This document shows, piece after piece, positions 1 through 64,000 of a DNA stretch of 64,000 bases. The notes beneath the pieces were generated by a model. The model was not told the DNA's origin. It saw only the letters and a program-made list of their open reading frames with translations, and searched no databases. This stretch comes from Candidatus Bathyarchaeota archaeon (GTDB lineage: Archaea > Thermoproteota > Bathyarchaeia > Bathyarchaeales > Bathycorpusculaceae), in the NCBI GenBank assembly GCA_963815095.1, contig CAWFFH010000006.1, positions 96,001-160,000 of the forward strand, in the 5' to 3' direction. Both the position numbers and the translations under genes were made by a program. The number at the start of each line of letters is the position of its first letter. Within the stretch, counting starts at the first letter, position 1.

Positions 1-271
1 TCTCTACCGTTTGAACCGTAAGCAGAGCATCTTTTCCTTCATCTGATAAACAGTATTTGCCATATTCATCGTCCTTTATCAATCCATTAAGTTTGGTTAA
101 GTGATGTTGAAGGTGTCCACTACTTTCAATAGCTGTTTTCTTCTTTAAGTCCGCAAATCCAAGAGAACCTTCGCTTAAGACCTTAAGGATGAGTATGCGT
201 GTTGGATGCCCCAATGCATCAAAGACTTCTGCTCTTTGCCTATCCTGTTCAACCTGCTTATCGTTTTCCAT
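1..271 (-). CDS. ArsR-like winged-helix protein, runs off the window start (3' part missing)
   Basis: Hand translation from the ATG at 271: MENDKQVEQDRQRAEVFDALGHPTRILILKVLSEGSLGFADLKKKTAIESSGHLQHHLTKLNGLIKDDEYGKYCLSDEGK, an ArsR-type wHTH pattern. Not in the ORF track. Confidence 0.8.
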   Translation of the reverse strand, partial: MENDKQVEQDRQRAEVFDALGHPTRILILKVLSEGSLGFADLKKKTAIESSGHLQHHLTKLNGLIKDDEYGKYCLSDEGKDALLTVQTVE

Positions 272-591
272 CTTTTCTCTCTTCCAATATGGCTATTTAA
301 TCCCTCTTTTTGTAGACCGAAAAAATAACTCTTAGAACGGCTAGTCCAGTTTTCTGGACAACCCACGCTACTCTGAAAGCAACCTTTTCCCACGGTTGGA
401 TGTATTCATCCACAATTTCGCTAGGTCAAGAAACCTTTACTAAATCTGCTAATTATAAGGGCTACATTAATTTGGGTTTTTTATAAACCGCCTTTTCTTC
501 GTTTTTTAACTGCTTCAAAACAGAAGACTACATAGTACTCTGTCCATGACCTTTTTCCAAGCGGGTGATGGGGGACCATCAACAATGGCTT

Positions 592-611
592 TTGACTAAA
601 AAATTAGTCAA
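592..611. promoter_or_regulatory. Perfect palindrome TTGACTAA-AAAA-TTAGTCAA, candidate operator
   Basis: 8-bp perfect inverted repeat just upstream of the putative BRE/TATA of the 647 gene, between two divergent wHTH genes. Confidence 0.45.
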
Positions 612-646
612 CAAAGCCTAAATTTACCAATCATTAATTAGCAGTT

Positions 647-1351
647 ATGTCAGGGCTAACCTCACTTCACAAGATTCTCAAAGACGAAACAAGGCAACGA
701 ATACTACTTTTACTGAATGATAGAGGAAGCGTAAGCTACACAGACTTAATGACCGAGGTGAGGATTGGAAGTACCGGAAAAATGAACTATCATCTAAAAA
801 TATTAAACGGACTGATTGCAAAAAATGAGAGCGGGCAGTTTTCCATAACTGAGAAAGGTAAACTTGCTATCCGTCTAATGGAAGAATTCTGTGAAAAGAA
901 AAGTCAGTCACAAAAAGAAGCTTCTTTTCCAAAAGCTTACTTTATTGTTGTTGGAATTTTTTCAACTGTTCTCCTTGCCTTAGAGTTTGGCTTATACGTT
1001 AGCGGGATTATCGGCTTAGACAGATTTGTGGAGTATCTTGCAACCTCCGTTTTAGGTATCGCATTTCTTTTGATTGCTGAACAGGCAAGACGGAGAAGAA
1101 CTATGTCGCAACCTATGAAACAAATGTTGGGGGCAAAAATTGCGTTAATTTTTTCGGGTGCATTTACAGGTGGGGTTACTCTTTTTTTTGGGGGCGGATT
1201 AACTATAGGATTGCTTAAAATTTGGCTTTTTGGCTTTAATTCTTGGATAATAACAAGTTTTACCGTAGGCTCAATTATAGGTGGCTTAATTGGTTATTTG
1301 ATTTATAAGAGAAGCAGATATTCAAAAATCAGCTATTATGAGCCTTTCTAG
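647..1351 (+). CDS. ArsR-like wHTH domain fused to about 4 transmembrane helices
   Basis: N-terminal LKDETRQRILLLL...GKMNYHLKIL...ITEKGK; hydrophobic C-terminal half. Confidence 0.8.
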   Translation: MSGLTSLHKILKDETRQRILLLLNDRGSVSYTDLMTEVRIGSTGKMNYHLKILNGLIAKNESGQFSITEKGKLAIRLMEEFCEKKSQSQKEASFPKAYFIVVGIFSTVLLALEFGLYVSGIIGLDRFVEYLATSVLGIAFLLIAEQARRRRTMSQPMKQMLGAKIALIFSGAFTGGVTLFFGGGLTIGLLKIWLFGFNSWIITSFTVGSIIGGLIGYLIYKRSRYSKISYYEPF

Positions 1352-1488
1352 AGATACTGTGAAAAATTTGGGTTAAAGAACACTAGAAATTCCGATGACT
1401 TTTTTCTCACGATTGGGTGTATCACCACTTTGGTGAATTAGCAAAGTCTTATTAATCAACTTAAAACAGAATAAATTGTTGACTGAAA

Positions 1489-1939
1489 ATGGCAAGAAAG
1501 CTTTCTAAAGCAAACATAGCTTTGATTTTCTTTACAGCTATCCTCTTGTTGTCTGTTTTCGCCCAAATTGCGTATCAAGCACAACTACGGATCAAACTAT
1601 TATCCAGAATTCTACATTCATGCTGAAAAATTAACGACAAAACCAGAGCAATATTTCATATTGTCAAACCCCGACCCATACGTCCTCAGAGCAATAAACG
1701 GTGAACAGAACCTTTTAGCTCCCCAAAGAGAAACGCAAATCTTAGATTTAGAGGAACAACATAAAACAAGTAACGTAGAATACAATGGTTCATACTATGC
1801 AGTTTGGGTTGCGTTTGTAGATGCTTTTCCACCGCCTACATTGCCCTACATATTAGCTGGATTTGCTTTGTCGGTCATGGGAATAGTTGCAATACTGATT
1901 TTTCATGTCGCAAGACGCTTTAAGCCACCGAAAAAATAG
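1489..1939 (+). CDS. Secreted or membrane-anchored hypothetical protein with one +1 frameshift near 1577
   Basis: ATG 1489 gives a signal peptide (MARKLSKANIALIFFTAILLLSVFAQIA). Removing one A in CAAGCAC joins it to ORF 1568-1939, which ends in a TM helix and basic tail. Confidence 0.6.
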
Positions 1940-2072
1940 AATTTTTCCCGCTTAATTTTTAAGAATAAAAATTTGGGAGCGGTCTTTCCTTGTTGGAATT
2001 CCGCTTGCACAGCAGCGTTATTAATCGACGTGGCTTGTCCAGATACGTACGATTTCTTTGAAGTCCAGGATT

Positions 2073-2609
2073 TTAGCGCCAAACGTGTGGCTTGCGGTAA
2101 TTTTTAGCTTGCGAGTCTCAATTGCTTTGTCGGTTTCAATGAGTAGCTGGGCGCCACAGTGAGAAACCAAACAAATCTCCCGAATCTGAAAACCACGGCT
2201 AGCTAGCGCTCATAACGCTGCTATAATATCCAAAAGTGATAACAAACCCGTTCACAGTCAAAATATCTAGGAGCCATCGAGAAGCTGTTTACAACAGTTG
2301 TTCAAATTACATGGTACAGCTCCAAATATTTGCGGTACTATAGGGCGGGTCAAGCAAAACAATATCAAACAACACGCCCTTTTCACGGAACATTTTAGCG
2401 CATTCCAGGGCATCCATCTTGAAAAGAATACCGGGCAAATCAGGGTCTAGATCGTTGGTGACTTCAATACAACACATCAGCCTTGTGGAACCTGCAAAGA
2501 GGTTAAGCACATACTTGCCCTTGCAGTGCTCCTCAACCCATGCCTTCGTCTTAGGCGCCTTGAACGTGTAGCGGTTAAGCGGCTGACGCAAATAAGTGAA
2601 CTCAACCAA
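2073..2609 (-). pseudogene. Decayed virus/plasmid-type N6-adenine DNA methyltransferase
   Basis: LNLFAG (SAM-binding motif I) and DPPY (motif IV). The frame breaks right after DPPYS; continuation fragments (FVITFGY, GFQIREICLVSH) lie in other frames. Confidence 0.65.
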
Positions 2610-2787
2610 GCCGATGCCTCCGTTTATCAACGTGGTCCTGATAGAGTTCCTCTTCAATGAGCGCCTTATCCATCAAATCAGCAAGCGCTTTGCCCATGTC
2701 GCCGCCAAAATAGCGGTCGACAATCGTTGCGGAAAACGCTTTGAGAAGCTGAGTTGAGACCTTATTATATTCTTGAATACTGCTCAA
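2602..2787 (-). CDS. Small RHH/CopG-like protein, paralogue of 17970-18227
   Basis: 18 of 36 ungapped identities with the 17970 protein (LKxFxxxIVxxYFxGxMxKAxxxLMxKAxxEE). Confidence 0.6.
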   Translation of the reverse strand: MSSIQEYNKVSTQLLKAFSATIVDRYFGGDMGKALADLMDKALIEEELYQDHVDKRRHRLG

Positions 2788-2904
2788 GAAAAGAGGCCCC
2801 CAAAAACGTTTATAGCCTGTGCTAAGCCTGAAAAATACTTAATTTTTAAAATAAAGGAAAAAGATGATAGAAAAACTACTATTAGTAGTTTTTCACGTAA
2901 GTGT

Positions 2905-2981
2905 TGGCGCCGCCGAAAGGACTCGAACCTTTGACCTACTGATTAACAGTCAGTTGCACTACCGGGCTGTGCAACGGCGGC
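2905..2981 (-). tRNA. tRNA-Asn(GTT), intronless, CCA encoded
   Basis: Acceptor GCCGCCG/CGGCGGC + G + CCA; D stem GCAC/GTGC; anticodon arm ACTGA-CTGTTAA-TCAGT; T arm AAAGG-TTCGAGT-CCTTT. Confidence 0.97.
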
Positions 2982-3112
2982 AAACCATTGTTCTCTCATC
3001 TTTCAGATTCACAAGACTATTTAAGTTTAGCCGTGTTTCCGAAACAGGCTGTTGGACAAATCTCAAAGAACTTTATTTGATGATTTAAGTTGCTATGGGT
3101 GGGTTGGTTGCT

Positions 3113-3136
3113 TGTTGTAGTGGCGAGGCTACAACA
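3113..3136 (+). promoter_or_regulatory. Palindrome TGTTGTAG-N8-CTACAACA, 4 nt upstream of TATA box CTTATAT
   Basis: Perfect 8-bp arms; the same TGTTG-N14-CAACA geometry recurs at 12232 and 33931. Confidence 0.55.
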
Positions 3137-3186
3137 CGATCTTATATCTTACATCTTCTCTCTTACTATATTAGTAAGTTTGGATT

Positions 3187-3528
3187 TTGAAACATTTTAC
3201 GGAGTTGAACAAAATTTTTAATAAAAAAATATTCCACGGTGCCATTCTCGAAAGCATCATTCTAAACCTAATAAACGAAACTTCTGATTATGGTCTACAC
3301 GGTTACGCTATCCTGACGGCCGTACAGAAAAAATTCGGCATACGGTTAGGTCCCTCTTTGATATACCCTGAGCTCAAACGTTTAGAGAAACGGGGGTTCA
3401 TAACTTCAAGCTGGATATTCGTCTTGGGAAAAGCCCGCAAGCAGTACCGAATTACGCAAAAAGGGCAATGTTTACTTAGAGAATATTTTGTGGAGTTAAA
3501 AGCAGTCATACCAGTTTTCGCTGCATAA
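3187..3528 (+). CDS. PadR-family transcriptional regulator
   Basis: LHGYAIL...LGPSLIYPELKRLEKRGFI...RKQYRITQKG signature. Confidence 0.9.
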   Translation: MKHFTELNKIFNKKIFHGAILESIILNLINETSDYGLHGYAILTAVQKKFGIRLGPSLIYPELKRLEKRGFITSSWIFVLGKARKQYRITQKGQCLLREYFVELKAVIPVFAA

Positions 3529-3717
3529 AAAAATAATATAGTTGCTGAATCCGTTTTCTTCCTGTCTCCTATGCGTAATTATCGGAAAATAAGCGTGATT
3601 TGCCGTTAAGGGTTATAAATTCAATTGTACTCATGTACAACGATTATTTTCTTATTATGTTGCGAGCACAAGTTTTTATACCCTTTTTGTACATGGGCAA
3701 CATACAAGAGTCTTTTT

Positions 3718-3843
3718 ATGGTTGACTGCCCTAAATGCGGAAAAAAACTGAGTAAACCCGATAGAAAACTCGAAAATTTTGTCTTCTTTATTGCAGTTTT
3801 CACCTGCGACGAATGTGAAACCCAAATCAAAATAACTCACTGA
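3718..3843 (+). CDS. 41-aa zinc-ribbon microprotein
   Basis: MVDCPKCGKK...FTCDEC, two CxxC pairs; TTTTATA box about 40 nt upstream. Confidence 0.65.
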   Translation: MVDCPKCGKKLSKPDRKLENFVFFIAVFTCDECETQIKITH

Positions 3844-3888
3844 ATATTTAAGAAGCCAAAGATTATAAACGTAAAAGCAGAAAAATGG

Positions 3889-5352
3889 CTATTCTGTTCG
3901 TCTCACTTTGTACTTTGCGATCGCTGAGAAGCCTTTATAGAATTCTTTCATAATGAGTGAGTACCATTTGCCCGAAAAAGACCAATCTAACAGGTTGTCA
4001 ACCCAGCGGAAGTCGTGTTCGGCACATGAAACCAGCAGTTGCTTATGCAAAGAGCTAAGCTTCGTTTCTTCAAACCAGTCTGCGCTCTGAAGTTTTCCCA
4101 GGGGAACAAAGAACAATGGCACAATCAGGCTTCGCATATCTTTGAGGTCGTCAACCAAATCCATCGTTTTTATTACATCGTCCTCGGTTTCGTCGGGTAA
4201 CCCAACAATCAATGTACAAGCGGGAACCAGTTTGTTATCATGCATCAAACCCATGCCGTTCACAACTACATCATGCCAATTTTCTGCCAGAAATGGATGA
4301 GCTTTTGCAGGCATAATCTTCTTTGCCACATCGCCTGACCCAGTCTCGATGCCCACTTCAGCACCCCACCAAGTTTGGTTCTGCAAAATAATCTCCGAAA
4401 GTTCGTGGAAAAGTTTAGGCGAAGAAGCCACTGCAGCCAAAGAACAATGACTCCAACTTATCCCATCAACCTGTTTCATAACCATCTTGTGCAAAGCCAA
4501 AATCTGCTCCCCATTTGGCACAGTGTTATTTGAGCCATAAAGCATAACATCTTCAGAATGGAGACAAGCACCAGTCACTTTATCCGACGACAAATTAACT
4601 TGGAGTTCTCGGTCAATTTTTTCAATCGGATACCATCTTAACGGGCGCAAAGTGACGTTGCAGAATTGGCAGCCACGACAACATCCTCGTCCAATCTCAA
4701 TCAAACCATTAATCGAAGGTGAAACAATATCGGGAATTTCTTCCAAACTTGGAACTTCACTAGCACCAACCTCGTAATGACTTGGAAGATCTTGACCTTC
4801 AATAGCTGCTTTAAAGAGCTTACCCACTACATTTTCCCCTTCCCCTTCAACCACGCAGTCGATGCCCAAATCCTTAACCAATTTTTCTCGATACTTAAAC
4901 TGCCATGCCCCGGGACCTCCGACAATAACTTTTAAGCCGTTTTGTTTTGCTTTTTTGATTTCCGAACTTCTAAGTAATGCTTGAAAATACTTTGCAAGAT
5001 ATGGCTCTTTTTTGAAGATAGATGCAAGAGTTGTAGAGGCAGGTCCTAAACCAAACGGATCCATCGCGTGAATGCCCAGAACCTTTGCATCCTTTAAGGC
5101 GTCTCCAAGGCGATTTGGGCTTAGGGTTTCCACTTTGAAGCCTTCTTTTAGAAGTTGGGCTTCAGTTTTTCTTAGGCCATATGGAGCTGCCCAAGGTTGT
5201 CCGTTGCTGGTTTTTAGATGCGGAAAAAAAAGGTAGCTATAGAGCCATTCGGGGATAAAATTTGGAGGGGCGCATGTACCGAAACCTAGAAATTCATTAT
5301 TATGATAGTTACTCATTAGCGTTCTGTCCGCAGTTAAAATTACATCTGCCAT
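3889..5352 (-). CDS. B12-binding-domain radical SAM protein
   Basis: EIGRGCCRGCQFC (CxxxCxxC), VIVGGPG cobalamin-domain motif, GIETGS. Confidence 0.88.
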   Translation of the reverse strand: MADVILTADRTLMSNYHNNEFLGFGTCAPPNFIPEWLYSYLFFPHLKTSNGQPWAAPYGLRKTEAQLLKEGFKVETLSPNRLGDALKDAKVLGIHAMDPFGLGPASTTLASIFKKEPYLAKYFQALLRSSEIKKAKQNGLKVIVGGPGAWQFKYREKLVKDLGIDCVVEGEGENVVGKLFKAAIEGQDLPSHYEVGASEVPSLEEIPDIVSPSINGLIEIGRGCCRGCQFCNVTLRPLRWYPIEKIDRELQVNLSSDKVTGACLHSEDVMLYGSNNTVPNGEQILALHKMVMKQVDGISWSHCSLAAVASSPKLFHELSEIILQNQTWWGAEVGIETGSGDVAKKIMPAKAHPFLAENWHDVVVNGMGLMHDNKLVPACTLIVGLPDETEDDVIKTMDLVDDLKDMRSLIVPLFFVPLGKLQSADWFEETKLSSLHKQLLVSCAEHDFRWVDNLLDWSFSGKWYSLIMKEFYKGFSAIAKYKVRRTE

Positions 5353-5627
5353 TTGCGTTTCCTCTCAGTCATTCTTTAAAACTACTGTATAGCGAGATTT
5401 TAGTCACTCAACGGGGGGATATAACTTTATTGCTATCTATCTTGACCACAAAATCATGGTGTTTTTAGTGCTAAATGCTGAAGCTTCGATGGTATTTATG
5501 TCAATGTTGATTAAGGTTATTTTTACATTAAATTCGAGTGTTTTTGCGTTTAACCACGAAAATGTATATCAAGGTACTCGTGAATTTACTAGAGAAAAGA
5601 CTTAGTGAAGGGATTGCTTTGAAAATT

Positions 5628-6182
5628 ATGGTAGAGTTTAGATGGCATGGAAGAGGCGGACAAGGCGCTTGGACAGCCAGCGAACTTTTGGCAAGAACAG
5701 CCCTCGATGAGGGTAAATACATTCAATCTTTCCCAGAGTTTGGGCCAGAACGAATGGGTGCGCCAGTAACTGCTTTTACCCGAATCAGCACTGAACCAAT
5801 ACGGTTACATTGTGCAATCTATGATCCAGACGTTGTGGTAGTCTTAGATAACACTTTACTGAAAAGTGTACCAGTCACCGCAGGATTAAACCGTGAAGAA
5901 ACCTCTTTAATTATTAATTCAAATGAGGAACCTACGGTTTTGAAAGAAAACCTTCGAGTTACCAAATGCAAAGTTTGGACCGTACCAGCGACCGAGATTG
6001 CCATAAGAATTTTGGGTGCTCCAATAACAAATACCGCTCTGCTAGGCGTTGTTGCTAAAGCAACTGACATAGTAACCTTAGAGGGAATAGAAAAAACTTT
6101 GAAAGGACGATTCAGACCTGACTTGGCAGAGAAAAACTTTGCAGTCATAAAGGAAGCCTACAAGGAGGCAAAAGTAGAATGA
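5628..6182 (+). CDS. porG: Pyruvate/2-oxoacid:ferredoxin oxidoreductase gamma subunit
   Basis: EFRWHGRGGQG, FPEFGPERMGAPV. Confidence 0.93.
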   Translation: MVEFRWHGRGGQGAWTASELLARTALDEGKYIQSFPEFGPERMGAPVTAFTRISTEPIRLHCAIYDPDVVVVLDNTLLKSVPVTAGLNREETSLIINSNEEPTVLKENLRVTKCKVWTVPATEIAIRILGAPITNTALLGVVAKATDIVTLEGIEKTLKGRFRPDLAEKNFAVIKEAYKEAKVE

Positions 6183-6463
6183 GTAGCAAAGAAAAAACTT
6201 GGAAAGAAATCTCTATAGCCGGCGTTCCTCCAAAATCCAGCATTGGATTCATGACTGGTGACTGGAAAACTTACATGCCTGTCCGCGACCTAGAGAAATG
6301 CACTGTATGCTTAACATGCGTCATGTTCTGTCCTGAAGGCGCAATTAAATATCGTCCTGAAATGGGCAAAATCGAATTCGACTTCAGCTTCTGCAAAGGT
6401 TGCGGAATATGCGCAAACGAATGCCCAACCAAAGCAATAACTATGAAGATGCCTGAGGAATAA
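6179..6463 (+). CDS. porD: 2-oxoacid:ferredoxin oxidoreductase delta subunit, 2x[4Fe-4S]
   Basis: TGDWK, CxxCxxCxxxCP, CKGCGICANECP. Confidence 0.95.
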   Translation: MSSKEKTWKEISIAGVPPKSSIGFMTGDWKTYMPVRDLEKCTVCLTCVMFCPEGAIKYRPEMGKIEFDFSFCKGCGICANECPTKAITMKMPEE

Positions 6464-6465
6464 AA

Positions 6466-7702
6466 ATGACACAAAAATCTAAACAAGAAACCGTAGCTAT
6501 GAATGGTGACGAAGCAGTTGCCTTCGCAGTTAAACAATGCGACGTTGATGTTGTTGCTGCTTACCCAATTACGCCCCAAACAATCATTGTTGAAAAATTC
6601 AGCGAATACGTCGCCAACGGAGAAGTCAAAACAGAATTTGTCTGCACCGAATCAGAACACAGCGCCATGACAGCATAGTCTTGCAGCATCAGCAACAGGA
6701 GCACGAACTTTCACCGCCAGCGCTTCAGCAGGTTTAGCACTAATGCATGAAATGCTCTTTGTTACTTCGGGTTCTCGTGTACCAGTCGTAATGGCGGTTG
6801 CTAACCGCGCGCTATCGGCGCCTCTCAACATTCATGGTGACCACTCAGACAGTATGGCTGAGCGAGATAGCGGGTGGCTACAAATTTACGTTGAAAACGC
6901 CCAGGAAGCATACGACTCCATCCTTCAAGCCTTCAAGATAGCAGAGGATATTGGTGTTTCATTACCTATAATTGTGGGTTTAGACGGGTTCACTATTAGT
7001 CATACACTTGAACGAGTAGACACACTTTCAGATAGACGAAGTCAAGCAATTCGTTGGAGAACGTCAATTTCCATTTGTTCTTACACATGAAGGAAAAACT
7101 GTTCCTTTCAAACTTGACCCCGAAAACCCCATGACTATGGGTCCAAACGCGCTACAGAATTACTATTTCGAGTTTAAGAGGCAACAACAAGAAGGCATGA
7201 ACAACGCATTAAAAAAGATCCAAGAAGTCAACGCTGAATACGCCAAAATCAGCGGCAGAAGCTATGGCAACGGACTCATAGACGCATATCAACTTGAAGA
7301 TGCAGAAATCGCAATTGTATGCATAGGCTCAACCGCTGGAACACTAAAGGTATTAGTTGACCAACTAAGAGCAAGAAGGAATTAAAGCAGGTGTTCTACG
7401 GCTTCGCACATTTAGACCGCTGCCATTCGAAGAACTTCAAAATGCCCTTAAAAACGATTAAGGTTATTGCAGTTATGGATAAAAGCATGAGTCCAGGCGG
7501 GTTAGGCGCTCCGGTCTTCAGTGAAGTCAAAAACGCACTCTACGCCCTAAACCAACGCCCAATTATGGTCAATTACATTTTCGGTTTAGGCGGCAGAGAC
7601 AGTAGCCCACGTGACCTGCGAAAAATCTTTGAAGACTTATCTAAAATTGCTAAAACTGGGCAAGTCGATAAGGAAGTGCATTATTTAGGATTAAGGGAGT
7701 AG
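6466..7702 (+). CDS. porA: 2-oxoacid:ferredoxin oxidoreductase alpha subunit, split by four +1 frameshifts (probably sequencing errors)
   Basis: [30 protein letters not shown]. Removing single As near 6677, 7034, 7373 and 7450-7457 restores one continuous frame. Confidence 0.9.
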
Positions 7703-7711
7703 GAGACAAAA

Positions 7712-8677
7712 ATGACAACTCAAGAATGGAAATTCACAGCTAAAGATATTGCAAACAAACCAGACCTGTTCCTTTCAGGGCACCGTGCATGTGCCGGTTG
7801 TGGACCAGCTGCAATGCTAAGAATGGTAATGAAAGCAACCCGTGGACCAACAATCGTGACTCAAGCAACCGGCTGCATGGAAATCGTCGGCTCAATTTAC
7901 CCTTACTCATCTTGGGCTCTTCCATGGCTTCACACCGCATTTGAGAATGCTGCTGCTAATGCTTCAGGTATCGATGCAGCAATCAAAGCTATGCGCAAAA
8001 AAGGAAAAATAAAACAAGAGCATATAGACATCATCGCGTTAGCCGGTGATGGCGGAACCTACGACATTGGTTTGCAAGCACTATCGGGTGCAGTGGAGCG
8101 TGGACACGATTTTCTCTTCATTCTCTATGATAACGAAGGTTACATGAACACTGGCATCCAAAGAAGCAGCTCTACACCTCTTGGCGCAGCGACAACTACA
8201 ACTCCCGCTGGTTCAGTAAACCCTGGCAAACTAGAAAAGAAAAAACCCATCACAGAAATAATGCTGGCACACGAAATGGAATACGTGGCAACAGCAACAC
8301 CGTACTACTGGAAAGACATGCTAACAAAAGTGCGCAAAGGCTTAGAAGTTGAAGGCCCAGCATTTCTACACATATTTGCTCCTTGTCCAAGAGGCTGGAG
8401 AAGCGACCCAGCAAAAACCATGGAGTACAGCAAACTCTCTGTTGAGTCATGTGTGTTTCCAATATGGGAAGCAGTCAATGGCAAACGAACACTCTCAACA
8501 CCTAGCAAACTCATCTCTCTCGCACCTCAGAAAAAGAAGCCTGTGAAAGCTTACCTTGAAGGACAAGGCAGGTTCAGACACCTCTTTACGCCACAAAACT
8601 CGAATGTCCTCGACGAGATTCAACGCGCCACTGATGAACGTTGGCAACGGCTCTTGCAGAAATGTGAGTCAACCTAA
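7712..8677 (+). CDS. porB: 2-oxoacid:ferredoxin oxidoreductase beta subunit
   Basis: GHRACAGCG, GDGGTYDIG TPP motif, YDNEGYMNTGIQRS, PCPRGW. Confidence 0.95.
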   Translation: MTTQEWKFTAKDIANKPDLFLSGHRACAGCGPAAMLRMVMKATRGPTIVTQATGCMEIVGSIYPYSSWALPWLHTAFENAAANASGIDAAIKAMRKKGKIKQEHIDIIALAGDGGTYDIGLQALSGAVERGHDFLFILYDNEGYMNTGIQRSSSTPLGAATTTTPAGSVNPGKLEKKKPITEIMLAHEMEYVATATPYYWKDMLTKVRKGLEVEGPAFLHIFAPCPRGWRSDPAKTMEYSKLSVESCVFPIWEAVNGKRTLSTPSKLISLAPQKKKPVKAYLEGQGRFRHLFTPQNSNVLDEIQRATDERWQRLLQKCEST

Positions 8678-8691
8678 CTTTTTCCTTTTTT
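8678..8691 (+). terminator. Oligo-T terminator of the por operon
   Basis: CTTTTTCCTTTTTT directly after the porB stop codon. Confidence 0.5.
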
Positions 8692-8841
8692 ATTTAACCT
8701 GAATTAAAGCTTGTTTTTGGTAATGCTGTTTTTTCATTGTTAATAGATGGGGGATCGCCAAAAATGACCTATCCTCTAACGTTTCTGCAATGAGCTTCCA
8801 TTAGGCTCCGAATAGGTTCGCCTTGAAGAAGAATACCCAGT

Positions 8842-9411
8842 CTAAAGTGAATCCAAAGCTTTTTGAGTTAGCTGCTTAGTCAGGTTTTCTCTATTAGAGA
8901 AAGTCACATTAAAAATCTCCGCGTCAACTCTTCGCTTCACATTAGTTACAAATGATCCGTTGGCTTTTCCATGCACAACCATCAACACCAACTTTTTGCT
9001 CTCTAACACTTGTGTCACGGCCTGTTTGAATTTCTCTGAGTAAAGCTCCATGGGGCCAACCTCGTCAATGACTATAATGCTACATTTTTCGATGGCTTGC
9101 GTGATAGCTGCCGTGCCAATGTTGTCGAGATCAACGAGGTTAACGTGGTATTTGCCCACCTGTGGACCACCCTGCCCGTTTACTTGAGCCAGCCACCCAC
9201 GTTTGCCACGGGTTAAATCCAAGATTTCAAAACCAACACGCACACCGTTTTCCCTTACTTCACGGCTAACCATTCCGCCTACACTGAGACCTTTGGCTTT
9301 TAAGGCATCAACAATCTTAGTGAGCACAGTGGTTTTTCCAACTCCCGGAGCACCAGTCAAAATAAAAACTCTCGTCATCGTCATCTTCATCTTTTGCACC
9401 AACCCTACCAT
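8842..9411 (-). CDS. THEP1/NTPase_1-family nucleoside triphosphatase
   Basis: LTGAPGVGKTT Walker A, RVGFEI, VGKYHV, IDEVGPMEL. Confidence 0.92.
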   Translation of the reverse strand: MVGLVQKMKMTMTRVFILTGAPGVGKTTVLTKIVDALKAKGLSVGGMVSREVRENGVRVGFEILDLTRGKRGWLAQVNGQGGPQVGKYHVNLVDLDNIGTAAITQAIEKCSIIVIDEVGPMELYSEKFKQAVTQVLESKKLVLMVVHGKANGSFVTNVKRRVDAEIFNVTFSNRENLTKQLTQKALDSL

Positions 9412-9466
9412 AAGTCTAATATGCTGATTAAATTCTTTTCATACCAACACCTCTGGAGCAGACCCG

Positions 9467-10687
9467 ATGGCAAATAAAGATGGCTACGTCCCAGATTTTC
9501 CCAGCGAAATCATTAGGGAAGGAAAAGTCCAAGTCTTAGTGCCTAAACTCGAAGCCTACGGAGTTGTGGCATCAGATTATGCACCAGCCAAAGCTCCAGT
9601 CTTCTACAATCCCGTTATGGAGTTTAACCGTGACGTAACCGTTTTAGCCTTCAAAGCTTACCAGCACATCGTTAACCATGAAATCAGCATATGTGAACCG
9701 TTCACCAGTCAAGGCATCAGAGGAATTCGTTTCGCCGTTGAAGTCGATGGCGTGACAAGGGTGCTGCTTAGTGACATTAACACTTCAGCTATCGATTTAG
9801 CAAAATACAACATTGAACTTAACAAGCAGGAAAACAAAATCACGCTCAAGTACAAGGATGCCAACTGTGTTCTAAGTTGCAACGCCTCACCAAAAAAACG
9901 CTTCGACATTGTAGATATTGACCCATTTGGTACTCCCGTTCCCTACCTGGATTCAGCATTTCGTGCCCTAAAGAACAAAGGATTACTGGCGGCAACTGCC
10001 ACGGATTTGGCGCCATTATGCGGAGTTCATGCTAAGGCTTGCGTTCGAAAGTACGGCGGCAAACCCTTGCGAACAGAATATTGTCATGAATTGGCCGTAC
10101 GACTTTTGGCAGGTTGCATGGCGTCATTAGCGGCGAAACACGACATTGGAATCCGAATCCTCTTCAGCCACAGTAGTGACCACTACATCCGAGTCTACGC
10201 TCAAATCGCATACGGCTGCCAAAAATCAGATGAAAGCCTCAAACAAACAGGCTACATCCTCCACTGCTTCAACTGTATGCATCGAGAAGTTGCAAACAAA
10301 ATTTTTGGGAAGAGCGATTTATGTCCAGAATGCGGCGGCAAGATGGATTATGCAGGACCCCTTTGGATAGGCTCCATTTCCGACCCTGCTTTCATTGACC
10401 AAATCACTAAGGAAAACCAGATCACCGCTTTTAGAAACAGCGCCAAAATCACCAAACTTCTAAACCTAACAAAAAACGAAGCACCGCTCCCAGCGACTTA
10501 CTATGTAATTGACAAGTTAAGCGGCAAACTCAACTCGGTCGCACCTTCAAACCAAGCTTTTTTGGATGCACTTAACAAGTACGGGTTCCAGGCGGTGCCA
10601 ACCCATTTCAACCCCAGAGGCATAAAAACCGATGCCCTATCCTTAACCATGCATAAGCTGCTCAGAGAAATCGTTGCAGGTAAATAG
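9467..10687 (+). CDS. trm1: tRNA (guanine-26-N2) dimethyltransferase
   Basis: VFYNPVMEFNRD, DIDPFGTP, TATDLAPLCG, zinc-finger CxxC pairs, GPLWIG. Confidence 0.95.
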   Translation: MANKDGYVPDFPSEIIREGKVQVLVPKLEAYGVVASDYAPAKAPVFYNPVMEFNRDVTVLAFKAYQHIVNHEISICEPFTSQGIRGIRFAVEVDGVTRVLLSDINTSAIDLAKYNIELNKQENKITLKYKDANCVLSCNASPKKRFDIVDIDPFGTPVPYLDSAFRALKNKGLLAATATDLAPLCGVHAKACVRKYGGKPLRTEYCHELAVRLLAGCMASLAAKHDIGIRILFSHSSDHYIRVYAQIAYGCQKSDESLKQTGYILHCFNCMHREVANKIFGKSDLCPECGGKMDYAGPLWIGSISDPAFIDQITKENQITAFRNSAKITKLLNLTKNEAPLPATYYVIDKLSGKLNSVAPSNQAFLDALNKYGFQAVPTHFNPRGIKTDALSLTMHKLLREIVAGK

Positions 10688-10753
10688 TTATGTTTTTTGG
10701 CAACAAAAGTTTAAAGAGCAAAACCAGCGTTTCTAACAGGTAAGTGAGCACTC

Positions 10754-11560
10754 ATGAATGACAAAATCACAGTAATCGGGGCAGGTATGATGGGAAGCGC
10801 CATTATCAAAAGCTTCATTAAAGGCAAATATGCAGGCAAAATAACCGCTGTTGACATTGCACCCGAGAAACTGGGCGATTTGGAAAAATTAGGCGTCAAT
10901 GTTTCCTCGGATAACCGTAAATCCGCCGCAGACGCCGACATAGTTTTCATAATCGTGAAACCCGGCGACGTGGAGAAGGTTCTAAAAGAAATCAACAAAG
11001 AAATCAAAGGCAAGCTTCTGGTTTCAGTGGCTGCTACGGTGCCTCTAGCTTTTCTGAGAAAGAACGCCCCTGAAGCAAAAATTGTGCGAATCATGCCTAA
11101 TTTGGGTGCTATGGTGCAAGCTGCATATACCGCCTACTGCTGCGAACCAAACGTAACCGCCGAAGACAAAGAAAAAGTCAAAGCCCTCTTGAACATGATG
11201 GGTGTCTGTGACGAGATGGATGAGAAATACATGGATGCAATTACGGCGGTCAGCGGTAGCGGACCAGGTTATATGTCCATAATCATTGAAGCCTTAACTT
11301 ACGCCGGATTGAAAGTTGGGTTGCCCAGAAATATCGCTCTCAAATGTGCCGCCCAAACCGTAATGGGAACAGGCAAACTAGTCATCGACTTAAACGAGGA
11401 CCCCACAAAAATCAAAGACATGACCACCACTCCCGGCGGAACAACCATCGAAGCAATCTATCAAATCGAACAAAGCCAAATCCGACCCGCCATGATACGC
11501 GCTATCGAAGAAGCCACCAAAAAAAGCCAAGCAATCCGCGAAAAACTCAAACTTGAATAG
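10754..11560 (+). CDS. proC: Pyrroline-5-carboxylate reductase
   Basis: IGAGMMG, VRIMPN, AVSGSGP, TPGGTT. Confidence 0.96.
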   Translation: MNDKITVIGAGMMGSAIIKSFIKGKYAGKITAVDIAPEKLGDLEKLGVNVSSDNRKSAADADIVFIIVKPGDVEKVLKEINKEIKGKLLVSVAATVPLAFLRKNAPEAKIVRIMPNLGAMVQAAYTAYCCEPNVTAEDKEKVKALLNMMGVCDEMDEKYMDAITAVSGSGPGYMSIIIEALTYAGLKVGLPRNIALKCAAQTVMGTGKLVIDLNEDPTKIKDMTTTPGGTTIEAIYQIEQSQIRPAMIRAIEEATKKSQAIREKLKLE

Positions 11561-12239
11561 ATTCGTTATGTACGAAGCAGTTATATGCGACTGGGATGGA
11601 ACCCTCGCGGACACAAGAAAAGAAATCGTGATTTCGTTTCAAAAGGCGCTTAAAGAAATCAGCCTTGATGTTCCCGCTAAGTTTGTTGAAAGAAGAATGG
11701 GGATTGGTGCAGCCGAAACCTTCCGAGAAATTCTCGCTGCTGCAAACCGACGCGTTGACGAGAAAGTGGTAAAGCAGCTGGTTGAGCGGAAGAGTAAAGT
11801 ACAAACCGAATTAGCCAGTGAAGTGGAGTTGTTTGAGGGGACACGGGAACTTTTGGAGGAGCTGCAGGGCAAGGTGAAGTTGGGTTTGGCATCTATGAAT
11901 AATCGCTCAGTCATCATGCATCTGCTTCAAATTAATGGGTTAGCAAACTGTTTTGATACCGTTTTAACTGCAGAGGCGGTTTCCCACTCAAAACCTGACC
12001 CTGAAATTTTCTTGAAAACCGCAGCTCAACTAAACACTCTCCCTGCAAAATGCGTGGTTTTGGAGGATTCGCTTTTTGGAGTCCAAGCTGCCAAAGCCGC
12101 TAAGATGGGGTGCATAGCAGTCACAACAGGCGTCTACTCCAAGAAAGAACTCGAGAAAGAAAACCCTGATTTAATTGTCAAAGTATTAAAAGACTCCAAA
12201 ATTCTCCGTTTTATTCTAAATAATATTACCTTGTTGTAG
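11553..12239 (+). CDS. HAD-superfamily phosphatase (beta-PGM/CbbY-like)
   Basis: DWDGTLADT, KPDPEIF, EDSLFGVQAA. Confidence 0.9.
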   Translation: MNRFVMYEAVICDWDGTLADTRKEIVISFQKALKEISLDVPAKFVERRMGIGAAETFREILAAANRRVDEKVVKQLVERKSKVQTELASEVELFEGTRELLEELQGKVKLGLASMNNRSVIMHLLQINGLANCFDTVLTAEAVSHSKPDPEIFLKTAAQLNTLPAKCVVLEDSLFGVQAAKAAKMGCIAVTTGVYSKKELEKENPDLIVKVLKDSKILRFILNNITLL

Positions 12240-12255
12240 CGCGCTAGCAACAACA
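12232..12255 (+). promoter_or_regulatory. TGTTG-N14-CAACA motif, 4 nt upstream of TATA box TTTAAAC
   Basis: TGTTGTAGCGCGCTAGCAACAACA; same spacing and TATA offset as the 3113 copy. Confidence 0.5.
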
Positions 12256-12316
12256 TAACTTTAAACATTTTTCAAAAGAAATATAGCTTTACTCTCAAAC
12301 TGAAGGAAGAATATTT

Positions 12317-12586
12317 TTGACCGCTCAGCTAAAAAAACGGACAAAACCATCGATTTTTCAAATCCTACTCCTCGACAACGACGCCAGCGATGACGTTGAA
12401 GTTCAAGAAGCAAACCAAATTGACTTCAGCCAAGTTAAAGAACACCTCAAAAACGGAGGCTCAGTATTCATAACCAGCAAAGGGAAACAGAAATTATCTT
12501 TCCCAAAAGCCAAAGCCCAACAAAACTACAGCAAATCCAGACGAACCTGCGGATTCCTCTTCCGACAACACCTGAGAAACCCATAA
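12317..12586 (+). CDS. Hypothetical protein
   Basis: 89-aa ORF with an upstream TATA box and purine-rich leader; no family recognised. Confidence 0.6.
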   Translation: MTAQLKKRTKPSIFQILLLDNDASDDVEVQEANQIDFSQVKEHLKNGGSVFITSKGKQKLSFPKAKAQQNYSKSRRTCGFLFRQHLRNP

Positions 12587-12687
12587 CCGCGTGACACGCT
12601 CCACATTACCATGACCCTTTATCCACATGGTTTTTGGGTATGTGCCACTCGCGTTGGCTAAAAATTTTGTTTTACAATAAGTGAAGA

Positions 12688-13752
12688 CTATTTTTTCCTT
12701 GTCGCTTTAGGTACATACGCACATCTTGGGTCTGACCCATAAATGTCTCCCGAGTAGAAAAGCGCTGATGAGCGGCATCCGCCGCAGATGTCTTTGTATT
12801 CGCAGACACCGCATTTGCCTTTGATGTTGGTTTTATCTTTGACTTTTTTGAAGAACTCACTGTTCTGCATGTCCGTCCAAATCTCTTTGATTGTCTTGTT
12901 TTTGACGTTTCCAACTCGGTAAGTGTCGTTGTAGCTGCAGGGGATAGCGTCGCCATTTTCCGCTATACTCATAAATTTGCCAAAGAAACATCTACCCAAA
13001 AAGAAGTTGTTGTACCAGTTGTCGAAATCGGGCATGCCGCGTTGTTTGACAACTCGGGCGTAGAAAGGTATGTAGACATTAATGGCTGGTTTCCCGTTGT
13101 ATTCGGGGGTGAGGTCGTAGAGTTTGTTGCATACCCACTCGTACTGAGCGGGGGTTAAGTCAGCTTTGAGACATTCGGGATCGTTGCTGTAGGGAATCAT
13201 GCCGTGGAAAACCACCCATCGGGCATCGTACTTCTTAGCTAAATCCAGTACATGCCGCATATCCGCTTCGTTTGCGTTCGTGGTTTCGCCAGCGTTTGCA
13301 AATGTGTAGACAAGACAGTTTAGGAGTTTTTCTTTGGAGAACCGTTCAATGGCAGAGACCGCAGCTTTGTAGGCGCCCTTGCCACGTATAGCGTCGTTTG
13401 TTATTTCTGCGCCATCGATGCTAATTGAAATTTTAGTTTGATTTTTTACGATATTTTTGAAGGCTTTCTCGTCAAGGAGTCGACCGTCAGTTATTATACT
13501 CGTGTTCAAACCCTTTTCTGTGGCATAATCAAGCACTTCAAAGAGGTCTTTTCTAAGAAGGGGTTGTCCACCTGTAATTCCAAAAAAGGTTGCTCCGAAA
13601 TCGCCGGCTTGGTCCACAATTTTTTTTGCCTCAGTGGTGTTTATTTCGTCTGGAGCAGCTTTTTGCCCCGCAGAAATGCAATGTACACATTGACTGTTGC
13701 ATGCGTAGGTGCATCGCCAAGGAACTATGAATACTGGACCTTTTCCTTTCAA
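12688..13752 (-). CDS. Radical SAM protein with SPASM domain (NirJ/Ahb/PqqE-like)
   Basis: CNSQCVHC, ITGGQPLLRKD, ISIDG, C-terminal CGVCEYKDICGGCR...DPRC. Confidence 0.9.
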   Translation of the reverse strand: MKGKGPVFIVPWRCTYACNSQCVHCISAGQKAAPDEINTTEAKKIVDQAGDFGATFFGITGGQPLLRKDLFEVLDYATEKGLNTSIITDGRLLDEKAFKNIVKNQTKISISIDGAEITNDAIRGKGAYKAAVSAIERFSKEKLLNCLVYTFANAGETTNANEADMRHVLDLAKKYDARWVVFHGMIPYSNDPECLKADLTPAQYEWVCNKLYDLTPEYNGKPAINVYIPFYARVVKQRGMPDFDNWYNNFFLGRCFFGKFMSIAENGDAIPCSYNDTYRVGNVKNKTIKEIWTDMQNSEFFKKVKDKTNIKGKCGVCEYKDICGGCRSSALFYSGDIYGSDPRCAYVPKATRKK

Positions 13753-13888
13753 GCCTAAAGCCTCTTTGTTTAGTTGAAACGGGTTTTTTGGTATTTAACG
13801 CTTCACATTCTACGTGAAGGTTCCACGAGTCGGCTTTAAGTAACAGAATTCTTAAATTGACAGCGTCATAATTCTTATCAGTGATTTT

Positions 13889-14308
13889 ATGGCTAAGCTT
13901 AAAGGAAACGCGAAACTTTTGGAAAATGTCCGTTTAGTAACCGATAATGGAAGAGGACACAGTGTTGTCTGCGATTTATCTGAAGATTCAGGAGGAACAA
14001 ACGCTGGACCCACGCCGCTGGAGTTGGCTCTGATGGCATTAGCAGGCTGCGGAGTTATAATCTACGCTGATGTCTGCAAAAACAGCAAAATTGACCCAGG
14101 CAATATCAACATTGCAGTCGAAGCCGAAAAAACCCCCAATTCACCCACGTTAAGTAGTGTCACCATGAAAGTCAATATTGCCTCGAAAGCACGAAAAGCT
14201 TTAGTTGAAGCCGCTTGGCGACGAACTGAAGCAGGCTGCCCAGTACTATTTGTTTACAAGCAATCAGTGCCTGTTAGGGTTGAAGTTGACGTAAGAGCGG
14301 TAGAATAA
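13889..14308 (+). CDS. OsmC-family protein
   Basis: GGTNAGPTPLELALMALAGC ... CPV. Confidence 0.9.
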   Translation: MAKLKGNAKLLENVRLVTDNGRGHSVVCDLSEDSGGTNAGPTPLELALMALAGCGVIIYADVCKNSKIDPGNINIAVEAEKTPNSPTLSSVTMKVNIASKARKALVEAAWRRTEAGCPVLFVYKQSVPVRVEVDVRAVE

Positions 14309-14397
14309 TCGCTTTTTCTTTCTTTCTTCGATATATCAGAAACCTTATTGTATACTTTTAAGCGGCTTTTATTTTAGAGTTAAGTGAGGAGAGGCAA

Positions 14398-14565
14398 ATG
14401 GAAGATGATATTCTGTTTATCCAGCGCCAGCTGATTTGTGCTCATGAAAAACAGGTGCAATACCGGCAGAGGCAGTTTGACATACTAAATGGATTAGAAT
14501 ATCATTTTACGCGTTGTCTTAATTGCCACAAAATAGTGGAGTTAGAAGCAAAAAAAAATTTTTGA
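14398..14565 (+). CDS. 55-aa putative zinc-binding microprotein (CxH...CxxC)
   Basis: Hand translation MEDDILFIQRQLICAHEKQVQYRQRQFDILNGLEYHFTRCLNCHKIVELEAKKNF, with a GAGGAG RBS upstream; below the ORF-track cutoff. Confidence 0.6.
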   Translation: MEDDILFIQRQLICAHEKQVQYRQRQFDILNGLEYHFTRCLNCHKIVELEAKKNF

Positions 14566-14573
14566 ATAGTTAT

Positions 14574-14984
14574 CTATTTGTTTTTTGATGTGAGGTAAAG
14601 TTCACCCTGTTTAAGCAAGTCTAAGGCTCTCTGGGTCTGCATAGTTGTTAATTTGCAGGTTTTGGGGTCTTTTAGGAACTGTAAGGTTTCTGGTGCGTTT
14701 TTGATTATATGCAGGTCTTCCCATGCAACTTTGAGGTCTTCGGATGGTATGTGGGTGTCAACATCCATAGCCCAGGCGCCAGCATCCAACTCATCTTCTT
14801 CCCTCATAGCGGTGAAAGGACCTAGCAAACTCTTGTCTTCAACGTTAAACAGGAAAATAATGGAGCCTGCTTTAATATCTTCATCTTTAGGCTTAGTTTT
14901 TTCATCCGCACATGTGTAAAGTTTACTGCTTAAACATTGCTGTAGGGATGTTTTGTTACAAAAAAATATGTATCCGTCGTACAT
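14574..14984 (-). CDS. DCD (development and cell death)-like domain protein, EVE/YTH/PUA-like
   Basis: GYIFFCNxxSLQQCL...IKAGSIIFLFNVEDKSLLGPFTA resembles the DCD pattern GYIFxCN...I.PG..LFLYN...L.G.FEA. Confidence 0.6.
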   Translation of the reverse strand: MYDGYIFFCNKTSLQQCLSSKLYTCADEKTKPKDEDIKAGSIIFLFNVEDKSLLGPFTAMREEDELDAGAWAMDVDTHIPSEDLKVAWEDLHIIKNAPETLQFLKDPKTCKLTTMQTQRALDLLKQGELYLTSKNK

Positions 14985-15117
14985 AACTAAATAGAACCTT
15001 CTTCGCTACTGGGAAGCGTGTCGGCGTTTATTTCCTTTTTGCTTTTAGACAAAGGACTAAAGAGGTTGAAACTAGAAAATTTTATTAAACCTGCTTTTAT
15101 GTTGCTAATTCCTATAG

Positions 15118-16542
15118 GTGGAATGTGCTTTCAAAACTGTTTCAGTTGCTAAATTCGGCGGCAGCCTTCTTGATGTGGAAGGAAAAGGAATCCCTAAGAT
15201 AATCAAGCGAATAGCGGAAATCAGAGAAAAAGACGGCTGTGGACCCTTAACAGTATTTTCTGCACCTATGGGCTGCACAGATTCACTTATTCGCATAGGC
15301 GAATCATACGCGCAAGCATGCCAGTTACCTTTGGACCCGGTTTTTGAAATATACGAGCATTTAGCGAAAATCTACGTCAAAGACAAATATCTAAAAAAAG
15401 CCTTAGAAGAATTATCTAATTACAAAACATTAACCCAAACTACTCTCGAATCTGTGAACAAACGTTTTAGCGGAAACATCAAAGCGAGAACCCTTACATT
15501 AGGTGGGGAACTCACCATGTCCACTTTGATGAATTACATTCTAAAAAGCCACGACTTAGACTCAATGTCATTGTCTATGGACGACTGGCCAATCGTAACC
15601 GACGACAACTTTGAAGATGCACTGCCAAACTTTGAGTTAAGCAAAAAACGACTACACTCCCTTATCGAACCTCTTGAAGAAGGTAAAGTTGTATCGATGG
15701 GAGGTTTCTTAGGAGTCACAGCAGACGGACTCGAAACAATTCTTGGCAGAGGCGGCTCAGACCTAACTGCAGTTTTTGCTTCCTGTCTCCTAAAAGATGC
15801 CTACTCAACCAAAACCCTACTCTACAAAGATATACCAGTACAAAGTGCCGACCCCAAAGTCGTAAAAGGACAAAAAACCGAACACGTAAACGCCTTAACC
15901 TACAACGAAGCTCATAAAGCATCAATGATGGGTATGAAAATTGTGCAGAGTCCCGCAATCGCTATGGCTAGACGTTTTGGTCAACCGTTAATGGTTGTCC
16001 CAATCGATAAGCCAGAGTTGTTCTCAATGATTGAAGCTGTAACTACAGGTGGCGAAGTCGTGAAGTGTTTAACGGGCAAATTTGGCTGTGCAATCCTTTC
16101 GATGAGTGACGAGAAAAGCCGCTCATTGGAAGATTCCCTGCGTATATGGGAACGTAGAAACGACTTTTTAGATTTGGGCGCAGAAACGATGGAAACGGGC
16201 GAGCGTATCAGGGATTTCCTCTTCTTAGACTCAGACTTCCTCAAGAAAAATGAGGAAAAACTCAAAGGCTTTGACGAGAACATGAAAATCGATTATGGCT
16301 TAGGCGTAGTCACTCTAATCGGCGATCGAATGAAAGATTCTCCGGGAGTAGCATCTAGAGCAATCAGCGCGATATCAGGAATCAACATCAAACGTGGCAT
16401 CTTCGCACCCCACACGTCACAGATCATTCTTGTAGTTGAGGAAAAAAACATCAACGCTACTGTCGCAGCGATACATCTCAAGAAACAGGAACTTAACAAA
16501 ACGCCGCCAGATTGGCCCATGGGATTTCAGCCCTTAGCCTAA
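15118..16542 (+). CDS. lysC: Aspartate kinase
   Basis: VAKFGGS, LGRGGSDLTA, SADPKVV, C-terminal ACT domain (TLIGDRMKDSPGVA). Confidence 0.88.
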   Translation: MECAFKTVSVAKFGGSLLDVEGKGIPKIIKRIAEIREKDGCGPLTVFSAPMGCTDSLIRIGESYAQACQLPLDPVFEIYEHLAKIYVKDKYLKKALEELSNYKTLTQTTLESVNKRFSGNIKARTLTLGGELTMSTLMNYILKSHDLDSMSLSMDDWPIVTDDNFEDALPNFELSKKRLHSLIEPLEEGKVVSMGGFLGVTADGLETILGRGGSDLTAVFASCLLKDAYSTKTLLYKDIPVQSADPKVVKGQKTEHVNALTYNEAHKASMMGMKIVQSPAIAMARRFGQPLMVVPIDKPELFSMIEAVTTGGEVVKCLTGKFGCAILSMSDEKSRSLEDSLRIWERRNDFLDLGAETMETGERIRDFLFLDSDFLKKNEEKLKGFDENMKIDYGLGVVTLIGDRMKDSPGVASRAISAISGINIKRGIFAPHTSQIILVVEEKNINATVAAIHLKKQELNKTPPDWPMGFQPLA

Positions 16543-16738
16543 TGGCGAAATAGAATTCCACGAAATATTCTACAGACATCAAACCTCAAGCTAAATCTTG
16601 TAGAATAGTTATTCAAACCAATCAATAAACATGCATTATTGTTTTTGTGACGCCAAAAATATTTGCAAATGCTTTAATAATGCCAATTAAGAGAAGACTA
16701 TGACGTTCGGTTTCTTTTAGAACTATTAGCAAATTTGA

Positions 16739-17839
16739 GTGAAATACTTGTCTGGCATAAGTAAGTACTTGTCCATTAGGCGCTCCGTTCTCTTTATGAT
16801 AGCTGGCTTGGTAGCTTTCATCGTTTACCTGTACTTCTATATCGGAATTCCCGAAATACTGGAGGTAATAGAAAACTTAAACTCAAATCAATACGCATTT
16901 TACTACACTCTTGCACTCTTAGCAGTGCTTGCCTCAGTGCTTTGCTGGTCACTTGCCTGGAACAGCATACTAAAAGCACTCTCTATCAAAATCACTCTGA
17001 GAAGAACCTACCTTTATTATTGGGTAGGATACTTTAGCGACTTAGTTCTTCCCTGTGCAACAGTTTGCGGGGAACTAACAAGGCTCTATCTTGTGCAGAA
17101 AGAAACAGGAAAAAGCTACGGGGTTCTTGCAGCTTCAGCTGTAACTAATCGACTTGTTGCCTATATTATAGTTGCCTTCGGGCTATACAGTGGAGCAATC
17201 CTGATTTTTCTTAAGCCCGGTTTAACGCCTGTTATCCAGAATGTTTTTATTTTATTCCTAGTCGGAGTAACTGCTTACTTGGCAGTTCTTTTATACTTGG
17301 CGTTTGTTAAGCATGCGGCAATAAACATCAGCAGGGCTTACGGAAAAATCCTCAAGGTACTTCGCCCCAAACATTTTAGCGCATGGAAAGAAACTCAAAG
17401 AGAAAAATCGCTTGAAAACTACTACAACGGATTCAAAATCTTTCGTGAAAAACCAAAACTGCTTGTAAAACCCCTTATAATTCATTTGATTTCGTATCTT
17501 CTGGGACTATCAGTTTACATAGCTATCTTTTACGCGCTTGGCATCCCTCAGAGCCCTGAGTTCTATATCGTAATCTACTTTATCGCAACAGCGGTGCAGG
17601 ACGCCGCCGCAAGCTTCTCCGTGGGCTCATTGGACATAATTTTAGCAAGCATTCTACTACTCTACGGCATAGACCCTGGATTAAGCGCAATAACTGCTCT
17701 GTTGCTGCGAAGTGTGGGCTTTTGGTTCCCGCTCTTTGTGGGTTTTGTAGCTGTTCAGATTTTGGGGGCTCGAAGCTTGATTTCTTATAATCCTCAGTTG
17801 AAGAGAACTGCCGAAAAAAAAAGGAAGGTTCTCAAATAG
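16739..17839 (+). CDS. UPF0104 / lysylphosphatidylglycerol-synthase TM (flippase-like) protein
   Basis: Multi-TM; LPCATVCGELTRLYL, LLRSVGFW. Confidence 0.82.
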   Translation: MKYLSGISKYLSIRRSVLFMIAGLVAFIVYLYFYIGIPEILEVIENLNSNQYAFYYTLALLAVLASVLCWSLAWNSILKALSIKITLRRTYLYYWVGYFSDLVLPCATVCGELTRLYLVQKETGKSYGVLAASAVTNRLVAYIIVAFGLYSGAILIFLKPGLTPVIQNVFILFLVGVTAYLAVLLYLAFVKHAAINISRAYGKILKVLRPKHFSAWKETQREKSLENYYNGFKIFREKPKLLVKPLIIHLISYLLGLSVYIAIFYALGIPQSPEFYIVIYFIATAVQDAAASFSVGSLDIILASILLLYGIDPGLSAITALLLRSVGFWFPLFVGFVAVQILGARSLISYNPQLKRTAEKKRKVLK

Positions 17840-17969
17840 ATCCTTTGGGTGATAATGGCGAATAGGTGTTGGGTGATCACTTTCATTGACCTCTCTCCCT
17901 CTCCGCAATGTCGCGTAGACACCCGCCTTTTAAGGATTATCTACAATATCGGTTGCTCCGTGAACAAAC

Positions 17970-18227
17970 ATGACTCAAACCGAAACAGAAACCGAAGAAA
18001 ACTTGATTGTTTCCCTAACACTCCACAACTTCTCTGCTGAAATGCTAAAAGAATTCGCCCAAAAAATTGTGTTGCCCTATTTTCACGGCAATATGAACAA
18101 AGCCATCCGAAGCCTAATGGAAAAAGCAATCACCGAAGAAACAATGGTTAACCAAGCCTTAATGACCGAGCATAATAACGCCAACCGAGATTTACATCAT
18201 AATACCAAGTTTCTAAAAAAAGCATAA
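17970..18227 (+). CDS. Small RHH/CopG-like protein
   Basis: Beta-strand (LIVSLTL) then two amphipathic helices; paralogue of 2602-2787. Confidence 0.7.
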   Translation: MTQTETETEENLIVSLTLHNFSAEMLKEFAQKIVLPYFHGNMNKAIRSLMEKAITEETMVNQALMTEHNNANRDLHHNTKFLKKA

Positions 18228-18288
18228 GAATTCTTTTTACTAATTTTTTTGGCTATGTTTGTAAGATTTGGGCAGTTGCATTACGTCT

Positions 18289-18783
18289 TTAACGATTTCG
18301 AATCTCTTTTCTGCTTTTTCGGCGCAAGATAACGAATATCAAGACGCTACCTACAACGGTGATAATTATGGATATCAATAGGATATTGCTGAGAGGTGTT
18401 TCCGTTGAATGGTTGCCGACGAAGACGTCGGGATTTGTTGTATAAGAGAAAGTCACTTGAACAGCGTTAGAAAAGTCATTCTCGAAATTCAGCGTATAGT
18501 TTCCGTCTTGCTGGGCAACAAAACCAAATGAAGCTGTTTTGTCGATTAAGCCAAGGTTAACTATTTGAGTTTGGTTAGGAGCATTCACCCAAAATCGTAT
18601 GATGCCGGTGGACGAGATTGAACCGTTAAATGTGGTTCCAGATGGCAGTACAAAGGGTAATTGACCTGACGAATTGGAAAGGGTGAAAGGCGGAATTGTT
18701 GTTGCAAACGCCGAAGAAGCCATCAATGGCATTGTTAGCAGCATCACTAACACAGTAAGGGCAAGTATTTTGGTTTTTTTCAT
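18289..18783 (-). CDS. Type-I membrane protein with emp24/GOLD-like ectodomain
   Basis: Signal peptide, FWVNAPN...FVAQQDGNYTLNFEN, C-terminal TM and basic tail. Confidence 0.65.
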   Translation of the reverse strand: MKKTKILALTVLVMLLTMPLMASSAFATTIPPFTLSNSSGQLPFVLPSGTTFNGSISSTGIIRFWVNAPNQTQIVNLGLIDKTASFGFVAQQDGNYTLNFENDFSNAVQVTFSYTTNPDVFVGNHSTETPLSNILLISIIITVVGSVLIFVILRRKSRKEIRNR

Positions 18784-18895
18784 TTTCCCACTTGAAGAAT
18801 AGTATGTTAATTAAGAAAGGCCTTATTAACAATCACACTAAAAAAACAAAAAACAACTAATAAAGATAAACTTCTAAAAAAACAGTGTAGTTTAG

Positions 18896-18970
18896 TGGAC
18901 CGGGCGGGATTTGAACCCGCGGCTTCCGCGTTGCGAACGCGGCGATCATACCGAACTGATCTACCGGCCC
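18896..18970 (-). tRNA. tRNA-Ala(CGC), intronless, CCA not encoded
   Basis: Acceptor GGGCCGG/CCGGTCC with G3:U70 and discriminator A; anticodon arm CCGCG-TTCGCAA-CGCGG; T arm GCGGG-TTCAAAT-CCCGC. Confidence 0.97.
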
Positions 18971-19171
18971 TTTTCTGGAAAAACACGGTAATAAGGGCAT
19001 TTAGAGCTTTCGGTGAATTTGGCTTGAGACCATTCGGATTCAATCAAAAAACAATAAGGAAATGTTAACAAACATAAAAAAAACCAGCTTAAGAGGGGAA
19101 ATGGTATAAAAGGCAGTCTTAAGCTTCCTTATAAAGAACGATAATTAAAATTATATTTGCGGTAAACTTGA

Positions 19172-20290
19172 ATGGCTGAAAAAAGAGACTATTACGAGGT
19201 TTTAGGCGTACAAAAAAGTGCGTCAAAAGATGAAATCAAAGATGCCTACAGAAAACTAGCCATGCAGTTTCATCCCGATCGAAACAAGGAAGTAGGTGCC
19301 GAAGAACGCTTCAAGGAAATCAGTGAAGCATACGCGGTTCTGTCTGATGACCAAAAACGCCAAACCTACGACAACCTTGGCCATCAAGGCTTTGACCAAC
19401 GCTATACTAGTGAAGACATTTTCCGTGGAGCCGACTTCGACTCAGTTTTCCGCGACATGGGGTTCGGCGACATTTTCCGAAGCTTCTTTGGCGGCGGAGG
19501 TGGTGGATTCGGCAATTTTGAGGAGCGCAACCGAGGACAGGATCTTGCATATAACTTGGAAATAACTCTTGAAGAGGCAGCCAAAGGCACCGAAAAAGAA
19601 ATCGAAATTCCACGAACCGAGCGATGCGAAATCTGCGGCGGCTCAGGAGCAAACCCTGGCACATCAGCCAAAATTTGTCCACGATGTGGCGGTTCAGGCA
19701 AAATTCAGAACATGCGCAAAGCCGGATTTGCAATGTATGTCCAAGTTACGGCCTGCCCAACTTGTAAGGGAAAAGGCAAACTCATAGAATCTCCTTGCAA
19801 CAATTGTCATGGCTCAGGACTGGTTAGGCGACGCAGAAAAATCAGCGTCAAAGTGCCCATGGGTATAGATGAAGGTTTACAGCTGCGTCTTCGGGGCGAA
19901 GGTGAAACGCCAGCTAATGACGGTGAACCAGGTGACCTCTACGTGGTTGTTCACATTAAGCAGAATCCACAGTTCATTCGGGAAGGAGACGACCTTTGGC
20001 ATATAGCAGTAATTACCTTTCCTCAAGCGGCTTTGGGTGCAGAAATCTCGGTGCCTACCATAGAAGGACCAACAACGATTAAATTGCATCCGGGAACGCA
20101 GGTGGGCGAAACAGTAACTTTACGGGGCAAAGGCATGCCGCGTTTCCGAGGTTATGGCAGAGGCGATTTGCATGTACGCATCAGTATTTCGGTTCCAGAA
20201 AAACTTTCAGGTCCACAGAAAGCCCTCTTGGAGCAGTTAGCCAAAGAGTTCGGCAGCGATGTTCAGAAGAACCGTAAATTCCGCCTTTAA
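19172..20290 (+). CDS. dnaJ: Chaperone DnaJ
   Basis: J domain with HPD, G/F-rich region, four CxxCxGxG repeats. Confidence 0.98.
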
Positions 20291-20488
20291 AGCTTACAAA
20301 GCTGACTACTAACAACCCAATCAACTCTCTAAAATCAACTTTTATTTTTGTGGCATTTTCTTCTTATCACTTGCATATGGATTTAGATCTTTTCCATGTT
20401 TTTTTGCCCTTCTTTTCAATAAATTCTCAACTGTTAAGAAACGTCGTTTTAAACTAACTTCTACACGATTTAAACCACAAAAACAATT

Positions 20489-20676
20489 ATGGTTGATCCG
20501 TCTCATCCTTGTGATTCTTGTGGCGAAATAATTGGAGGCGGCGTCAAATATTGCCCAAATGCAAAACCTTGCACTGCTACCTCTGCTCATATCAGCTAAT
20601 GCGTTTTCAACGTAAGTCTGTAATAGAGTGCCCTATGTGCGATGGCAAAATGATAATTCCGAAGTATTATGTCTGA
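20489..20676 (+). CDS. About 62-aa 8-Cys RING-like zinc-finger protein with a 1-nt deletion near 20553-20560
   Basis: MVDPSHPCDSCGEIIGGGVKYCP / KCKTLHCYLCSYQLMRFQRKSVIECPMCDGKMIIPKYYV; four CxxC pairs once one base is restored. Confidence 0.6.
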
Positions 20677-20733
20677 AAGTTGTTTTAATAAGAAAATAAG
20701 AAAATAAAAAAAGAAAGAAGAAAGGATGTTGTT

Positions 20734-22704
20734 TTAGGCTTTCTTCTCGAGTTGTTTGCGTAGTTCTGCGTATGTTGCTTTGATGTCTTCAATGCTGCCT
20801 TCGTCTTCGATGGTGGATGTGTCGCCAAGGGGTGCGCCTGTTAAGACTGCTTTGAGGAGCCTGCGCATGATTTTGCCGCTGCGAGTCTTCGGTAATTTGG
20901 CAACGATTATTACGGCGTCTGGAGTTGCGATTGGTCCAATTGAGGTTCTAACTTGTTTTATAAGTTCAGCTCTGAGCTCGTCTGACGGTGTGAATCCTTG
21001 CCGTAGCACTACGAATGCTACTGGAACTTCGCCTTTAACTGCGTCTTCTTTGCCCATAACTGCTGCTTCAGATACTGCTGGGTGCGAGACTAATGCGCTT
21101 TCAAGTTCGACTGTGCCGATTCTGTGGCCTGCAACTTTAAGGACTTCATCTGCTCTGCCTAGTAACCAGAAGTATCCATCAGGGTCGCGGATTGCGTAGT
21201 CGCCGACGTAGTAGATTCCTGGCCATTTGCCAAAGTATGTTAGTTTGAAGCGTTCGTTGTCTTTCCAGACGGTTTGCAGCATTCCTGGCCAAGGTGACTT
21301 TATGACTAGGTAGCCTTTGGTTCCTTGTGGCACTGATTGTCCTTTTTCATCAACGATGTCTGCGTTAACTCCTGGCAAGGCAAGTGTGGCTGAGCCTGGT
21401 TTTAGCGGTGTAAGCTCGATGCCTGTTGCTGGTGAAATCATGAATCCGCCTGTTTCTGTCTGCCACCAGGTGTCGATGATTGGCAATTTTTCGTGGCCGA
21501 TGACGCGGTAATACCATTTCCATGCTTCGGGGTTGATTGCTTCGCCGACTGAACCGAGTTCACGTAGGGTAGATAGGTCATGTTTGTTAACCCATTCTTC
21601 GCCGAATTTCATGAACATACGGACTGCGGTTGGTGTGCCGTAGAGGATGGTTACGCCGTGGTTTTCAATCATTTGCCACCAGCGGTCTTGTGCTGGGAAG
21701 TCTGGTGTGCCTTCGAATAGGAACGCGGTTATGCCGTGGCTTAGTGGCGCGTAAACGTTGTATGTGTGTCCAGTAATCCAGCCAATATCTGCAACGCACC
21801 AGTAGATGTCTTCGTCTGTTGGGTTAAATGCCCATTTAAGGGTCCAGTAAGCCCAAACTAGGTATCCTCCGATGCCGTGCTGTACGCCTTTTGGCTTGCC
21901 TGTTGTTCCTGAAGTGTAAAGGATGAACAGTGGATCAGTTGAATTCATGTGTTCTGGTTCAACGTATGCATTTGCTCCTGCTGCGGTGAGTGCGTCGTGA
22001 TACCAAACGTCTCTGCCTTCCTTCATTTGGATAGGTTGACCTGTGCGTTTGACAACAATGATCTTCTCGACATTAGGCATAATTGGTGCTGCTTTGTCTG
22101 CGTTGTCTTTGATTCCGACTGGTTTGCCTCTGCGGAAGCTGCCGTCTGCTGTTATGAGGATTTTTGCTCCACAGTCGTTAACTCGGTCTGCAAGTGCTTC
22201 AGCGCTAAAGCCTGAGAAGACAACAGTGTGCACGCCTCCGATTCTTGCGATTGCAAGCAAACTGATTGGCAACTCTGGGATGACTGGTAAGAAGAGTGCG
22301 ACGCGGTCGCCTTTTTTGACGCCGTAGCTTTTTAGTGCTTTTGCAACTTTGTTTACTTCACGGTATAGTTGATAGTAAGTGTAAGTTTTTACTTCTCCCA
22401 TTTCGCCTTCCCAAATGTAGGCGAGTTTGTTTTTGCGTGCGGTTTTTATGTGGCGGTCAACTGCGTTGTAGCAGATGTTGAGTTCTCCATCGGGGAACCA
22501 TTTGTAGAACGGCGGGTTTGAGTCATCCAACACTTTGGTTGGCGCCTTAAACCAGTCGATGGCTTTTGCTTTTTCTGCCCAGAACTCAGTGGGGTTTTTA
22601 ATGGATTCTTCCCATACTTTTTTTCGTATTTCTCCAGAAGAAACCTTTGCAATACTTGGACTATATCGTTCATTGAAAGGTAAACTATCTGACATAGCTA
22701 TCAT
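20734..22704 (-). CDS. acs: Acetyl-CoA synthetase (AMP-forming)
   Basis: YTSGTTGKPKG, DTWWQTETG, LPKTRSGKIMRR. Confidence 0.97.
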   Translation of the reverse strand: MIAMSDSLPFNERYSPSIAKVSSGEIRKKVWEESIKNPTEFWAEKAKAIDWFKAPTKVLDDSNPPFYKWFPDGELNICYNAVDRHIKTARKNKLAYIWEGEMGEVKTYTYYQLYREVNKVAKALKSYGVKKGDRVALFLPVIPELPISLLAIARIGGVHTVVFSGFSAEALADRVNDCGAKILITADGSFRRGKPVGIKDNADKAAPIMPNVEKIIVVKRTGQPIQMKEGRDVWYHDALTAAGANAYVEPEHMNSTDPLFILYTSGTTGKPKGVQHGIGGYLVWAYWTLKWAFNPTDEDIYWCVADIGWITGHTYNVYAPLSHGITAFLFEGTPDFPAQDRWWQMIENHGVTILYGTPTAVRMFMKFGEEWVNKHDLSTLRELGSVGEAINPEAWKWYYRVIGHEKLPIIDTWWQTETGGFMISPATGIELTPLKPGSATLALPGVNADIVDEKGQSVPQGTKGYLVIKSPWPGMLQTVWKDNERFKLTYFGKWPGIYYVGDYAIRDPDGYFWLLGRADEVLKVAGHRIGTVELESALVSHPAVSEAAVMGKEDAVKGEVPVAFVVLRQGFTPSDELRAELIKQVRTSIGPIATPDAVIIVAKLPKTRSGKIMRRLLKAVLTGAPLGDTSTIEDEGSIEDIKATYAELRKQLEKKA

Positions 22705-22876
22705 ATCCTTAGATGCTGGGAAGGATTAGCCACAGAGAATATAAGTTTTTTCAACTAAAACGCTTAAAACAAAAAAAGAAAAGCCCCTTTTGCATCAACA
22801 AGAAACGAAGCTACCTTAAAGTGAGAATGCTCTAAAAGACCGAAATAAAAAAAATAAAAAGGAAAATGAGAGAGAT

Positions 22877-23467
22877 TTACTGTTTGACTGGGAGAATTGG
22901 CAGGACGGTTTTTCCATTTGCTTCGTTTAAGACTTCTGCGAGCCCAAGGTAGACTGCGCTTCCGCCGCAGATGACGCCTTCAATGCCTGTTATTGTGTTG
23001 AACCAGACTGGGTTGCCCAGCAGTTCACGTGTTGCCAACATAAAGAATAGTATGAATAAGCTGCCAAAAACGAATTGCAGTGCGCGATTTGCTTTAATGG
23101 TGCCAAAGAACATTGCGAAAGTGAAAAGCCCCCACATGAAAAAGTATGCTGCCATCGATGTATCGTTTGGTGTGGCGAATCCAGGGGCTATGAAGGATAG
23201 TTTTGGTAAAACAAGCAGAAGAACCAGTGACCACCAAAAGAAGCCGTAAGAGCTGAAAGCTACCATGCCAAATGTGTTGCCTTTTTTGAATTCCATTATT
23301 CCAACAATTATCTGTGCTAAGCCACCGAATGCAATGCCCATCGCCAGAATCATTGTGTCAAGAGGATTAAAAACGCCAGCGTTGTGAAGGTTGAGAAGTA
23401 CTGTTGTTAGTCCGAAACCTAATAGCCCCAGAGGAGCAGGATTAGCTAATTTTTGAGTTATACTCAT
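22877..23467 (-). CDS. satP: Acetate uptake transporter, SatP/YaaH/GPR1-FUN34 family
   Basis: [13 protein letters not shown] signature, GNTFG, six TM helices. Confidence 0.92.
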
Positions 23468-23515
23468 TTCTATGTTTCCCCGATTGGATGTTTTAACTGA
23501 ATTCAGCATACTTTT

Positions 23516-26287
23516 TTATAAAGCTTTGGAAAACAATACGATTCTCTTTCTTGAAGCCAAATACTTGCCAATTTCCAAAGCGGCAAACACTGCTCCTGCA
23601 AAGAGCCCAGCTATTGCCCAATCAACTAGTTCAGGGGAATGGACGTCAAAGAGAACTTGCAGACCGGGCACATAGAGGATAACTAACTGCAAACCAAAAG
23701 AGGATAGAACTGCGTACCAGAGGTATTTGTTTTTGAAAGGCCCAACCTTGAAAACAGGGTACTTTAATGAGCGACAGGAGATGGCGACCGCTAATTCCAT
23801 AACGATCATTGCCGTGAGCAATTGCGTTCTTGCCTCCAAGAGTCTAAAGTTGCTTTCCCAAGGCATATGTGAGAAAAACGCCAGCAACAACAGAATCGAC
23901 ATGAATATGGGGACGGTAGTAAGGTACACCTTGACATCTTTGCTAAACACGCTCTCACTGGGTTTGCGGGGTTTGCGCTGCATCAAATCTGGGTCACCGG
24001 GGTCAACACCTAAAGCTATGGCAGGCAAACCATCAGTAACAAGGTTAATCCAAAGAATCTGCACAGCTGTTAAAGCAAGAGCAGCACTATTTACCAACCC
24101 AACATCAGAGCCCGGCGATAAAATCCGGGCGAGGTACGGCACACTGACCACAGCAAAAAACATAACCAAGATTTCCATGATGTTACATTGCAGCAGATAG
24201 GTCAGGTATTTTTTGATGTTGTCAAAGATTTCTCGGCCTTCGCGGACGGCTTTAACTATGCTTGCAAAGTTGTCGTCTGCCAAAACCATGTCAGCGGCTT
24301 CCTTTGAAACCTCCGTTCCCGAAATGCCCATAGCGATGCCTATATCACTCATTTTTAAAGCAGGCGCATCATTAACTCCATCGCCTGTCATAGCTACAAC
24401 TTCGCCTTTTTTCTTCCAAGCCATAACAATCCGCATTTTATGCTCGGGAGCTACACGGGCATAGACGACAACCTTTTCGACCACTCGGGCAAATTGTTCG
24501 TCTGTCATAGCCTCAAGCTCCTGACCCATCAAAACTTGACCTTCTTGCTCTTTTTCACCAATCAAGTTGAGTTCCTTAGCCACAGCGGTGGCTGTAAGTT
24601 GGTGGTCGCCTGTAATCATGACTACGCGTATTCCAGCGTTCTTACATATGGTTATGGCGTCTTTGACTTCTGGACGCGGTGGATCAATCATGCCAATGAT
24701 TCCAACAAAGACGAAGCCCTCTTCCATTTCCTCTTCAAATTGTCCTATGTAGTCAGGTAATTCTTTGTAGGCGAAACCGAGGTTTCTGAGGGCTTGCAGA
24801 GCCATGGTCTCGGTGACTTTGTAGTATTTTTCGCGCAGTTCATTGGTTAGTGCCTGAACTCTCCCTTCCAAAAAGATTTTGCTGCATCGTTCCAAAACTA
24901 TTTCTGGTGCTCCTTTCATGTAAGCAACTTTTTTACCTTCGACAGCATGTATTGTTGTCATTCGTTTTCTTTCTGAAGAAAATGGCACTTCCGCTATGCG
25001 TGGCTCTTGCTTTTCTAGTTCTGTTTTGGCGATTTCTGCTTTCTCCGCGGCAACAACAAGCGCTCCTTCTGTTGGGTCGCCTTTCACTGTCCATTTGCCG
25101 GATTTGGGATCTTTTTCAAGGTTCGAATCGTTACACAAGGCTGCAACTTTAAGCAACATTCTCAGGTTTTCATCAGGTTGTATTGCTCTAGCTTCAGATT
25201 GGAATTCGCCCTGTGGAGCATAACCTATTCCAGTAACTTTGATAGTTTGATCATTAACGTAGATGTGCTGGACGGTCATTTCGCCCTTTGTCATGGTTCC
25301 TGTTTTGTCGCTGCATATAACGCTGGTGCTTCCAAGGGTCTCTACTGCAGGCAGTCGTTTAACGATGGTGTTAACTTTAGCCATGCGGTACATGCCTATG
25401 GCAAGGGCGCCTGTTATGATAGCGGGTAATGCCTCAGGAACAGCGGCAACTGCTAAGCTAATAGCCCAAAGAATCATGTCAAGGATTGGGCGGTGCTCAA
25501 CGATTACTCCAACTGTTCCAACGCTAAGCGAAACAATTATGGCTAAAATGCCGATCCATTTGCCGACGCCGTTCATCCGTTTTTCCAGAGGGGTTTGTTC
25601 CTTGGGCGAAGCTTGAACCATCTCGGCAATTTTACCGAATTCCGTATTCATACCAGTATATGTAACCGCTGCCTTGCCTCTGCCGTACACGACGATTGTT
25701 CCAGTGAAAACCAAATTGTGCCGATCATTTAGGGAGGTCTTTTCGGGAAGTGGCAGGGTGGATTTGTCAACGGGTGCAGATTCGCCGGTTAATGACGCTT
25801 CATCGGTTTTCATCATTGATGTTTCCAGAAGCCTCGCGTCCGCAGGAACTTTATCTCCTGTGTAGAGAAAGATTATATCACCTGGGACGAGTTGGCTAGA
25901 AGGTATTTTAACTTCTTTGTTGTCACGAAGAACGCTGGCGGTTGGTGCAGTCATTTTTTTGAGGGCTTCTACAGCTTTTTCGCTTCGATATTCTTGTGAG
26001 AAACCTAAAACTGCGCTTGCAATGACGATAGCTAGGATCATGAATGCATCGGTTGCTTCTCCGACGAAGAATGATAGAGCGATTGCTACAATCAGGATAA
26101 CCATAAGGACGTTGGTGAATTGTCCAAGAAGCAGTTTTATGGGGGACCTGCTTTTTTCTTTCTTAATCTCGTTGAGTCCATACTTTGTTAGGCGTTCCTG
26201 TGAATCCTGGGAGGTTAATCCTTGGGGGGTAACCTGCAATGCGCTCATGGTTTCTTCGACTGTTTTGCTGTACCACGGGTTCACCAT
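23516..26287 (-). CDS. P-type IIA cation (probably Ca2+) transporting ATPase
   Basis: LTGES, PEALP, DKTGT, MITGD, GDGVNDAP. Confidence 0.95.
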   Translation of the reverse strand: MVNPWYSKTVEETMSALQVTPQGLTSQDSQERLTKYGLNEIKKEKSRSPIKLLLGQFTNVLMVILIVAIALSFFVGEATDAFMILAIVIASAVLGFSQEYRSEKAVEALKKMTAPTASVLRDNKEVKIPSSQLVPGDIIFLYTGDKVPADARLLETSMMKTDEASLTGESAPVDKSTLPLPEKTSLNDRHNLVFTGTIVVYGRGKAAVTYTGMNTEFGKIAEMVQASPKEQTPLEKRMNGVGKWIGILAIIVSLSVGTVGVIVEHRPILDMILWAISLAVAAVPEALPAIITGALAIGMYRMAKVNTIVKRLPAVETLGSTSVICSDKTGTMTKGEMTVQHIYVNDQTIKVTGIGYAPQGEFQSEARAIQPDENLRMLLKVAALCNDSNLEKDPKSGKWTVKGDPTEGALVVAAEKAEIAKTELEKQEPRIAEVPFSSERKRMTTIHAVEGKKVAYMKGAPEIVLERCSKIFLEGRVQALTNELREKYYKVTETMALQALRNLGFAYKELPDYIGQFEEEMEEGFVFVGIIGMIDPPRPEVKDAITICKNAGIRVVMITGDHQLTATAVAKELNLIGEKEQEGQVLMGQELEAMTDEQFARVVEKVVVYARVAPEHKMRIVMAWKKKGEVVAMTGDGVNDAPALKMSDIGIAMGISGTEVSKEAADMVLADDNFASIVKAVREGREIFDNIKKYLTYLLQCNIMEILVMFFAVVSVPYLARILSPGSDVGLVNSAALALTAVQILWINLVTDGLPAIALGVDPGDPDLMQRKPRKPSESVFSKDVKVYLTTVPIFMSILLLLAFFSHMPWESNFRLLEARTQLLTAMIVMELAVAISCRSLKYPVFKVGPFKNKYLWYAVLSSFGLQLVILYVPGLQVLFDVHSPELVDWAIAGLFAGAVFAALEIGKYLASRKRIVLFSKAL

Positions 26288-26838
26288 TAACTTTCCTCAG
26301 GATTTTTTCTATGATAAATCAGGCTATGCTTATAGAGGGAGATGACTCCAGTCAACAGAACAATTAAACTCAATAAGTATAGGAACCAAGTGAAAACTGA
26401 ACCGAAACTGCTTATTTGTTTTTGCCATTGCCAAGGAAAGTCAGCAAGACTCTCAAGCGGCCATGCCCCGATTACCTGGTAGGTAAAGCCAAAAGCTGTT
26501 AACAATATGGCGACGTACTGTTTATCGACGGATGCTTCAGGCTTGATTGCTCGCATGCTATAGTTACATAGCATTACAGTACCTACAATCAAAGCCGGTA
26601 AACTGGTGACAAAAAATATAGGTTCAATAATACTGCGTGGAAGCAGAACGTTGATGCTTGAAGGAGGATAACCCGTAATGTCTTTGCCCCAATCAGCCAG
26701 CGTCCAGCGACTAAGCAGCACAGAAGACAAATAGAACACGCCATAAGCAGCCAAAAACAAGCCAAGTGACACCTTGTGGATTCTCACATAGTTGGAAATT
26801 TTGTAAATGTAGGTTTGCATAGGGCTGTCAGAGCTCAC
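26287..26838 (-). CDS. Hypothetical membrane protein with about 4 TM helices
   Basis: Hydrophobic ORF whose stop overlaps the ATPase start codon (translational coupling). Confidence 0.75.
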   Translation of the reverse strand: MSSDSPMQTYIYKISNYVRIHKVSLGLFLAAYGVFYLSSVLLSRWTLADWGKDITGYPPSSINVLLPRSIIEPIFFVTSLPALIVGTVMLCNYSMRAIKPEASVDKQYVAILLTAFGFTYQVIGAWPLESLADFPWQWQKQISSFGSVFTWFLYLLSLIVLLTGVISLYKHSLIYHRKNPEES

Positions 26839-27107
26839 TGATGTCCTGGTTTGTAAAGTATTTTTATTATATCAATAGAATATATGAGTTTTCAAAAAAA
26901 TCAAGTGCATGCAGGGTTTCAAGTTGCGCTGGTTTGGACAAATTTGCATTCTAATAGTTTATCTTTGCAGAAACTTTAGAGTGTAGGTTACAAATGGCAA
27001 TTTCAGCAGCCAAAAATCTTTTTTCTAAAAAAATTATCACGCTTAAAGCCAAAAAAGATATAATGCCTAGAAGGCATTAGTAGAAACTGTACTTTTAAGG
27101 TGCTTTA

Positions 27108-27806
27108 ATGAAGTTCGAAACTACATTCCAAGAGATAATACCACGAACCCATGAAGTAACAAGCTTCAGGTTTTCCCGACCTTCCGAGCTTGATTACAAA
27201 CCGGGGCAATTCTTTTTAGTAACCCTAAAACAAGGCTACAAAGAACTAACCAAACATTTTAGTTTCAGCAGCAGCCCGACAGAAAAAAACCATATAGAAT
27301 TCACCAAAAAATTAACGGACCACGAATTTTCCTTGGCTCTGAAAGCCGCCAAAGTCGGTGATTGGGCCCGAATAGATGGCCCCTATGGACAATTCACTTT
27401 TGAGGGTGAATACCCAAAAATTGCCTTGCTTGGAGGAGGAATCGGGATAACTCCGTTTGTGAGTTACTGCAAAAATGCCTCGGACAAGAGTTTAAGCAGC
27501 AAAATCACTTTGTTCTATGGATGCCGTACACCGGAGGATATCGCTTTTAGGAAAGAGTTCGAAGAGTTTGCGCAGCAAAATAGGAACCTCAAGTTAGTCT
27601 TCACAGTTAACCAACCAACTCCTGACTGGAAAGGTGCAACTGGCACAATCAACATAGACATGATAAAGCAGCAACTGCCCGATTACAAAGAGAATATTTT
27701 TTACACTTGTGGACCGCCACCGATGATTGAGGCAATGGAAAAACTTGTGGTGAACTTGGGGTTACCAAAAGAAAAGTTAAAACGGGAACTTTTTTCCGGC
27801 TACTAA
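27108..27806 (+). CDS. FNR-family FAD/NAD(P)-binding oxidoreductase
   Basis: YKPGQF, FSFSSSP, GPYGQF, GGIGITP, YTCGPPPM. Confidence 0.92.
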   Translation: MKFETTFQEIIPRTHEVTSFRFSRPSELDYKPGQFFLVTLKQGYKELTKHFSFSSSPTEKNHIEFTKKLTDHEFSLALKAAKVGDWARIDGPYGQFTFEGEYPKIALLGGGIGITPFVSYCKNASDKSLSSKITLFYGCRTPEDIAFRKEFEEFAQQNRNLKLVFTVNQPTPDWKGATGTINIDMIKQQLPDYKENIFYTCGPPPMIEAMEKLVVNLGLPKEKLKRELFSGY

Positions 27807-27821
27807 AAAGGAAAAAAGGGT

Positions 27822-29105
27822 TTATGGGTAGAATCTGCGGGTAGTTCTTGGGAATGGGATGGCGTCAATGATGTTATCCAAGTCAAGCATCCAAACCAGC
27901 AGCCTCTCAAGACCCATTCCGAATCCGACATGTGGCACGGTGCCATAGCGTCGCAGGTCAAGGTACCATTCGTAGTCTTCAGGCTTCAAACCCTGTGCCT
28001 TCATGCGTTCGATTAGTATTTCTTTGTTTTCTTCTCTTGCGCCACCGGTGCTGATTTCGCCGATTCTCGGCACCATCATGTCTACGGACATAGCAACTTC
28101 TGGGTGGTCACTGTAGGTTTTGCAGTAGAATGCTTTGATTTCTGTGGGGTAATCGTATACAAAGAAAGGTGTACCAAAGTCTTCCGCCAAAACTTTCTCG
28201 TCTTCGTAGCCAAGGTCAGCGCCCCAATTCAACGCTGGATTCTTTACTTTTAGGCGTTCGATGGCTTCTTTGTAAGTTATTCTTGGAAACGGCGTCTTCA
28301 CCGCTTTTAATTTTTCAATATCAGCGCCTAACTCCTTAAATTCAGCTTGGCAACTTTCGGCAATGGCTTGACAAATATGCTCCATTAAACCTTCTTCAAA
28401 CTTCATTAAATCATTCATGTCGGCAAATGGCCATTCGCCTTCCATATGCCAATACTCCGTTAAATGACGGATAGTTCGGCTCTTTTCTGCGCGAAATGAA
28501 GGCGCGATGCAGTATACATTTTCCAACGAATAGATTAGGATTTCAAGGTAGAGTTGGCTACTCTGAGTCAAGTACAGTTCCTGGTCAAAATATTTTAAGC
28601 CAAACAATGTTGATCCGCCTTCAACAGCAGCAGATATGAACATTGGTGGCGAGACTTCAATGTAGCTTTGTTTTTTGAAGTATTCTCTTGCTGCTTCTAG
28701 CACTTCAGCTCGGACTTTCATGACCAGATTCATTTTTCTGCTACGCAACCAGAGGTGGCGCATGTCACGAATGAATTCTTCGCTTTTGTCTTTGGAAATT
28801 GGAAAAGTTTCTGCTAAACCTATTATATTGATGGCTTCTGCGCCGATTTCGAAGCCGCCTGGTGCACGTTTATCTTCTTTAGCGGTTCCTTCTAGTGAAA
28901 CAGAGGATTCTATTGTTAGTTTTTGGGCTTCACTCCAGCCTGTACTGGTTTTTTTTACAGTACATTGAATTACGCCTGTTGAATCTCGGATTAATAGAAA
29001 CATGAGTTCTTTTCCTTCGCGTTTGCGGTATACCCAGCCGCGTACGGTTACTTGTTGGTCTTTAAAGGTGCCTTCCAATATTTCGTTTATTTTAACCAAA
29101 GCCAT
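27822..29105 (-). CDS. asnS: Asparagine--tRNA ligase
   Basis: OB fold (VRGWV), RHLWLRS, YLTQSSQLYLE, FRAEKS...RHLTEYW, GMGLER. Confidence 0.92.
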   Translation of the reverse strand: MALVKINEILEGTFKDQQVTVRGWVYRKREGKELMFLLIRDSTGVIQCTVKKTSTGWSEAQKLTIESSVSLEGTAKEDKRAPGGFEIGAEAINIIGLAETFPISKDKSEEFIRDMRHLWLRSRKMNLVMKVRAEVLEAAREYFKKQSYIEVSPPMFISAAVEGGSTLFGLKYFDQELYLTQSSQLYLEILIYSLENVYCIAPSFRAEKSRTIRHLTEYWHMEGEWPFADMNDLMKFEEGLMEHICQAIAESCQAEFKELGADIEKLKAVKTPFPRITYKEAIERLKVKNPALNWGADLGYEDEKVLAEDFGTPFFVYDYPTEIKAFYCKTYSDHPEVAMSVDMMVPRIGEISTGGAREENKEILIERMKAQGLKPEDYEWYLDLRRYGTVPHVGFGMGLERLLVWMLDLDNIIDAIPFPRTTRRFYP

Positions 29106-29337
29106 CGGGCATCAACTATTTCCTGTATTACTTATTCTCAAACCTAAATGCATATCGATTTAGGAGCTTAACTTTAAGATACCCTCCTGAAGTAATTTCA
29201 ATTGAAAAGTTGACCACAAAAAAAGAGTAGCAAGTGACCACTGACTATACAACCGAGGGAATAGCGAAAATCTTATGAAGACTTCATAATCATATGAAGA
29301 TGGGCAATTATTCAGGAAACAATAGGTTGGGGAACTA

Positions 29338-30195
29338 TTGCAAGAAGACTTAGTGATTAAATTAGAAAGCTTTGGTTTTACGGTCAATCAGGCTAAGGTG
29401 TACCTAAATATCGTGCAATCTGGAAAAACACGGGTTGGAAATATCTCCAAAAGCACCCAGTTGCATCGGCAAGACATATACAAACTATTGCCTAAACTTG
29501 AAAAAATGGGGTTAATCATAAAAACAATCGATTCGCCTTTTATGATTGAAGCCATTCCGATAGATAAAGCCTTAGAGACCCTAATAGCAAAGGAAAGAGA
29601 AAAATCCAATCAGAGAATTTGTCATCTGGAAAATAACCTCAAAGAAATGGTAAATTCAATCCAAAAACAACCCGAGGTTAAAGACGAAGTGCAATTCAGT
29701 CTCTTGACCACTGATGAAGCCTTAAAAAGCAGAGCAAAGCGCACTTTAAAAAAACTAAAAAGAGAGTTTCTTTTAGTTGCCAATATCGAACATCTTCAAA
29801 CGCCTTCTATGCATTTCCGCGATTTCCTGCAAACAATCGCAGCAAGCAACGCCAAAACAAGATTAATCGTAATAACCAAAGACGACCCTGAGAAAACTAA
29901 AAAAGTTATTGAAAAAATAGTCCCATCCACAAGTCAGTTCACAGTTAGATCCATTAATAAAACCTCCTGCAAAAACTACCAAATCGTTGATAACAAAGAA
30001 ATATGGATCGCTACCCAGCAAAATACTGAATCAGGCTACCCATGTATGCTTTGGACAAACGACCAAAACATTATTGATGTTTATAAGGAAAATTTCAAAA
30101 AAACGTGGAGCCGAGCACAATCAGCAATCGCAATGGGAATTACGGTTTCATCTCTTACCTGTATCGCTGTTTCTTTTTTGGACCTGCTTGCATGA
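29338..30195 (+). CDS. TrmB-family transcriptional regulator
   Basis: LESFGFTVNQAKVY...LHRQDIYKLLPKLEKMGLI, C-terminal IVDNKE effector domain. Confidence 0.88.
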   Translation: MQEDLVIKLESFGFTVNQAKVYLNIVQSGKTRVGNISKSTQLHRQDIYKLLPKLEKMGLIIKTIDSPFMIEAIPIDKALETLIAKEREKSNQRICHLENNLKEMVNSIQKQPEVKDEVQFSLLTTDEALKSRAKRTLKKLKREFLLVANIEHLQTPSMHFRDFLQTIAASNAKTRLIVITKDDPEKTKKVIEKIVPSTSQFTVRSINKTSCKNYQIVDNKEIWIATQQNTESGYPCMLWTNDQNIIDVYKENFKKTWSRAQSAIAMGITVSSLTCIAVSFLDLLA

Positions 30196-30205
30196 ATTCT
30201 TAACA

Positions 30206-31450
30206 TTACGCTTCTTTGACTATGGGCTCGTAAACTTTCCAGAAAACAAAAATAGAGAGCGGGATTGCTGATGCCGCTAAAAGTAGAAACGGAAGCTGTG
30301 GAGAAACAAAAGCGTAAAGCACCCCTACCACTATTTGTAGAATAGCTTGCATAATGAACATGAAAAATTGTAAGCATCCAGTAACTGTTCCCCTTAAATT
30401 TCGCGGAACCAAGTCACCCATCAAAACTTGGTAACTGTTGAGTTGCAACAGGTTGCCTAAGCCGAAGAAGAAAAAGGCCAGCAATAACATGTTAAAATCT
30501 GCGTTGATGAACAAAAGCATGCCTGGGACATAAAGCAAATAACCCAATATTAGGAAACGTTTCCTACCCATGACATCCATGCTGAACCCGGCAACTATGC
30601 CTGGAATTGCGATGGTCAGGTACCTGAAAGCTACTACAATTGCCCATTGTGATAATGATATTTTAAGGATTGAAGTTGCATAAACTACAAAGTATGCTTG
30701 GCAACTAACGACTAATCCATTTATAACTATTATGGCTAAGAAAAGATTAAAGGCGGATTTGGGAATTTTACGCCAAACATAAATGCCTTCTTTAACTGAT
30801 TTAGGATAGTCCTTTAATGCTGCGATGAAACTTGGTCTTTTCTTTTCAGGTTCAGACGATAATGTTTCTTTAAGTCTGAGCCTCAGAAGGGCTATCGCAA
30901 AATACGTTAGCGCCACTATGGTGTACGCTATACGCATGCCTAAATCAAAGTTAAAGGTTACAACCAAATATTGAGCAATAAGTGGTGCGGGCAGAAGCAC
31001 AAGTGTCGTAATTACTGATTGAAAACTGAAACCTGCGCCCCTATTTTCTGGCGCCAAAGAATCCATAACCATCGCCATAAGGGCTGGACCATAGATCGAG
31101 CATAAATTTTGTATTAGTAGCCCTATCAAAAGGAACTGCCATGAAGGAGCAAAAATGAAAAATAATGTTCCAATACCTAAGCCAAAAGTCATCGTGACTA
31201 TTAGCCATCTTCTACCATGTTTATCAGCCAAGTAGCCACCAGGAAGCTGCACAAGGGCAACGGCAATTGAGCCAACAAATCCAAGAATGGAGATAAGAAA
31301 TAAGTTGGCACCTAAATGCAAGTAATAAAGGCTGGTATAAGTGTCAGGAATTGGCTGGGCGAAAAACATGATTATCCAGCTTATTGTTATGAGTAGAAAA
31401 TTGCCTCTTAACACGGCTGAGTCGCCACGGAAAAGCGTTGACAACTTCAT
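30206..31450 (-). CDS. MFS transporter
   Basis: GGYLADKHGRR motif A; about 12 TM helices. Confidence 0.92.
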   Translation of the reverse strand: MKLSTLFRGDSAVLRGNFLLITISWIIMFFAQPIPDTYTSLYYLHLGANLFLISILGFVGSIAVALVQLPGGYLADKHGRRWLIVTMTFGLGIGTLFFIFAPSWQFLLIGLLIQNLCSIYGPALMAMVMDSLAPENRGAGFSFQSVITTLVLLPAPLIAQYLVVTFNFDLGMRIAYTIVALTYFAIALLRLRLKETLSSEPEKKRPSFIAALKDYPKSVKEGIYVWRKIPKSAFNLFLAIIVINGLVVSCQAYFVVYATSILKISLSQWAIVVAFRYLTIAIPGIVAGFSMDVMGRKRFLILGYLLYVPGMLLFINADFNMLLLAFFFFGLGNLLQLNSYQVLMGDLVPRNLRGTVTGCLQFFMFIMQAILQIVVGVLYAFVSPQLPFLLLAASAIPLSIFVFWKVYEPIVKEA

Positions 31451-31584
31451 TGTGGATAAAAATCAGTTAAGAATTATTTAAATTAAAATCAACAATTTCA
31501 AAATTATATTTTGAAAATCAATTAGCAAATTGCATCCCACAATTCTTAAATCGCCCTTGCAGAGAGCATAATTAGATTACGAAA

Positions 31585-32955
31585 ATGTCGGAACATTCAG
31601 ATGGAAATACCAAACTGAAGGCACTCAAGATTTCAGCTGTTGCAATATTTAGTGTCGTATTGGTTGAGGTTACAGTTGGTTTCTTGGTTAACAGTTTAGC
31701 GATAATGAGTGACGGCTTACACGCGTTATTGGATGCTGTCTCGAGCCTCATGTTGTTTTTCGCTGTCCGCGCCTCACTCAAACCAGCTGATGAAGAACAC
31801 ACTTACGGTCACGAAAAGTTTGAGACTATAGGAGGATTAATCGGCGGCATAGTATTAATTGTAGTAGCATTCATAATTTTCTACGAAGCTGCATTACGCC
31901 TAATAAGCCCCCCGCAACTTGCTATAGGGATAGAGTATGCAGGTTTCATTGCCATAGGCTACGCACTCTTCATTGCTTCCCTTAGAGTAACTGTTTTCAA
32001 GAAGTTCCAGCACATTCAAAGCACATCAATGAAAGCAGGCTTTTATGACGCTATTTCAGATTTAAGTTCAACTTTACTTGCCCTTGTAGGTTTTGGCTTA
32101 GCCATATTGGGTTTTACAGGCGGAGACGCTTTTGCATCTATTTTCTTAGGAGTAATGCTGACTTACTTGAGTCTTAAACTGGTGAAGGTCAGCGTTATGG
32201 AACTTAGCGACACCGCTTCAAAAGAGCTTATTGAAAAAACTAGAAAAATAATTCTTTCCTGCGAGGATGTGGTTAAAACGGAGAACCTTAAAGTTCGCAA
32301 AGTTAGTTCAAAAGTTTTCATAGATGCGTCAGTTCAGGTTCCAAGTCTTATGAGTTTGGAAGACGCACATTCCTTAGCCTCAAAGATTGAAGCCTGCTTA
32401 AAAGGCGCCTTTGGAAATGTGGATGCAACTATTCATATTGAACCCTCTGATAAAGAACGAAAAATGGACCAACTAGTCGAGAAGTTGGCCTCGGTTGATG
32501 GCGTAAAAGAAATCCACGAAATCTCAACCATTTACGTCGGCGGCAAACTGTACATCACTTTACATGCTTACGTTAACCCTGAAATGTCTGTGGAAGAAGC
32601 CCATAGAATCGCTGAAACCATTGAGGGAAGCATGCAAGCTGAGATTAAATCTCTTGAAAACGTTACTGTTCATGTTGAACCAGCAGGAGTTGCTATTCCA
32701 GCCGCGGAAGTTAATGAAGTTCAACTAAGAAAAGTCGTAAATGAAGTAGCCAAAAATATTCTGGGTAGCTTGCGCATTAAACGAGTCTTAACTTATGCTT
32801 CGGGAGGCAAACGGTACATTAACATTGACTGCTATTTCACCAAGCAGATTCAGATAAAGGAAGCTCATAGGATAGCATCACAAATTGAGAAGGAAACTAA
32901 AGAGTACTTTGCGAACGCTGTGGTTACGGTTCATATTGAGCCTGAGAGCCCCTAA
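31585..32955 (+). CDS. Cation diffusion facilitator with three tandem C-terminal dimerisation domains
   Basis: SDGLHALLD, HTYGHEKFE; AHxxAxxIE...xHxEP repeated three times. Confidence 0.9.
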   Translation: MSEHSDGNTKLKALKISAVAIFSVVLVEVTVGFLVNSLAIMSDGLHALLDAVSSLMLFFAVRASLKPADEEHTYGHEKFETIGGLIGGIVLIVVAFIIFYEAALRLISPPQLAIGIEYAGFIAIGYALFIASLRVTVFKKFQHIQSTSMKAGFYDAISDLSSTLLALVGFGLAILGFTGGDAFASIFLGVMLTYLSLKLVKVSVMELSDTASKELIEKTRKIILSCEDVVKTENLKVRKVSSKVFIDASVQVPSLMSLEDAHSLASKIEACLKGAFGNVDATIHIEPSDKERKMDQLVEKLASVDGVKEIHEISTIYVGGKLYITLHAYVNPEMSVEEAHRIAETIEGSMQAEIKSLENVTVHVEPAGVAIPAAEVNEVQLRKVVNEVAKNILGSLRIKRVLTYASGGKRYINIDCYFTKQIQIKEAHRIASQIEKETKEYFANAVVTVHIEPESP

Positions 32956-33113
32956 ATCTAAAAGAGTAGGCAACTGCCGAGAGCAAGATATACTTTTATG
33001 AAAAACCAGTTAAGTTTAGTTACAGTATGAAATAAATCAACCAATAAAACTTCGTTAAAAAGACAAAAAATTAATACTTTGCAAGAAAAAAAATAAAAAA
33101 AGGAAAAAGAGTT

Positions 33114-33863
33114 TTATTTAGTTTTGCGTCGGTATGCGTATGTTCCGAAGGCAATTGCAACTAATGCTAAAGCTACGACTATTGTTGCTATGCTTGAAAA
33201 TTCGGGAACTGTTGGTGTTGGTTCAGTTGTACCTTCGGGGGTAAATACTGCTTGGTAGCTGTAGGTGCTTCCGTAGCCGTGGTTAACGTTGTAGGGATTG
33301 TCTGTTGGTGTTGCTGTGAAGGGGTATCCGCCGTGGCTTAGGTTGGGTCCTGAAATAACCCAGTGTGAGAATACCCAACCGCTCGCGGGCGTAGCTGTCA
33401 GTTCAAGCGCTGATGCATCCTCTAAAGCATAAGTTCCTGGCACTGGACTTGTTGTTCCTCCTGCAGATGTTAAGACTATTACGATTGCAGCTGTGGCAAA
33501 ATTAGTGACCGGAACACCATTTGGGGGTACCTGTATTGGAACAAAGTTTGCTTGCACAGTATAGGTGACGCCTCCGCTCACGGGGATTGTGATTGAAGCA
33601 TCTGTGGCAGTGTTGGCGCCTTGATCAATGGAAAAGATCCAATCTTGGAATACGTAGCCTGTGTCAGGTGTTGCAGTAAATGTAACTGATGTGCCATCAT
33701 CATAGGTGTGAGTTCCTGCCGCTGGATCTGTTGATCCTCCGACAGTGTCCACCATGATTACGGTAGCTTGGGTTTGAGCGCTTAGAACACTAACGTTTAG
33801 CGCTGCAAGGAGTAATAGCGAGGTTATGAAAGTCAAAGCAAATATTTTTTTAGATTTCATCAT
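33114..33863 (-). CDS. Surface protein with two divergent InlB-B-type repeats and a PEF-CTERM sorting signal
   Basis: Signal peptide; GGSTDP..TATPDTGYVFQDW and GGTTSP..TATPASGWVFSHW; C-terminal VPEF + TM + RRKTK. Confidence 0.8.
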   Translation of the reverse strand: MMKSKKIFALTFITSLLLLAALNVSVLSAQTQATVIMVDTVGGSTDPAAGTHTYDDGTSVTFTATPDTGYVFQDWIFSIDQGANTATDASITIPVSGGVTYTVQANFVPIQVPPNGVPVTNFATAAIVIVLTSAGGTTSPVPGTYALEDASALELTATPASGWVFSHWVISGPNLSHGGYPFTATPTDNPYNVNHGYGSTYSYQAVFTPEGTTEPTPTVPEFSSIATIVVALALVAIAFGTYAYRRKTK

Positions 33864-33930
33864 TTATTTTTTTCTCCAAAATAGCATGCTTGCTTGTTTC
33901 AATTTAACCAAATATTGTTATATTTAACTA

Positions 33931-33954
33931 TGTGACTGTACCTACACAACAACA
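33931..33954 (-). promoter_or_regulatory. TGTTG-N14-TCACA motif next to the TATA box of the 33863 gene
   Basis: Minus strand reads TGTTGTTGTGTAGGTACAGTCACA, then TAG, then TTAAATAT. Confidence 0.4.
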
Positions 33955-34117
33955 AGTAAACGACTGCTTCTTTGCAATCACAGCTACTCACCTCTTTATA
34001 TGCCGCAAAGGCGAAATCTGTTCTGATTAATTATTTTTTCTTTGAAACCTTTGCCACATAAACCTTTAATTCTCATATGCCTCTATATGAATAAGCAAAA
34101 TTTGAGGCGAGAGGAGA

Positions 34118-36346
34118 ATGTTATCTCGTTCAGCAATAGTTAAACTGAAAGCAATTCTGATAATTGACTTAATTATTATTGGCGTGGCTGCAGGAGCCTA
34201 TGTTTATCTTCAAGAACAAGGCGCCCTTGGAAGCGCCACTAAAGCCGCCAAGTTCACCTTAACTGATTTATCTATCTCTCCATCTGAAGCTTTCGTAGGT
34301 CAAGCAGTTCAAATTTCAGTTAACTTAACCAACATTGGCGATTTAGAAGGCAACCAAGCAGTAAACCTTGAAGTTAATAATGCTGTTAAAGATTCGACGA
34401 ATGTAACTCTTGCAGGTAACTCGACACAAATTGTCGAGTTTACCGATATTGAAATGGTGGCAGGAAACTATAGTGTTACAGTCGGGGATTTAACGGGAGC
34501 ATTTCTCATTAAAGATGCCCCGCCAGATTCCAGCAAAATTTTACTCTCAAATTTTATAAGCACACCCTACGAAGTTTGGGCATATGACAATGTCACTTTT
34601 TCTGCCATCGCCCAGAATCCATCAAATAAACCCGACAGCTTAACAATTAAAGTAACGGTTGATAACGTATTCGTAGGAATACTGGTTATTTCTCTAAATG
34701 CCGGAGAAACTCAAACTGTACAATATTCAATTAACGCATCCAACGCAGCAGAAGGAAAACATACAGCAGCACTAAACACGCTCTCTGGTTCATTTTATGT
34801 GGTTAAGACAGGATACCACACACTCATAATCAACCGCTCAGGAGGAGGCTCCACCCCGTTACCATTCACAATAAACGGCCAAAAAGAACAAACCGTTTAC
34901 CAAGCGCTACTGCCTATAGGAACATACACCGTTACTGTGCCTGACCCATTCAGTGTCGGAACAGGAGTGCTAGCCTTTACTTCTTGGAACGACGGCAGTA
35001 CAAATCCAACAAAAACTTTCACGTTAAGCAACCGTCAATTACTTGTTGTAACTTATACGTTAGTAAGCGGATACGCGTCCTGTCCTTCACTGTTCATGTG
35101 GAATGGAACAGGCTATTCTTATGTAACTGACGTTTCAAACCCAGGCTGGCTTGGATACATCGGCTACATGAATGAAGACGGCGGCATTGTAAATAGCGGA
35201 GGAAACCCCTGGGACTATATAAAACTCAACAATAACCTGATCGCTACAAACAATGATAACTTTGACATGACTTTGACTCAGCAATGGGACGAACTATTCT
35301 ATTTAGATTCAGCTTACATGCTGGTTGTTGACCACCCGGCAGGAACCAACGCATACACCTCGATGACAAACTACCTCAACAAAGGTTCAACAGGCCAAAT
35401 TTATACCGTAAGCAACAGTACCCTACTATCGCCTATCAGCGCCACAAACGAAAAAGGTCAAAATGTTCTGTCTCAAATCATAAAACAAGATGGAATTTAC
35501 ACGCCAGGAATAAATGGAGATGACAGCAAATCGTGGAACAACATAACCCAAAACCAATTAACTTTAGATTTAGGCAATTTATCTGCCGCTCCAGCCACAA
35601 AACTTGTAATTACGGGAATGGTCGATTGGGGCTCAGCCGACGCGTATTATGCTTGGATAAACGATTTCAAAGAAGCGGCTGCACAAGGACTTGTTCCCAA
35701 CGGCACGCAAATTACTCCCCCACCCACCATGGAAATTAAAGATGCAAACGGCAACTGGGTTAGCGTTCCACAAAGCAGTGAGGTACCTTTGCCCTCAGAT
35801 TATAATGCTCGAACTTTCATCGTCGACCTATCAGGACTTTTCCCGGCTGACGTGAAGAGTTACCAAGTTAGAATCACCAACTTCTGGAACGTTACATACG
35901 ATTACATAGGAATAGATACAACGCCACAACAAACCACAACAATTCAGAAACTAACACCTACTTCAGCAAATCTCAGCCAAATCTGGGACACCAACTCTTC
36001 ATCTTCAGGAGCTTTCACTCGATACGGCGACGTAACACCATTAATGCAAAGTGCGGATGACATGTTTGTGATTGGACGACAAGGTGACACTGTTAACATG
36101 CAATTCTCAACCGCCAACTTGAAAGCTCCTACACCAGGTATGGTGAGAGACTACTTCTTTGTGGTAGCATGCTGGTTTAAAGACCCCCCAAGCGCATGGG
36201 GATACGGATTCAACTTCACAGTAAACCCAATGCCTTTCATGGCTATGAGTGGATTCCCTTACCCAACAACTGAGAGCTATCCATACGTCGCAGTAAACTT
36301 AGCCTACATCCAACAATACAACACTCGAATAATACCTGCCCCATAG
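34118..36346 (+). CDS. Large cell-surface protein: class-III-like signal peptide, two CARDB/Ig-like domains, C-terminal SCP-motif beta domain
   Basis: MLSRSA/IVKLKAILIIDLIII; ISVNLTNIGDLEG; ASCPSLFMWNG, ELFYLD, FTRYGDV, GWFKD-like CWFKD, PMPFMAMSGFPY. Confidence 0.75.
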   Translation: MLSRSAIVKLKAILIIDLIIIGVAAGAYVYLQEQGALGSATKAAKFTLTDLSISPSEAFVGQAVQISVNLTNIGDLEGNQAVNLEVNNAVKDSTNVTLAGNSTQIVEFTDIEMVAGNYSVTVGDLTGAFLIKDAPPDSSKILLSNFISTPYEVWAYDNVTFSAIAQNPSNKPDSLTIKVTVDNVFVGILVISLNAGETQTVQYSINASNAAEGKHTAALNTLSGSFYVVKTGYHTLIINRSGGGSTPLPFTINGQKEQTVYQALLPIGTYTVTVPDPFSVGTGVLAFTSWNDGSTNPTKTFTLSNRQLLVVTYTLVSGYASCPSLFMWNGTGYSYVTDVSNPGWLGYIGYMNEDGGIVNSGGNPWDYIKLNNNLIATNNDNFDMTLTQQWDELFYLDSAYMLVVDHPAGTNAYTSMTNYLNKGSTGQIYTVSNSTLLSPISATNEKGQNVLSQIIKQDGIYTPGINGDDSKSWNNITQNQLTLDLGNLSAAPATKLVITGMVDWGSADAYYAWINDFKEAAAQGLVPNGTQITPPPTMEIKDANGNWVSVPQSSEVPLPSDYNARTFIVDLSGLFPADVKSYQVRITNFWNVTYDYIGIDTTPQQTTTIQKLTPTSANLSQIWDTNSSSSGAFTRYGDVTPLMQSADDMFVIGRQGDTVNMQFSTANLKAPTPGMVRDYFFVVACWFKDPPSAWGYGFNFTVNPMPFMAMSGFPYPTTESYPYVAVNLAYIQQYNTRIIPAP

Positions 36347-36473
36347 TTCTCCCCTTTTCTTTTTTTTAAAAAACAGCTAAAAACAGAAAAACAAATACAA
36401 ATGCGAAATTTATGTAAGATTTAAAAGGTTTCAACCTGTTACTTGCTTTAATAACTTCCAAAGAGACTATGGC

Positions 36474-37172
36474 ATGTCGTTGACACCTGAAATCCCAAAT
36501 CCATACGTAGGCTCATTTATCATAGGACTAATTTATGGATTAGGGGTTTGCACCGCCTCCTGCCTGCCATATATATCAGCCTACATTGCAGGAACTGGCG
36601 CAGGTTTTAAAAAAGGAATTAAAATTACTTTAATTTTTAATTCTGGAAGAATAATAGCATATGCTTTGATTGGTGCATTAATCGGGATGTTAAGTGGACT
36701 GGTGACTTTGCTAGCGCCTAACGCTTTGTCGCCCTTTCAAGTTTATTCTGCGTTGATATTTGGAGCAATAACAATAGCAATTGGCGCAAGTATTCTCTTG
36801 AAAACAAGAAAACCATACGAATGTAATATCAAAGGCACAAATGTTGCGGCATCTGGGAAAAAAAGGCGCTTCGGATTTGATTTTGGCGCCTTCACACTTG
36901 GTCTAAGTAGAGGATTAATCATCTGCCCACCCCTTGTTTCTCTGCTCTTAGTCTATGCATTACCGTTCTCCAACCCTGTAGGAAGTATGACTTTGGCTGT
37001 CCTCTTTGGATTAGGAACCGTAATCTCGCCCTTGTTAGTGCTTGGCGGAGTTACAGGTTGGTTACTAAACAAGGCGCCGCTATTTCGCAAATGGATCTCA
37101 CTATCAGGAGGCGGAATACTAATACTACTTGGAGTAATTACTATCGTTAATTCCGTAATTCAACCAAGATAA
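36474..37172 (+). CDS. CcdA/DsbD_2-like (TauE/SafE-annotated) membrane protein
   Basis: GVCTASCLPY, FNSGRIIAYALIG, IICPP, LFGLGT; six TM helices. Confidence 0.8.
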   Translation: MSLTPEIPNPYVGSFIIGLIYGLGVCTASCLPYISAYIAGTGAGFKKGIKITLIFNSGRIIAYALIGALIGMLSGLVTLLAPNALSPFQVYSALIFGAITIAIGASILLKTRKPYECNIKGTNVAASGKKRRFGFDFGAFTLGLSRGLIICPPLVSLLLVYALPFSNPVGSMTLAVLFGLGTVISPLLVLGGVTGWLLNKAPLFRKWISLSGGGILILLGVITIVNSVIQPR

Positions 37173-37191
37173 TTCTATAGGTGGGAAAAAA

Positions 37192-38217
37192 ATGGGTTTG
37201 GAACTACTTGGAGACCTATTAAGGCTCATGGTGCTTGCGGGACTTGGGGTAGCAGGGATTCTGAGTATTTTGATTTGGAAGAAAAACCTATCCACACGGG
37301 TAACTTTTCTCAGGTTTGTTATCCAAGCAGTTTCTTTTGCAGCAATATTCTATGTGCTTTCTTATACAATTCCGCCTGCGTCTGGAGGATTGCCACCCAT
37401 TGAGTTTCTTTACGTACTAGTTATAGTGTTGTCTATGACTCTTTTTTTGGGCAGGATTTTCTGCGGATGGTTATGTCCCTTCGCCCTTATAATGGACATA
37501 GAAAGCCTCGTTAGAAAAGCCCTCAAAATACCCTACCGAATAATCCCCAACAAACTAAACAAAATGCTCCATCAATCACGATACATCATATTGTTATTTT
37601 TCTTGCTAATGCCGGTATTGTTATGGTTTCTGAATCCCCAGCCAATCATGGTTTCGCCATTGATGGCTCAACTTTTAGCAGGTCATTTCCGACCCTACAG
37701 CATACTGCTTGACCCGTTAATTCCTTTTCTTGTCCCATGGAAAGGACAGCTTATTATAAACCAGGTTAACTTAACTTATCCTTATGCTTTGGACTTCATT
37801 ACTTATGTAGGCGCAAACATTGGGCAAGTAATAGCCATAGTGTTTGTTGGGTTAACGTTGGTGGGATCTTTTTTGTTTAGGCGTGTCTGGTGCCGTTTCT
37901 GTCCAACAGGCGCTTCATTGGCTGTTGTGAACAGGTTTAAGGGTTTTAAGTGGGCACCACTGCTTCATATTGACAAAGACGAAGAAAAATGCACCAAGTG
38001 CGGCGTGTGCAAACGCGTTTGCCCAGTACAAGTTAATGAAGTTTATGAGCAAAAGGGCGGAAAAATCAAAACCTCCCAATGCATGCTCTGTGTAAGATGC
38101 GTGGAAATGTGCCCATACGAGGAAACACTAAAAGTAAAGTTGGGTAGCAAGACCGTATTTAAATCAAGAAACTGGTTAGAACAACCTAAGAGTGAAAGAG
38201 GAAGAGAGAATGACTGA
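37192..38217 (+). CDS. NapH/MauN-like membrane 4Fe-4S protein
   Basis: GRIFCGWLCP, RVWCRFCP, C-terminal CTKCGVCKRVCP and CMLCVRCVEMCP. Confidence 0.88.
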   Translation: MGLELLGDLLRLMVLAGLGVAGILSILIWKKNLSTRVTFLRFVIQAVSFAAIFYVLSYTIPPASGGLPPIEFLYVLVIVLSMTLFLGRIFCGWLCPFALIMDIESLVRKALKIPYRIIPNKLNKMLHQSRYIILLFFLLMPVLLWFLNPQPIMVSPLMAQLLAGHFRPYSILLDPLIPFLVPWKGQLIINQVNLTYPYALDFITYVGANIGQVIAIVFVGLTLVGSFLFRRVWCRFCPTGASLAVVNRFKGFKWAPLLHIDKDEEKCTKCGVCKRVCPVQVNEVYEQKGGKIKTSQCMLCVRCVEMCPYEETLKVKLGSKTVFKSRNWLEQPKSERGREND

Positions 38218-39541
38218 CGAAACCGTTGGAAAAAGATACATGCCTGATATATCCCGAAAAGAAATTGATGAACTCAAAAGCACTATGAAAGCAGCATCTC
38301 AAAAAGTAATAGCTGATAACATCGAACGCATGAAAAAAGCCGATCCACATAGACCTGAAGCGATGAGTTACTTTGACGAAATCTCAAACCTGTTTGGTAG
38401 ACGCCAAGAGGAAATTGCGGCAGAGAAAGAAAAAGGCAAGAAAGTTATCGGTTACATGTGCCTCTTCGCTCCCACAGAGTTGATTCTAGCTGCCGACGCC
38501 ATCCCGGTTAGGGTTAACTCAGGTTGGTATGACACATCCAAACTCGGCGACAGAGTTGTGCCTGTAGAGGTCTGCCCAGTTATCCGCTCAACCATCGGAG
38601 CAAAAATGATTGAACTTTCGCCGTTTCTTGAACAGAGCGATGCACTTATTAGCGTTTTAACCTGCGATGGCATGACTAAACTCAGCGAAATCCTCAGCGA
38701 TTACAAAACAATTTGGGGAATGAACGTTCCTCGAATAAAGGATTCCACGCAGTCGTTGCATTTCTGGAATGATGAAATAAAACAAATGAAAGCTCAGATT
38801 GAACAGTTCACAGGCAACAAAATTACTCGCAAGAACCTAAAAGAAGCTATCGAAACAACCCACAGGGCGACCAAAGCTTTCCGACGCTTACAAGAACTGC
38901 GCAAAGGCTCACCTGTAATTATGGGTAGAGATGCCATGTTGGTTAACCAAACCTTCCTGTGGGATGATAAGAAGCGATGGACCGAGAAAACTGAGGCTTT
39001 ATGCAATGAGCTTGAAGCGAGGGCGCAACGGAAAGATTGGGTTTCCCCTCCGGACACTCCAAGAGTCATGATTACTGGCACGCCGATGTTTTGGCCTGAC
39101 AGTTGGAAATTGCCTACGTTGGTTGAGGAAAGTAATCCTCGGGGCGTTATCGTTGCAGACGAATTATGTTCAGGCGAGAGAATACTAAACGACCCCGTCG
39201 GCGTTGACGAATGGTCAATGGATGACATGTTAAATGCCATCGGCGAACGCTATTTGATGGCTTCCACATGCCCTTGCTTTACAAGCAAAGACGGGAACGA
39301 GGACCGTGTCAATTGGCTTCTAAATAAAGTCAAGGACTGGAACGTTCAAGGCGTAATTTATTATGTGGTCAGGGGTTGCATGCTCTATGCCATGGAATAC
39401 ACTCGAGTTAAAAAAGCACTCGACAAAATCAATGTACCAGTTTACTACCTTGACACTGAATACACACGCGAAGACGTTGGACAAATGAAGACCCGTGTAG
39501 AAGCGTTTCTTGAAATGTTAACCGCGAGGTTGGACTTCTAA
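38210..39541 (+). CDS. 2-hydroxyacyl-CoA dehydratase-family reductase, double-cubane-cluster (DCCP) type
   Basis: GYMC-x37-C-x29-C(DG) and ELC...TCPCF...RGC cysteine sets in one chain; C-terminal GQMKTRVEAFLEM. Confidence 0.8.
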   Translation: MTDETVGKRYMPDISRKEIDELKSTMKAASQKVIADNIERMKKADPHRPEAMSYFDEISNLFGRRQEEIAAEKEKGKKVIGYMCLFAPTELILAADAIPVRVNSGWYDTSKLGDRVVPVEVCPVIRSTIGAKMIELSPFLEQSDALISVLTCDGMTKLSEILSDYKTIWGMNVPRIKDSTQSLHFWNDEIKQMKAQIEQFTGNKITRKNLKEAIETTHRATKAFRRLQELRKGSPVIMGRDAMLVNQTFLWDDKKRWTEKTEALCNELEARAQRKDWVSPPDTPRVMITGTPMFWPDSWKLPTLVEESNPRGVIVADELCSGERILNDPVGVDEWSMDDMLNAIGERYLMASTCPCFTSKDGNEDRVNWLLNKVKDWNVQGVIYYVVRGCMLYAMEYTRVKKALDKINVPVYYLDTEYTREDVGQMKTRVEAFLEMLTARLDF

Positions 39542-39543
39542 AA

Positions 39544-40329
39544 ATGATAACTGTTGGAATGGATTTGGGCACTCAAAGAGTGCAAGTTGTAGTCGTTAAA
39601 GACGGCACAGCAGTAGCCAGAGCTTGGGCTTTTTCAGGGTTTGACCCAACCAAAGCCGCTGAACAAGCTGTAGAGGAAGCCCTAAAACAAGCGAACCTAA
39701 AACTCTCCGAAGTTAACCACTTCGCAGCTACAGGCTCTGCCACTGACATGGCGCCATACGCCTTCAGCAAAGTCAGCATGATGAGTGCCGACGCAAAAGC
39801 AGGCATCTTCCTTGTCCCTAAAGCGCGAACAATCATCGATGTGGGTGCGGAGGAAGCAAGAGCTGTAAAATGCGACGAAAAAGGAATCATGGTGGATTTT
39901 GTCGTTAACGAACGCTGCGCTGCTGGCGCGGGAGCTTTCATAGAAGCTATGGCGAGAGCGCTTGAAGTTAAAACCGAAGAAATGGGTCTATTATCACTTA
40001 AGGCAGAGCGAGCGAGCCCCATAAACGCTTCATGCGTAATCTTTGGCGAATCCGATGTGGTTTCACTTATTCATCGTCAAGAATCCAAACCCGAAATCGC
40101 ACGAGCAGTATATGACGCGATGGCTGACCGAGTCTCATCCATGATCCACCGCTTAGGAATCAACCCCGAAGTGATACTTGTAGGCGGCGTCGCCAAAGAC
40201 CCGGGGTTTGTTGCATCGCTAAACCGCAAACTAGGTTTAACTGTCACGATTCCAGAATACCCAGAATACGTTGGGGCACTAGGCGCGGCGTTGATAGCCG
40301 CAACGCGCGCAAAGGAGCCACAGAAATGA
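39544..40329 (+). CDS. ASKHA ATP-dependent electron-transfer activator, BzdP/BadG-like
   Basis: GMDLG, IIDVGAEE, NERCAAGAG, CVIFGES. Confidence 0.88.
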   Translation: MITVGMDLGTQRVQVVVVKDGTAVARAWAFSGFDPTKAAEQAVEEALKQANLKLSEVNHFAATGSATDMAPYAFSKVSMMSADAKAGIFLVPKARTIIDVGAEEARAVKCDEKGIMVDFVVNERCAAGAGAFIEAMARALEVKTEEMGLLSLKAERASPINASCVIFGESDVVSLIHRQESKPEIARAVYDAMADRVSSMIHRLGINPEVILVGGVAKDPGFVASLNRKLGLTVTIPEYPEYVGALGAALIAATRAKEPQK

Positions 40330-41228
40330 ACCAGCCAAAAGAGACAGAATTCTGGCGTTGGCAAGAATACCACCGCATAATGCCCAACAAGAAATGGACA
40401 AACAAAGACATAATCACTGCAGGCGTAGATGTTGGCTCAGTTGGTTCCAAAGCTGCCATCATGGTTAATGGTGAAGCGTACAGTTGGGGCATTACCCGCA
40501 CAGGCTCTAACAGCCCTGAAAGCGCCACCAAAGCCCTCAACTACGCATTGGAAGGTACAGGACTGAAAGCAAGTGACCTCAAATACATCGTCGGCACAGG
40601 CTACGGACGTGTCAACGTACCTATGGCAAACAAAGCCATAACCGAAATCGCCTGCCACGCAAAAGGTGCCAACTACATCTGGGGAACCAGCGTCAGAACC
40701 GTCCTAGACGTTGGTGGACAAGACATCAAAGCCATCCGAATAGATGAAACAGGCAGAGTTGTCTCCTTCTTAATGAACGACAAATGCGCCGCTGGAACAG
40801 GCAGAGGAATGGAAGTTTTTGCTGATTTATTGCAGATTCCCATCGAACAAATAGGCGATATTTCCCTCAAAGTGGAAAAAGAACCAGAACCAGTAAGCTG
40901 CACTTGTGTTGCTTTCGCAAAAACTGAAGCCATGGGCTTACTGCGCAAAGGCTGGACAAGAGAAAAAGTTTTGGCCGCATATACAAGGGCAATGGCTGTA
41001 CGCATGGCCAATTTAATTAACAGAGTAGGCTTGGAACTGGAACTAGTCGTCACCGGCGGACAATCCAAAAACAAAGGTATTGTTACCCGAATCGAAACCA
41101 TCCTTGGGATAAAAACGCTTCCGACTCCCAAGTGGCGCGAAGAAGGCAGCTTAGACCCCATGGTTGCAGGCGCATTAGGCGCTGCTTTACTTGCCAAAGC
41201 CCTCTACGAGAAAGCACAGAAGACATAG
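40326..41228 (+). CDS. ASKHA ATP-dependent activator, BzdQ-like (benzoyl-CoA reductase-type subunit)
   Basis: N-terminal EFWRW extension, AGVDVGSV, RTGSNSPESA, TEIACHAKGA, NDKCAAGTG, CVAFAKTE. Confidence 0.88.
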   Translation: MNQPKETEFWRWQEYHRIMPNKKWTNKDIITAGVDVGSVGSKAAIMVNGEAYSWGITRTGSNSPESATKALNYALEGTGLKASDLKYIVGTGYGRVNVPMANKAITEIACHAKGANYIWGTSVRTVLDVGGQDIKAIRIDETGRVVSFLMNDKCAAGTGRGMEVFADLLQIPIEQIGDISLKVEKEPEPVSCTCVAFAKTEAMGLLRKGWTREKVLAAYTRAMAVRMANLINRVGLELELVVTGGQSKNKGIVTRIETILGIKTLPTPKWREEGSLDPMVAGALGAALLAKALYEKAQKT

Positions 41229-41236
41229 GTGAAAGT

Positions 41237-41524
41237 TTGATTACGCATTACGGCTATATCGACGGTTCTGGCGAATACTTCATAGTAATTGACTCCAACA
41301 AATGCAGCGGCTGCGGTAAATGCGTTCAAAAATGCCCCCAAACTGCCCTTCAAATTGAGACCGAATTTATTGATCTTGAAGACAAAGTGGTGGCGTCAAT
41401 AGTGGAAGGGCACCGAAAAAAAATAAAGTACACTTGTACACCCTGCAAACCCGAAGGCAACAGTACGCCATGCGTGGTCGCATGTGAATCTGGAGCAATC
41501 AGGTGCATTTGGAATCCGTTATGA
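41237..41524 (+). CDS. Ferredoxin of the type found with Bzd-like reductase clusters
   Basis: TTG start after an AGGTGA RBS; YGYIDGSGEYFIVID, CSGCGKCVQKCP, HRKKIKYTCTPCKP...PCVVAC. Confidence 0.85.
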   Translation: MITHYGYIDGSGEYFIVIDSNKCSGCGKCVQKCPQTALQIETEFIDLEDKVVASIVEGHRKKIKYTCTPCKPEGNSTPCVVACESGAIRCIWNPL

Positions 41525-41812
41525 ATTGTTCAGAGTCAGCAGTTAGAAAATTTTTAGGATAAAATAAGCTGATAAACAAAGATAAAACGAAGGATTATGG
41601 GAACAAAAATTATGGGTTTTATTATATTCCAATAATTACTACCGTGGCGGTTCCTTTGTTGGTTGAGCGAAAAAGGAAGGCGGAATCAGCGAGAAAATGT
41701 TGAGATCTGATGGGTTACGGACCCTATTTACTCCACTTTAAGTATTGCTAATCAATTACTTCGATACTATTTTATAATTCGCTAGGTTTAATTAGCAAAA
41801 AGGTGTATTGAG

Positions 41813-42394
41813 TTGTCAGACAGAGGGGTAGAAAAATTGGCCAAGAATCCACAATCAAAAGATGATGCTTTAGAGGCTTTAGATTTCATAGTAAATGTTC
41901 TCAAAGAGCACGAGAAAGACTTAGATAAACTAATCAATGAGTTGACAATCGTCACAGAACAAATAGGTGACACCGGGGAATTAAGCAGCAAAGTTGAGAA
42001 TATAGAGGAAAAAATAGATACTCTTCAAAAAGAAGTAACAAACTTAATCGGTCACATATCCAGCGTTCCCAGAGAAGCATCACCAACAACATTAGCATCC
42101 GAAAAAAACGAAACTATACCTGCGGCAACGGCAGCATTGCAGGGGGCACCATCAGTAGTTTTTCGTTGCAGACAATGGGAGGACTTCCAAGCATTAGCTA
42201 ATAAAGCTCAAACATTGTCTTTCAGTTATAAAGAAGAAGAGAAGGTTTTCCAAGCTGATGCACTTAAGGGAAACCAAATCATTATCTACAGTGGTGCACT
42301 TCCAAAGTTTTCTTCCATACTCAAAACATGGCTGTCTAAACAGCTCGATGTTCCCGAACGAAGTATTATGGAAGGCGTTTTAGCAGTAAGCTAA
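41813..42394 (+). CDS. Hypothetical protein with N-terminal coiled coil
   Basis: Heptad pattern over about residues 20-82, then a low-complexity linker and an alpha/beta C-terminal domain; AGGTG RBS. Confidence 0.75.
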   Translation: MSDRGVEKLAKNPQSKDDALEALDFIVNVLKEHEKDLDKLINELTIVTEQIGDTGELSSKVENIEEKIDTLQKEVTNLIGHISSVPREASPTTLASEKNETIPAATAALQGAPSVVFRCRQWEDFQALANKAQTLSFSYKEEEKVFQADALKGNQIIIYSGALPKFSSILKTWLSKQLDVPERSIMEGVLAVS

Positions 42395-42462
42395 AACCTG
42401 TATTTTCACTCCTTATTTTTGTTTCATAATGCTTAAATGAATTTTTGATTATCTTGATTCTT

Positions 42463-42609
42463 GTTAGTGATTGGAGGAATTGGTTAGGGTTGAAGGCTAC
42501 ACCAGTATGCCAAAAAATAATTTCCGTTTTCGAAGCCTTCTCCTTTCTCCTCGATACGGATGGCTATTGGACGCCAACACACATAACCAATCCTTCAAAC
42601 TTCACTAAC
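42463..42609 (+). ncRNA. Candidate rod-like structured ncRNA, about 147 nt
   Basis: Nested helices GTTAGTGA/TCACTAAC, TTGGAGG/CCTTCAA, ATTGGTTA/TAACCAAT, CCAGTA/TATTGG, GCCA/TGGC, TCCGT/ACGGA, TCGA/TCGA; TATA box TTAAAT at 42433-42438. Confidence 0.5.
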
Positions 42610-42810
42610 TTAACTTCAACTTTTAAGTTACCCGTTTATGTTTCTCGATAAGGACTCGTGCCTCTTTCGAAGCTAACGAAATCTCATATGAAGAAATTTG
42701 GGAGGAGTTTGTCTGTATTGGCGGTTTCTATCGTAATTAGTATGTTGAAAATTTGCTCTTTAGATTGGAAGGCAAATTATTTGATTAATAGACCTTTCCA
42801 ATATCCTTTT

Positions 42811-44118
42811 TTATTCGCTGGAATGTTTTGCCTTGCTCTTGCCATACCTAAGTTTTGCAGTCAGTATTTTTTCAGTTGCAAACAGCCGTGAAGCAATGTA
42901 CATTATGGCAATCGTGAAGATTGCAACATAAACAATCCCAAACACAACGGTTCCATAGTCGCCTGTAACTACAGCTTTTGCGGCGAGGATAGGATGACTG
43001 TACGGAATTGCGTAGAAGATTGCTTTTATTGAGAGTGGCAGCGAATTCACGTCGAGGTAGATTAACGCCATTGCAGGCAGGAAAATCAAGGGGTAAATAT
43101 ATCCAACTAAGGCTTGTGCGCCCCTAACGTTTTCGCTGAAAGCTGACATCACAACAGCCAACGCCAATGCCGACAGCAACGTAAAGAACAGGCTTATACC
43201 CAACAAAACATATCCTCCAATTGAAGGCACTAACCCTAAAGCAACTAAGTCAACACTTCCGCCTGAATTACTTGCGATTCCAACCGTTAAGGAACCAAGC
43301 ATATAATTGTAACCTATCAAAACCGTGATCGCGGCAACCCCCGCAACGATGATGGTGCTGGAGACTTTTCCCATAAGAATCGCAAACCTATCCACAGGAG
43401 TTGTGAGGAGAGTTTCCAACGTTTTTTCTTCTTTCTCCATTGCAACACTTGTCGCAGCAATCTGCATGGCATAAGTCAACATAACCATTATCGTGATGGG
43501 TAAAGCGATCGATTGGGTTAACAACAAACTTGACAAAACACTAACACTGACACCATTAGTAATTGTTCCTTTAATAACGCTTGACTCTGAAACTGAAACA
43601 ACATCTGGTGCAACTGCACGGTTAAAACCGTTAAGGACCGCGGTAACTGTTGTACTGCTGATGCCGCTGAAAATTCCGCCTCCACCATTGAATACTCCAT
43701 AAGTGTTTATCACGCCAGTTACATTCCATTCCCCAGCGTTATGCCGTGTTAGGTTGTCGCTGAATCCAGCGGGAATAACTAAAAACGTACTGCTGTTATA
43801 TTTGGCAAGCAAACCTTGGTCAACTACACTTTGAGGCGCAACATTGTTGACCGCCTTAACGTTCATTGTGTTGTTGAGGTAGCCCACGAAAGCTTGGCTC
43901 CAGTTGCCATTATCGTTGTCAATCACAAGTAAAGTTGCCCTTTGAGCCTCTGTCTGAGCTGTCTGAACCGCAAAACCCATAACTAACCCCAAAACTGGGA
44001 ACATAATGAGGGGCAAAACTATCATGCCAATTAGAATTTTTGGGTCACGCATAAGTTCTTTTAATTCTTTGATAAGTATAGTTGTGAAACCTTTAAGCAA
44101 AGCCAACCACCCTCGCAA
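42811..44118 (-). CDS. ABC-2 exporter permease (NatB-like)
   Basis: KELKELMRDPK, EKEEKTLETLLTTPV, ILMGK. Confidence 0.9.
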   Translation of the reverse strand: MRGWLALLKGFTTILIKELKELMRDPKILIGMIVLPLIMFPVLGLVMGFAVQTAQTEAQRATLLVIDNDNGNWSQAFVGYLNNTMNVKAVNNVAPQSVVDQGLLAKYNSSTFLVIPAGFSDNLTRHNAGEWNVTGVINTYGVFNGGGGIFSGISSTTVTAVLNGFNRAVAPDVVSVSESSVIKGTITNGVSVSVLSSLLLTQSIALPITIMVMLTYAMQIAATSVAMEKEEKTLETLLTTPVDRFAILMGKVSSTIIVAGVAAITVLIGYNYMLGSLTVGIASNSGGSVDLVALGLVPSIGGYVLLGISLFFTLLSALALAVVMSAFSENVRGAQALVGYIYPLIFLPAMALIYLDVNSLPLSIKAIFYAIPYSHPILAAKAVVTGDYGTVVFGIVYVAIFTIAIMYIASRLFATEKILTAKLRYGKSKAKHSSE

Positions 44119-44824
44119 AAACCTCTTCTAAATTCTGGCTATTATATTTCGATTTGAGCTCTTTTGGTTCCCCTTCAACAACCAACCGACCCTTATGAAC
44201 GAGTGCTACGCGGTTGCAGAGGTACTCAACTTCAAGCATGTTGTGGCTGCTGAACAGAACCGTGACGCCATGTTCCTTAACGTAGCGTTTAACGATCTCA
44301 CGAATATGATAAGCGTATAAAACATCCAACCCACTTGCTGGTTCATCAAGCACTGCTAATTTTGGATGTGTCATTAAAGCCCTTGCAACGAGTAATCGTC
44401 GTTTCATGCCTTTGCTGTAAGTTTTAGCTTTGTCTTTTAAGCGGTCTCCTAGTCCACAGATTTCTACAGCTTCCTCTATAGTGGCTTTTAGATTCATGCC
44501 GGGTGTGGTTTGAAGTTTAGCCATAAATTGAAGGTACTCTAAACCCGTAAGGTTTGGGTAAGCACCAGATTCTTCTGGCAAATAACTGATAATTTGACGG
44601 GTCTTTTCAGGTTGATTTGTTGCGTCCTGACCAAAAATATTTATTGTTCCTGTTGTTGGCTTAATTAAAGTGCAGATGATGCGCAGGGTTGTAGTTTTTC
44701 CGGCACCGTTGGGTCCGATTAAGCCGTAGATTTCGCCAGGTTTAATATTAAAACTTACACCGTTAAGGGCTCTTACTTGACCAAACTGCTTAGTTATTGA
44801 AATTGCTTCTACGGCTAGACTCAA
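44093..44824 (-). CDS. ABC exporter ATP-binding subunit (NatA-like)
   Basis: GPNGAGKTT, YSKGMKRR, LDEPASGLD, SSH. Confidence 0.94.
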   Translation of the reverse strand: MSLAVEAISITKQFGQVRALNGVSFNIKPGEIYGLIGPNGAGKTTTLRIICTLIKPTTGTINIFGQDATNQPEKTRQIISYLPEESGAYPNLTGLEYLQFMAKLQTTPGMNLKATIEEAVEICGLGDRLKDKAKTYSKGMKRRLLVARALMTHPKLAVLDEPASGLDVLYAYHIREIVKRYVKEHGVTVLFSSHNMLEVEYLCNRVALVHKGRLVVEGEPKELKSKYNSQNLEEVFARVVGFA

Positions 44825-44946
44825 GTTATCCGCTCTCTTGAGGTAGAAGACAATAATTTGTTATTTAAGTTTTAACTACTTTCGCCTCGCTTCTAAAAGA
44901 ATTAAAATAATAAAAGAAAGTGGAATTTCTTTTCCCTTTCTCTGGT

Positions 44947-46176
44947 TTAGCGACAGTCCCTATTTTCAGGCAGGATTTTTAGTATGCGAAGGATTTTCTT
45001 GAACTCTTCCTCTTTTAGCGATGCTCTGCGACCATTAGCATACATGTCTTTAACCGTATCTACGACTGCTGCGACGACTTGATCATCTGGAGCATTTCCA
45101 GATAACTCGGTGATTTTGTGTTTGATTATCCCTTTGCCGGATTGTTTGCCAATGGTTAAACGTCTTGTGTTACCTACTAATTCAGGCGGATAAGGTTCAT
45201 AGGTCCATGGATCGTTGAGAACGCCGTGAGTGTGGATTCCTGATTCGTGGGCGAAACCATAGTCGCCTACGATTGCCTTGTTTGGTGGAACTGTGTAACC
45301 TGTAGCTTTTCCAATGTAATCTGCTGTTACCTTCATTTTCTCTGTTTTGCCCTCATATTTCTTGACGCCATAGTGCAAATACAAGTTCAACAGAACTTTT
45401 TCTGTCTCTGCGTTACCTGCTCGTTCACCAATGCCAAGGTAGGTTGTGCTTGCGTAAACTTTATCCCAAACCCCTGAAGCCGTCTTAATCGCAGCCATAG
45501 TGTTCTCAACAGCGTTTCCAAAATCATCATGAGCATGAATCTCAATAGCGCTCATCCGAGTTTCCTTTTTGATGGCTAAAACTTTAGCGGGAATGCCGTG
45601 GGGTAAAGGTGCTTCGGGGTCAGATAATCCAATCCCAACTGTGTCACATATACGGTAACACTCTGCTCCTGCATCTGCAACAGCATTTATAAAACGTTTT
45701 TCAAAACCCCAGTCAGCGCGAGTACTATCTTCACCATGAACAAAGGTTCGCAAGCCACAAGTTTTAGCGGAGTATTCAGTTACGTCGACTATGTTAGCTA
45801 AGATTTGTTCTTGGGTTTTTTCTGGCCATTTTGCTTTAAAATGTATATCTGAAACAGGGTGCGAAATGCCAACTTCTTTGAGTCCACATTGGACCGCACT
45901 ATCGATGTCTTCTTTGACAGCTCTGCACCAACCTGCGACCCGTAAATCAAGATGCAGATCCCCGATTAACTTAGCTGCTTTTTTGTCTGGTTCCTGATAA
46001 TGAAAAAGTTCGATACGTTCAACGCCAACTTCACTGAGCAACTGGGCAATTTTTGCAGCATCTCTTGGTCCAGCGGCTAAGCCCGGCATTTGTATACCGT
46101 CACGAAGGGTAGTGTCATCTATAATTGGCTCGGTTTTTAGTGGCTTGAGTTTGAAATAAAAATCTTTTATGTCCAT
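44947..46176 (-). CDS. DRE-TIM acyltransferase (homocitrate/isopropylmalate synthase superfamily), Re-citrate-synthase-like
   Basis: DTTLRDG, EDSTRAD, CDTVG, HAHDDFG, GIGERAGN, HESGIH; no LeuA regulatory domain. Confidence 0.85.
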   Translation of the reverse strand: MDIKDFYFKLKPLKTEPIIDDTTLRDGIQMPGLAAGPRDAAKIAQLLSEVGVERIELFHYQEPDKKAAKLIGDLHLDLRVAGWCRAVKEDIDSAVQCGLKEVGISHPVSDIHFKAKWPEKTQEQILANIVDVTEYSAKTCGLRTFVHGEDSTRADWGFEKRFINAVADAGAECYRICDTVGIGLSDPEAPLPHGIPAKVLAIKKETRMSAIEIHAHDDFGNAVENTMAAIKTASGVWDKVYASTTYLGIGERAGNAETEKVLLNLYLHYGVKKYEGKTEKMKVTADYIGKATGYTVPPNKAIVGDYGFAHESGIHTHGVLNDPWTYEPYPPELVGNTRRLTIGKQSGKGIIKHKITELSGNAPDDQVVAAVVDTVKDMYANGRRASLKEEEFKKILRILKILPENRDCR

Positions 46177-46351
46177 TGCTCTCTTGATCCTTTGCGTTTC
46201 TCCGACGCATTTTTTTAACGCTAACTAACGCTTGTCTGCAATTGATAAACGTTTCTGCACTATTTATGTAAGTTTGTCCAAAAGAATACGAGACTTAACT
46301 GCAAAATGTTTTGTCTTAATATTAACAAAACCTTTACATTCAACACGCAAA

Positions 46352-46666
46352 CTATCCAACATTAGCATACAGAGCTTTAAGCGTCCCCGAAACAGCCAAA
46401 ACGTGCACCGACGCTACCTTACCAGCCACATTCGTAACTGTAACCAACGAAGCTCTAACTTTCGGAAAAGACACAAGAGAAGTGCGAACCACAAAAATTT
46501 TTCTCTCCCCCTCAAAATTAATCAAAGCTAACCCAGTCGTACTTGCCCCAATCTCTCCATATAGCTTAGTAACAGCAGCCCAAACAGCATCCATAAATTC
46601 CCGCTCTGAGGGTAAAGTTTCGGATTCCAGTTGAAGGGCAAGGTACCGGCGTTTAACTCGTTTCAA
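46352..46666 (-). CDS. rnp2: RNase P protein Pop5/Rpp14
   Basis: KRRYL...LYGEIGA...VSGTLKAL. Confidence 0.92.
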   Translation of the reverse strand: MKRVKRRYLALQLESETLPSEREFMDAVWAAVTKLYGEIGASTTGLALINFEGERKIFVVRTSLVSFPKVRASLVTVTNVAGKVASVHVLAVSGTLKALYANVG

Positions 46667-47397
46667 ATGGGTTTGCCCTCCTTAACTACACTGATACCGG
46701 GCGCCACAAACCTTGTACTTAGCTTTTCGCGGTTACGCAAAACAATCTCGGCGGGATTAGTTGAAACTGCATTTAAAGCCTGAACTTCGTCGAGCCCAAA
46801 TAAGTAACCTAAACTTGCCAAATCATGGGGCATGCGCATCAGATTTTCCTCGCCAACTCCGCTCGAAACTATAACAGGCACATGGAACTCCAGTGCAATT
46901 GCCACTTCCCGCCTCAAACTCGAAAGCAACCTGACACGTGCTGGGCCCTCCATAACGAGCAGAGGTTTAATATCCACTTCCAACGCTGCTAAACTGCAGC
47001 TAGCAAGTTCCGCTTCGGCGCGGTCAAAAAACCGTTTATGATAATCAAGACTTGGAAAACTTAATAGGTCAACGCGTCTGTCTTTGGCAGCTTGCCGCGC
47101 AATTTCTTTTTCGTCACAAACAATGCATATGACTTCGAATTGACGCCGGAATTTGCGCAGGAAACGCATTAGGTCTTCTTGGGTTCGGGGCTTAAAATCC
47201 GCTCGCAAAACAAAGTCCAAACCCGCTTGAGTGCATGCAGCTTTGAGGGCAGCTACTTCGGTTTCTCGGACACCATTTGTGAATGGAAAACCTATGTAGT
47301 GGTAACCCATTCGGGCTGCCTTTGTGATTAGTAGCTGAGCCGTTTGTTGGTCTTTTGGATTGATACGTAAATGCAAATCGGCGAAGGTTCGGGTCAT
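46663..47397 (-). CDS. rnp3: RNase P protein Rpp30
   Basis: FADLHL, RVDLL, VPVIVSSG, RxPxDL; conserved position next to rnp2. Confidence 0.9.
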   Translation of the reverse strand: MTRTFADLHLRINPKDQQTAQLLITKAARMGYHYIGFPFTNGVRETEVAALKAACTQAGLDFVLRADFKPRTQEDLMRFLRKFRRQFEVICIVCDEKEIARQAAKDRRVDLLSFPSLDYHKRFFDRAEAELASCSLAALEVDIKPLLVMEGPARVRLLSSLRREVAIALEFHVPVIVSSGVGEENLMRMPHDLASLGYLFGLDEVQALNAVSTNPAEIVLRNREKLSTRFVAPGISVVKEGKPI

Positions 47398-47841
47398 GGC
47401 AGCAACCCAGTTTGCTTAGAAAGCTCCATTATTTCCTTCGCGGTCTTGTTTTTGAAATGAATTTTTATGCGGATTGGATCATTATGAGAAAACTTTAAAG
47501 TGTCCCAAAAATGCAGATTGTTTGTCAAACCTTAGGTATAGGTTTCCTTTTTCAAGGTGCAGTTTGATGTCGCGATCTAATTCTTCCTTATCCAAGGCGC
47601 CTAGGTCTTTGCCAAATTTTTCCAAAGTGTTTGGGAGCAGTTTTTTGTCGGTTAGTTTAGCGGTAAAAAGGATGATATGGTTTCCGTGGTGCCCTGTGCA
47701 ATTGGTTTTTTCAAAAACAAGAGTTTGTGCCAGTTCGGCTGGCAATAGGTTTTGTACGGCAGTTTGAACTTTGGTTGGGTCTTCTGTTGCATGGGCGAAG
47801 ACACGTATATCTATGTAAGCTATTGGCGGTTTAGTAGACAT
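47394..47841 (-). CDS. COG1325-type RNA-binding protein with one +1 frameshift near 47503
   Basis: HATED.KV, GHHGN, LYLRFDKQ. Removing one base gives ...LGTLKFSHNDPIRIKIHF...LLP*, whose stop overlaps the rnp3 ATG. Confidence 0.82.
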
Positions 47842-47874
47842 TGGGCACCGGGTTTGTGTTGTTTGTTTTGGCTT

Positions 47875-48075
47875 TTAGCTTTTTGGTTTAGCGTGGGCTT
47901 TGATACAATCCACGTTTTCTTTATGGGTGGATTTGCGTTTGATGTCGATGCGTATGCCCAATTGCCGAGCTTGCTGCGTGTTTACGCCTGCTTCTTTAAG
48001 TTCATTAGGGCTAAAGCCCTGACCGGGTTTATGTTTGCCGTTTTGTTTAGTTATTATAGCTTTCATATGATGCAT
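47875..48075 (-). CDS. rpl13e: Ribosomal protein L13e (short archaeal form)
   Basis: GQGFSPNELKEAG...ARQLGIRIDIKRKSTHKENV. Confidence 0.88.
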   Translation of the reverse strand: MHHMKAIITKQNGKHKPGQGFSPNELKEAGVNTQQARQLGIRIDIKRKSTHKENVDCIKAHAKPKS

Positions 48076-48684
48076 TTACTTTCCTCCCTTCTTCTGATGG
48101 TCACCGTGACGGCCAGTGTTGCCGAATTTGTGGCTTGGGCGCAGTTTTTCTGTGCCTCTGCCGCGGTGGTGGAGTCCTCGGACGTTTTTGCCTGCACTGG
48201 TCATGCTACGGAAGACTCTGCTGGTGTGTTGTGGTTCTGTTATCCAGCTGACATCTTTGTCAGTCTTTATGGTTGGAGCATTGGGGTCAAGGAGGATGAC
48301 TTCAAACCATTTGTGTTTTCCGTCTTCGCCTACCCAGTAGCTGTTCAAAACTTCCAGGTTAGGGAATTTTTTGGCGGTTCGCTCTTCAGCTATAAGTCGG
48401 ATGCTTTTTCCTGGTTTAAATTTGGCCACACCCATACGTTTGGGGCGTCGTCCTGATCGTGGACGTAGTTTTCTCAAATTGCCCCTTCGAACTTTTGTTC
48501 GGGCAACAACGAAGCCTTGTTTGGCTTTGTAGCCGAGTTTTCTTGCGCGGTCGAGTCTTGTAGGATGCTCGATGCGTAATGTAGTTGGTTGTTTACGCCA
48601 CTGCACTAAGCGTTGGCGCATAAGTTCTTCAACGAAGCTTTTTTCGGGCTGTGCCCATTCTTCTGCTATGTATTTATATGCCAT
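48076..48684 (-). CDS. rpl15e: Ribosomal protein L15e
   Basis: PTRLDRARKLGYKAKQG, NLEVLNSYWVGEDG...WFEVIL. Confidence 0.97.
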   Translation of the reverse strand: MAYKYIAEEWAQPEKSFVEELMRQRLVQWRKQPTTLRIEHPTRLDRARKLGYKAKQGFVVARTKVRRGNLRKLRPRSGRRPKRMGVAKFKPGKSIRLIAEERTAKKFPNLEVLNSYWVGEDGKHKWFEVILLDPNAPTIKTDKDVSWITEPQHTSRVFRSMTSAGKNVRGLHHRGRGTEKLRPSHKFGNTGRHGDHQKKGGK

Positions 48685-48717
48685 CTAAATTTTCTCCTAA
48701 ATGTATTGTTTGCTTAC

Positions 48718-48762
48718 GGTTCAGTCCCGAAGGACCACATCCCAACGGACTATGTTGTCCGC
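48718..48762 (-). promoter_or_regulatory. Structured 5' leader of the rpl15e operon: hairpin plus UUCG-capped kink-turn-like element
   Basis: GCGGAC-AACATA-GTCCGT then GGGATGTG-GTCC-TTCG-GGAC-TGAACC; TTTATC TATA-like box near 48795-48800. Confidence 0.65.
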
Positions 48763-49151
48763 CTGCAATTTCACATCATAGTGACCTTGAGTGAGATAAA
48801 CCTTTCCAGCGGAAACCAAGCTCCAAGGTTTATGGAGGTTGTTTTTGAAGAAAAGTATGGGTCTATGGAAATGAAATTTAGACCAATCTGGAAGCAACAA
48901 AAAACGTTTACAAAAGTTAATAATTATTGGGAAGCCGACGGAATAGTTGCAGATTTACAGATTGAGCGTCGAGAGGACGTTGAGCAGGTGGAAACTCTTA
49001 AGCTATTAAAGAATTTATATGAACAATATCAAAACTGTAAGTTCTGCAATTACCGCAACAGTAAGGATTCTATTTATTCGCTCTATTCTTTTAACCGTTT
49101 GTTCAATAGTACTTTCCATTCTTTCCCACCCCTTGACCTATTTTTTCTTCT

Positions 49152-49412
49152 TTAAAGAAAAGATATGATTATTAGAACAGCAAGAATAGCTACTCCGAGA
49201 CCTGCTGCGGCATAACTTAACAGTTCATTTCGTCTCATCGCTTTTTCTAATCGCAAAGTCATGTCGCCGCTATCATTCGTATTTGTTTGTAAAGCTACTT
49301 GATTTTGAAATGAGGATACTGGCGTTTGGGAGGAGTTTAAGGCGGCTCCACAATTGCTACAGTTTACTACATCCGCGGGAACCTTTGCACCACAGTTTGA
49401 ACAAGTTGGCAA
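49152..49412 (-). CDS. Zinc-ribbon protein with C-terminal TM anchor
   Basis: TTG start; PTCSNCGAKV...NCSNCGAAL; C-terminal hydrophobic helix. Confidence 0.75.
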   Translation of the reverse strand: MPTCSNCGAKVPADVVNCSNCGAALNSSQTPVSSFQNQVALQTNTNDSGDMTLRLEKAMRRNELLSYAAAGLGVAILAVLIIISFL

Positions 49413-49589
49413 TTCAGTTTTTCCCCGATATATTAGAATCACAGAAAGTATCTATAATTAAAACTTTCCATTAACAAAACAGCGGTAACCAAACTTTTTT
49501 GCGCTCCGCCGAATCTACCGCAAATAATAAATCATATGTCAAACAAGTTCCAACATCCTTATCCTCACTGAATCTACACGGAGAAAAAC

Positions 49590-50516
49590 ATGAGGCTACT
49601 GCTATCTAAAAAAATGGCAATCATTTTAGTTATTCTCTTAGCAGTACTGCTGAACTTCAGTATTTTTTGTTTCGCATATCCTCAAACATTTGCGCCTCAA
49701 ACAACTACCCTTGCACGAGATTTTTCAGCTTACTACACAGGGGAATGGCGATTGTTCCATAATCCAACCCAAATATATTCTGAAGGCGTTCAACCGGGCG
49801 ATTACCCGATTATTGGGCAGCCGCAACCTTTCAAATATACACCTTCCTTTCTGATACTTTTTGCGCCGTTCCTAACTTTAAACTACCAGAATGCGCTTAA
49901 CGCGTTTGACATTGTGCAATTTATTTCAATTCTTGCTTTGGCTTTCTTTGTCTACAAACTTGTCAAAGACAAAAACCTCTTTCTCGGCGTTGTAGTTGCA
50001 TTGATTGTTTTGGTTGAACCACTACTTTTTACGCCTTCAATAAAATATGATGTTGCTAATTTTCTTCATTACCGTATGTTAAGCCTTCATGTCCAGACGT
50101 TTTCGCCAAGTTATTATTCTGGATATCTTTTGGCAAATGCCCACATTCTTCAAAATGTCATTCTAGTAGGCGCATTGTATTTTGGGTTCGCTAAAAAGCC
50201 ATGGTTTTCAGCTTTGTTTTTTGCATTTGGTTTATTTGACCCCCGTATGGCACTTTTTGCATTGCCGCTTCTACTGTGGTATAATAGGCAATCGATATGG
50301 AAATTCATTGGGGGGTCCGCTGTTTTTCTTGCGGCTACCAATCTTCCGTTCTTCTTCTATTACAATATAGGCTATACATTTTTGCAGACTGAAACCAAGG
50401 CGTCAGTGGCCTCACAAATGTATCTGTACGATTGGATTCCACTTTATTCAATTGCGGCATTTATAATTCTTGAAATAATAACGGTTCTATACAATCGAAA
50501 AAGTAAATTTGGTTAA
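49590..50516 (+). CDS. GT-C glycosyltransferase, GT87/DUF2029-like
   Basis: RDFSAYY, FKYTPSFLILFAPF; multiple TM helices. Confidence 0.75.
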   Translation: MRLLLSKKMAIILVILLAVLLNFSIFCFAYPQTFAPQTTTLARDFSAYYTGEWRLFHNPTQIYSEGVQPGDYPIIGQPQPFKYTPSFLILFAPFLTLNYQNALNAFDIVQFISILALAFFVYKLVKDKNLFLGVVVALIVLVEPLLFTPSIKYDVANFLHYRMLSLHVQTFSPSYYSGYLLANAHILQNVILVGALYFGFAKKPWFSALFFAFGLFDPRMALFALPLLLWYNRQSIWKFIGGSAVFLAATNLPFFFYYNIGYTFLQTETKASVASQMYLYDWIPLYSIAAFIILEIITVLYNRKSKFG

Positions 50517-50517
50517 G

Positions 50518-51882
50518 TTATTCGGCGTTTCCTTGTTTGGATAACCAAACAATTTCATACCTGAAAGCCCACAATAGGACAGACAAAACAATAACGTAGC
50601 CCAAATATTGAAGAACCATAAGTGGACTGCCAACGGTTAATGGTGTTGGATTCAGAAAAGCATATCCATAGTTCACTTGTGGCTCCACTCTATATTGCAA
50701 GTAATCGTGTGTGGAAAGCTCATTTGTATAATACATGCTTGAAATCAAAGATGCAACAACCAGAATTATCGCCGCTGAAGCCGACAAATAAAACAGTATT
50801 TTTTTCGAATTCACCTTCTCTTTTGCTGAATTAACCATTAAAAAGCCCTTGGCTACGAGTGAAGCTGCTAACAAAACAAAGAAAGGCAAAGTTTGGTAGC
50901 AATATTTTATGGCGCTAAAATAAGGCACATTAAGTTTGAACCCTGCACCCAAAATAACGTTAACGCCTAAAATAAGAACTATTGATACTAAAAGTATCCC
51001 TTCAAAAACAACTTTTTTAGAAAAATATTTTTTAAGCGAGAAACCCAAAAGCAAGGAAAACGTGACTGCAACTAAAAAGTAGAGCCCTAACCCATAATTT
51101 AACAGAAAATTGGTAACAAAAAAAGGTGAAGTAACAACGCCTGTGCTTGCGGGAACCACATCTGTAAGGTCGTTGTGACGAAAAATGGTCAGTATTGAAA
51201 CACTACGAATAATTTGATACCACAAGAAAGCAAACATGAGCGACGGTATTGAAAATGCAGCTAATCGGGTTGGAATGTGATTTAATTTCGGTCGAGAATA
51301 AATGTAATACAAAAGTAATGGAATGAGCACGAACGCAGCATATAACTTTGTTAAAAGAGCAGCGGCAAAAACCACTCCCGTGACTAATGCGAATTTTCCT
51401 GAGCCGTTGCGGATGGCCAAAATACCGACATAAAGGCAAATAATACTAAAGAAAAGGCATTGTGCATCAAGCAGGAAGCTTCGGGAAAGTACAAGTTGCC
51501 ATGGGTTTAAACCAAAAAGTGCGGCTGCAAAAAACCCAGCTGACTTGCCATACAATTCTTTGGCAATCAAGTAAATTGCAACGGTGGATGCGAGCCCAAA
51601 AAGAGTCATTAAGGCTGTGCCGGTGTTGGCTGACATCCCGAAAATTTTCAAGAATAATGCTTCAATGTAGAATCCAAGCGGTGGCTGGTCTATTGCTGTG
51701 CCATAAGCTTTCACGTAAGGAATACCTGTTTTAACTACGTTTGATGCGGCTTCAAATTCTAATTGTGTGTCATAGCTCTGGTAGGGACCAATTGAGAAAG
51801 CGACTAATGCAACGCCCACTAGAATGATAAGAAGGGGGACGACTTCAATTACTAATTTTTTGATCCTAACTTTATTGAGCAA
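50518..51882 (-). CDS. GT-C glycosyltransferase, ArnT/PMT_2 (GT39/83)-like
   Basis: DQPPLGFY, GFFAAALF, LLTK; many TM helices. Confidence 0.8.
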   Translation of the reverse strand: MLNKVRIKKLVIEVVPLLIILVGVALVAFSIGPYQSYDTQLEFEAASNVVKTGIPYVKAYGTAIDQPPLGFYIEALFLKIFGMSANTGTALMTLFGLASTVAIYLIAKELYGKSAGFFAAALFGLNPWQLVLSRSFLLDAQCLFFSIICLYVGILAIRNGSGKFALVTGVVFAAALLTKLYAAFVLIPLLLYYIYSRPKLNHIPTRLAAFSIPSLMFAFLWYQIIRSVSILTIFRHNDLTDVVPASTGVVTSPFFVTNFLLNYGLGLYFLVAVTFSLLLGFSLKKYFSKKVVFEGILLVSIVLILGVNVILGAGFKLNVPYFSAIKYCYQTLPFFVLLAASLVAKGFLMVNSAKEKVNSKKILFYLSASAAIILVVASLISSMYYTNELSTHDYLQYRVEPQVNYGYAFLNPTPLTVGSPLMVLQYLGYVIVLSVLLWAFRYEIVWLSKQGNAE

Positions 51883-52025
51883 TTTACCCCACTTTTCCAG
51901 CCATAAATACGCTAACTTTACTTGCTATCTCCTTGGAAGATAACATAAAATTTGCGCATTTCCCCAAGCGGCCACCAAGCAAGATTAAAATAAGAACACT
52001 TCTCCCAACTATAGGGTGGTTAGCC

Positions 52026-53066
52026 ATGCCTTATAATGAACTCAGAAAAGATTACTTACTTAACCGATGGGTAGTAATTGCCACCGAACGCAGTCGCCGA
52101 CCCATCGACTTCGCTAAACCCAAACCTGAAGCCGCCAAAACCGCAACATGCCCCATGTGTGTTGGCAACGAAAACATGACACCACCAGCCTTAATGCTGT
52201 ACCTCAAAGAAAACGGAACAGTAAAGAAAAGCCAAGATCCGTTAATAGGTGAGCGACCCAAAAACTGGATTGTTCGCGTAATCCCAAACCTCTACCCAGC
52301 CTTCAGTCCACCTAAACAGCCTGAGGACGAAAAACAAATCACAAAAAACGATTATTTGTGGAATGCAATTGGTCATCACGAAGTTATTGTTGAATCTCCA
52401 AACCATGATGAAGACCTAGCCAACGCAGAGTTGCCCCAGTTGGAACTGGTCATAAACGCCTACGTTGAGCGGCTCAAAGAATTAAGCGCCAAACCGTATG
52501 TTAAGTACGTGTCGATTTTTCGCAATCATGGCTTGGAAGCTGGAGCATCTTTGTCTCATGCACACAGCCAAATCATTGCCTCTCCTATAGTTCCGCCAAT
52601 AATCCAAGAGGAACAGAAAGCCAGCAAAGAATTCTATGATGATTTTGGCAAATGTGTGTTCTGTGACATTATTGAGGGGGAATCAAAGGGTCCAAGGATG
52701 GTTTCTGAAGAGGGAGATTTTGTTGTTTTGGCCCCTTATGCAAGCATCAACCCGATGGAGTTCTGGATATTTCCCAAAAAGCATTCCCCAAACATCCTAA
52801 ACTTAACTACCTCTGAGATTAGTGCGTTTGCGAAAACTCTCAAAGACAGCCTCAAAGCTCTAAAAGATCTCGTCAACGACCCCCCATACAACTACGGCAT
52901 CCACCTATCCCTAAGCCCCCAAAACCAAGACAGCTACCACTGGCACCTGGAAGTTTACCCTAAACTTGCAACTTGGGCAGGCTTTGAGAAAAGCACAGGA
53001 TGCTACATCAATACAGTGACACCAGAAACCGCCGCCAACAGCTTAAGACTCACTATGAAACTTTAA
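52026..53066 (+). CDS. galT: Galactose-1-phosphate uridylyltransferase (GalT/HIT family)
   Basis: ELRKDY...RSRRP, CPMC, NLYPA, GASLSHAHSQ, YHWHLE. Confidence 0.92.
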   Translation: MPYNELRKDYLLNRWVVIATERSRRPIDFAKPKPEAAKTATCPMCVGNENMTPPALMLYLKENGTVKKSQDPLIGERPKNWIVRVIPNLYPAFSPPKQPEDEKQITKNDYLWNAIGHHEVIVESPNHDEDLANAELPQLELVINAYVERLKELSAKPYVKYVSIFRNHGLEAGASLSHAHSQIIASPIVPPIIQEEQKASKEFYDDFGKCVFCDIIEGESKGPRMVSEEGDFVVLAPYASINPMEFWIFPKKHSPNILNLTTSEISAFAKTLKDSLKALKDLVNDPPYNYGIHLSLSPQNQDSYHWHLEVYPKLATWAGFEKSTGCYINTVTPETAANSLRLTMKL

Positions 53067-55135
53067 ATTCCCAAAATTTCTTTTGAGTATTTCGATTTAA
53101 CCTGCAAGATATCTTCTACGTACGCTCTCAATGGTTCGGCTACGCTCCATGCTTGGGCTATACAACCACGGGGTTCATTCGGGGGGTCGCAATCGTAAAT
53201 TTCGTTCATTGTTCCTAAGCCGCCCTGGTGGATTCCAGTAGTGAATAAGGGCAGAACTAAATTTTCTAATGTTTGCTGCCTTGCCTGTATTGAGTAATCG
53301 TTGACTTTGAGGTATGCTGTCACGTAGGGACCTAAAAGCCAAGGCCAAATTGTGCCGTTATGATAAGCCATATCCCTGCTTCTACTGTCACCCATACATT
53401 TTCCAACAAACTTGGGGTCACTAACCGATAAAGTCTTCAATCCATAGGGCGTAACAAGCTCGCGGTTCACTACATCTATTACTTTTCGGCATTTTTCTCC
53501 CTCAAGAACAGGGTATTCGAGCGAGACAGCGAATATTTGGTTGGGACGAATAGATTCATCCGCTTTATCGTCAATAACGTCGAAGAGACAGTTTTCTTTT
53601 GGGTTCCAGAATTTTTGGTTGAAGCTTTGGCGGGCTTGGTTTGCCATGGCACCATATTTTTCAGCCAAAGTTTGAACATCAAATTTGTTTGCGAAGAGTT
53701 CCATGGTTCGGAGGGTGTTGTACCATAATGATTGGATTTCTACGGCTTTTCCTGTTCTGGGAGTAATTACGTCGTTTCCTACTTTGGCATCCATCCATGT
53801 GAGTCTTGGACCATGCATAAGTAAACCGTCATTGTCCACGTGGATGCCAAATAGGGTGCCTTTTTGGTGATTCTCAACTATATCCTGAAGTTTCTCCCAC
53901 AACGCCTCTTTAACAAACTCAAAGTCGCCAGTGTATTTGACGTATTGAAGCACAGCATTAACATACCATAAAGTGGCATCAACCGTATCATAAACTGGAA
54001 TTCCTGACTTATCGGAAATAAAATTAGGAATCAACCCACTTTTGCAATACTGTATATAGGTTTGCAGAATGTCTTTGGCAGCATCGCATTTTCCAGTTAC
54101 CAGCATTAGCCCCGGAAGTGAAATGAAAGTGTCTCTACCCCAAGTCTCAAACCAGTGATATCCAGCGATTACTGCTTTTCCGCCAGCACCATTTTCTACC
54201 ATGAAAGAGTCGGCAGCGAGCAAAATCCAGTTTAGCCAATCACTCGTAGGAACGTCAGGTTGGTCGCGGTGAAAATTTGAGAGCAACTCTTCTTTTTGAT
54301 TTAGCTCTTGGTTGAAAGAATTTTTTACTCCGCTAATTATTGTTCCAATCGAATTGGAAATCGCGTTGGCTTGTTGGGTTTCATGGCTTACGGCACATGT
54401 TATTGCAAATTCTTTCTCCATATTTGGGGGTATTTGGACTTCAAAGTATCCTGGTTGGAAACAATCATCTACGTTGGTTTCACCTCGCAGCGCCTCGTCG
54501 CGATAGTGAATGTGGTTTACCCAATTTACTGCTTCTTTGAATTCTCCGTCGGTTGAGCGGCAAATGATTGTGGCTTGTGGACGCTGAAAAACAACTTGGA
54601 ACTGAGCACCCGCGCTATTTAAGGTAAAATTCAAAGGTATTTGTGATTGGTAGATTACGGTGTGGTAGTATCTGCATGTTAGAAGCGGATAAAGTCGAGC
54701 CGTGGCGTCTGAATTGTTCTGGTTTGTTATCCTGTATTTTACTATGACAGCGTTCTTGTTTTTTTGCATAAAAATGGTTTTGTTAACCTGCACATTGCCC
54801 AAATCATAGTTGTAGTTGGGAAAGGGGTTTATTGAAAAATCCTTTATCAGTTTGTAACCTTCAGGATAAATAACGTCGTGGAACTCGTTAGCGCCTAAAC
54901 GAAAAACGCCATCGCCCACCAACATATCTTCGTCGAGTTTTGAGAGGCAAACCGTTCGGTTTCCCGGCGGATCCAACGCAGCAACAAGCAACCCATGATA
55001 CTTTCGTGTATTAATCCCGGGAACGCTTGAGGACGCGTAACTGCCCAAACCATTGGTTATCAGCCACTCCTTCTCAAGAAGATTGCTAAAACGAGAGAAG
55101 GCTTCTTTTTGAAAAGTTATGGCGGGCAAATTCAT
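53063..55135 (-). CDS. Glycogen debranching enzyme (amylo-alpha-1,6-glucosidase)
   Basis: EWLITNGLG, IAGYHWF..WGRDT, LTWMDA, YHNGTIWPW, QAWSVAE. Confidence 0.93.
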   Translation of the reverse strand: MNLPAITFQKEAFSRFSNLLEKEWLITNGLGSYASSSVPGINTRKYHGLLVAALDPPGNRTVCLSKLDEDMLVGDGVFRLGANEFHDVIYPEGYKLIKDFSINPFPNYNYDLGNVQVNKTIFMQKNKNAVIVKYRITNQNNSDATARLYPLLTCRYYHTVIYQSQIPLNFTLNSAGAQFQVVFQRPQATIICRSTDGEFKEAVNWVNHIHYRDEALRGETNVDDCFQPGYFEVQIPPNMEKEFAITCAVSHETQQANAISNSIGTIISGVKNSFNQELNQKEELLSNFHRDQPDVPTSDWLNWILLAADSFMVENGAGGKAVIAGYHWFETWGRDTFISLPGLMLVTGKCDAAKDILQTYIQYCKSGLIPNFISDKSGIPVYDTVDATLWYVNAVLQYVKYTGDFEFVKEALWEKLQDIVENHQKGTLFGIHVDNDGLLMHGPRLTWMDAKVGNDVITPRTGKAVEIQSLWYNTLRTMELFANKFDVQTLAEKYGAMANQARQSFNQKFWNPKENCLFDVIDDKADESIRPNQIFAVSLEYPVLEGEKCRKVIDVVNRELVTPYGLKTLSVSDPKFVGKCMGDSRSRDMAYHNGTIWPWLLGPYVTAYLKVNDYSIQARQQTLENLVLPLFTTGIHQGGLGTMNEIYDCDPPNEPRGCIAQAWSVAEPLRAYVEDILQVKSKYSKEILGI

Positions 55136-56016
55136 TACGGCATCAGCTTTGCTATGTTCTTATCGCGTGGAACACAGAAATAGTTTGCGACGGGCACACA
55201 TTTGGTGCGGAACATTAGCAAATGGGGCTTGGTTAGTTTGTATTCGGTAAGCGTTTCAGCGTATCCCATACCTTTGGCGAAGACGAGTTCTGCGTCATCG
55301 TAGACTTTTAGAAATTCAGCGGAGGCTTCCTTTTTCTGTAACCCCACCGCGTCACAGCCTGTAGTTATTACTTCGTCTGCAAGCTTGTCGATGTTCGAAA
55401 TCTCAACATCTTCCATGGTAGCATCGTTAATTACAGGTGCACCTTTAACGACATAGGTGACTTTTAACCCCATGTTTTTGAGTTGCTCAACCAACAGCGA
55501 ATCAAAAACGATTTCTCCGGCGTTATCCGCCAAAAATAGAACACTATTCGCTTTCTTGGCTAACTCATAAGCCTTGTCAATATCATCAATAGCCAAGTCT
55601 TTGGCAGCTTCTCTAATGGCGCCCGCCATATTTTTCAAAGTAAACTTGTGCCCAGGAATATCAAACTCCATAATGTTCCCCACAATGGCACATAAGCAGG
55701 CTTTTTTGAATCGTTCCTGTTGATTAATTCCTGATTCGACATATTTTTTTGCGTGAGGACGCATTTTGAGTGCTTTTTCGTTGGCGAGTTTTTTATTATA
55801 TTTGTAAGGGTCGCTGTTGCTTGTTAATTGGCGTATTATGCGGTCTCTCTTTGTCCCAATATCTGCTGCTACCGATGTAGACTTGAACTCTCGGTTGAGT
55901 AGTTTAACGATTTCAGCTAAGCATCTAAAACGCAATGCAGGGTTAGTTGTGGCTTGGTAAGTTTGTACTTGTGACCGTGAAAGCAGGCACGATTCACATT
56001 CAGGTTCAACCTTCAA
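55135..56016 (-). CDS. DUF89/ARMT1-like damage-control phosphatase
   Basis: CxxC, DPY, GNIMEF, DNAGE, NDAT, KGMG. Confidence 0.9.
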   Translation of the reverse strand: MKVEPECESCLLSRSQVQTYQATTNPALRFRCLAEIVKLLNREFKSTSVAADIGTKRDRIIRQLTSNSDPYKYNKKLANEKALKMRPHAKKYVESGINQQERFKKACLCAIVGNIMEFDIPGHKFTLKNMAGAIREAAKDLAIDDIDKAYELAKKANSVLFLADNAGEIVFDSLLVEQLKNMGLKVTYVVKGAPVINDATMEDVEISNIDKLADEVITTGCDAVGLQKKEASAEFLKVYDDAELVFAKGMGYAETLTEYKLTKPHLLMFRTKCVPVANYFCVPRDKNIAKLMP

Positions 56017-56030
56017 GGATTTTCACGTGC

Positions 56031-56747
<717 letters not shown>

Positions 56748-56788
56748 TTAATAATTGTTTGCCTTTCAAAAAAGAATTGGCAGGTGGA

Positions 56789-58483
56789 CTAAGAGGCTTT
56801 TTTGGCGACAGGTTTCACGTGTAGGGCAGCTTTTTTGGCTGCTTGTTCAGTTAACATACCAATTAACTGACCATTCTTTACCATGGCTGCTCGCTTGAAA
56901 TCTTTTTCACCCATAATTTTCATGGCAGTAATCATTGACTCGTTACCTTCCAAAATGATGAGAGGCGTGTAATCGATGTCTTTTGCAAGAGTCTTCAGCG
57001 GGTCTTTCCGTGCATCAACAATTTCTCTTAGTAGTTCTCGGTCGTTAATTACGCCGATGGGTTTGTGGTTTTCAGTAATCAAAACTGAAGTAACATTATT
57101 CTGCAGCATCTTACCCACGGTCTTAGCCACACTCTCAGTTGTTGCAATTTCCACTGTTGGAAGCTTTGTACCTGCTTGACTGCTAATTTCAGTTATGTCA
57201 ATGCCGCGTTTCCAGATATCATCTAGCATTTCGCTGACCCTTTCAATTTGGCTGGGGTCGCTGGAGTAGAAGGTGTCAGCTAAGTAGAAGGCAGATTCGG
57301 TGCCTAAATCGCTTAGAGGTGGCATCTTGAACATAAACAGGTGTTTATCGTCAACCAACATCATTGTTAGGTAGCTGATTGGGACGTGTTTGACTTCGTA
57401 GTCCTTTGCTAGTTTCTGTGCGGGTTCGAGGTTGTCTAAGTCGATGGATGCCATTATGCGGGTGTTTAAGCCTTTTTTAAAGTATTTTATGATGGGGTCG
57501 CCTTCGGCTAGTCGGTTAATGCCCTGTGAAGAAGTAATTACAATGATGTCTTTTTTGGCTGAATCAAGAATCTTGGAAATTTTGTTCCATGCTTCCTCGA
57601 CGCCTTTTATGACGAGGGTTTCGCCAATGGGGATTCCGCTCTTAAGTTCCTCGATTCGTCTTGAAGCGTCAACTCCGCTCTGCCACATCTGCACAAAAAA
57701 CGCTTTCAAAACGGAAATGAACATTTTGTCGTTTATCCATAAACCTTCATCCTCCAAGTTTAGAACTGACGCTTCGTTTCCGAAGGGCGCGTAGAGGATG
57801 GCTTCTTCTTCGTCTTTGATAAGGAAGCGGGGGAAAAACTTTGAGCTCATGTTAACGTGGCGAAGTTTAATGTTAAGTTTATCTTCAGCAATTTCTCGAT
57901 CGATTCTCTCTACAACTTTGAGGTTCTCTGAGGCAATCTCCGTTATAATTTGAGTCTGCACTTTACTATCTTCAGGTGGACTAAGGACCGCATCGAAGAT
58001 TCCTGCAACGTCTTCTTGAATTAATCCCAGAGCAGTCGTTAAAACGATAACTTCAGATTTTGATTCCTCAATCATGTTGATCATTTTTGAGTGAATCTTT
58101 TTCTTGCCTGTGATGATTGAGAATTTAGCAACAGGATATTCTGATTCGGGTGCGCTAATTGATCCCCATGCTGTTAAAAGGCTTTGTTTCTGGTCGTTGA
58201 GGGTAACAACCTCAGTTTTTTTGGTGTTAATGAAATTATCAACTAAGTTTTCAAAGGGAACAATTGTGAACCGGGTTGGACGCTCAAGGGTTGCTTCGAT
58301 AAAACCTTTTTCTTGCAGTTTCTTGAAGGTGCGGTAAGCTTGGACCCGTTCCATCTTTAGGCGTTTAGCTACGAAGCTGGTTGATTGGACGCCGCTTTTG
58401 GCAAGGAACATGTAAACTTGAATTTCTCTTTTTGATAAAAGTAACAGTTGCAAAAATTTAGTTACGTCTTTTTCACTCATCAA
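56789..58483 (-). CDS. TrmB-family regulator with duplicated effector domains and a C-terminal CBS pair
   Basis: TrmB HTH; two PLD-like effector domains (FLIKDEEE, MLVDDKH); CBS motifs (KPIGVINDREL, QLIGMLTE). Confidence 0.85.
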   Translation of the reverse strand: MMSEKDVTKFLQLLLLSKREIQVYMFLAKSGVQSTSFVAKRLKMERVQAYRTFKKLQEKGFIEATLERPTRFTIVPFENLVDNFINTKKTEVVTLNDQKQSLLTAWGSISAPESEYPVAKFSIITGKKKIHSKMINMIEESKSEVIVLTTALGLIQEDVAGIFDAVLSPPEDSKVQTQIITEIASENLKVVERIDREIAEDKLNIKLRHVNMSSKFFPRFLIKDEEEAILYAPFGNEASVLNLEDEGLWINDKMFISVLKAFFVQMWQSGVDASRRIEELKSGIPIGETLVIKGVEEAWNKISKILDSAKKDIIVITSSQGINRLAEGDPIIKYFKKGLNTRIMASIDLDNLEPAQKLAKDYEVKHVPISYLTMMLVDDKHLFMFKMPPLSDLGTESAFYLADTFYSSDPSQIERVSEMLDDIWKRGIDITEISSQAGTKLPTVEIATTESVAKTVGKMLQNNVTSVLITENHKPIGVINDRELLREIVDARKDPLKTLAKDIDYTPLIILEGNESMITAMKIMGEKDFKRAAMVKNGQLIGMLTEQAAKKAALHVKPVAKKAS

Positions 58484-58579
58484 GTTACCGCCATATAAAA
58501 CCCGTGTTTACTAGTACGGATGGTAGACCATATTTATAAATTGCATCTTTTTGGACACTACAAAACACAATGTTTAACA

Positions 58580-59242
58580 CTAAATTAGCTTCGTCTGTAA
58601 GGTTCCATGTTCACTTTTGGCTTTCTGCGCAGGCTTCCACGCTTTTCTGACAAAGCTTGGGTAATCTCCGTTCGTATCTAAAAGCCATTTTAAGAAAACC
58701 ATAGTTTTGTCATCAGTTAAGTATCCGCTACCAAAATCGCCATATTTCTTTCTTAATTTTTCAATCTCAGCATCCCGCTGTACTTTAGCAATTATTGAAG
58801 CTGCTGAAACTATAGGGTAAGTTCTGTCAGCTTTGTGTTCTGAAACAATTTTGGGTTTGAACCTCAGCAATTCAGCTATGTGGTTTCCGAACCGATGTTC
58901 CAACACATCTGCCGCATCAACGTAAGCTTCGTCAGGTCTTAAAACCTCAATGATTTTTGCCATAGTTTGGGCTTCAAGGCGGTTCAGTTTGTGGAGTGTT
59001 CTGCTGCTGCGAACTACTTTGTCAATTTGGGCAGGTGGAACCTTTATTATATGGTGTTTTTCGGTTAATTTAATTATTTCTGGGAATAGAGATTCCCTTT
59101 TTTTAGCGGTTAGAAGTTTGGAGTCTTTAACTCCCAAATCGATAAGTGACTGCAGATTCTCGGTTCTCACTGCAACGCCAGCAACAACTAACGGACCGAT
59201 AACGCATCCACGCCCAGCTTCGTCAACTCCAGCAACTAACAT
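58580..59242 (-). CDS. rnhB: Ribonuclease HII
   Basis: GVDEAGRG, KDSK, HKAD...VSAASIIAKV, GSGY. Confidence 0.96.
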   Translation of the reverse strand: MLVAGVDEAGRGCVIGPLVVAGVAVRTENLQSLIDLGVKDSKLLTAKKRESLFPEIIKLTEKHHIIKVPPAQIDKVVRSSRTLHKLNRLEAQTMAKIIEVLRPDEAYVDAADVLEHRFGNHIAELLRFKPKIVSEHKADRTYPIVSAASIIAKVQRDAEIEKLRKKYGDFGSGYLTDDKTMVFLKWLLDTNGDYPSFVRKAWKPAQKAKSEHGTLQTKLI

Positions 59243-59354
59243 CAAAGGTTCTTTCCCTAAACTATGAATGGGTTTGGTTCCTAGGCTATAACGCTTTTCC
59301 AAAAACAACAATTTCAAAGAAAACAAAAACTAGCGCAGATCAATTTAACCTCAA

Positions 59355-60053
59355 TCAAATTCGCTGTGCAACAATCATTGCGTGTGCTTTGTCGTATGGT
59401 TCTAGATCCACGATTTCTTTTACGTCAAAACCCCTGTTTCTTAGTATGGCTGCTTCTTGGCGATAGACTGCATTGGGGTCCATTGTAACGTCGATGCTTT
59501 GGGATTTGCATGCAAGCATAACCCAGCCTTGTGGTTTGAGGAAAACGTCTGCGTTGTCTGCGAGGAGTTTGGCTTGTTCGGGTTGTGCGACATCGCAGTA
59601 GATCGTGTCGACTTTGCCTGAGATGAACATGGCGTACCGCTCGGGCAGGCGTGCATCTTCGAGCATAGGTGAAATGTTGTTTCGGTAAGCCGCGACATTG
59701 TTAACTAAATCTCGAAGAGAGCGCTGCGCAAATTCTACGCAGTAAACGTGTCCGGTGTCACCGACTATGTCTGAGACATGGCTAGGTGTGGTTCCAGAGG
59801 CTGCACCCAAATAAAGAATTTTGAACCCAGGTTCGACAGGTACGTTTTGGACGCCTTTTATGATGGCTCCTGCAAGTTTACTGCGGAACGCATCCCAAAC
59901 TCGGTACTCAACATATTTGAATTTGAAAAGCCGTTCGCCATAAACCCGAAGCCCAGGGGTCAAGTTTTTTGTGGCTAACCGCTGATGACCGTCTTCCAGC
60001 ATTACTTGGTAGATTTCTTCGAATTTAGGGTGTGGTTTAACTTTGAGGTGCAC
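59355..60053 (-). CDS. flpA: Fibrillarin-like rRNA/tRNA 2'-O-methyltransferase
   Basis: VYGERL, RSKLAG, LYLGAASGTT.SHVSD, DVAQPEQ; GTG start overlapping the nop5 3' end. Confidence 0.95.
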   Translation of the reverse strand: MHLKVKPHPKFEEIYQVMLEDGHQRLATKNLTPGLRVYGERLFKFKYVEYRVWDAFRSKLAGAIIKGVQNVPVEPGFKILYLGAASGTTPSHVSDIVGDTGHVYCVEFAQRSLRDLVNNVAAYRNNISPMLEDARLPERYAMFISGKVDTIYCDVAQPEQAKLLADNADVFLKPQGWVMLACKSQSIDVTMDPNAVYRQEAAILRNRGFDVKEIVDLEPYDKAHAMIVAQRI

Positions 60054-61470
60054 GTCGTTCTGGTCCCCGGTTTTGACCGCCACCGCTACCGCTTCCGCCG
60101 CGTCGGTCACCTCTATCGCCGCCACCGTAACTGAAGTTGCGTCCTCCGCCTCCACCGCCGCCTCCGCGATGTGGTGGTCTTGGACCTCTATCGCCGCCAC
60201 CAAAGTTTTTGCCACCGCCCCTGAATCCGCCTCGGTCATCTCTTCGTGGAGGTCGTTGTTCTCTTCGTTCAAATCCCGCTGCTCCTTCGGGACGTGGTTT
60301 AACTTCTTTTGGCGCTGGGGGTTCTTTGTATTTTACGTGGATTTCTTCTATGCGTTTGTTAATGTCCTCTTTTAATTTGTCTCCGATATAGTGTCCTGCT
60401 CCGAAAGCGTCAGCTCGAGCTGCAATGGCGAGTTTGCCTGCAATGACCCGGGCGATTTTTCCGCGTTGCCACCTTTTGGCGTCATGAAGCAGGGTGTGTT
60501 GGAAAATTAATCCATGTTTTGGTGGTCGTGCTCCTGTTTTTAGGCTGCGGAAGAGGGCTTTTTCTGCACCTATAACTTGTATAGTGCTTGCTGGTCTCAT
60601 GGCTAAGTTTTGTAGACTTCCTGCCATGGCAATCAAACGTGCCCCCAAAAGGGATCCAGCAACAGCGCGTACGTTTGGCGCGAGTTCCTCCATAGTGTGG
60701 TCAACGTAATCTTCCATGTTCTTGCGCAACAAATAGAAATCCAAAACGTTCTTGGCTAAGTCTTGCACCATTTCCAGGTCGGCTTCTGCCACATCTGCGC
60801 CCATAGATGATTCAGCTGCTTTCGCCATAAGCTGGGTTCGTTCTTTTGGAATGTTCTCTTTTTCCAAATTGTCAATAGTAAAGTTTTCCCTATCACCCAA
60901 GTTCACAACAAGCCTGGAGTACGTTTCGTGTTTTTCGACCAGACGATCAAGCTCTGGGAAGTACACGCCATACCATTCGCGGAGTCTGCCCATAAAGAGG
61001 TTAACGGTTTGATCTAAACTATCGAGTGTTTGGATGCCTTGAGCAACTATTAAGTCACGTTTTCCAGTGGCACCTTTAATCCGTAACTTTGCAAGTTCCA
61101 AACTGACACTGCGGTTCCAAACGCTAAGTTCCTGTTCGTCCTTCGCAAAGCCTACCTCAATCGCTAATTCACCCATCCGCGAATGAAGCACGGCGGTTTC
61201 CGCGGGCTTTGCAACTTCAACTTTGACTTTCATTTTCTTTTGGGCTTCTTCTGCCAACTTGCCGGATTCAAAAACAAAAGTATCGTAACCTACGCTTGCG
61301 AGAAGTGATATTAAGGATGAGACTTGATCGGATAATTTTCCAGACTCAGTTTTTAGCATGCTTTTTGCTGCTGCCACCGCATTTTTTGGAAACAGTGCTT
61401 TTTCTACTAAGCCGTTGTTTTCGTCGAAGGCTGCAACGCCGAAGGGAAATTGAATGATGACTATTTTCAT
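60037..61470 (-). CDS. nop5: C/D box sRNP protein Nop5 (Nop56/58) with C-terminal RGG-rich tail
   Basis: LREWYG.YFPEL, APN, PASTIQVIGAEKALFR, PKHG, GKIAR.IAGK. Confidence 0.95.
   Translation of the reverse strand: MKIVIIQFPFGVAAFDENNGLVEKALFPKNAVAAAKSMLKTESGKLSDQVSSLISLLASVGYDTFVFESGKLAEEAQKKMKVKVEVAKPAETAVLHSRMGELAIEVGFAKDEQELSVWNRSVSLELAKLRIKGATGKRDLIVAQGIQTLDSLDQTVNLFMGRLREWYGVYFPELDRLVEKHETYSRLVVNLGDRENFTIDNLEKENIPKERTQLMAKAAESSMGADVAEADLEMVQDLAKNVLDFYLLRKNMEDYVDHTMEELAPNVRAVAGSLLGARLIAMAGSLQNLAMRPASTIQVIGAEKALFRSLKTGARPPKHGLIFQHTLLHDAKRWQRGKIARVIAGKLAIAARADAFGAGHYIGDKLKEDINKRIEEIHVKYKEPPAPKEVKPRPEGAAGFERREQRPPRRDDRGGFRGGGKNFGGGDRGPRPPHRGGGGGGGGRNFSYGGGDRGDRRGGSGSGGGQNRGPERRAPQS
60109..60201. 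repeat. 18-bp direct repeat ACCTCTATCGCCGCCACC (encodes GGGDRG) at 60109-60126 and 60184-60201
   Basis: Two identical copies read directly from the sequence. Confidence 0.8.
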
Positions 61471-61749
61471 GTTATTTGGCCCCGATAAACTATGCATTGT
61501 AACTGCATTGTCTTTATAAATAGTTTCGTTGCCCGCAATCCAAAAGAACCGTTTTTTTTAATTTATATGCCTTGAGATGCCAGAAAACTATGGTTTGTTC
61601 TGGTTTTATTTTTGTTTTTTAGGAGGTTTGCTTATATTTTTCAAAAAAGTTAATACACAGCCTATAAATTAGTTGAAAACAAGGAAGGAAATCAAATCGA
61701 AGCTTCCAAAACAAATTCAAAAATTACTAAATTAAAGAGCGGTAAAATA

Positions 61750-62616
61750 GTGGCTGTTGGGCTTATCCAAACTTCAGTTTCCGAAAATGTCGCCAAGAAC
61801 ATGGAGAAAATCGTGGAAAAGATTGAGGAAGCAGCCAAAAAGGGTGCGAAAATTGTTTGTCTCCAAGAACTATACCGAACAAGATATTTTCCGCAAGAAG
61901 AAAACAAAGATGTTTCGGCTTTAGCTGAAGTGATTCCCGGAGAATCCACAAACATATTTTCCAAGTTGGCAAAAAAATATGGAGTAGTTATTATTGCACC
62001 ATTATTTGAGAAAGCTAAAAACGGCAAATTCTACAACACAGCCGTCGTAGTCGGTTCAAAGGGCGAAATCTTGGGTACTTATCGTAAAGCCCACATTCCC
62101 CAAGACCCTTATTTCTACGAAAAAGACTACTTCGCAGAAGGCGACACAGACTACAGTATTTTTGAAACAGAATTTGCCCGCATTGGCGTGCTCATATGTT
62201 ATGACCAATGGTTCCCTGAACCAGCCCGAATCAACGCGCTTGAAGGTGCAGAAATAATATTTTACCCAACAGCAATCGGCTACGTTAAAGGGCACACATC
62301 TGAGGACGGCGACTGGCATGATGCCTGGCGAACTGTTCAACGTGCCCACGCCATCGCAAATGGGATCCACGTTGCAGCAGTTAACCGTGTGGGGGAGGAA
62401 GGCGAGTTGGAGTTTTGGGGGGGCTCGTTTATCTGCGATTCTTTTGGCAAAGTTCTCGCTGAAGCAAGCTCTACAAAAGAAGAAGTTGTGGTTACATCCG
62501 TTGATTTGGGCAAGAATAAGAAAATTCAGGAAGGGTGGGGTTTTCTGAGGAATCGACGCCCGGATACCTATCAAAGACTCACCAAGGAAAAAAGAAAGGG
62601 TGCGGAAGATGAGTAG
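61750..62616 (+). CDS. aguB: N-carbamoylputrescine amidase (nitrilase superfamily)
   Basis: CLQEL, YRKAHIP...YEKDYF, ICYDQWFPE, YPTAIG; adjacent to aguA. Confidence 0.9.
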   Translation: MAVGLIQTSVSENVAKNMEKIVEKIEEAAKKGAKIVCLQELYRTRYFPQEENKDVSALAEVIPGESTNIFSKLAKKYGVVIIAPLFEKAKNGKFYNTAVVVGSKGEILGTYRKAHIPQDPYFYEKDYFAEGDTDYSIFETEFARIGVLICYDQWFPEPARINALEGAEIIFYPTAIGYVKGHTSEDGDWHDAWRTVQRAHAIANGIHVAAVNRVGEEGELEFWGGSFICDSFGKVLAEASSTKEEVVVTSVDLGKNKKIQEGWGFLRNRRPDTYQRLTKEKRKGAEDE

Positions 62617-63655
62617 TTCCGAGCGGAGTTGCCGTGAACAGGGTTTTTGTATGCCTGCAGAATGGGAAAAACATGATGCCATCTGGCTTGCGTGGCCCTA
62701 TGACCCAACCACTTTTCCAGAAAAAGTAGAGCGCGTGGAAGCTACTTATGTCCAAATTGTTAAGGAGATTCACGAAGGCGAAGAAGTAAACCTATTCGTC
62801 ATCGATGAGCCTACCAAACAAAAAGCAACAAGAATGTTTAAAGCTGCAAACATCAACATGGAGAAAATCCATTTTTACGTTTCCGACTACGCCGATGTAT
62901 GGTTTAGAGATTATGGACCAATATTTGTCAAGAACCAACATGAACTTGCGATGATTCATTGGGACTTTAACTCATGGGGAGAAAAATATGAAACTCTGCT
63001 AAAAGACAGGCAAATTCCCGATGTAATCAACCAAAAAATGTCTATGCGATGCTTTAAACCTGGCATAGTTTTGGAAGGTGGGTCTATAGATGTTAACGGA
63101 AAAGGAACCCTGCTTACGACAGCGCAGTGCCTTCTAAACAAGAACCGAAACCCCGACCTTGACAGGCAACAGATTGAAAAATACCTTTCTAACTATCTTG
63201 GCGTAAATCATTTTATCTGGTTGAAATGTGGAATCCTCGGTGACGACACAGACGGGCACATTGATGACTTAGCAAGATTCGTGAACCCGACCACAATCGT
63301 TTGCGCCTATCAAGATGACGAAAACGATGTCGATTACGATGCCCTCAAAGAAAACTTTGATATTCTCTGTCAAGCAGTTGATCAGGATGGCGAAAAACTC
63401 AAAATCGTAAAATTGCCCATGCCAAAAGTTGTCAGTGATGAAGATGAACGGCTTCCTGCGAGTTATACGAACTTTTACATTGGCAATCAAAAGGTGTTGG
63501 TGCCGATTTTTGACCATAAAAACGATGCCAAAGCCCTCGCAATTCTGCAAGAATTGTTTCCGACCAGAGAGGTGGTTGGGATCCGCTGCGTTGATTTAGT
63601 CTATGGGTTTGGCACGATACACTGCATATCTCAACAGCAGCCTTGCAGTGTCTAA
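62609..63655 (+). CDS. aguA: Agmatine deiminase
   Basis: MPAEWE, WFRDYGP, LEGGSI, DTDGHID, ASYTNF, GTIHCISQQ. Confidence 0.94.
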   Translation: MSSSERSCREQGFCMPAEWEKHDAIWLAWPYDPTTFPEKVERVEATYVQIVKEIHEGEEVNLFVIDEPTKQKATRMFKAANINMEKIHFYVSDYADVWFRDYGPIFVKNQHELAMIHWDFNSWGEKYETLLKDRQIPDVINQKMSMRCFKPGIVLEGGSIDVNGKGTLLTTAQCLLNKNRNPDLDRQQIEKYLSNYLGVNHFIWLKCGILGDDTDGHIDDLARFVNPTTIVCAYQDDENDVDYDALKENFDILCQAVDQDGEKLKIVKLPMPKVVSDEDERLPASYTNFYIGNQKVLVPIFDHKNDAKALAILQELFPTREVVGIRCVDLVYGFGTIHCISQQQPCSV

Positions 63656-63761
63656 TCGTAAAACGTTACAATGCAGAGCCATTTTTTCTAGTTAAGTTTA
63701 AACCCTCGACTGGAATTATAGGTAAACCCCAAAGTTTGAGGAGTTCAGGAGAGATTAGGTA

Positions 63762-64000
63762 ATGGTTAATCAGCCTCCGCATCGTGCACGCGGCGTTAAG
63801 GTGCTAAAAGCCGTTTCGTCACCGTTGCGGCTACAAATCCTTAACCTACTCTTCGACAAAAGCGCCCTCTCCTACACTGAACTTATGAACCAACTTAAAA
63901 TGAACCCCAGCCGAGACGCAGGCAGATTCGCTTACCACCTAAAATTCCTGCTAAAAGCAGATCTGGTTGAGGCAGATGTCGAGGCAAAAAAATATTATCT
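63762..64000 (+). CDS. Protein with N-terminal ArsR-like wHTH domain, truncated by the window end
   Basis: Hand translation: MVNQPPHRARGVKVLKAVSSPLRLQILNLLFDKSALSYTELMNQLKMNPSRDAGRFAYHLKFLLKADLV. Confidence 0.8.
   Translation, partial: MVNQPPHRARGVKVLKAVSSPLRLQILNLLFDKSALSYTELMNQLKMNPSRDAGRFAYHLKFLLKADLVEADVEAKKYY

Follow-up and report, generated by a model that had tools for sequence, protein, structure and literature searches.

The window analysed here, a stretch of 64,000 nucleotides from a Candidatus Bathyarchaeota archaeon, contains an operon of a kind for which the usual annotation is an incomplete benzoyl-CoA reductase but which looks instead like an ATP-driven double-cubane iron-sulfur reductase. 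With a probability of roughly 60%, we consider that the products of six genes (g2-g7) form a very-low-potential, DCCP-type reductase that is driven by ATP at the cytoplasmic face of the membrane and is predicted to dock on the iron-sulfur protein g3. Much of the preliminary description of this DNA survives in that reading, namely its DCCP core, its motor of the Bzd type, the missing pathway and the expected mis-annotation, while the inclusion of g1 and the part given to the membrane proteins are less well supported.

Gene content and organization of the locus

Seven co-oriented open reading frames occupy positions 34118-41524, with the genes, domains, cysteine motifs and spacing that had been described:

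34118-36346, + strand: g1, surface-type protein of 742 aa (CARDB domain, 26.7 bits, Pfam)
36347-36367, + strand: T-run, archaeal terminator-like, directly after the g1 stop (read from the sequence)
36420-36426, + strand: TTTAAAA, TATA-like, 48 nt upstream of the g2 ATG (read from the sequence)
36474-37172, + strand: g2, DsbD_2-family polytopic membrane protein (PF13386, 80.6 bits)
37192-38217, + strand: g3, NapH/NosR-like membrane FeS protein (Fer4_5, 54.1 bits, and a 2x[4Fe-4S] domain)
38210-39541, + strand: g4, clade II DCCP homologue of 443 aa (HGD-D, 317.7 bits)
39544-40329, + strand: g5, ASKHA electron-transfer ATPase A, BzdP-like lineage (BcrAD_BadFG, 152.3 bits)
40326-41228, + strand: g6, ASKHA electron-transfer ATPase B, BzdQ lineage (BcrAD_BadFG; TIGR03192 BzdQ, 367.4 bits)
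41237-41524, + strand: g7, 2x[4Fe-4S] ferredoxin of 95 aa (Pfam Fer4 families)

With the likely starts, the last six genes are indeed separated by 19 nt or less (g2-g3, 19 nt; g4-g5, 2 nt; g6-g7, 8 nt) or overlap (g3/g4 by 8 nt, g5/g6 by 4 nt). The g4 frame opens with a GTG at 38192, and its likely start is the ATG at 38210, as previously proposed; the g7 frame runs from 41132, and its likely start is a TTG at 41237, a few bases past a GGTGA located after the stop of g6. The gap between g1 and g2 measures 127 nt and holds the T-run and the TTTAAAA element, to which we assign putative terminator-like and promoter-like roles. Since these elements lie 3' of g1, this gene is probably a transcription unit of its own, and g2-g7 (36474-41524) look like a single operon.

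In a synteny survey of 52 Bathyarchaeial loci, with denominators limited to the loci whose flanks allow a count, ATPase A accompanied the reductase in 51/51, ATPase B in 46/46 and the ferredoxin in 44/44 loci, followed by the NapH-like gene (42/49), the DsbD_2 gene (31/49) and the CARDB gene (28/42). Such co-occurrence places the arrangement far beyond chance. The NapH-like gene was missing from seven and the DsbD_2 gene from 18 of the 49 loci, and both were unseen in three; moreover, a relative whose genome is 100% complete has no close g3 orthologue anywhere in it, its best match being 44% identical. Because of these absences, neither membrane protein is strictly required, and the DsbD_2 protein is a frequent yet dispensable partner. 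The genes around the cluster gave no hint of a substrate.

The extracellular component that had been included in the system fared less well, given the terminator- and promoter-like signals between g1 and the operon and the presence of a g1 homologue upstream of the cluster in only 28 of 42 Bathyarchaeial loci. The g1 protein consists of a hydrophobic N-terminal anchor stretch, the CARDB domain and a C-terminal region of no known family, which resembles unnamed clusters only. Pfam and cluster comparison revealed no recognisable redox domain in it, and it has no similarity to the upstream proteins of bacterial loci. We therefore treat g1 as a loosely associated neighbour.

Relationship of the reductase to double-cubane proteins

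The two three-cysteine sets reported for the single reductase are real: C90-x37-C128-x29-C158 (ORF numbering) is followed by C326 (ELC), C360 of C360/C362 (CPC) and C396 (RGC), and none of the six ligand positions varies in a family alignment of 20 sequences. Profile scores, fold match and tree agree in setting g4 with DCCPs and apart from BzdN/O, as had been claimed. It scores 341.5 bits against the NCBIfam double_cubane model (NF040772), just under the cut-off of 350, and 97.2 against BzdN; among PDB sequences the values are 268 bits for DCCP and 87 for BzdN. The AF2 model (pLDDT 91.7) finds its best fold match in 6ENO (TM 0.88/0.92; BzdN, 0.76/0.89), and in the tree g4 groups with the DCCPs rather than with BzdN.

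By sequence, g4 falls in clade II, a distinct and uncharacterised branch of the DCCPs whose members score 240-268 bits against 6ENO, compared with 500-588 for members of clade I, the branch with the solved enzyme. The six ligand cysteines are kept in 18/18 clade I rows and in 29-30 of 30 clade II rows. A seventh cysteine of the DCCP motif, which in the solved enzyme borders the opening above the cluster (PMC7317905), is Asn109 in g4; it is present in 18/18 clade I and 11/30 clade II rows. This missing cysteine and the score under the NCBIfam cut-off were counted against our reading. The closest characterised system, DCCP/DCCP-R of Carboxydothermus hydrogenoformans (6ENO, 7YYL), shares with g4 the fold, 34% identity, the identical six ligand cysteines and the placement of one catalytic gene beside ASKHA electron-transfer ATPase genes. 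It differs in its branch and its seventh cysteine and in having one homodimeric activator, whereas the system described here has two distinct ATPases of Bzd ancestry, a ferredoxin of its own and membrane partners. In addition, SelD was not found in the genome of g4 (98.45% complete), whereas the available text of a preprint places 955 of 970 high-scoring DCCPs in SelD genomes (Haft and Gwadz preprint). In this genome g4 is the sole HGD-D gene, and g5 and g6 are the sole BcrAD ATPases.

A probable two-ATPase motor of the Bzd type

The two ATPases, which are about 30% identical to each other, both have intact ASKHA motifs and putative cluster cysteines (C125 and C164 in g5, invariant in 50/50 family rows; C154 and C194 in g6). 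In g6 the BzdQ score of 367.4 bits compares with a cut-off of 380.2, and the PDB sequence of MbdQ is matched with 188.9 bits. A related Bathyarchaeon, L042, carries a genuine Bzd cluster with BzdO (547.7, above its cut-off), BzdN (441.8), and hydratase, dehydrogenase and ferredoxin genes. The g5 protein is sister to the P-like protein of L042 (support 99) and g6 to its BzdQ (support 100), in clades that lie apart from the single activators found beside other DCCPs. The ferredoxin g7, with motifs CxxCxxCxxxCP and CxxCx8CxxxC, shares 56% identity with its counterpart in the L042 Bzd cluster, whose length (94 aa) is close to its own. The notion of a hybrid between a DCCP unit and a BzdPQ-like motor thus holds, and these relationships make it look as if a DCCP system has borrowed the two-ATPase motor and ferredoxin of a benzoyl-CoA reductase. 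The BzdNOPQ enzymes with their ferredoxin (8S02; MbdONPQ, 9GAI) share with our locus the lineage of g5-g7 and, in BzdN, the [8Fe-9S]-type cysteine pattern of g4, but the locus has neither a BzdO-type catalytic subunit nor a BzdN orthologue, and it differs further in its membrane partners.

The membrane proteins and predicted docking of the reductase

The g3 protein has the build common to NapH/NosR/PceC-type proteins, in which a polytopic Fer4_5 part of the CxxxCP type precedes a cytoplasmic 2x[4Fe-4S] domain. Its motifs CxxxCP (C91, C95) and CxxCP (C234, C237) and its two four-cysteine ferredoxin motifs (C267-C277, C297-C307) comprise 12 cysteines, all kept in 53/53 orthologues. It differs from those proteins in scores far under their cut-offs (NCBIfam NapH/MauN subfamily, 82 against 213 bits; NosR, 54 against 1000), in having no FMN-binding domain, in the absence of Nap or Nos partners nearby and in its predicted partner, a cytoplasmic DCCP.

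The sole DsbD_2 protein of the genome, g2, has cysteines in C26-x3-C30-x-P32 and C151-P-P, and C26, C30 and C151 are kept in 34/34 orthologues, four of them non-Bathyarchaeial. With DsbD/CcdA-type and other DsbD_2 (LysE-superfamily) proteins it shares the PF13386 match and conserved membrane cysteines. CcdA has a two-cysteine pattern, whereas g2 has three invariant cysteines (CxxxC and C-P), and no thioredoxin-like gene adjoins it. The automatic names of look-alike clusters conflict (TauE/SafE-like, UreH-like, cytochrome c biogenesis), and g2 could serve as a thiol-based conduit across the membrane or else transport a thiophilic species.

The NapH-like gene is conserved with the reductase. It adjoins the reductase gene in 42/49 loci of Bathyarchaeia and, among the other clade II loci, in 11/14, which come from at least seven phyla; it stands beside 0/13 clade I loci and 0/5 loci of clade I paralogues. 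A model of the g4-g3 complex scored 0.65 (runs, 0.64-0.66), with a best value of 0.00 among three controls, at least 95% of contacts agreeing between runs and a partner pLDDT of at least 63. In calibration, 58 of 80 solved complexes reached that mark, as did 2 of 110 mismatched pairs; because the model was built from our own alignments, these rates apply to it only roughly. The model sets the C267-C277 cluster motif of g3 against a stretch of g4 near C326 and C360. Residues specific to clade II lie in this stretch: P335, D339, E340, W341 and R231 each occur in 13-15 of 18 thinned clade II rows and all differ in clade I, in a check made after the model was seen. [quoted passage not shown] On this modelling, the DCCP appears to dock on the FeS domain of g3. 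Adjacency and model speak for a membrane link, which is weakened by the dispensability of g3 and of DsbD_2 in some relatives. The link is not peculiar to the hybrid but is shared by an entire DCCP subfamily that occurs in many phyla.

Proposed mechanism and alternative explanations

In the mechanism that we favor, ferredoxin g7 would reduce a [4Fe-4S] cluster bridging a g5/g6 heterodimer, and ATP hydrolysis would push an electron into the g4 cubane held by C90, C128 and C158. The second cubane (C326, C360, C396) would face the cytoplasmic 2x[4Fe-4S] domain of g3, and g2, with its three invariant membrane cysteines, could be an accessory for reducing equivalents or for a thiophilic substrate. 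The most likely substrate would be something small or inorganic, perhaps linked to a metal, that is met at the membrane.

The operon could be explained in other ways. First, the double cubane of g4 may be an electron store or relay and not catalytic, feeding g3, which, perhaps with DsbD_2, would reduce for example a metal centre or chelate in or beyond the membrane. A passage on BzdN describes its [8Fe-9S] cluster as a transfer and storage cofactor (PMC11971306), and another source, in the text available, describes NapH-like proteins as carrying electrons through the membrane for extracytosolic enzymes (PMC8238504). The modelled position of the g3 motif beside the second cubane and the poor conservation in clade II of the cysteine near the cluster opening point the same way, as do the settings of the loci: genes of the TonB-dependent receptor, TonB/ExbBD, SCO1/SenC, NosL and DUF4198 types in bacteria, and surface proteins in archaea (CARDB here, beta-propeller or Ig-like in Thermoplasmatota). 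However, some genomes keep g4-g7 without g3, and a DCCP system is complete with no more than a ferredoxin donor and an ATPase. Between lineages there is no conserved extracytoplasmic redox partner, g1 has no recognisable redox domain, and sequence cannot reveal the direction of electron flow. We regard this explanation as unlikely.

Second, g4-g7 might be a soluble DCCP system whose membrane genes are conserved neighbours with no functional tie. The dispensability of g2 and of g3 in some relatives would fit, and when the modelling method was itself put to the test, 7 of 44 neighbours chosen blindly also passed. This is nonetheless quite improbable in view of the NapH-like adjacency that tracks one DCCP clade across at least seven phyla and does not occur in the other clade, the overlap of the g3 and g4 frames, and the complex score together with the clade-specific patch at the modelled contact.

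Finally, a true aryl-CoA (benzoyl-CoA-type) reductase, with a homodimeric DCCP-like subunit in the role of BzdNO, is very improbable: g5, g6 and g7 do have orthologues in a real Bzd cluster of a related archaeon, and public annotation and some papers on Bathyarchaeia call such genes benzoyl-CoA reductase, but g4 falls in the DCCP group and keeps both cubane cysteine sets, when in BzdO, according to an excerpt of PMC11971306, the benzoyl ring fills the space of a lost sub-cluster.

The absence of a CoA ligase and dienoyl-CoA pathway, noted before at the locus, extends to the whole genome in profile searches. Oah and Dch profiles, which found matches in 11 of 14 control genomes, had none in this genome at E<=0.001, and the 98.45%-complete genome likewise has no crotonase-family match, no BzdO-like gene that could supply a partner subunit and no ligase above its cut-off. 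This gene content indicates that the substrate would not be an aryl-CoA. For a cultured Bathyarchaeon, one paper reported 'BcrACD without BcrB'; according to the available text of PMC10477458, a relative in culture that carries these 'BcrACD' genes is inhibited by benzoate and has no aromatic ligases. The prediction that g4 would be mis-annotated as bcr or hgd came true in its public names, which read benzoyl-CoA reductase/2-hydroxyglutaryl-CoA dehydratase subunit.

Gene content and organization

Seven co-oriented open reading frames lie within 34118-41524 of the window, in a genome of 2.69 Mb that is 98.45% complete; every one of the closest public relatives bears the label Bathyarchaeota or Bathyarchaeia. 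The preliminary description of these genes proved accurate in every detail checked, including both three-cysteine sets of the reductase.

g1, surface-type protein of 742 aa with an N-terminal hydrophobic stretch and a CARDB domain
g2, DsbD_2 membrane protein
g3, NapH-like membrane FeS protein
g4, 38210-39541, HGD-D family protein, likely start ATG 38210
g5 and g6, BcrAD_BadFG ATPases (A and B, respectively), about 30% identical to each other
g7, 2x[4Fe-4S] ferredoxin, likely start TTG 41237, just 3' of GGTGA

When the likely starts are used, g2 to g7 overlap or are spaced by 19 nt or less. Because a 21-nt T-rich run follows g1 and a TTTAAAA box lies 48 nt upstream of g2, g2-g7 are read as a putative operon and g1 as its frequent neighbour. 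The C-terminal part of g1 matched only unnamed clusters in an atlas search, and no similarity was found between g1 and two bacterial upstream proteins (best E 2.4), which are related to each other (E 2e-14).

None of the window neighbours scanned gives a clue to the substrate. They include an acetyl-CoA synthetase-type ligase, a P-type ATPase, an AspRS-type tRNA synthetase, a TrmB regulator, an HMGL-like enzyme and RNase P p30, together with transporters of the MFS, CDF and ABC-2 types. Two genes just upstream, for a CDF cation-efflux protein containing three ZT_dimer stretches (31585-32955) and, on the opposite strand, for a divergent-InlB-B-repeat protein (33114-33863), showed no link to the cluster. 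On the 3' side, 41813-42394 encodes a coiled-coil-like protein of 193 aa with no family match above any cut-off; many relatives keep it 3' of the cluster, though the distance varies (22 ORF matches).

Identity of the reductase

The g4 product matches PF06050 (HGD-D) at 317.7 bits. On NF040772, the NCBIfam model for double-cubane cluster proteins (DCCPs), it scores 341.5 bits against a cut-off of 350, a near miss, yet this is by far its best-scoring model: scores on BzdN and BzdO are 97.2 and 31.8 bits (cut-offs about 450, neither reached), and those on HadC and HadB are 98.9 and 29 bits (cut-offs 700 and 750, respectively). Among proteins of solved structure, the Carboxydothermus DCCP is matched by g4 at 268 bits and BzdN at 87 bits. 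The AlphaFold2 model of g4 (pLDDT 91.7) has 6ENO, the same DCCP, as its best Foldseek match (TM 0.88/0.92, E 3.1e-30), and BzdN and HadC follow (TM 0.76/0.89).

The solved DCCP defines a seven-cysteine motif and the six cysteines that ligate the [8Fe-9S] cluster, according to PMC7317905. Residues C90, C128, C158, C326, C360 and C396 of g4 align with conserved cysteines of 7YYL/6ENO, and these six ligands are invariant in a 20-sequence alignment (A1) and conserved in both DCCP clades. The seventh motif cysteine (Cys94 of the solved enzyme) is missing in g4, which has Asn109 at that column; cysteine at this position is invariant in clade I (18/18 rows) and variable in clade II (11/30). The g4 product is like the DCCP family in fold and in its six ligand cysteines, but differs from it in the loss of the seventh cysteine, in missing the NF040772 cut-off and in the replacement of the single homodimeric activator, DCCP-R, by two ATPases. 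Two different ATPase genes, rather than one gene for a homodimeric DCCP-R, were present at 46/46 loci.

Genome-wide, there is exactly one HGD-D gene and there are exactly two BcrAD ATPase genes, g5 and g6, so a hidden BzdO-like or HadB-like partner subunit is absent from the genome and the single-reductase arrangement first proposed from the locus holds for the whole genome.

Alternative identities

The cluster shares with Bzd-type class I benzoyl-CoA reductase a BzdP/BzdQ-type ATPase pair and the ferredoxin (g5-g7), but lacks the second HGD-D subunit, BzdO, with its catalytic [4Fe-4S] cluster. We rejected a benzoyl-CoA reductase on the single HGD-D subunit, the lack of Oah or Dch matches and the lack of a ligase over cut-off. 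The Oah and Dch profiles had zero matches at E<=0.001 in the genome (in 11/14 control genomes the same profiles respond through ordinary crotonases), and the AMP-ligases of the genome are generic only, the best scoring 250.4 bits on the benzoate-CoA ligase model against a cut-off of 375.25. For Oah and Dch, the earlier statement that no dienoyl-CoA pathway genes are adjacent can be widened to the genome. The expectation that g4 would be mis-annotated as bcr or hgd was likewise borne out, as the public names of its protein are of the BcrC/BadD/HgdB kind. For cultured Bathyarchaeum tardum, 'BcrACD' is reported without BcrB, together with an absence of aromatic ligases and inhibition of growth by benzoate (PMC10477458); a Bathyarchaeum locus (L080) has the same gene order, DsbD_2-NapH-DCCP-A-B-ferredoxin.

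A selenium link, suggested by the association of high-scoring DCCPs with SelD in the literature (Haft and Gwadz, bioRxiv preprint; PMC5322559), was dropped as the leading idea for clade II because no SelD over cut-off was found in the genome (best 85.8 bits against 125). In-frame TGA codons in the g4 orthologues of two genomes (G007 and G023) sit upstream of the real start and therefore do not encode selenocysteine. Finally, a 2-hydroxyacyl-CoA dehydratase, an alpha/beta heterodimer with one activator, was rejected on the single HGD-D gene and on HadC and HadB scores far below their cut-offs.

Two clades of DCCPs

The HGD-D tree comprised 56 proteins from fetched loci and was a quick IQ-TREE run with SH-aLRT support only (no bootstrap). 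Its rows were g4, 13 of the 52 Bathyarchaeial orthologues chosen for spread, all non-Bathyarchaeial matches of at least 300 aa, five same-genus paralogues, and BzdN and BzdO of L042 (a related Bathyarchaeon locus) plus related rows. In this phylogeny, which had been proposed as a check on g4, the reductase groups with DCCPs, and BzdN-like proteins fall outside both of the DCCP clades, each of which has starred support.

Clade I (support 97, 18 rows) contains Bacillota, Desulfobacterota and the second DCCP paralogue of some same-genus genomes. Because its members reach 500-588 bits against the solved DCCP, the characterised enzyme is assigned to this clade by sequence. Clade II (support 99, 30 rows), with scores of 240-268 bits against the solved DCCP, contains g4 and other Bathyarchaeia, along with Hecatellales, Thermoplasmatota, Woese- and Pacearchaeota, Omnitrophota, Calditrichota, Desulfovibrionales and Gallionellaceae.

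The second, clade I DCCP is present in many same-genus genomes (L035-L039; genomes G013, G007, G001, G019 and G014), is 36-39% identical to g4 and scores 500 bits to the solved DCCP. The 8 kb around it contain no ATPase gene, and it may rely on the g5/g6 pair encoded elsewhere. No such paralogue was found in the window's own genome. In another same-genus genome the g4 orthologue (G022:C7:85200-86519) falls into several fragments with in-frame stops, so that a pseudogene or an assembly error is probable. Similarly, a contig titled Limnocylindrales bacterium (L067) is probably mis-binned, because it bears a Bathyarchaeial-type cluster (73% identical).

Recurrence of putative membrane partners

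Gene order was compared at 79 loci, one genome per species, of which 52 have a Bathyarchaeial orthologue of at least 60% identity; a seven-sequence alignment (A2) served as query. Only loci with flanks long enough entered the presence counts, which take in related genomes and hence are not independent trials.

Gene presence at Bathyarchaeial loci
ATPase A: 51/51
ATPase B: 46/46
Ferredoxin: 44/44
NapH-like: 42/49
DsbD_2: 31/49
NapH-like or DsbD_2: 46/49
NapH-like and DsbD_2 together: 27/49
CARDB protein: 28/42

Outside Bathyarchaeia, a NapH-like gene lies beside the DCCP at 11 of 14 clade II loci, and two of the three misses have no upstream sequence; DsbD_2 was seen again at four such loci. 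At clade I loci, a co-oriented NapH-like gene was found in none of 13 (L117 has a weak opposite-strand match), nor was any NapH-like gene found at the five clade I paralogue loci. The real argument for a membrane link is this recurrence of the NapH-like gene across at least seven phyla, and membrane coupling appears to be a trait of a whole undescribed DCCP branch rather than of this operon only. The coupling put forward in the preliminary description is thus upheld in part: for the NapH-like protein, which is conserved with the reductase, by synteny and the complex model, for DsbD_2 moderately (31/49) and for the surface protein weakly (28/42). No partner of g4 conserved across lineages was found beyond the cluster among the loci compared.

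The g3 protein combines Fer4_5 Cys-Pro motifs with a C-terminal 2x[4Fe-4S] domain, and all 12 cysteines are kept in 53/53 orthologues. It shares this motif layout with NapH/NosR-type FeS proteins, but its equivalog scores are below cut-offs (NapH/MauN 82 bits against 213; NosR 54 bits against 1000) and no Nap/Nos partner genes were found in the window stretches scanned. Similarly, g2 shares with DsbD/CcdA thiol-disulfide conduits its family match (PF13386, 80.6 bits) and conserved membrane cysteines (C26, C30 and C151 in 34/34 orthologues), but no thioredoxin-like gene adjoins it; automatic names for g2-like clusters conflict in the atlas search. In two genomes (G016 and G005) a g3 orthologue is retained at another place, and two others, G007 (100% complete) and G017, have distant g3 paralogues only. 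By gene content, neither g2 nor g3 is indispensable.

Outside the window, the genome also encodes NapH-like paralogues 42% and 37% identical to g3 (G000:C6:50300-51103 and G000:C5:104911-105822), in open frames of 544 and 420 aa. Loci of Desulfovibrionales (L115 5690-10634) and Gallionellaceae (L118 5746-10668) have the order C-terminally anchored protein (391-412 aa), NapH-like, DCCP, one ATPase, DsbD_2, flanked by a TonB-dependent receptor, TonB/ExbBD, SCO1/SenC, DUF4198, an ECF sigma factor and an RND pump, and a Calditrichaceae locus (L109) adds NosL and a MacB-type ABC system.

Predicted contact between g3 and g4

The complex was modelled, as had been suggested at the outset, in three runs with 32-row alignments of co-located pairs. 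The NapH-like protein is predicted to dock on g4 with a score of 0.65 (0.64-0.66), the best of three controls reaching 0.00; at least 95% of contacts agree among runs, and partner pLDDT is at least 63. The mark reached by this model is also reached by 58/80 solved complexes and 2/110 mismatched pairs, a calibration that is only rough for this score because custom alignments were used. The model supports predicted binding of g3 to g4.

In the modelled contact, the first ferredoxin motif of g3 (264-276, plus 306-308) faces DCCP residues 328-375 (443-aa form), which adjoin ligands C326 and C360 (ORF numbering). At the contact, residues R231, P335, D339, E340 and W341 are found in 13-15 of 18 thinned clade II rows and all differ in clade I. 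In a check made after the model was seen, the interface and the remaining protein were about equally conserved in clade II (0.54 vs 0.59), and in clade I the interface was far below background (0.54 vs 0.72). [quoted passage not shown] Because the ATPase cluster would thus sit near the C128 equivalent and the g3 contact near C326 and C360, the ATPase and the NapH-like protein could be placed at opposite cubanes.

Origin of the ATPase pair

On the BzdQ model g6 scores 367.4 bits (cut-off 380.2). Both ATPases keep the two cluster-binding cysteines and the ASKHA glycine and aspartate motifs (50/50 rows). Locus L042 (G030:C24:18589-35674), from another family of the same order, bears a genuine, complete-looking archaeal Bzd-type cluster with BzdN (441.8 bits, cut-off 453.8), BzdO (547.7 bits, over cut-off), BzdQ (376.6 bits), a P-like ATPase, a 94-aa ferredoxin, an enoyl-CoA hydratase, a Had-like dehydrogenase and an 834-aa NAD(P)H/FeS oxidoreductase. 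Its counterparts are 50%, 62% and 56% identical to g5, g6 and g7, respectively. Close to this Bzd-type cluster is a tyrosine recombinase gene.

A quick IQ-TREE phylogeny of 51 ATPases, with SH-aLRT as its only support measure, pairs the g5 clade with the P-like gene of L042 and the g6 clade with the BzdQ of that locus as sisters (starred support of 99 and 100, respectively); lone activators beside other clade II DCCPs group elsewhere. This phylogeny, also proposed beforehand, supports the idea of a hybrid between a DCCP unit and a BzdPQ-like pair, and argues that the motor was borrowed from benzoyl-CoA reductase. The cluster also shows that ATPase-ferredoxin modules pass from one catalytic partner to another within the BCR/HAD/DCCP superfamily.

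Two Thermoplasmatota loci (L104 903-4983 and L101 6823-9473) have clade II DCCPs with two ATPase genes of lineages other than BzdP/Q. This looks like an independent origin, and because the second ATPase belongs to a different lineage, two-ATPase DCCP systems would have arisen more than once.

Possible mechanism and significance

The physiological role of DCCPs is given as unknown in PMC7317905, PMC9351452 and PMC11971306, and what we say of the function of this operon is inferred. The arrangement could work in two ways. First, the DCCP could be the terminal catalyst, tethered to the NapH-like protein and perhaps also fed by it. Second, the double cubane could act as a relay, as described for BzdN in PMC11971306, handing ATP-energised electrons to the NapH-like protein.

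The most far-reaching of the possible readings, to which we give a probability of only about one in five, is that the clade II DCCP would be the cytoplasmic head of a membrane machine in which ATP drives electrons through the [8Fe-9S] cluster into the NapH-like protein, assisted by DsbD_2, at a potential below that of ferredoxin and toward a substrate in or beyond the membrane (e.g., a metal centre or chelate), and that Bathyarchaeia rebuilt its drive with a BzdPQ-type motor. Bacterial clade II genes are surrounded by TonB-dependent receptor, TonB/ExbBD, SCO1/SenC, NosL and DUF4198-type proteins, a context that hints at metal handling; archaeal ones are surrounded by surface proteins. A membrane machine of this sort, if real, would amount to a transmembrane low-potential reductase driven by ATP, for which no described system exists so far, and would provide the first physiological setting for DCCPs.

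In the part of the literature that was searched, which is no proof of absence, we found no DCCP assignment for Bathyarchaeia and no mention of the NapH link; the double-cubane papers that turned up concern MCR activation and selenoproteins. Its tie to a membrane FeS protein across many phyla offers a testable handle on the role of DCCPs. Because this gene set, very common in Bathyarchaeia, is annotated as benzoyl-CoA reductase, it can lead to mistaken claims that this abundant sediment lineage reduces aromatic rings anaerobically. The gene set is present in 23/24 genomes of the genus, and at least 120 metagenome clusters, all at least 82% identical, are among the matches listed.

Follow-up and report, generated by a model that had tools for sequence, protein, structure and literature searches.

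The RGG/GAR region is described as the main difference between the eukaryotic C/D methyltransferase and its archaeal orthologues, and as missing in Archaea (PMC7962484, PMC7194090). The locus treated here, found in a window of 64,000 nucleotides of archaeal DNA, raises the question of whether such a region can sit on the partner subunit Nop5, the scaffold protein of the particle, instead, and what it would do there. In this soil archaeon of the Bathyarchaeia, nop5 and fibrillarin form an operon (Table 1). The two domains that mark archaeal Nop5 (aNOP56), PF01798 and the fibrillarin-binding N-terminal domain PF21572 (Pfam, E 1.2e-13, residues 11-137), are both present in the ORF, which lies directly upstream of fibrillarin in one operon. 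Since the homologues begin at ORF residue M10, the protein probably has 477 aa from a start at 61470; M10-K11 is invariant in 39 Nop5 homologues, and the close ones have 468-476 aa. The C-terminal end of the ORF reads ...RGGFRGGGKNFGGGDRGPRPPHRGGGGGGGGRNFSYGGGDRGDRRGGSGSGGGQNRGPERRAPQS and is followed by the stop codon.

Table 1. Features of the nop5-fibrillarin locus, with positions in the window
Feature	Position	Strand	Details
nop5 ORF	60037..61497	minus	486 aa + stop; PF21572 residues 11-137, PF01798 residues 158-384
nop5 probable true start	ATG 61468-61470 (M10)	minus	gives 477 aa
Nop domain, RNA/L7Ae-binding fold (residues 158-384)	60346..61026	minus	PF01798 E 3.1e-71, profile positions 2-227 of 228
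C-terminal tail (residues 385-486)	60040..60345	minus	Pro/Lys/Glu linker KEPPAPKEVKPRPEG, then FERREQRPPRRDD, then RG-rich part
RG-rich core R422-S486, 65 aa	60040..60234	minus	contains di-RGG box RGGFRGGG
Longest GAR-type motif, residues 421-446, 26 aa	60160..60237	minus	3 RGG + 1 RG; own regex
Second, short GAR-type motif, residues 458-468, 11 aa	60094..60126	minus	1 RGG + 1 RG; own regex
Exact 18-nt repeat, copy 1, GGGDRG	60109..60126	minus	repeat family D2
Exact 18-nt repeat, copy 2, GGGDRG	60184..60201	minus	repeat family D2
Putative Shine-Dalgarno-like GGGGA, purine-rich	60064..60068	minus	11-15 nt upstream of fibrillarin GTG, inside nop5 coding region
Overlap of nop5 3' end (incl. TAA) and first fibrillarin codons	60037..60053	minus	GTG CAC CTC AAA GTT AA; 17 nt
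Fibrillarin gene	59355..60053	minus	232 aa from GTG + stop; PF01269 E 1.3e-94

An earlier note on this DNA had reported an RG/RGG tail on Nop5, and the tail is real. About 100 residues extend beyond the Nop5 fold, because the Nop domain ends at residue 384, and the final 65 of them are RG-rich, with four RGG and three further RG, seven RG altogether. Over 88 tail residues there are 30 G (34%), 18 R (20%), 2 K, 9 D+E and 5 F+Y. With the RGG/RG motif classes of Thandapani et al. 2013, as quoted in PMC9957100, the locus (L001) has a di-RGG, RGG(X0-4)RGG, in the form RGGFRGG, and neither a tri-RGG nor a tri-RG. GAR-type motifs were called with our own regex version of the published GMF pattern (criteria as given in PMC9957100), and the longest has 42% G, 19% R and 38% other residues. 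It had also been seen correctly that the tail is partly built from an 18-bp duplication; beside the two exact copies there are two further degenerate ones (72% and 78%), and at the site of copy 1 relatives and one metagenome contig have GGGRDRG, through a 3-nt insertion at 60118. This composition is not a product of genome drift, since the GC content of the tail is 60.6%, against 45.7% in the body of Nop5 and 41.7% in the genome, and a comparably G/R-rich window is found in only two ORFs of the 2.69-Mb genome. The other of these two ORFs encodes an OB-fold, SSB-like nucleic-acid-binding protein.

The tail is probably disordered. In an AlphaFold2 model built on a 39-sequence alignment there is no secondary structure after residue 389, where the pLDDT is 33-48, and we used the model solely for this feature; the model as a whole is of low quality (mean pLDDT 61.5, pTM 0.35), the confidence being low inside the Nop domain as well, and it is for that reason weak evidence of disorder. 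Searched alone (78 aa) against 1.84 billion representative proteins, the tail gave no matches at E up to 0.001, and its kinship was therefore judged through the attached Nop domain.

Comparison with five close relatives shows that the Nop5 frame is the one translated through the tail, and that purifying selection acts on it. The pairwise differences at codon positions 1, 2 and 3 of this frame number 89, 64 and 334, synonymous codon differences number 279 and non-synonymous ones 113, the excess at third positions continues right up to the nop5 stop, and all indels among close relatives are multiples of three. Independent soil-metagenome contigs bear the same stretch, one of them identical across 60203-60394 and another covering 60038-60394 and differing by 12 substitutions and a single 3-nt insertion. 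Contigs from sequencing runs cover 60038-60627 in one run and pieces of it in others; in the search of runs the best share of words was 0.27, no run reaching half, and RNA contigs cover only 59833-59957, within fibrillarin. An assembly artefact as the source of the tail was considered and ruled out, as both frame and sequence are kept in relatives and in independent contigs.

The earlier note would have given up its reading if the tail were strain-specific, which it is not: tails of 38-185 aa are present in 27/27 loci of the host genus, and ten of these loci have a G-rich one, with 25% G or more. The longest of these, in L023, has 185 aa, and a locus of a sister genus, L031, reaches about 270 aa; together these tails span 38-271 aa and 4-41% G, and many congeners have R/E/P-rich tails without any RGG. 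In other families of the order the tails have 9-24 aa (8 loci), and the sister bathyarchaeal families carry the short Lys/Arg tail that is usual for archaeal Nop5. Across the class, Nop5 was found in 286 of 301 genomes surveyed, and the open frames listed outside the host genus have mostly 388-435 aa. Altogether, Nop5 tails were sampled at 80 plus about 45 loci. The G-rich state needs at least four changes on the tree, and G-rich tails thus arose at least four times. The RG tail is a derived feature of a single bathyarchaeal family, and its length and composition change quickly within the genus, via gain and loss of repeats in frame.

A similar tail is found in Nitrososphaera, which belongs to a different class. 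Of the best 120 Nop5 there, 40 combine a tail length of 40 aa or more with a G content of 25% or more; the tails are likewise R/G-rich and variable in length (29-211 aa), the gene is directly upstream of fibrillarin, and a modest R/G-rich tail of 51 aa is present in P0185, the N. viennensis member of the NOP5/NOP56 family. The conserved end differs, KDRKRFGKRRY against NRGPERRAPQS in the host lineage, and short-tailed Bathyarchaeia families lie between the two lineages, which makes the origin of the Nitrososphaera tail independent.

Such rapid turnover inside one genus is what could be expected if replication slippage lengthens and shortens an ancestral basic tail of low complexity, with selection acting only on net positive charge, on the frame and on the fibrillarin ribosome-binding site. 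Repeat arrays, of which SGGGKFREGGGS in L023 is an example, and the exact 18-nt duplication in the host genome fit a largely neutral tail of this kind, and so does the place of its best conservation, in the final 12 residues, which overlap the fibrillarin start region. The excess of synonymous differences is however seen over the whole tail, the GC-rich Gly/Arg codons have been retained in a genome with only 41.7% GC, just one other protein of that genome tolerates such a tract, and G/R-rich tails have recurred independently in Nitrososphaera. We therefore regard neutrality as unlikely.

The explanation that we find most rational, with a probability of about 0.6, is that the tail is an enlarged form of the basic Nop5 tail that serves as a flexible arm for binding and annealing RNA, that the gene overlap couples translation, and that the likeness to GAR domains is convergent. 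The tail would derive by expansion from the ordinary basic tail. Archaeal Nop5 otherwise has the same two Pfam domains, gene order and overlapping fibrillarin start, and in other Bathyarchaeia, Thermoprotei, Asgard archaea and methanogens a Lys/Arg tail stands at the same position. The host tail differs from the usual archaeal one in being 4-10 times longer and Gly/Arg-rich with RGG boxes, with only 2 Lys in 88 residues and a hypervariable length within the genus. As a flexible arm it would bind RNA without sequence specificity and help the C/D sRNP to keep hold of guide and target RNA or to anneal them; in eukaryotes, RGG regions and GR low-complexity domains are reported as established RNA binders (PMC7962484, PMC12951762, PMC11132505). 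No specific motif in the tail can be required, because length and composition vary so much, even if the wide variation would fit weak constraint as well.

How far the tail resembles the eukaryotic GAR/RGG regions (fibrillarin/Nop1, GAR1, nucleolin) is a separate matter. They share richness in Gly and Arg, FRGG, GF and interruptions by Tyr, and both are apparently disordered and belong to the same enzyme complex. The tail is however placed at the C-terminus of the partner subunit and not at the N-terminus of fibrillarin, it has 34-42% G against 54-69%, and unlike the eukaryotic regions it contains acidic residues, Pro, Asn and Gln. With the same regex, the vertebrate fibrillarins P0151 and P0144 have 12 RGG + 3 RG in 63 aa and 15 RGG + 1 RG in 35+32 aa, respectively. 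A long GAR is characterised in PMC9957100 by about 55-65% G, about 20-26% R and generally below about 20% of other residues. The best motifs of the host, 26 aa and 11 aa, fall short of this class in length, and the composition of the tail and of its best motif, as well as the location on Nop5, also place it outside. The claim that the particle carries a GAR-like disordered region on the partner subunit thus stands as far as RG/RGG motifs and probable disorder are concerned, but with 4 RGG + 3 RG this is not a GAR of eukaryotic grade. Arginine methyltransferases (PRMTs), which methylate the arginines of the eukaryotic long GAR class, were searched for in the genome, which is 98.45% complete: PRMT5 (PF05185) had no match, with a control that was positive in two genomes, and PRMT_C (PF22528) had none either, but with a control likewise silent in every genome, so that this second negative carries no weight. 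The KKE/D tails of eukaryotic Nop56/Nop58 (and Cbf5) are also charged, disordered C-terminal extensions, at a homologous position, but they consist of Lys/Glu/Asp repeats (as described in PMC12951762) where the host tail is built of Arg and Gly, with hardly any Lys. In the preferred reading, the Nop5 tail would supply in trans a function comparable to that of the eukaryotic fibrillarin RGG region and the Nop56/58 KKE/D tails.

RGG, GF/FG and Tyr elements, all present in the tail, mediate contacts between disordered regions and with RNA in eukaryotic fibrillarin and GAR1, according to PMC12951762, and it is conceivable that the tail drives condensation. Through multivalent RG/aromatic contacts with RNA, a cell lacking a nucleus would then have a nucleolus-like body in which C/D sRNPs are concentrated together with nascent rRNA. 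The very long versions, of about 270 aa in L031, 185 aa in L023 and up to 211 aa in Nitrososphaera, would suit such a role. The motif density is however far under that of phase-separating GAR domains (4 RGG against 12-15), and 38-45% of the residues are other than G and R, nine acidic ones among them. Many congeners' tails have no RGG at all, and a function shared by the genus can for that reason not depend on RGG valency. A condensate driver is in our opinion improbable.

The overlap had been described in the earlier note as 17 nt long, with fibrillarin starting from GTG in the +1 frame relative to Nop5, and this was confirmed on all counts. The GTG (60051-60053) opens MHLKVKPHPKF..., four codons ahead of the conserved VKPH, and the Nop5 stop is at 60037-60039. 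Related loci keep a start codon (GTG, ATG or TTG) 12 nt ahead of the V(K/R)PH anchor, and it is GTG in 5/5 of the closest relatives and in most other loci. An upstream in-frame GTG (about 60081-60083) was also considered as the start and rejected, since it is missing in two of the five closest relatives (L003, L005). The overlap is 17 nt in 22 of 39 related loci with the anchor motif and 4-23 nt in the others. Relatives with short Lys/Arg tails have the same 17-nt overlap, and it is thus not tied to the RG tail; the arrangement is older than this tail and independent of tail type. We infer that the purine stretch in Table 1 is the ribosome-binding site of fibrillarin, with GGAGA, GGAGAG or GGGGA at an equal distance in most related loci. 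The overlap would lead to translational coupling, and thereby to a balanced supply of Nop5 and fibrillarin.

The fibrillarin frame is open from 60272, across the whole tail, and the Pfam fibrillarin match begins at residue 78 of the ORF opened there. That the frame stays open had been noted correctly, but it carries no information, because composition alone keeps it open, in 5000/5000 codon shuffles and in 5000/5000 synonymous recodings. It had nevertheless been suggested that a single-base change would place the same DNA ahead of fibrillarin as a GAR domain. Such a shift would join both proteins into a Nop5-tail-fibrillarin fusion and not relocate the tail. Overlap and open frame could serve such a fusion, through programmed frameshift or mutation, as the source of the N-terminal GAR of eukaryotic fibrillarin, and metagenome protein sets do contain fused ORFs: P0046 with 693 aa, P0123 and P0124, which are partial, and the thaumarchaeal P0132 and P0133. 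Each fused form is however confined to one contig. Over 452 aa, P0046 matches the unfused P0036 (5 member sequences) with 98% identity, and it departs from its frame within a poly-Gly run; frameshifted nop5 copies are also found in the assemblies of relatives (G009, G003), which points to assembly or sequencing errors. The class survey lists no fusion among its open frames, the one of 665 aa being a Nop5 with a long tail, and the variation is concentrated on third positions of the Nop5 frame. In Nitrososphaera the alternative frame is also open, and gene callers wrongly lengthen fibrillarin into the tail.

The Asgard archaea give the fusion no support either. The seven Asgard Nop5 sampled have short basic Lys/Arg tails, no N-terminal extension was found on nine sampled Asgard fibrillarins, and in the two Heimdall loci sampled nop5 is not adjacent to fibrillarin; the survey of junctions and C-termini that the earlier note had called for thus gave no RG/GAR region among them. 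As the RG tail is derived in one family and is lacking in the Asgard archaea sampled, a route from here to the eukaryotic architecture is without phylogenetic support, and descent of the eukaryotic GAR from an archaeal Nop5 tail is unsupported. We consider the fusion route hardly credible, and the resemblance to the eukaryotic GAR domain is inferred, from the sequences compared, to be convergent.

That a GAR region is absent remains true of archaeal fibrillarin itself. Some archaeal lineages place an RG-rich, probably disordered arm on the C/D particle by way of Nop5, repeatedly and with fast turnover, and a literature search found no paper describing RG-rich Nop5 tails in archaea. The open alternative frame leads gene callers to false "long fibrillarins" and to occasional false fusions. 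The tails form a natural series, from 10 to about 270 aa, for probing the role of such an arm in an RNA-guided enzyme without a nucleolus, and one of the tail-carrying genera includes a cultured member, Nitrososphaera viennensis. A bolder and rather doubtful thought concerns the mesophilic TACK archaea, with one family of the Bathyarchaeia, Nitrososphaera and part of the Nitrosopumilales: their C/D sRNPs would have gained RG-rich disordered tails on Nop5 independently, as RNA annealers or condensate formers that concentrate guide RNPs on nascent rRNA. If true, a nucleolus-like organising principle would have evolved without a nucleus, and an RGG region on the C/D enzyme would not be a eukaryotic invention.

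Nothing is unusual about the gene family or the operon; the new part is the tail, the C-terminal extension of Nop5 after the Nop domain. The fold is followed by a Pro/Lys/Glu linker, then FERREQRPPRRDD, and finally a 65-residue Arg/Gly-rich end, RGGFRGGGKNFGGGDRGPRPPHRGGGGGGGGRNFSYGGGDRGDRRGGSGSGGGQNRGPERRAPQS. The earlier note had described an RG-rich tail, an 18-bp duplication, a 17-nt overlap and a +1 frame for fibrillarin, and all of these were recovered in place; the observation is thus confirmed, while its interpretation is partly supported. Homologues begin at M10 of the ORF (MKIVIIQ...), and M10 and K11 are invariant among 39 homologous sequences, so translation probably starts nine codons inside the longest ORF, at the ATG at 61468-61470, which would give a protein of 477 aa.

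Features of the nop5-fibrillarin region and its neighbourhood (window coordinates unless stated otherwise)
Feature	Position	Strand	Remarks
Nop5 ORF	60037..61497	minus	486 aa; Pfam scan
Archaeal Nop5 N-terminal domain	Nop5 residues 11-137	minus	Pfam
Nop domain	Nop5 residues 158-384	minus	Pfam
Extra 5' stretch of longest nop5 ORF	61470-61497		
18-nt exact repeats	60109-60126 and 60184-60201		each encodes GGGDRG
Fibrillarin (PF01269, E 1.3e-94)	start GTG 60051-60053	minus	starts 17 nt inside nop5; frame +1
RNase HII	58580-59326	minus	directly after fibrillarin, same strand
564-aa protein	56789-58483	minus	TrmB N- and C-terminal regulator domains and CBS domain
Ribosomal-protein leader 'eL15-Euryarchaeota'	48713-48761	minus	Rfam match in a Bathyarchaeia genome, 42.5 bits against a gathering score of 33.7

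The tail DNA has a GC content of 60.6%, compared to 45.7% in the rest of nop5, 42.8% in the window and 41.7% in the genome. That the tail is an assembly artefact was ruled out. One independent soil-metagenome contig is identical to the source over 60203-60394, and another covers 60038-60394 with 12 substitutions and one 3-nt insertion. In pairwise comparisons of the five closest relatives the differences at Nop5 codon positions 1, 2 and 3 number 89, 64 and 334, the codon differences are 279 synonymous versus 113 non-synonymous, and all indels are multiples of three. The conserved frame, the third-position bias and the independent contigs show that the tail is a translated and selected part of Nop5. 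A less likely rival explanation is that the tail is largely neutral slippage, against which the same counts speak.

Close Nop5 homologues come from sources named Bathyarchaeota or Bathyarchaeia, and the gene is present in 39 of 41 relatives and in 286 of the 301 genomes of the class. Counting tail length in these loci from 88 residues beyond the AEKALF motif, tails of 38-185 aa are found in all 27 loci of the source genus, so the possibility held out in the earlier note, that the tail is strain-specific, falls away; the glycine content is at least 25% in 10 of the 27. A sister genus has tails of 51 aa (locus L039) and about 270 aa (271 by this count; L031, G317:C48), the latter with repeats rich in G/S/R/E (FRERSSES, GGERRSGG...), and eight loci of other families in the same order have Lys + Arg tails of 9-24 aa. 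Several types occur within the genus, e.g. RGGFRGGG...NRGPERRAPQS in the source clade, REGGGRPFR...RRDRNRRRERR, ...KGGKRRRKQWRDKRGRQS and RFGGGGRDQRRGGGGG, and one genome has a 185-aa tail with a long tandem SGGGKFREGGGS array (L023, G005:C130). A 42-row tree of the Nop5 core, from a quick rather than a careful maximum-likelihood search and with SH-aLRT as its only branch support, puts the lengthening at the base of the source genus and its nearest genera, and requires at least four changes of the G-rich state. What is conserved is the trait, not the sequence of the tail.

The earlier note had proposed a survey of TACK and Asgard archaea, and the tails are recurrent in some TACK lineages, but were not found in the Asgard genomes sampled. 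A fibrillarin alignment with a eukaryotic sequence at its head was searched against genome contigs and gave the best 80 archaeal loci by likeness to eukaryotic fibrillarin, nine of which are Asgard (five Thor, one Promethearchaeota, two Heimdall and one Odin). Seven of the nine have nop5 directly upstream of fibrillarin, with short, basic tails (0-14 aa past the +100 mark) that lack RGG in the six scored (L114 was left out of scoring); at the two Heimdall loci no nop5 was found on the fibrillarin strand within the flank. Thermoprotei, Methanomethylicia and Methanobrevibacter also have short tails, rich in Lys or Lys/Glu. A Nitrososphaera locus, L121, has a G/R-rich tail of 104-116 aa, and among the best 120 protein matches to its Nop5 the tails range from 0 to 211 aa (median 50), with 40 of the 120 having a length of at least 40 aa and a Gly content of 25% or more. 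One of the 120 is from Nitrososphaera viennensis, with a 51-aa tail containing RFGGGGRDRREGGRDRFGGG, and a marine thaumarchaeal form (P0133) has GGRRE repeats. At L121 (3138-3791) RNase HII also adjoins fibrillarin, but on the opposite strand. Four Nitrososphaera Nop5 proteins (P0171, P0179, P0201 and P0208) are named 'ribonucleotide-diphosphate reductase subunit beta' at NCBI; their sole Pfam domain is Nop, and the names look wrong. Another locus, L046, encodes a fibrillarin 67% identical to a plant fibrillarin and has no upstream nop5; its contig bears the title of a Rickettsiales bacterium MAG, into which eukaryotic DNA seems to have been binned.

Another rival explanation is that the tail or the junction has a fusion or precursor role toward eukaryotic fibrillarin, for which the earlier note had proposed a frameshift route. 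Fused reading frames do occur: among the 48 fibrillarins of at least 407 aa in the protein search, the true Nop5-fibrillarin fusions are P0046 (693 aa), the partial P0123 and P0124, and the thaumarchaeal P0132 and P0133. Each of them is however found on one contig only, and P0046, which shares 98% identity with the unfused P0036 (five member sequences) over 452 residues, departs from the Nop5 frame within a poly-Gly run. In the assemblies of relatives nop5 is frameshifted into three pieces at L014 (G009:C18), and at L006 (G003:C4) the shifted tail reads into fibrillarin; both are probably assembly errors. The fused frame of L089, a locus in a named MAG, crosses undetermined bases, and the sole open frame above 600 aa among those listed in the class survey owes its length to a long tail, not to a fusion. 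We regard the fused ORFs as errors made in sequencing or assembly, or else as rare mutants. The frameshift route finds no support here, as the Asgard loci sampled have no R/G-rich tails, all nine Asgard fibrillarins start at the core without an N-terminal extension, and the fusions are single contigs.

It is true that the fibrillarin frame is open across the whole tail, with no stops in 246 nt where the stop density of the nop5 body would predict 4.9, and in that body all 322 windows of the same length contain a stop. No +1 stop arose in any of 5000 codon-order shuffles or 5000 uniform synonymous recodings; the amino-acid composition by itself excludes such stops, and the openness of the frame is therefore evidence of nothing. 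It does lead gene callers to extend fibrillarin into the Nop5 tail. The 'long fibrillarins' of 413-531 aa (P0125-P0128, P0130, P0131 and P0134-P0137) are an alternative-frame Nop5 tail joined to a normal fibrillarin, their N-terminal halves being an Ala/Val/Glu- or Glu/Thr/Lys/Asp-rich reading of the upstream tail, and such calls in public sets are a systematic annotation artefact.

In nearly all of the 39 related loci having the V(K/R)PH anchor, the fibrillarin start codon lies 12 nt before it, mostly as GTG (ATG once, TTG in four), with a GGAGA or GGGGA stretch upstream. An overlap of 17 nt is seen at 22 of the 39 loci, some of them from families whose tails are short and made of Lys/Arg; it is therefore ancestral and unrelated to the RG tail. 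At the remaining loci the overlap is 4, 11, 14, 20 or 23 nt, or there is a gap of 1 nt. The overlap probably couples the translation of the two subunits, which form an obligate heterodimer. Because of it, the last 12 residues are the best conserved part of the tail.

According to three papers (PMC7962484, PMC7194090, PMC6239191) it is chiefly the RGG domain that sets eukaryotic fibrillarin apart from its archaeal counterpart, and Archaea lack it. Full-text literature searches, which do not extend to subscription-only papers, turned up no account of R/G-rich tails in the Nop5 of archaea. The GAR domain of fibrillarin has been characterised, and we scored motifs with a regex version of the pattern in PMC9957100, using the tri-RGG and di-RGG definitions quoted in it. 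The tail contains one motif of 26 aa with three RGG and one RG (42% G, 19% R, 38% other) and one of 11 aa with one RGG and one RG, whereas one vertebrate fibrillarin has 63 aa with 12 RGG and three RG, and a second 35 + 32 aa with 15 RGG. It qualifies as a di-RGG box in a basic region without predicted secondary structure, and fails as a long GAR domain in this scoring. Of the GAR-like region suggested in the earlier note there remains an RGG-bearing tail without predicted structure, well below GAR grade; it is convergent with the eukaryotic domain and much weaker. That the tail might form condensates is a further, less likely rival explanation, against which this grade of likeness speaks. A family search found no PRMT5 in the source genome, and the PRMT_C search had no working control.

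Only two ORFs stand out as G+R-rich over 40-residue windows in a six-frame scan of the 2.69-Mb genome, Nop5 and an OB-fold SSB-like protein (PF21473, E 1e-13) on contig C1 of the source genome (46914-47519, plus strand), outside the window, which ends in a Gly/Arg/Tyr-rich tail of about 60 aa with RGG/GGY (RSGGRGGGRGFGGGGGGYGGGRDRRGGGGYGGG...). Also outside the window, on contig C3 (370404-371009, minus strand), an ORF that reads as ribosomal protein S4-like ends in a short RGRRGGRGGGRF.

The best-supported explanation is that the tail is an expanded basic Nop5 tail that would act as an RNA-binding or annealing arm. In-frame repeat gain would have enlarged the basic C-terminal tail that archaeal Nop5 ordinarily has to a flexible, positively charged, RGG-containing arm, through which the C/D sRNP would gain non-specific binding or annealing of RNA. 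The tail is coding sequence that is under selection, spans the lineage and recurs, and a weak structural model predicts no secondary structure past Nop5 residue 389. RNA binding is suggested by analogy, because RGG regions and GR low-complexity domains are known to bind RNA (PMC7962484, PMC12951762 and PMC11132505), and because the only other such tract in the genome is on a nucleic-acid-binding OB-fold protein. What makes the tail of interest is that it recurs, that it turns over, and that a genus with a cultured member has it.
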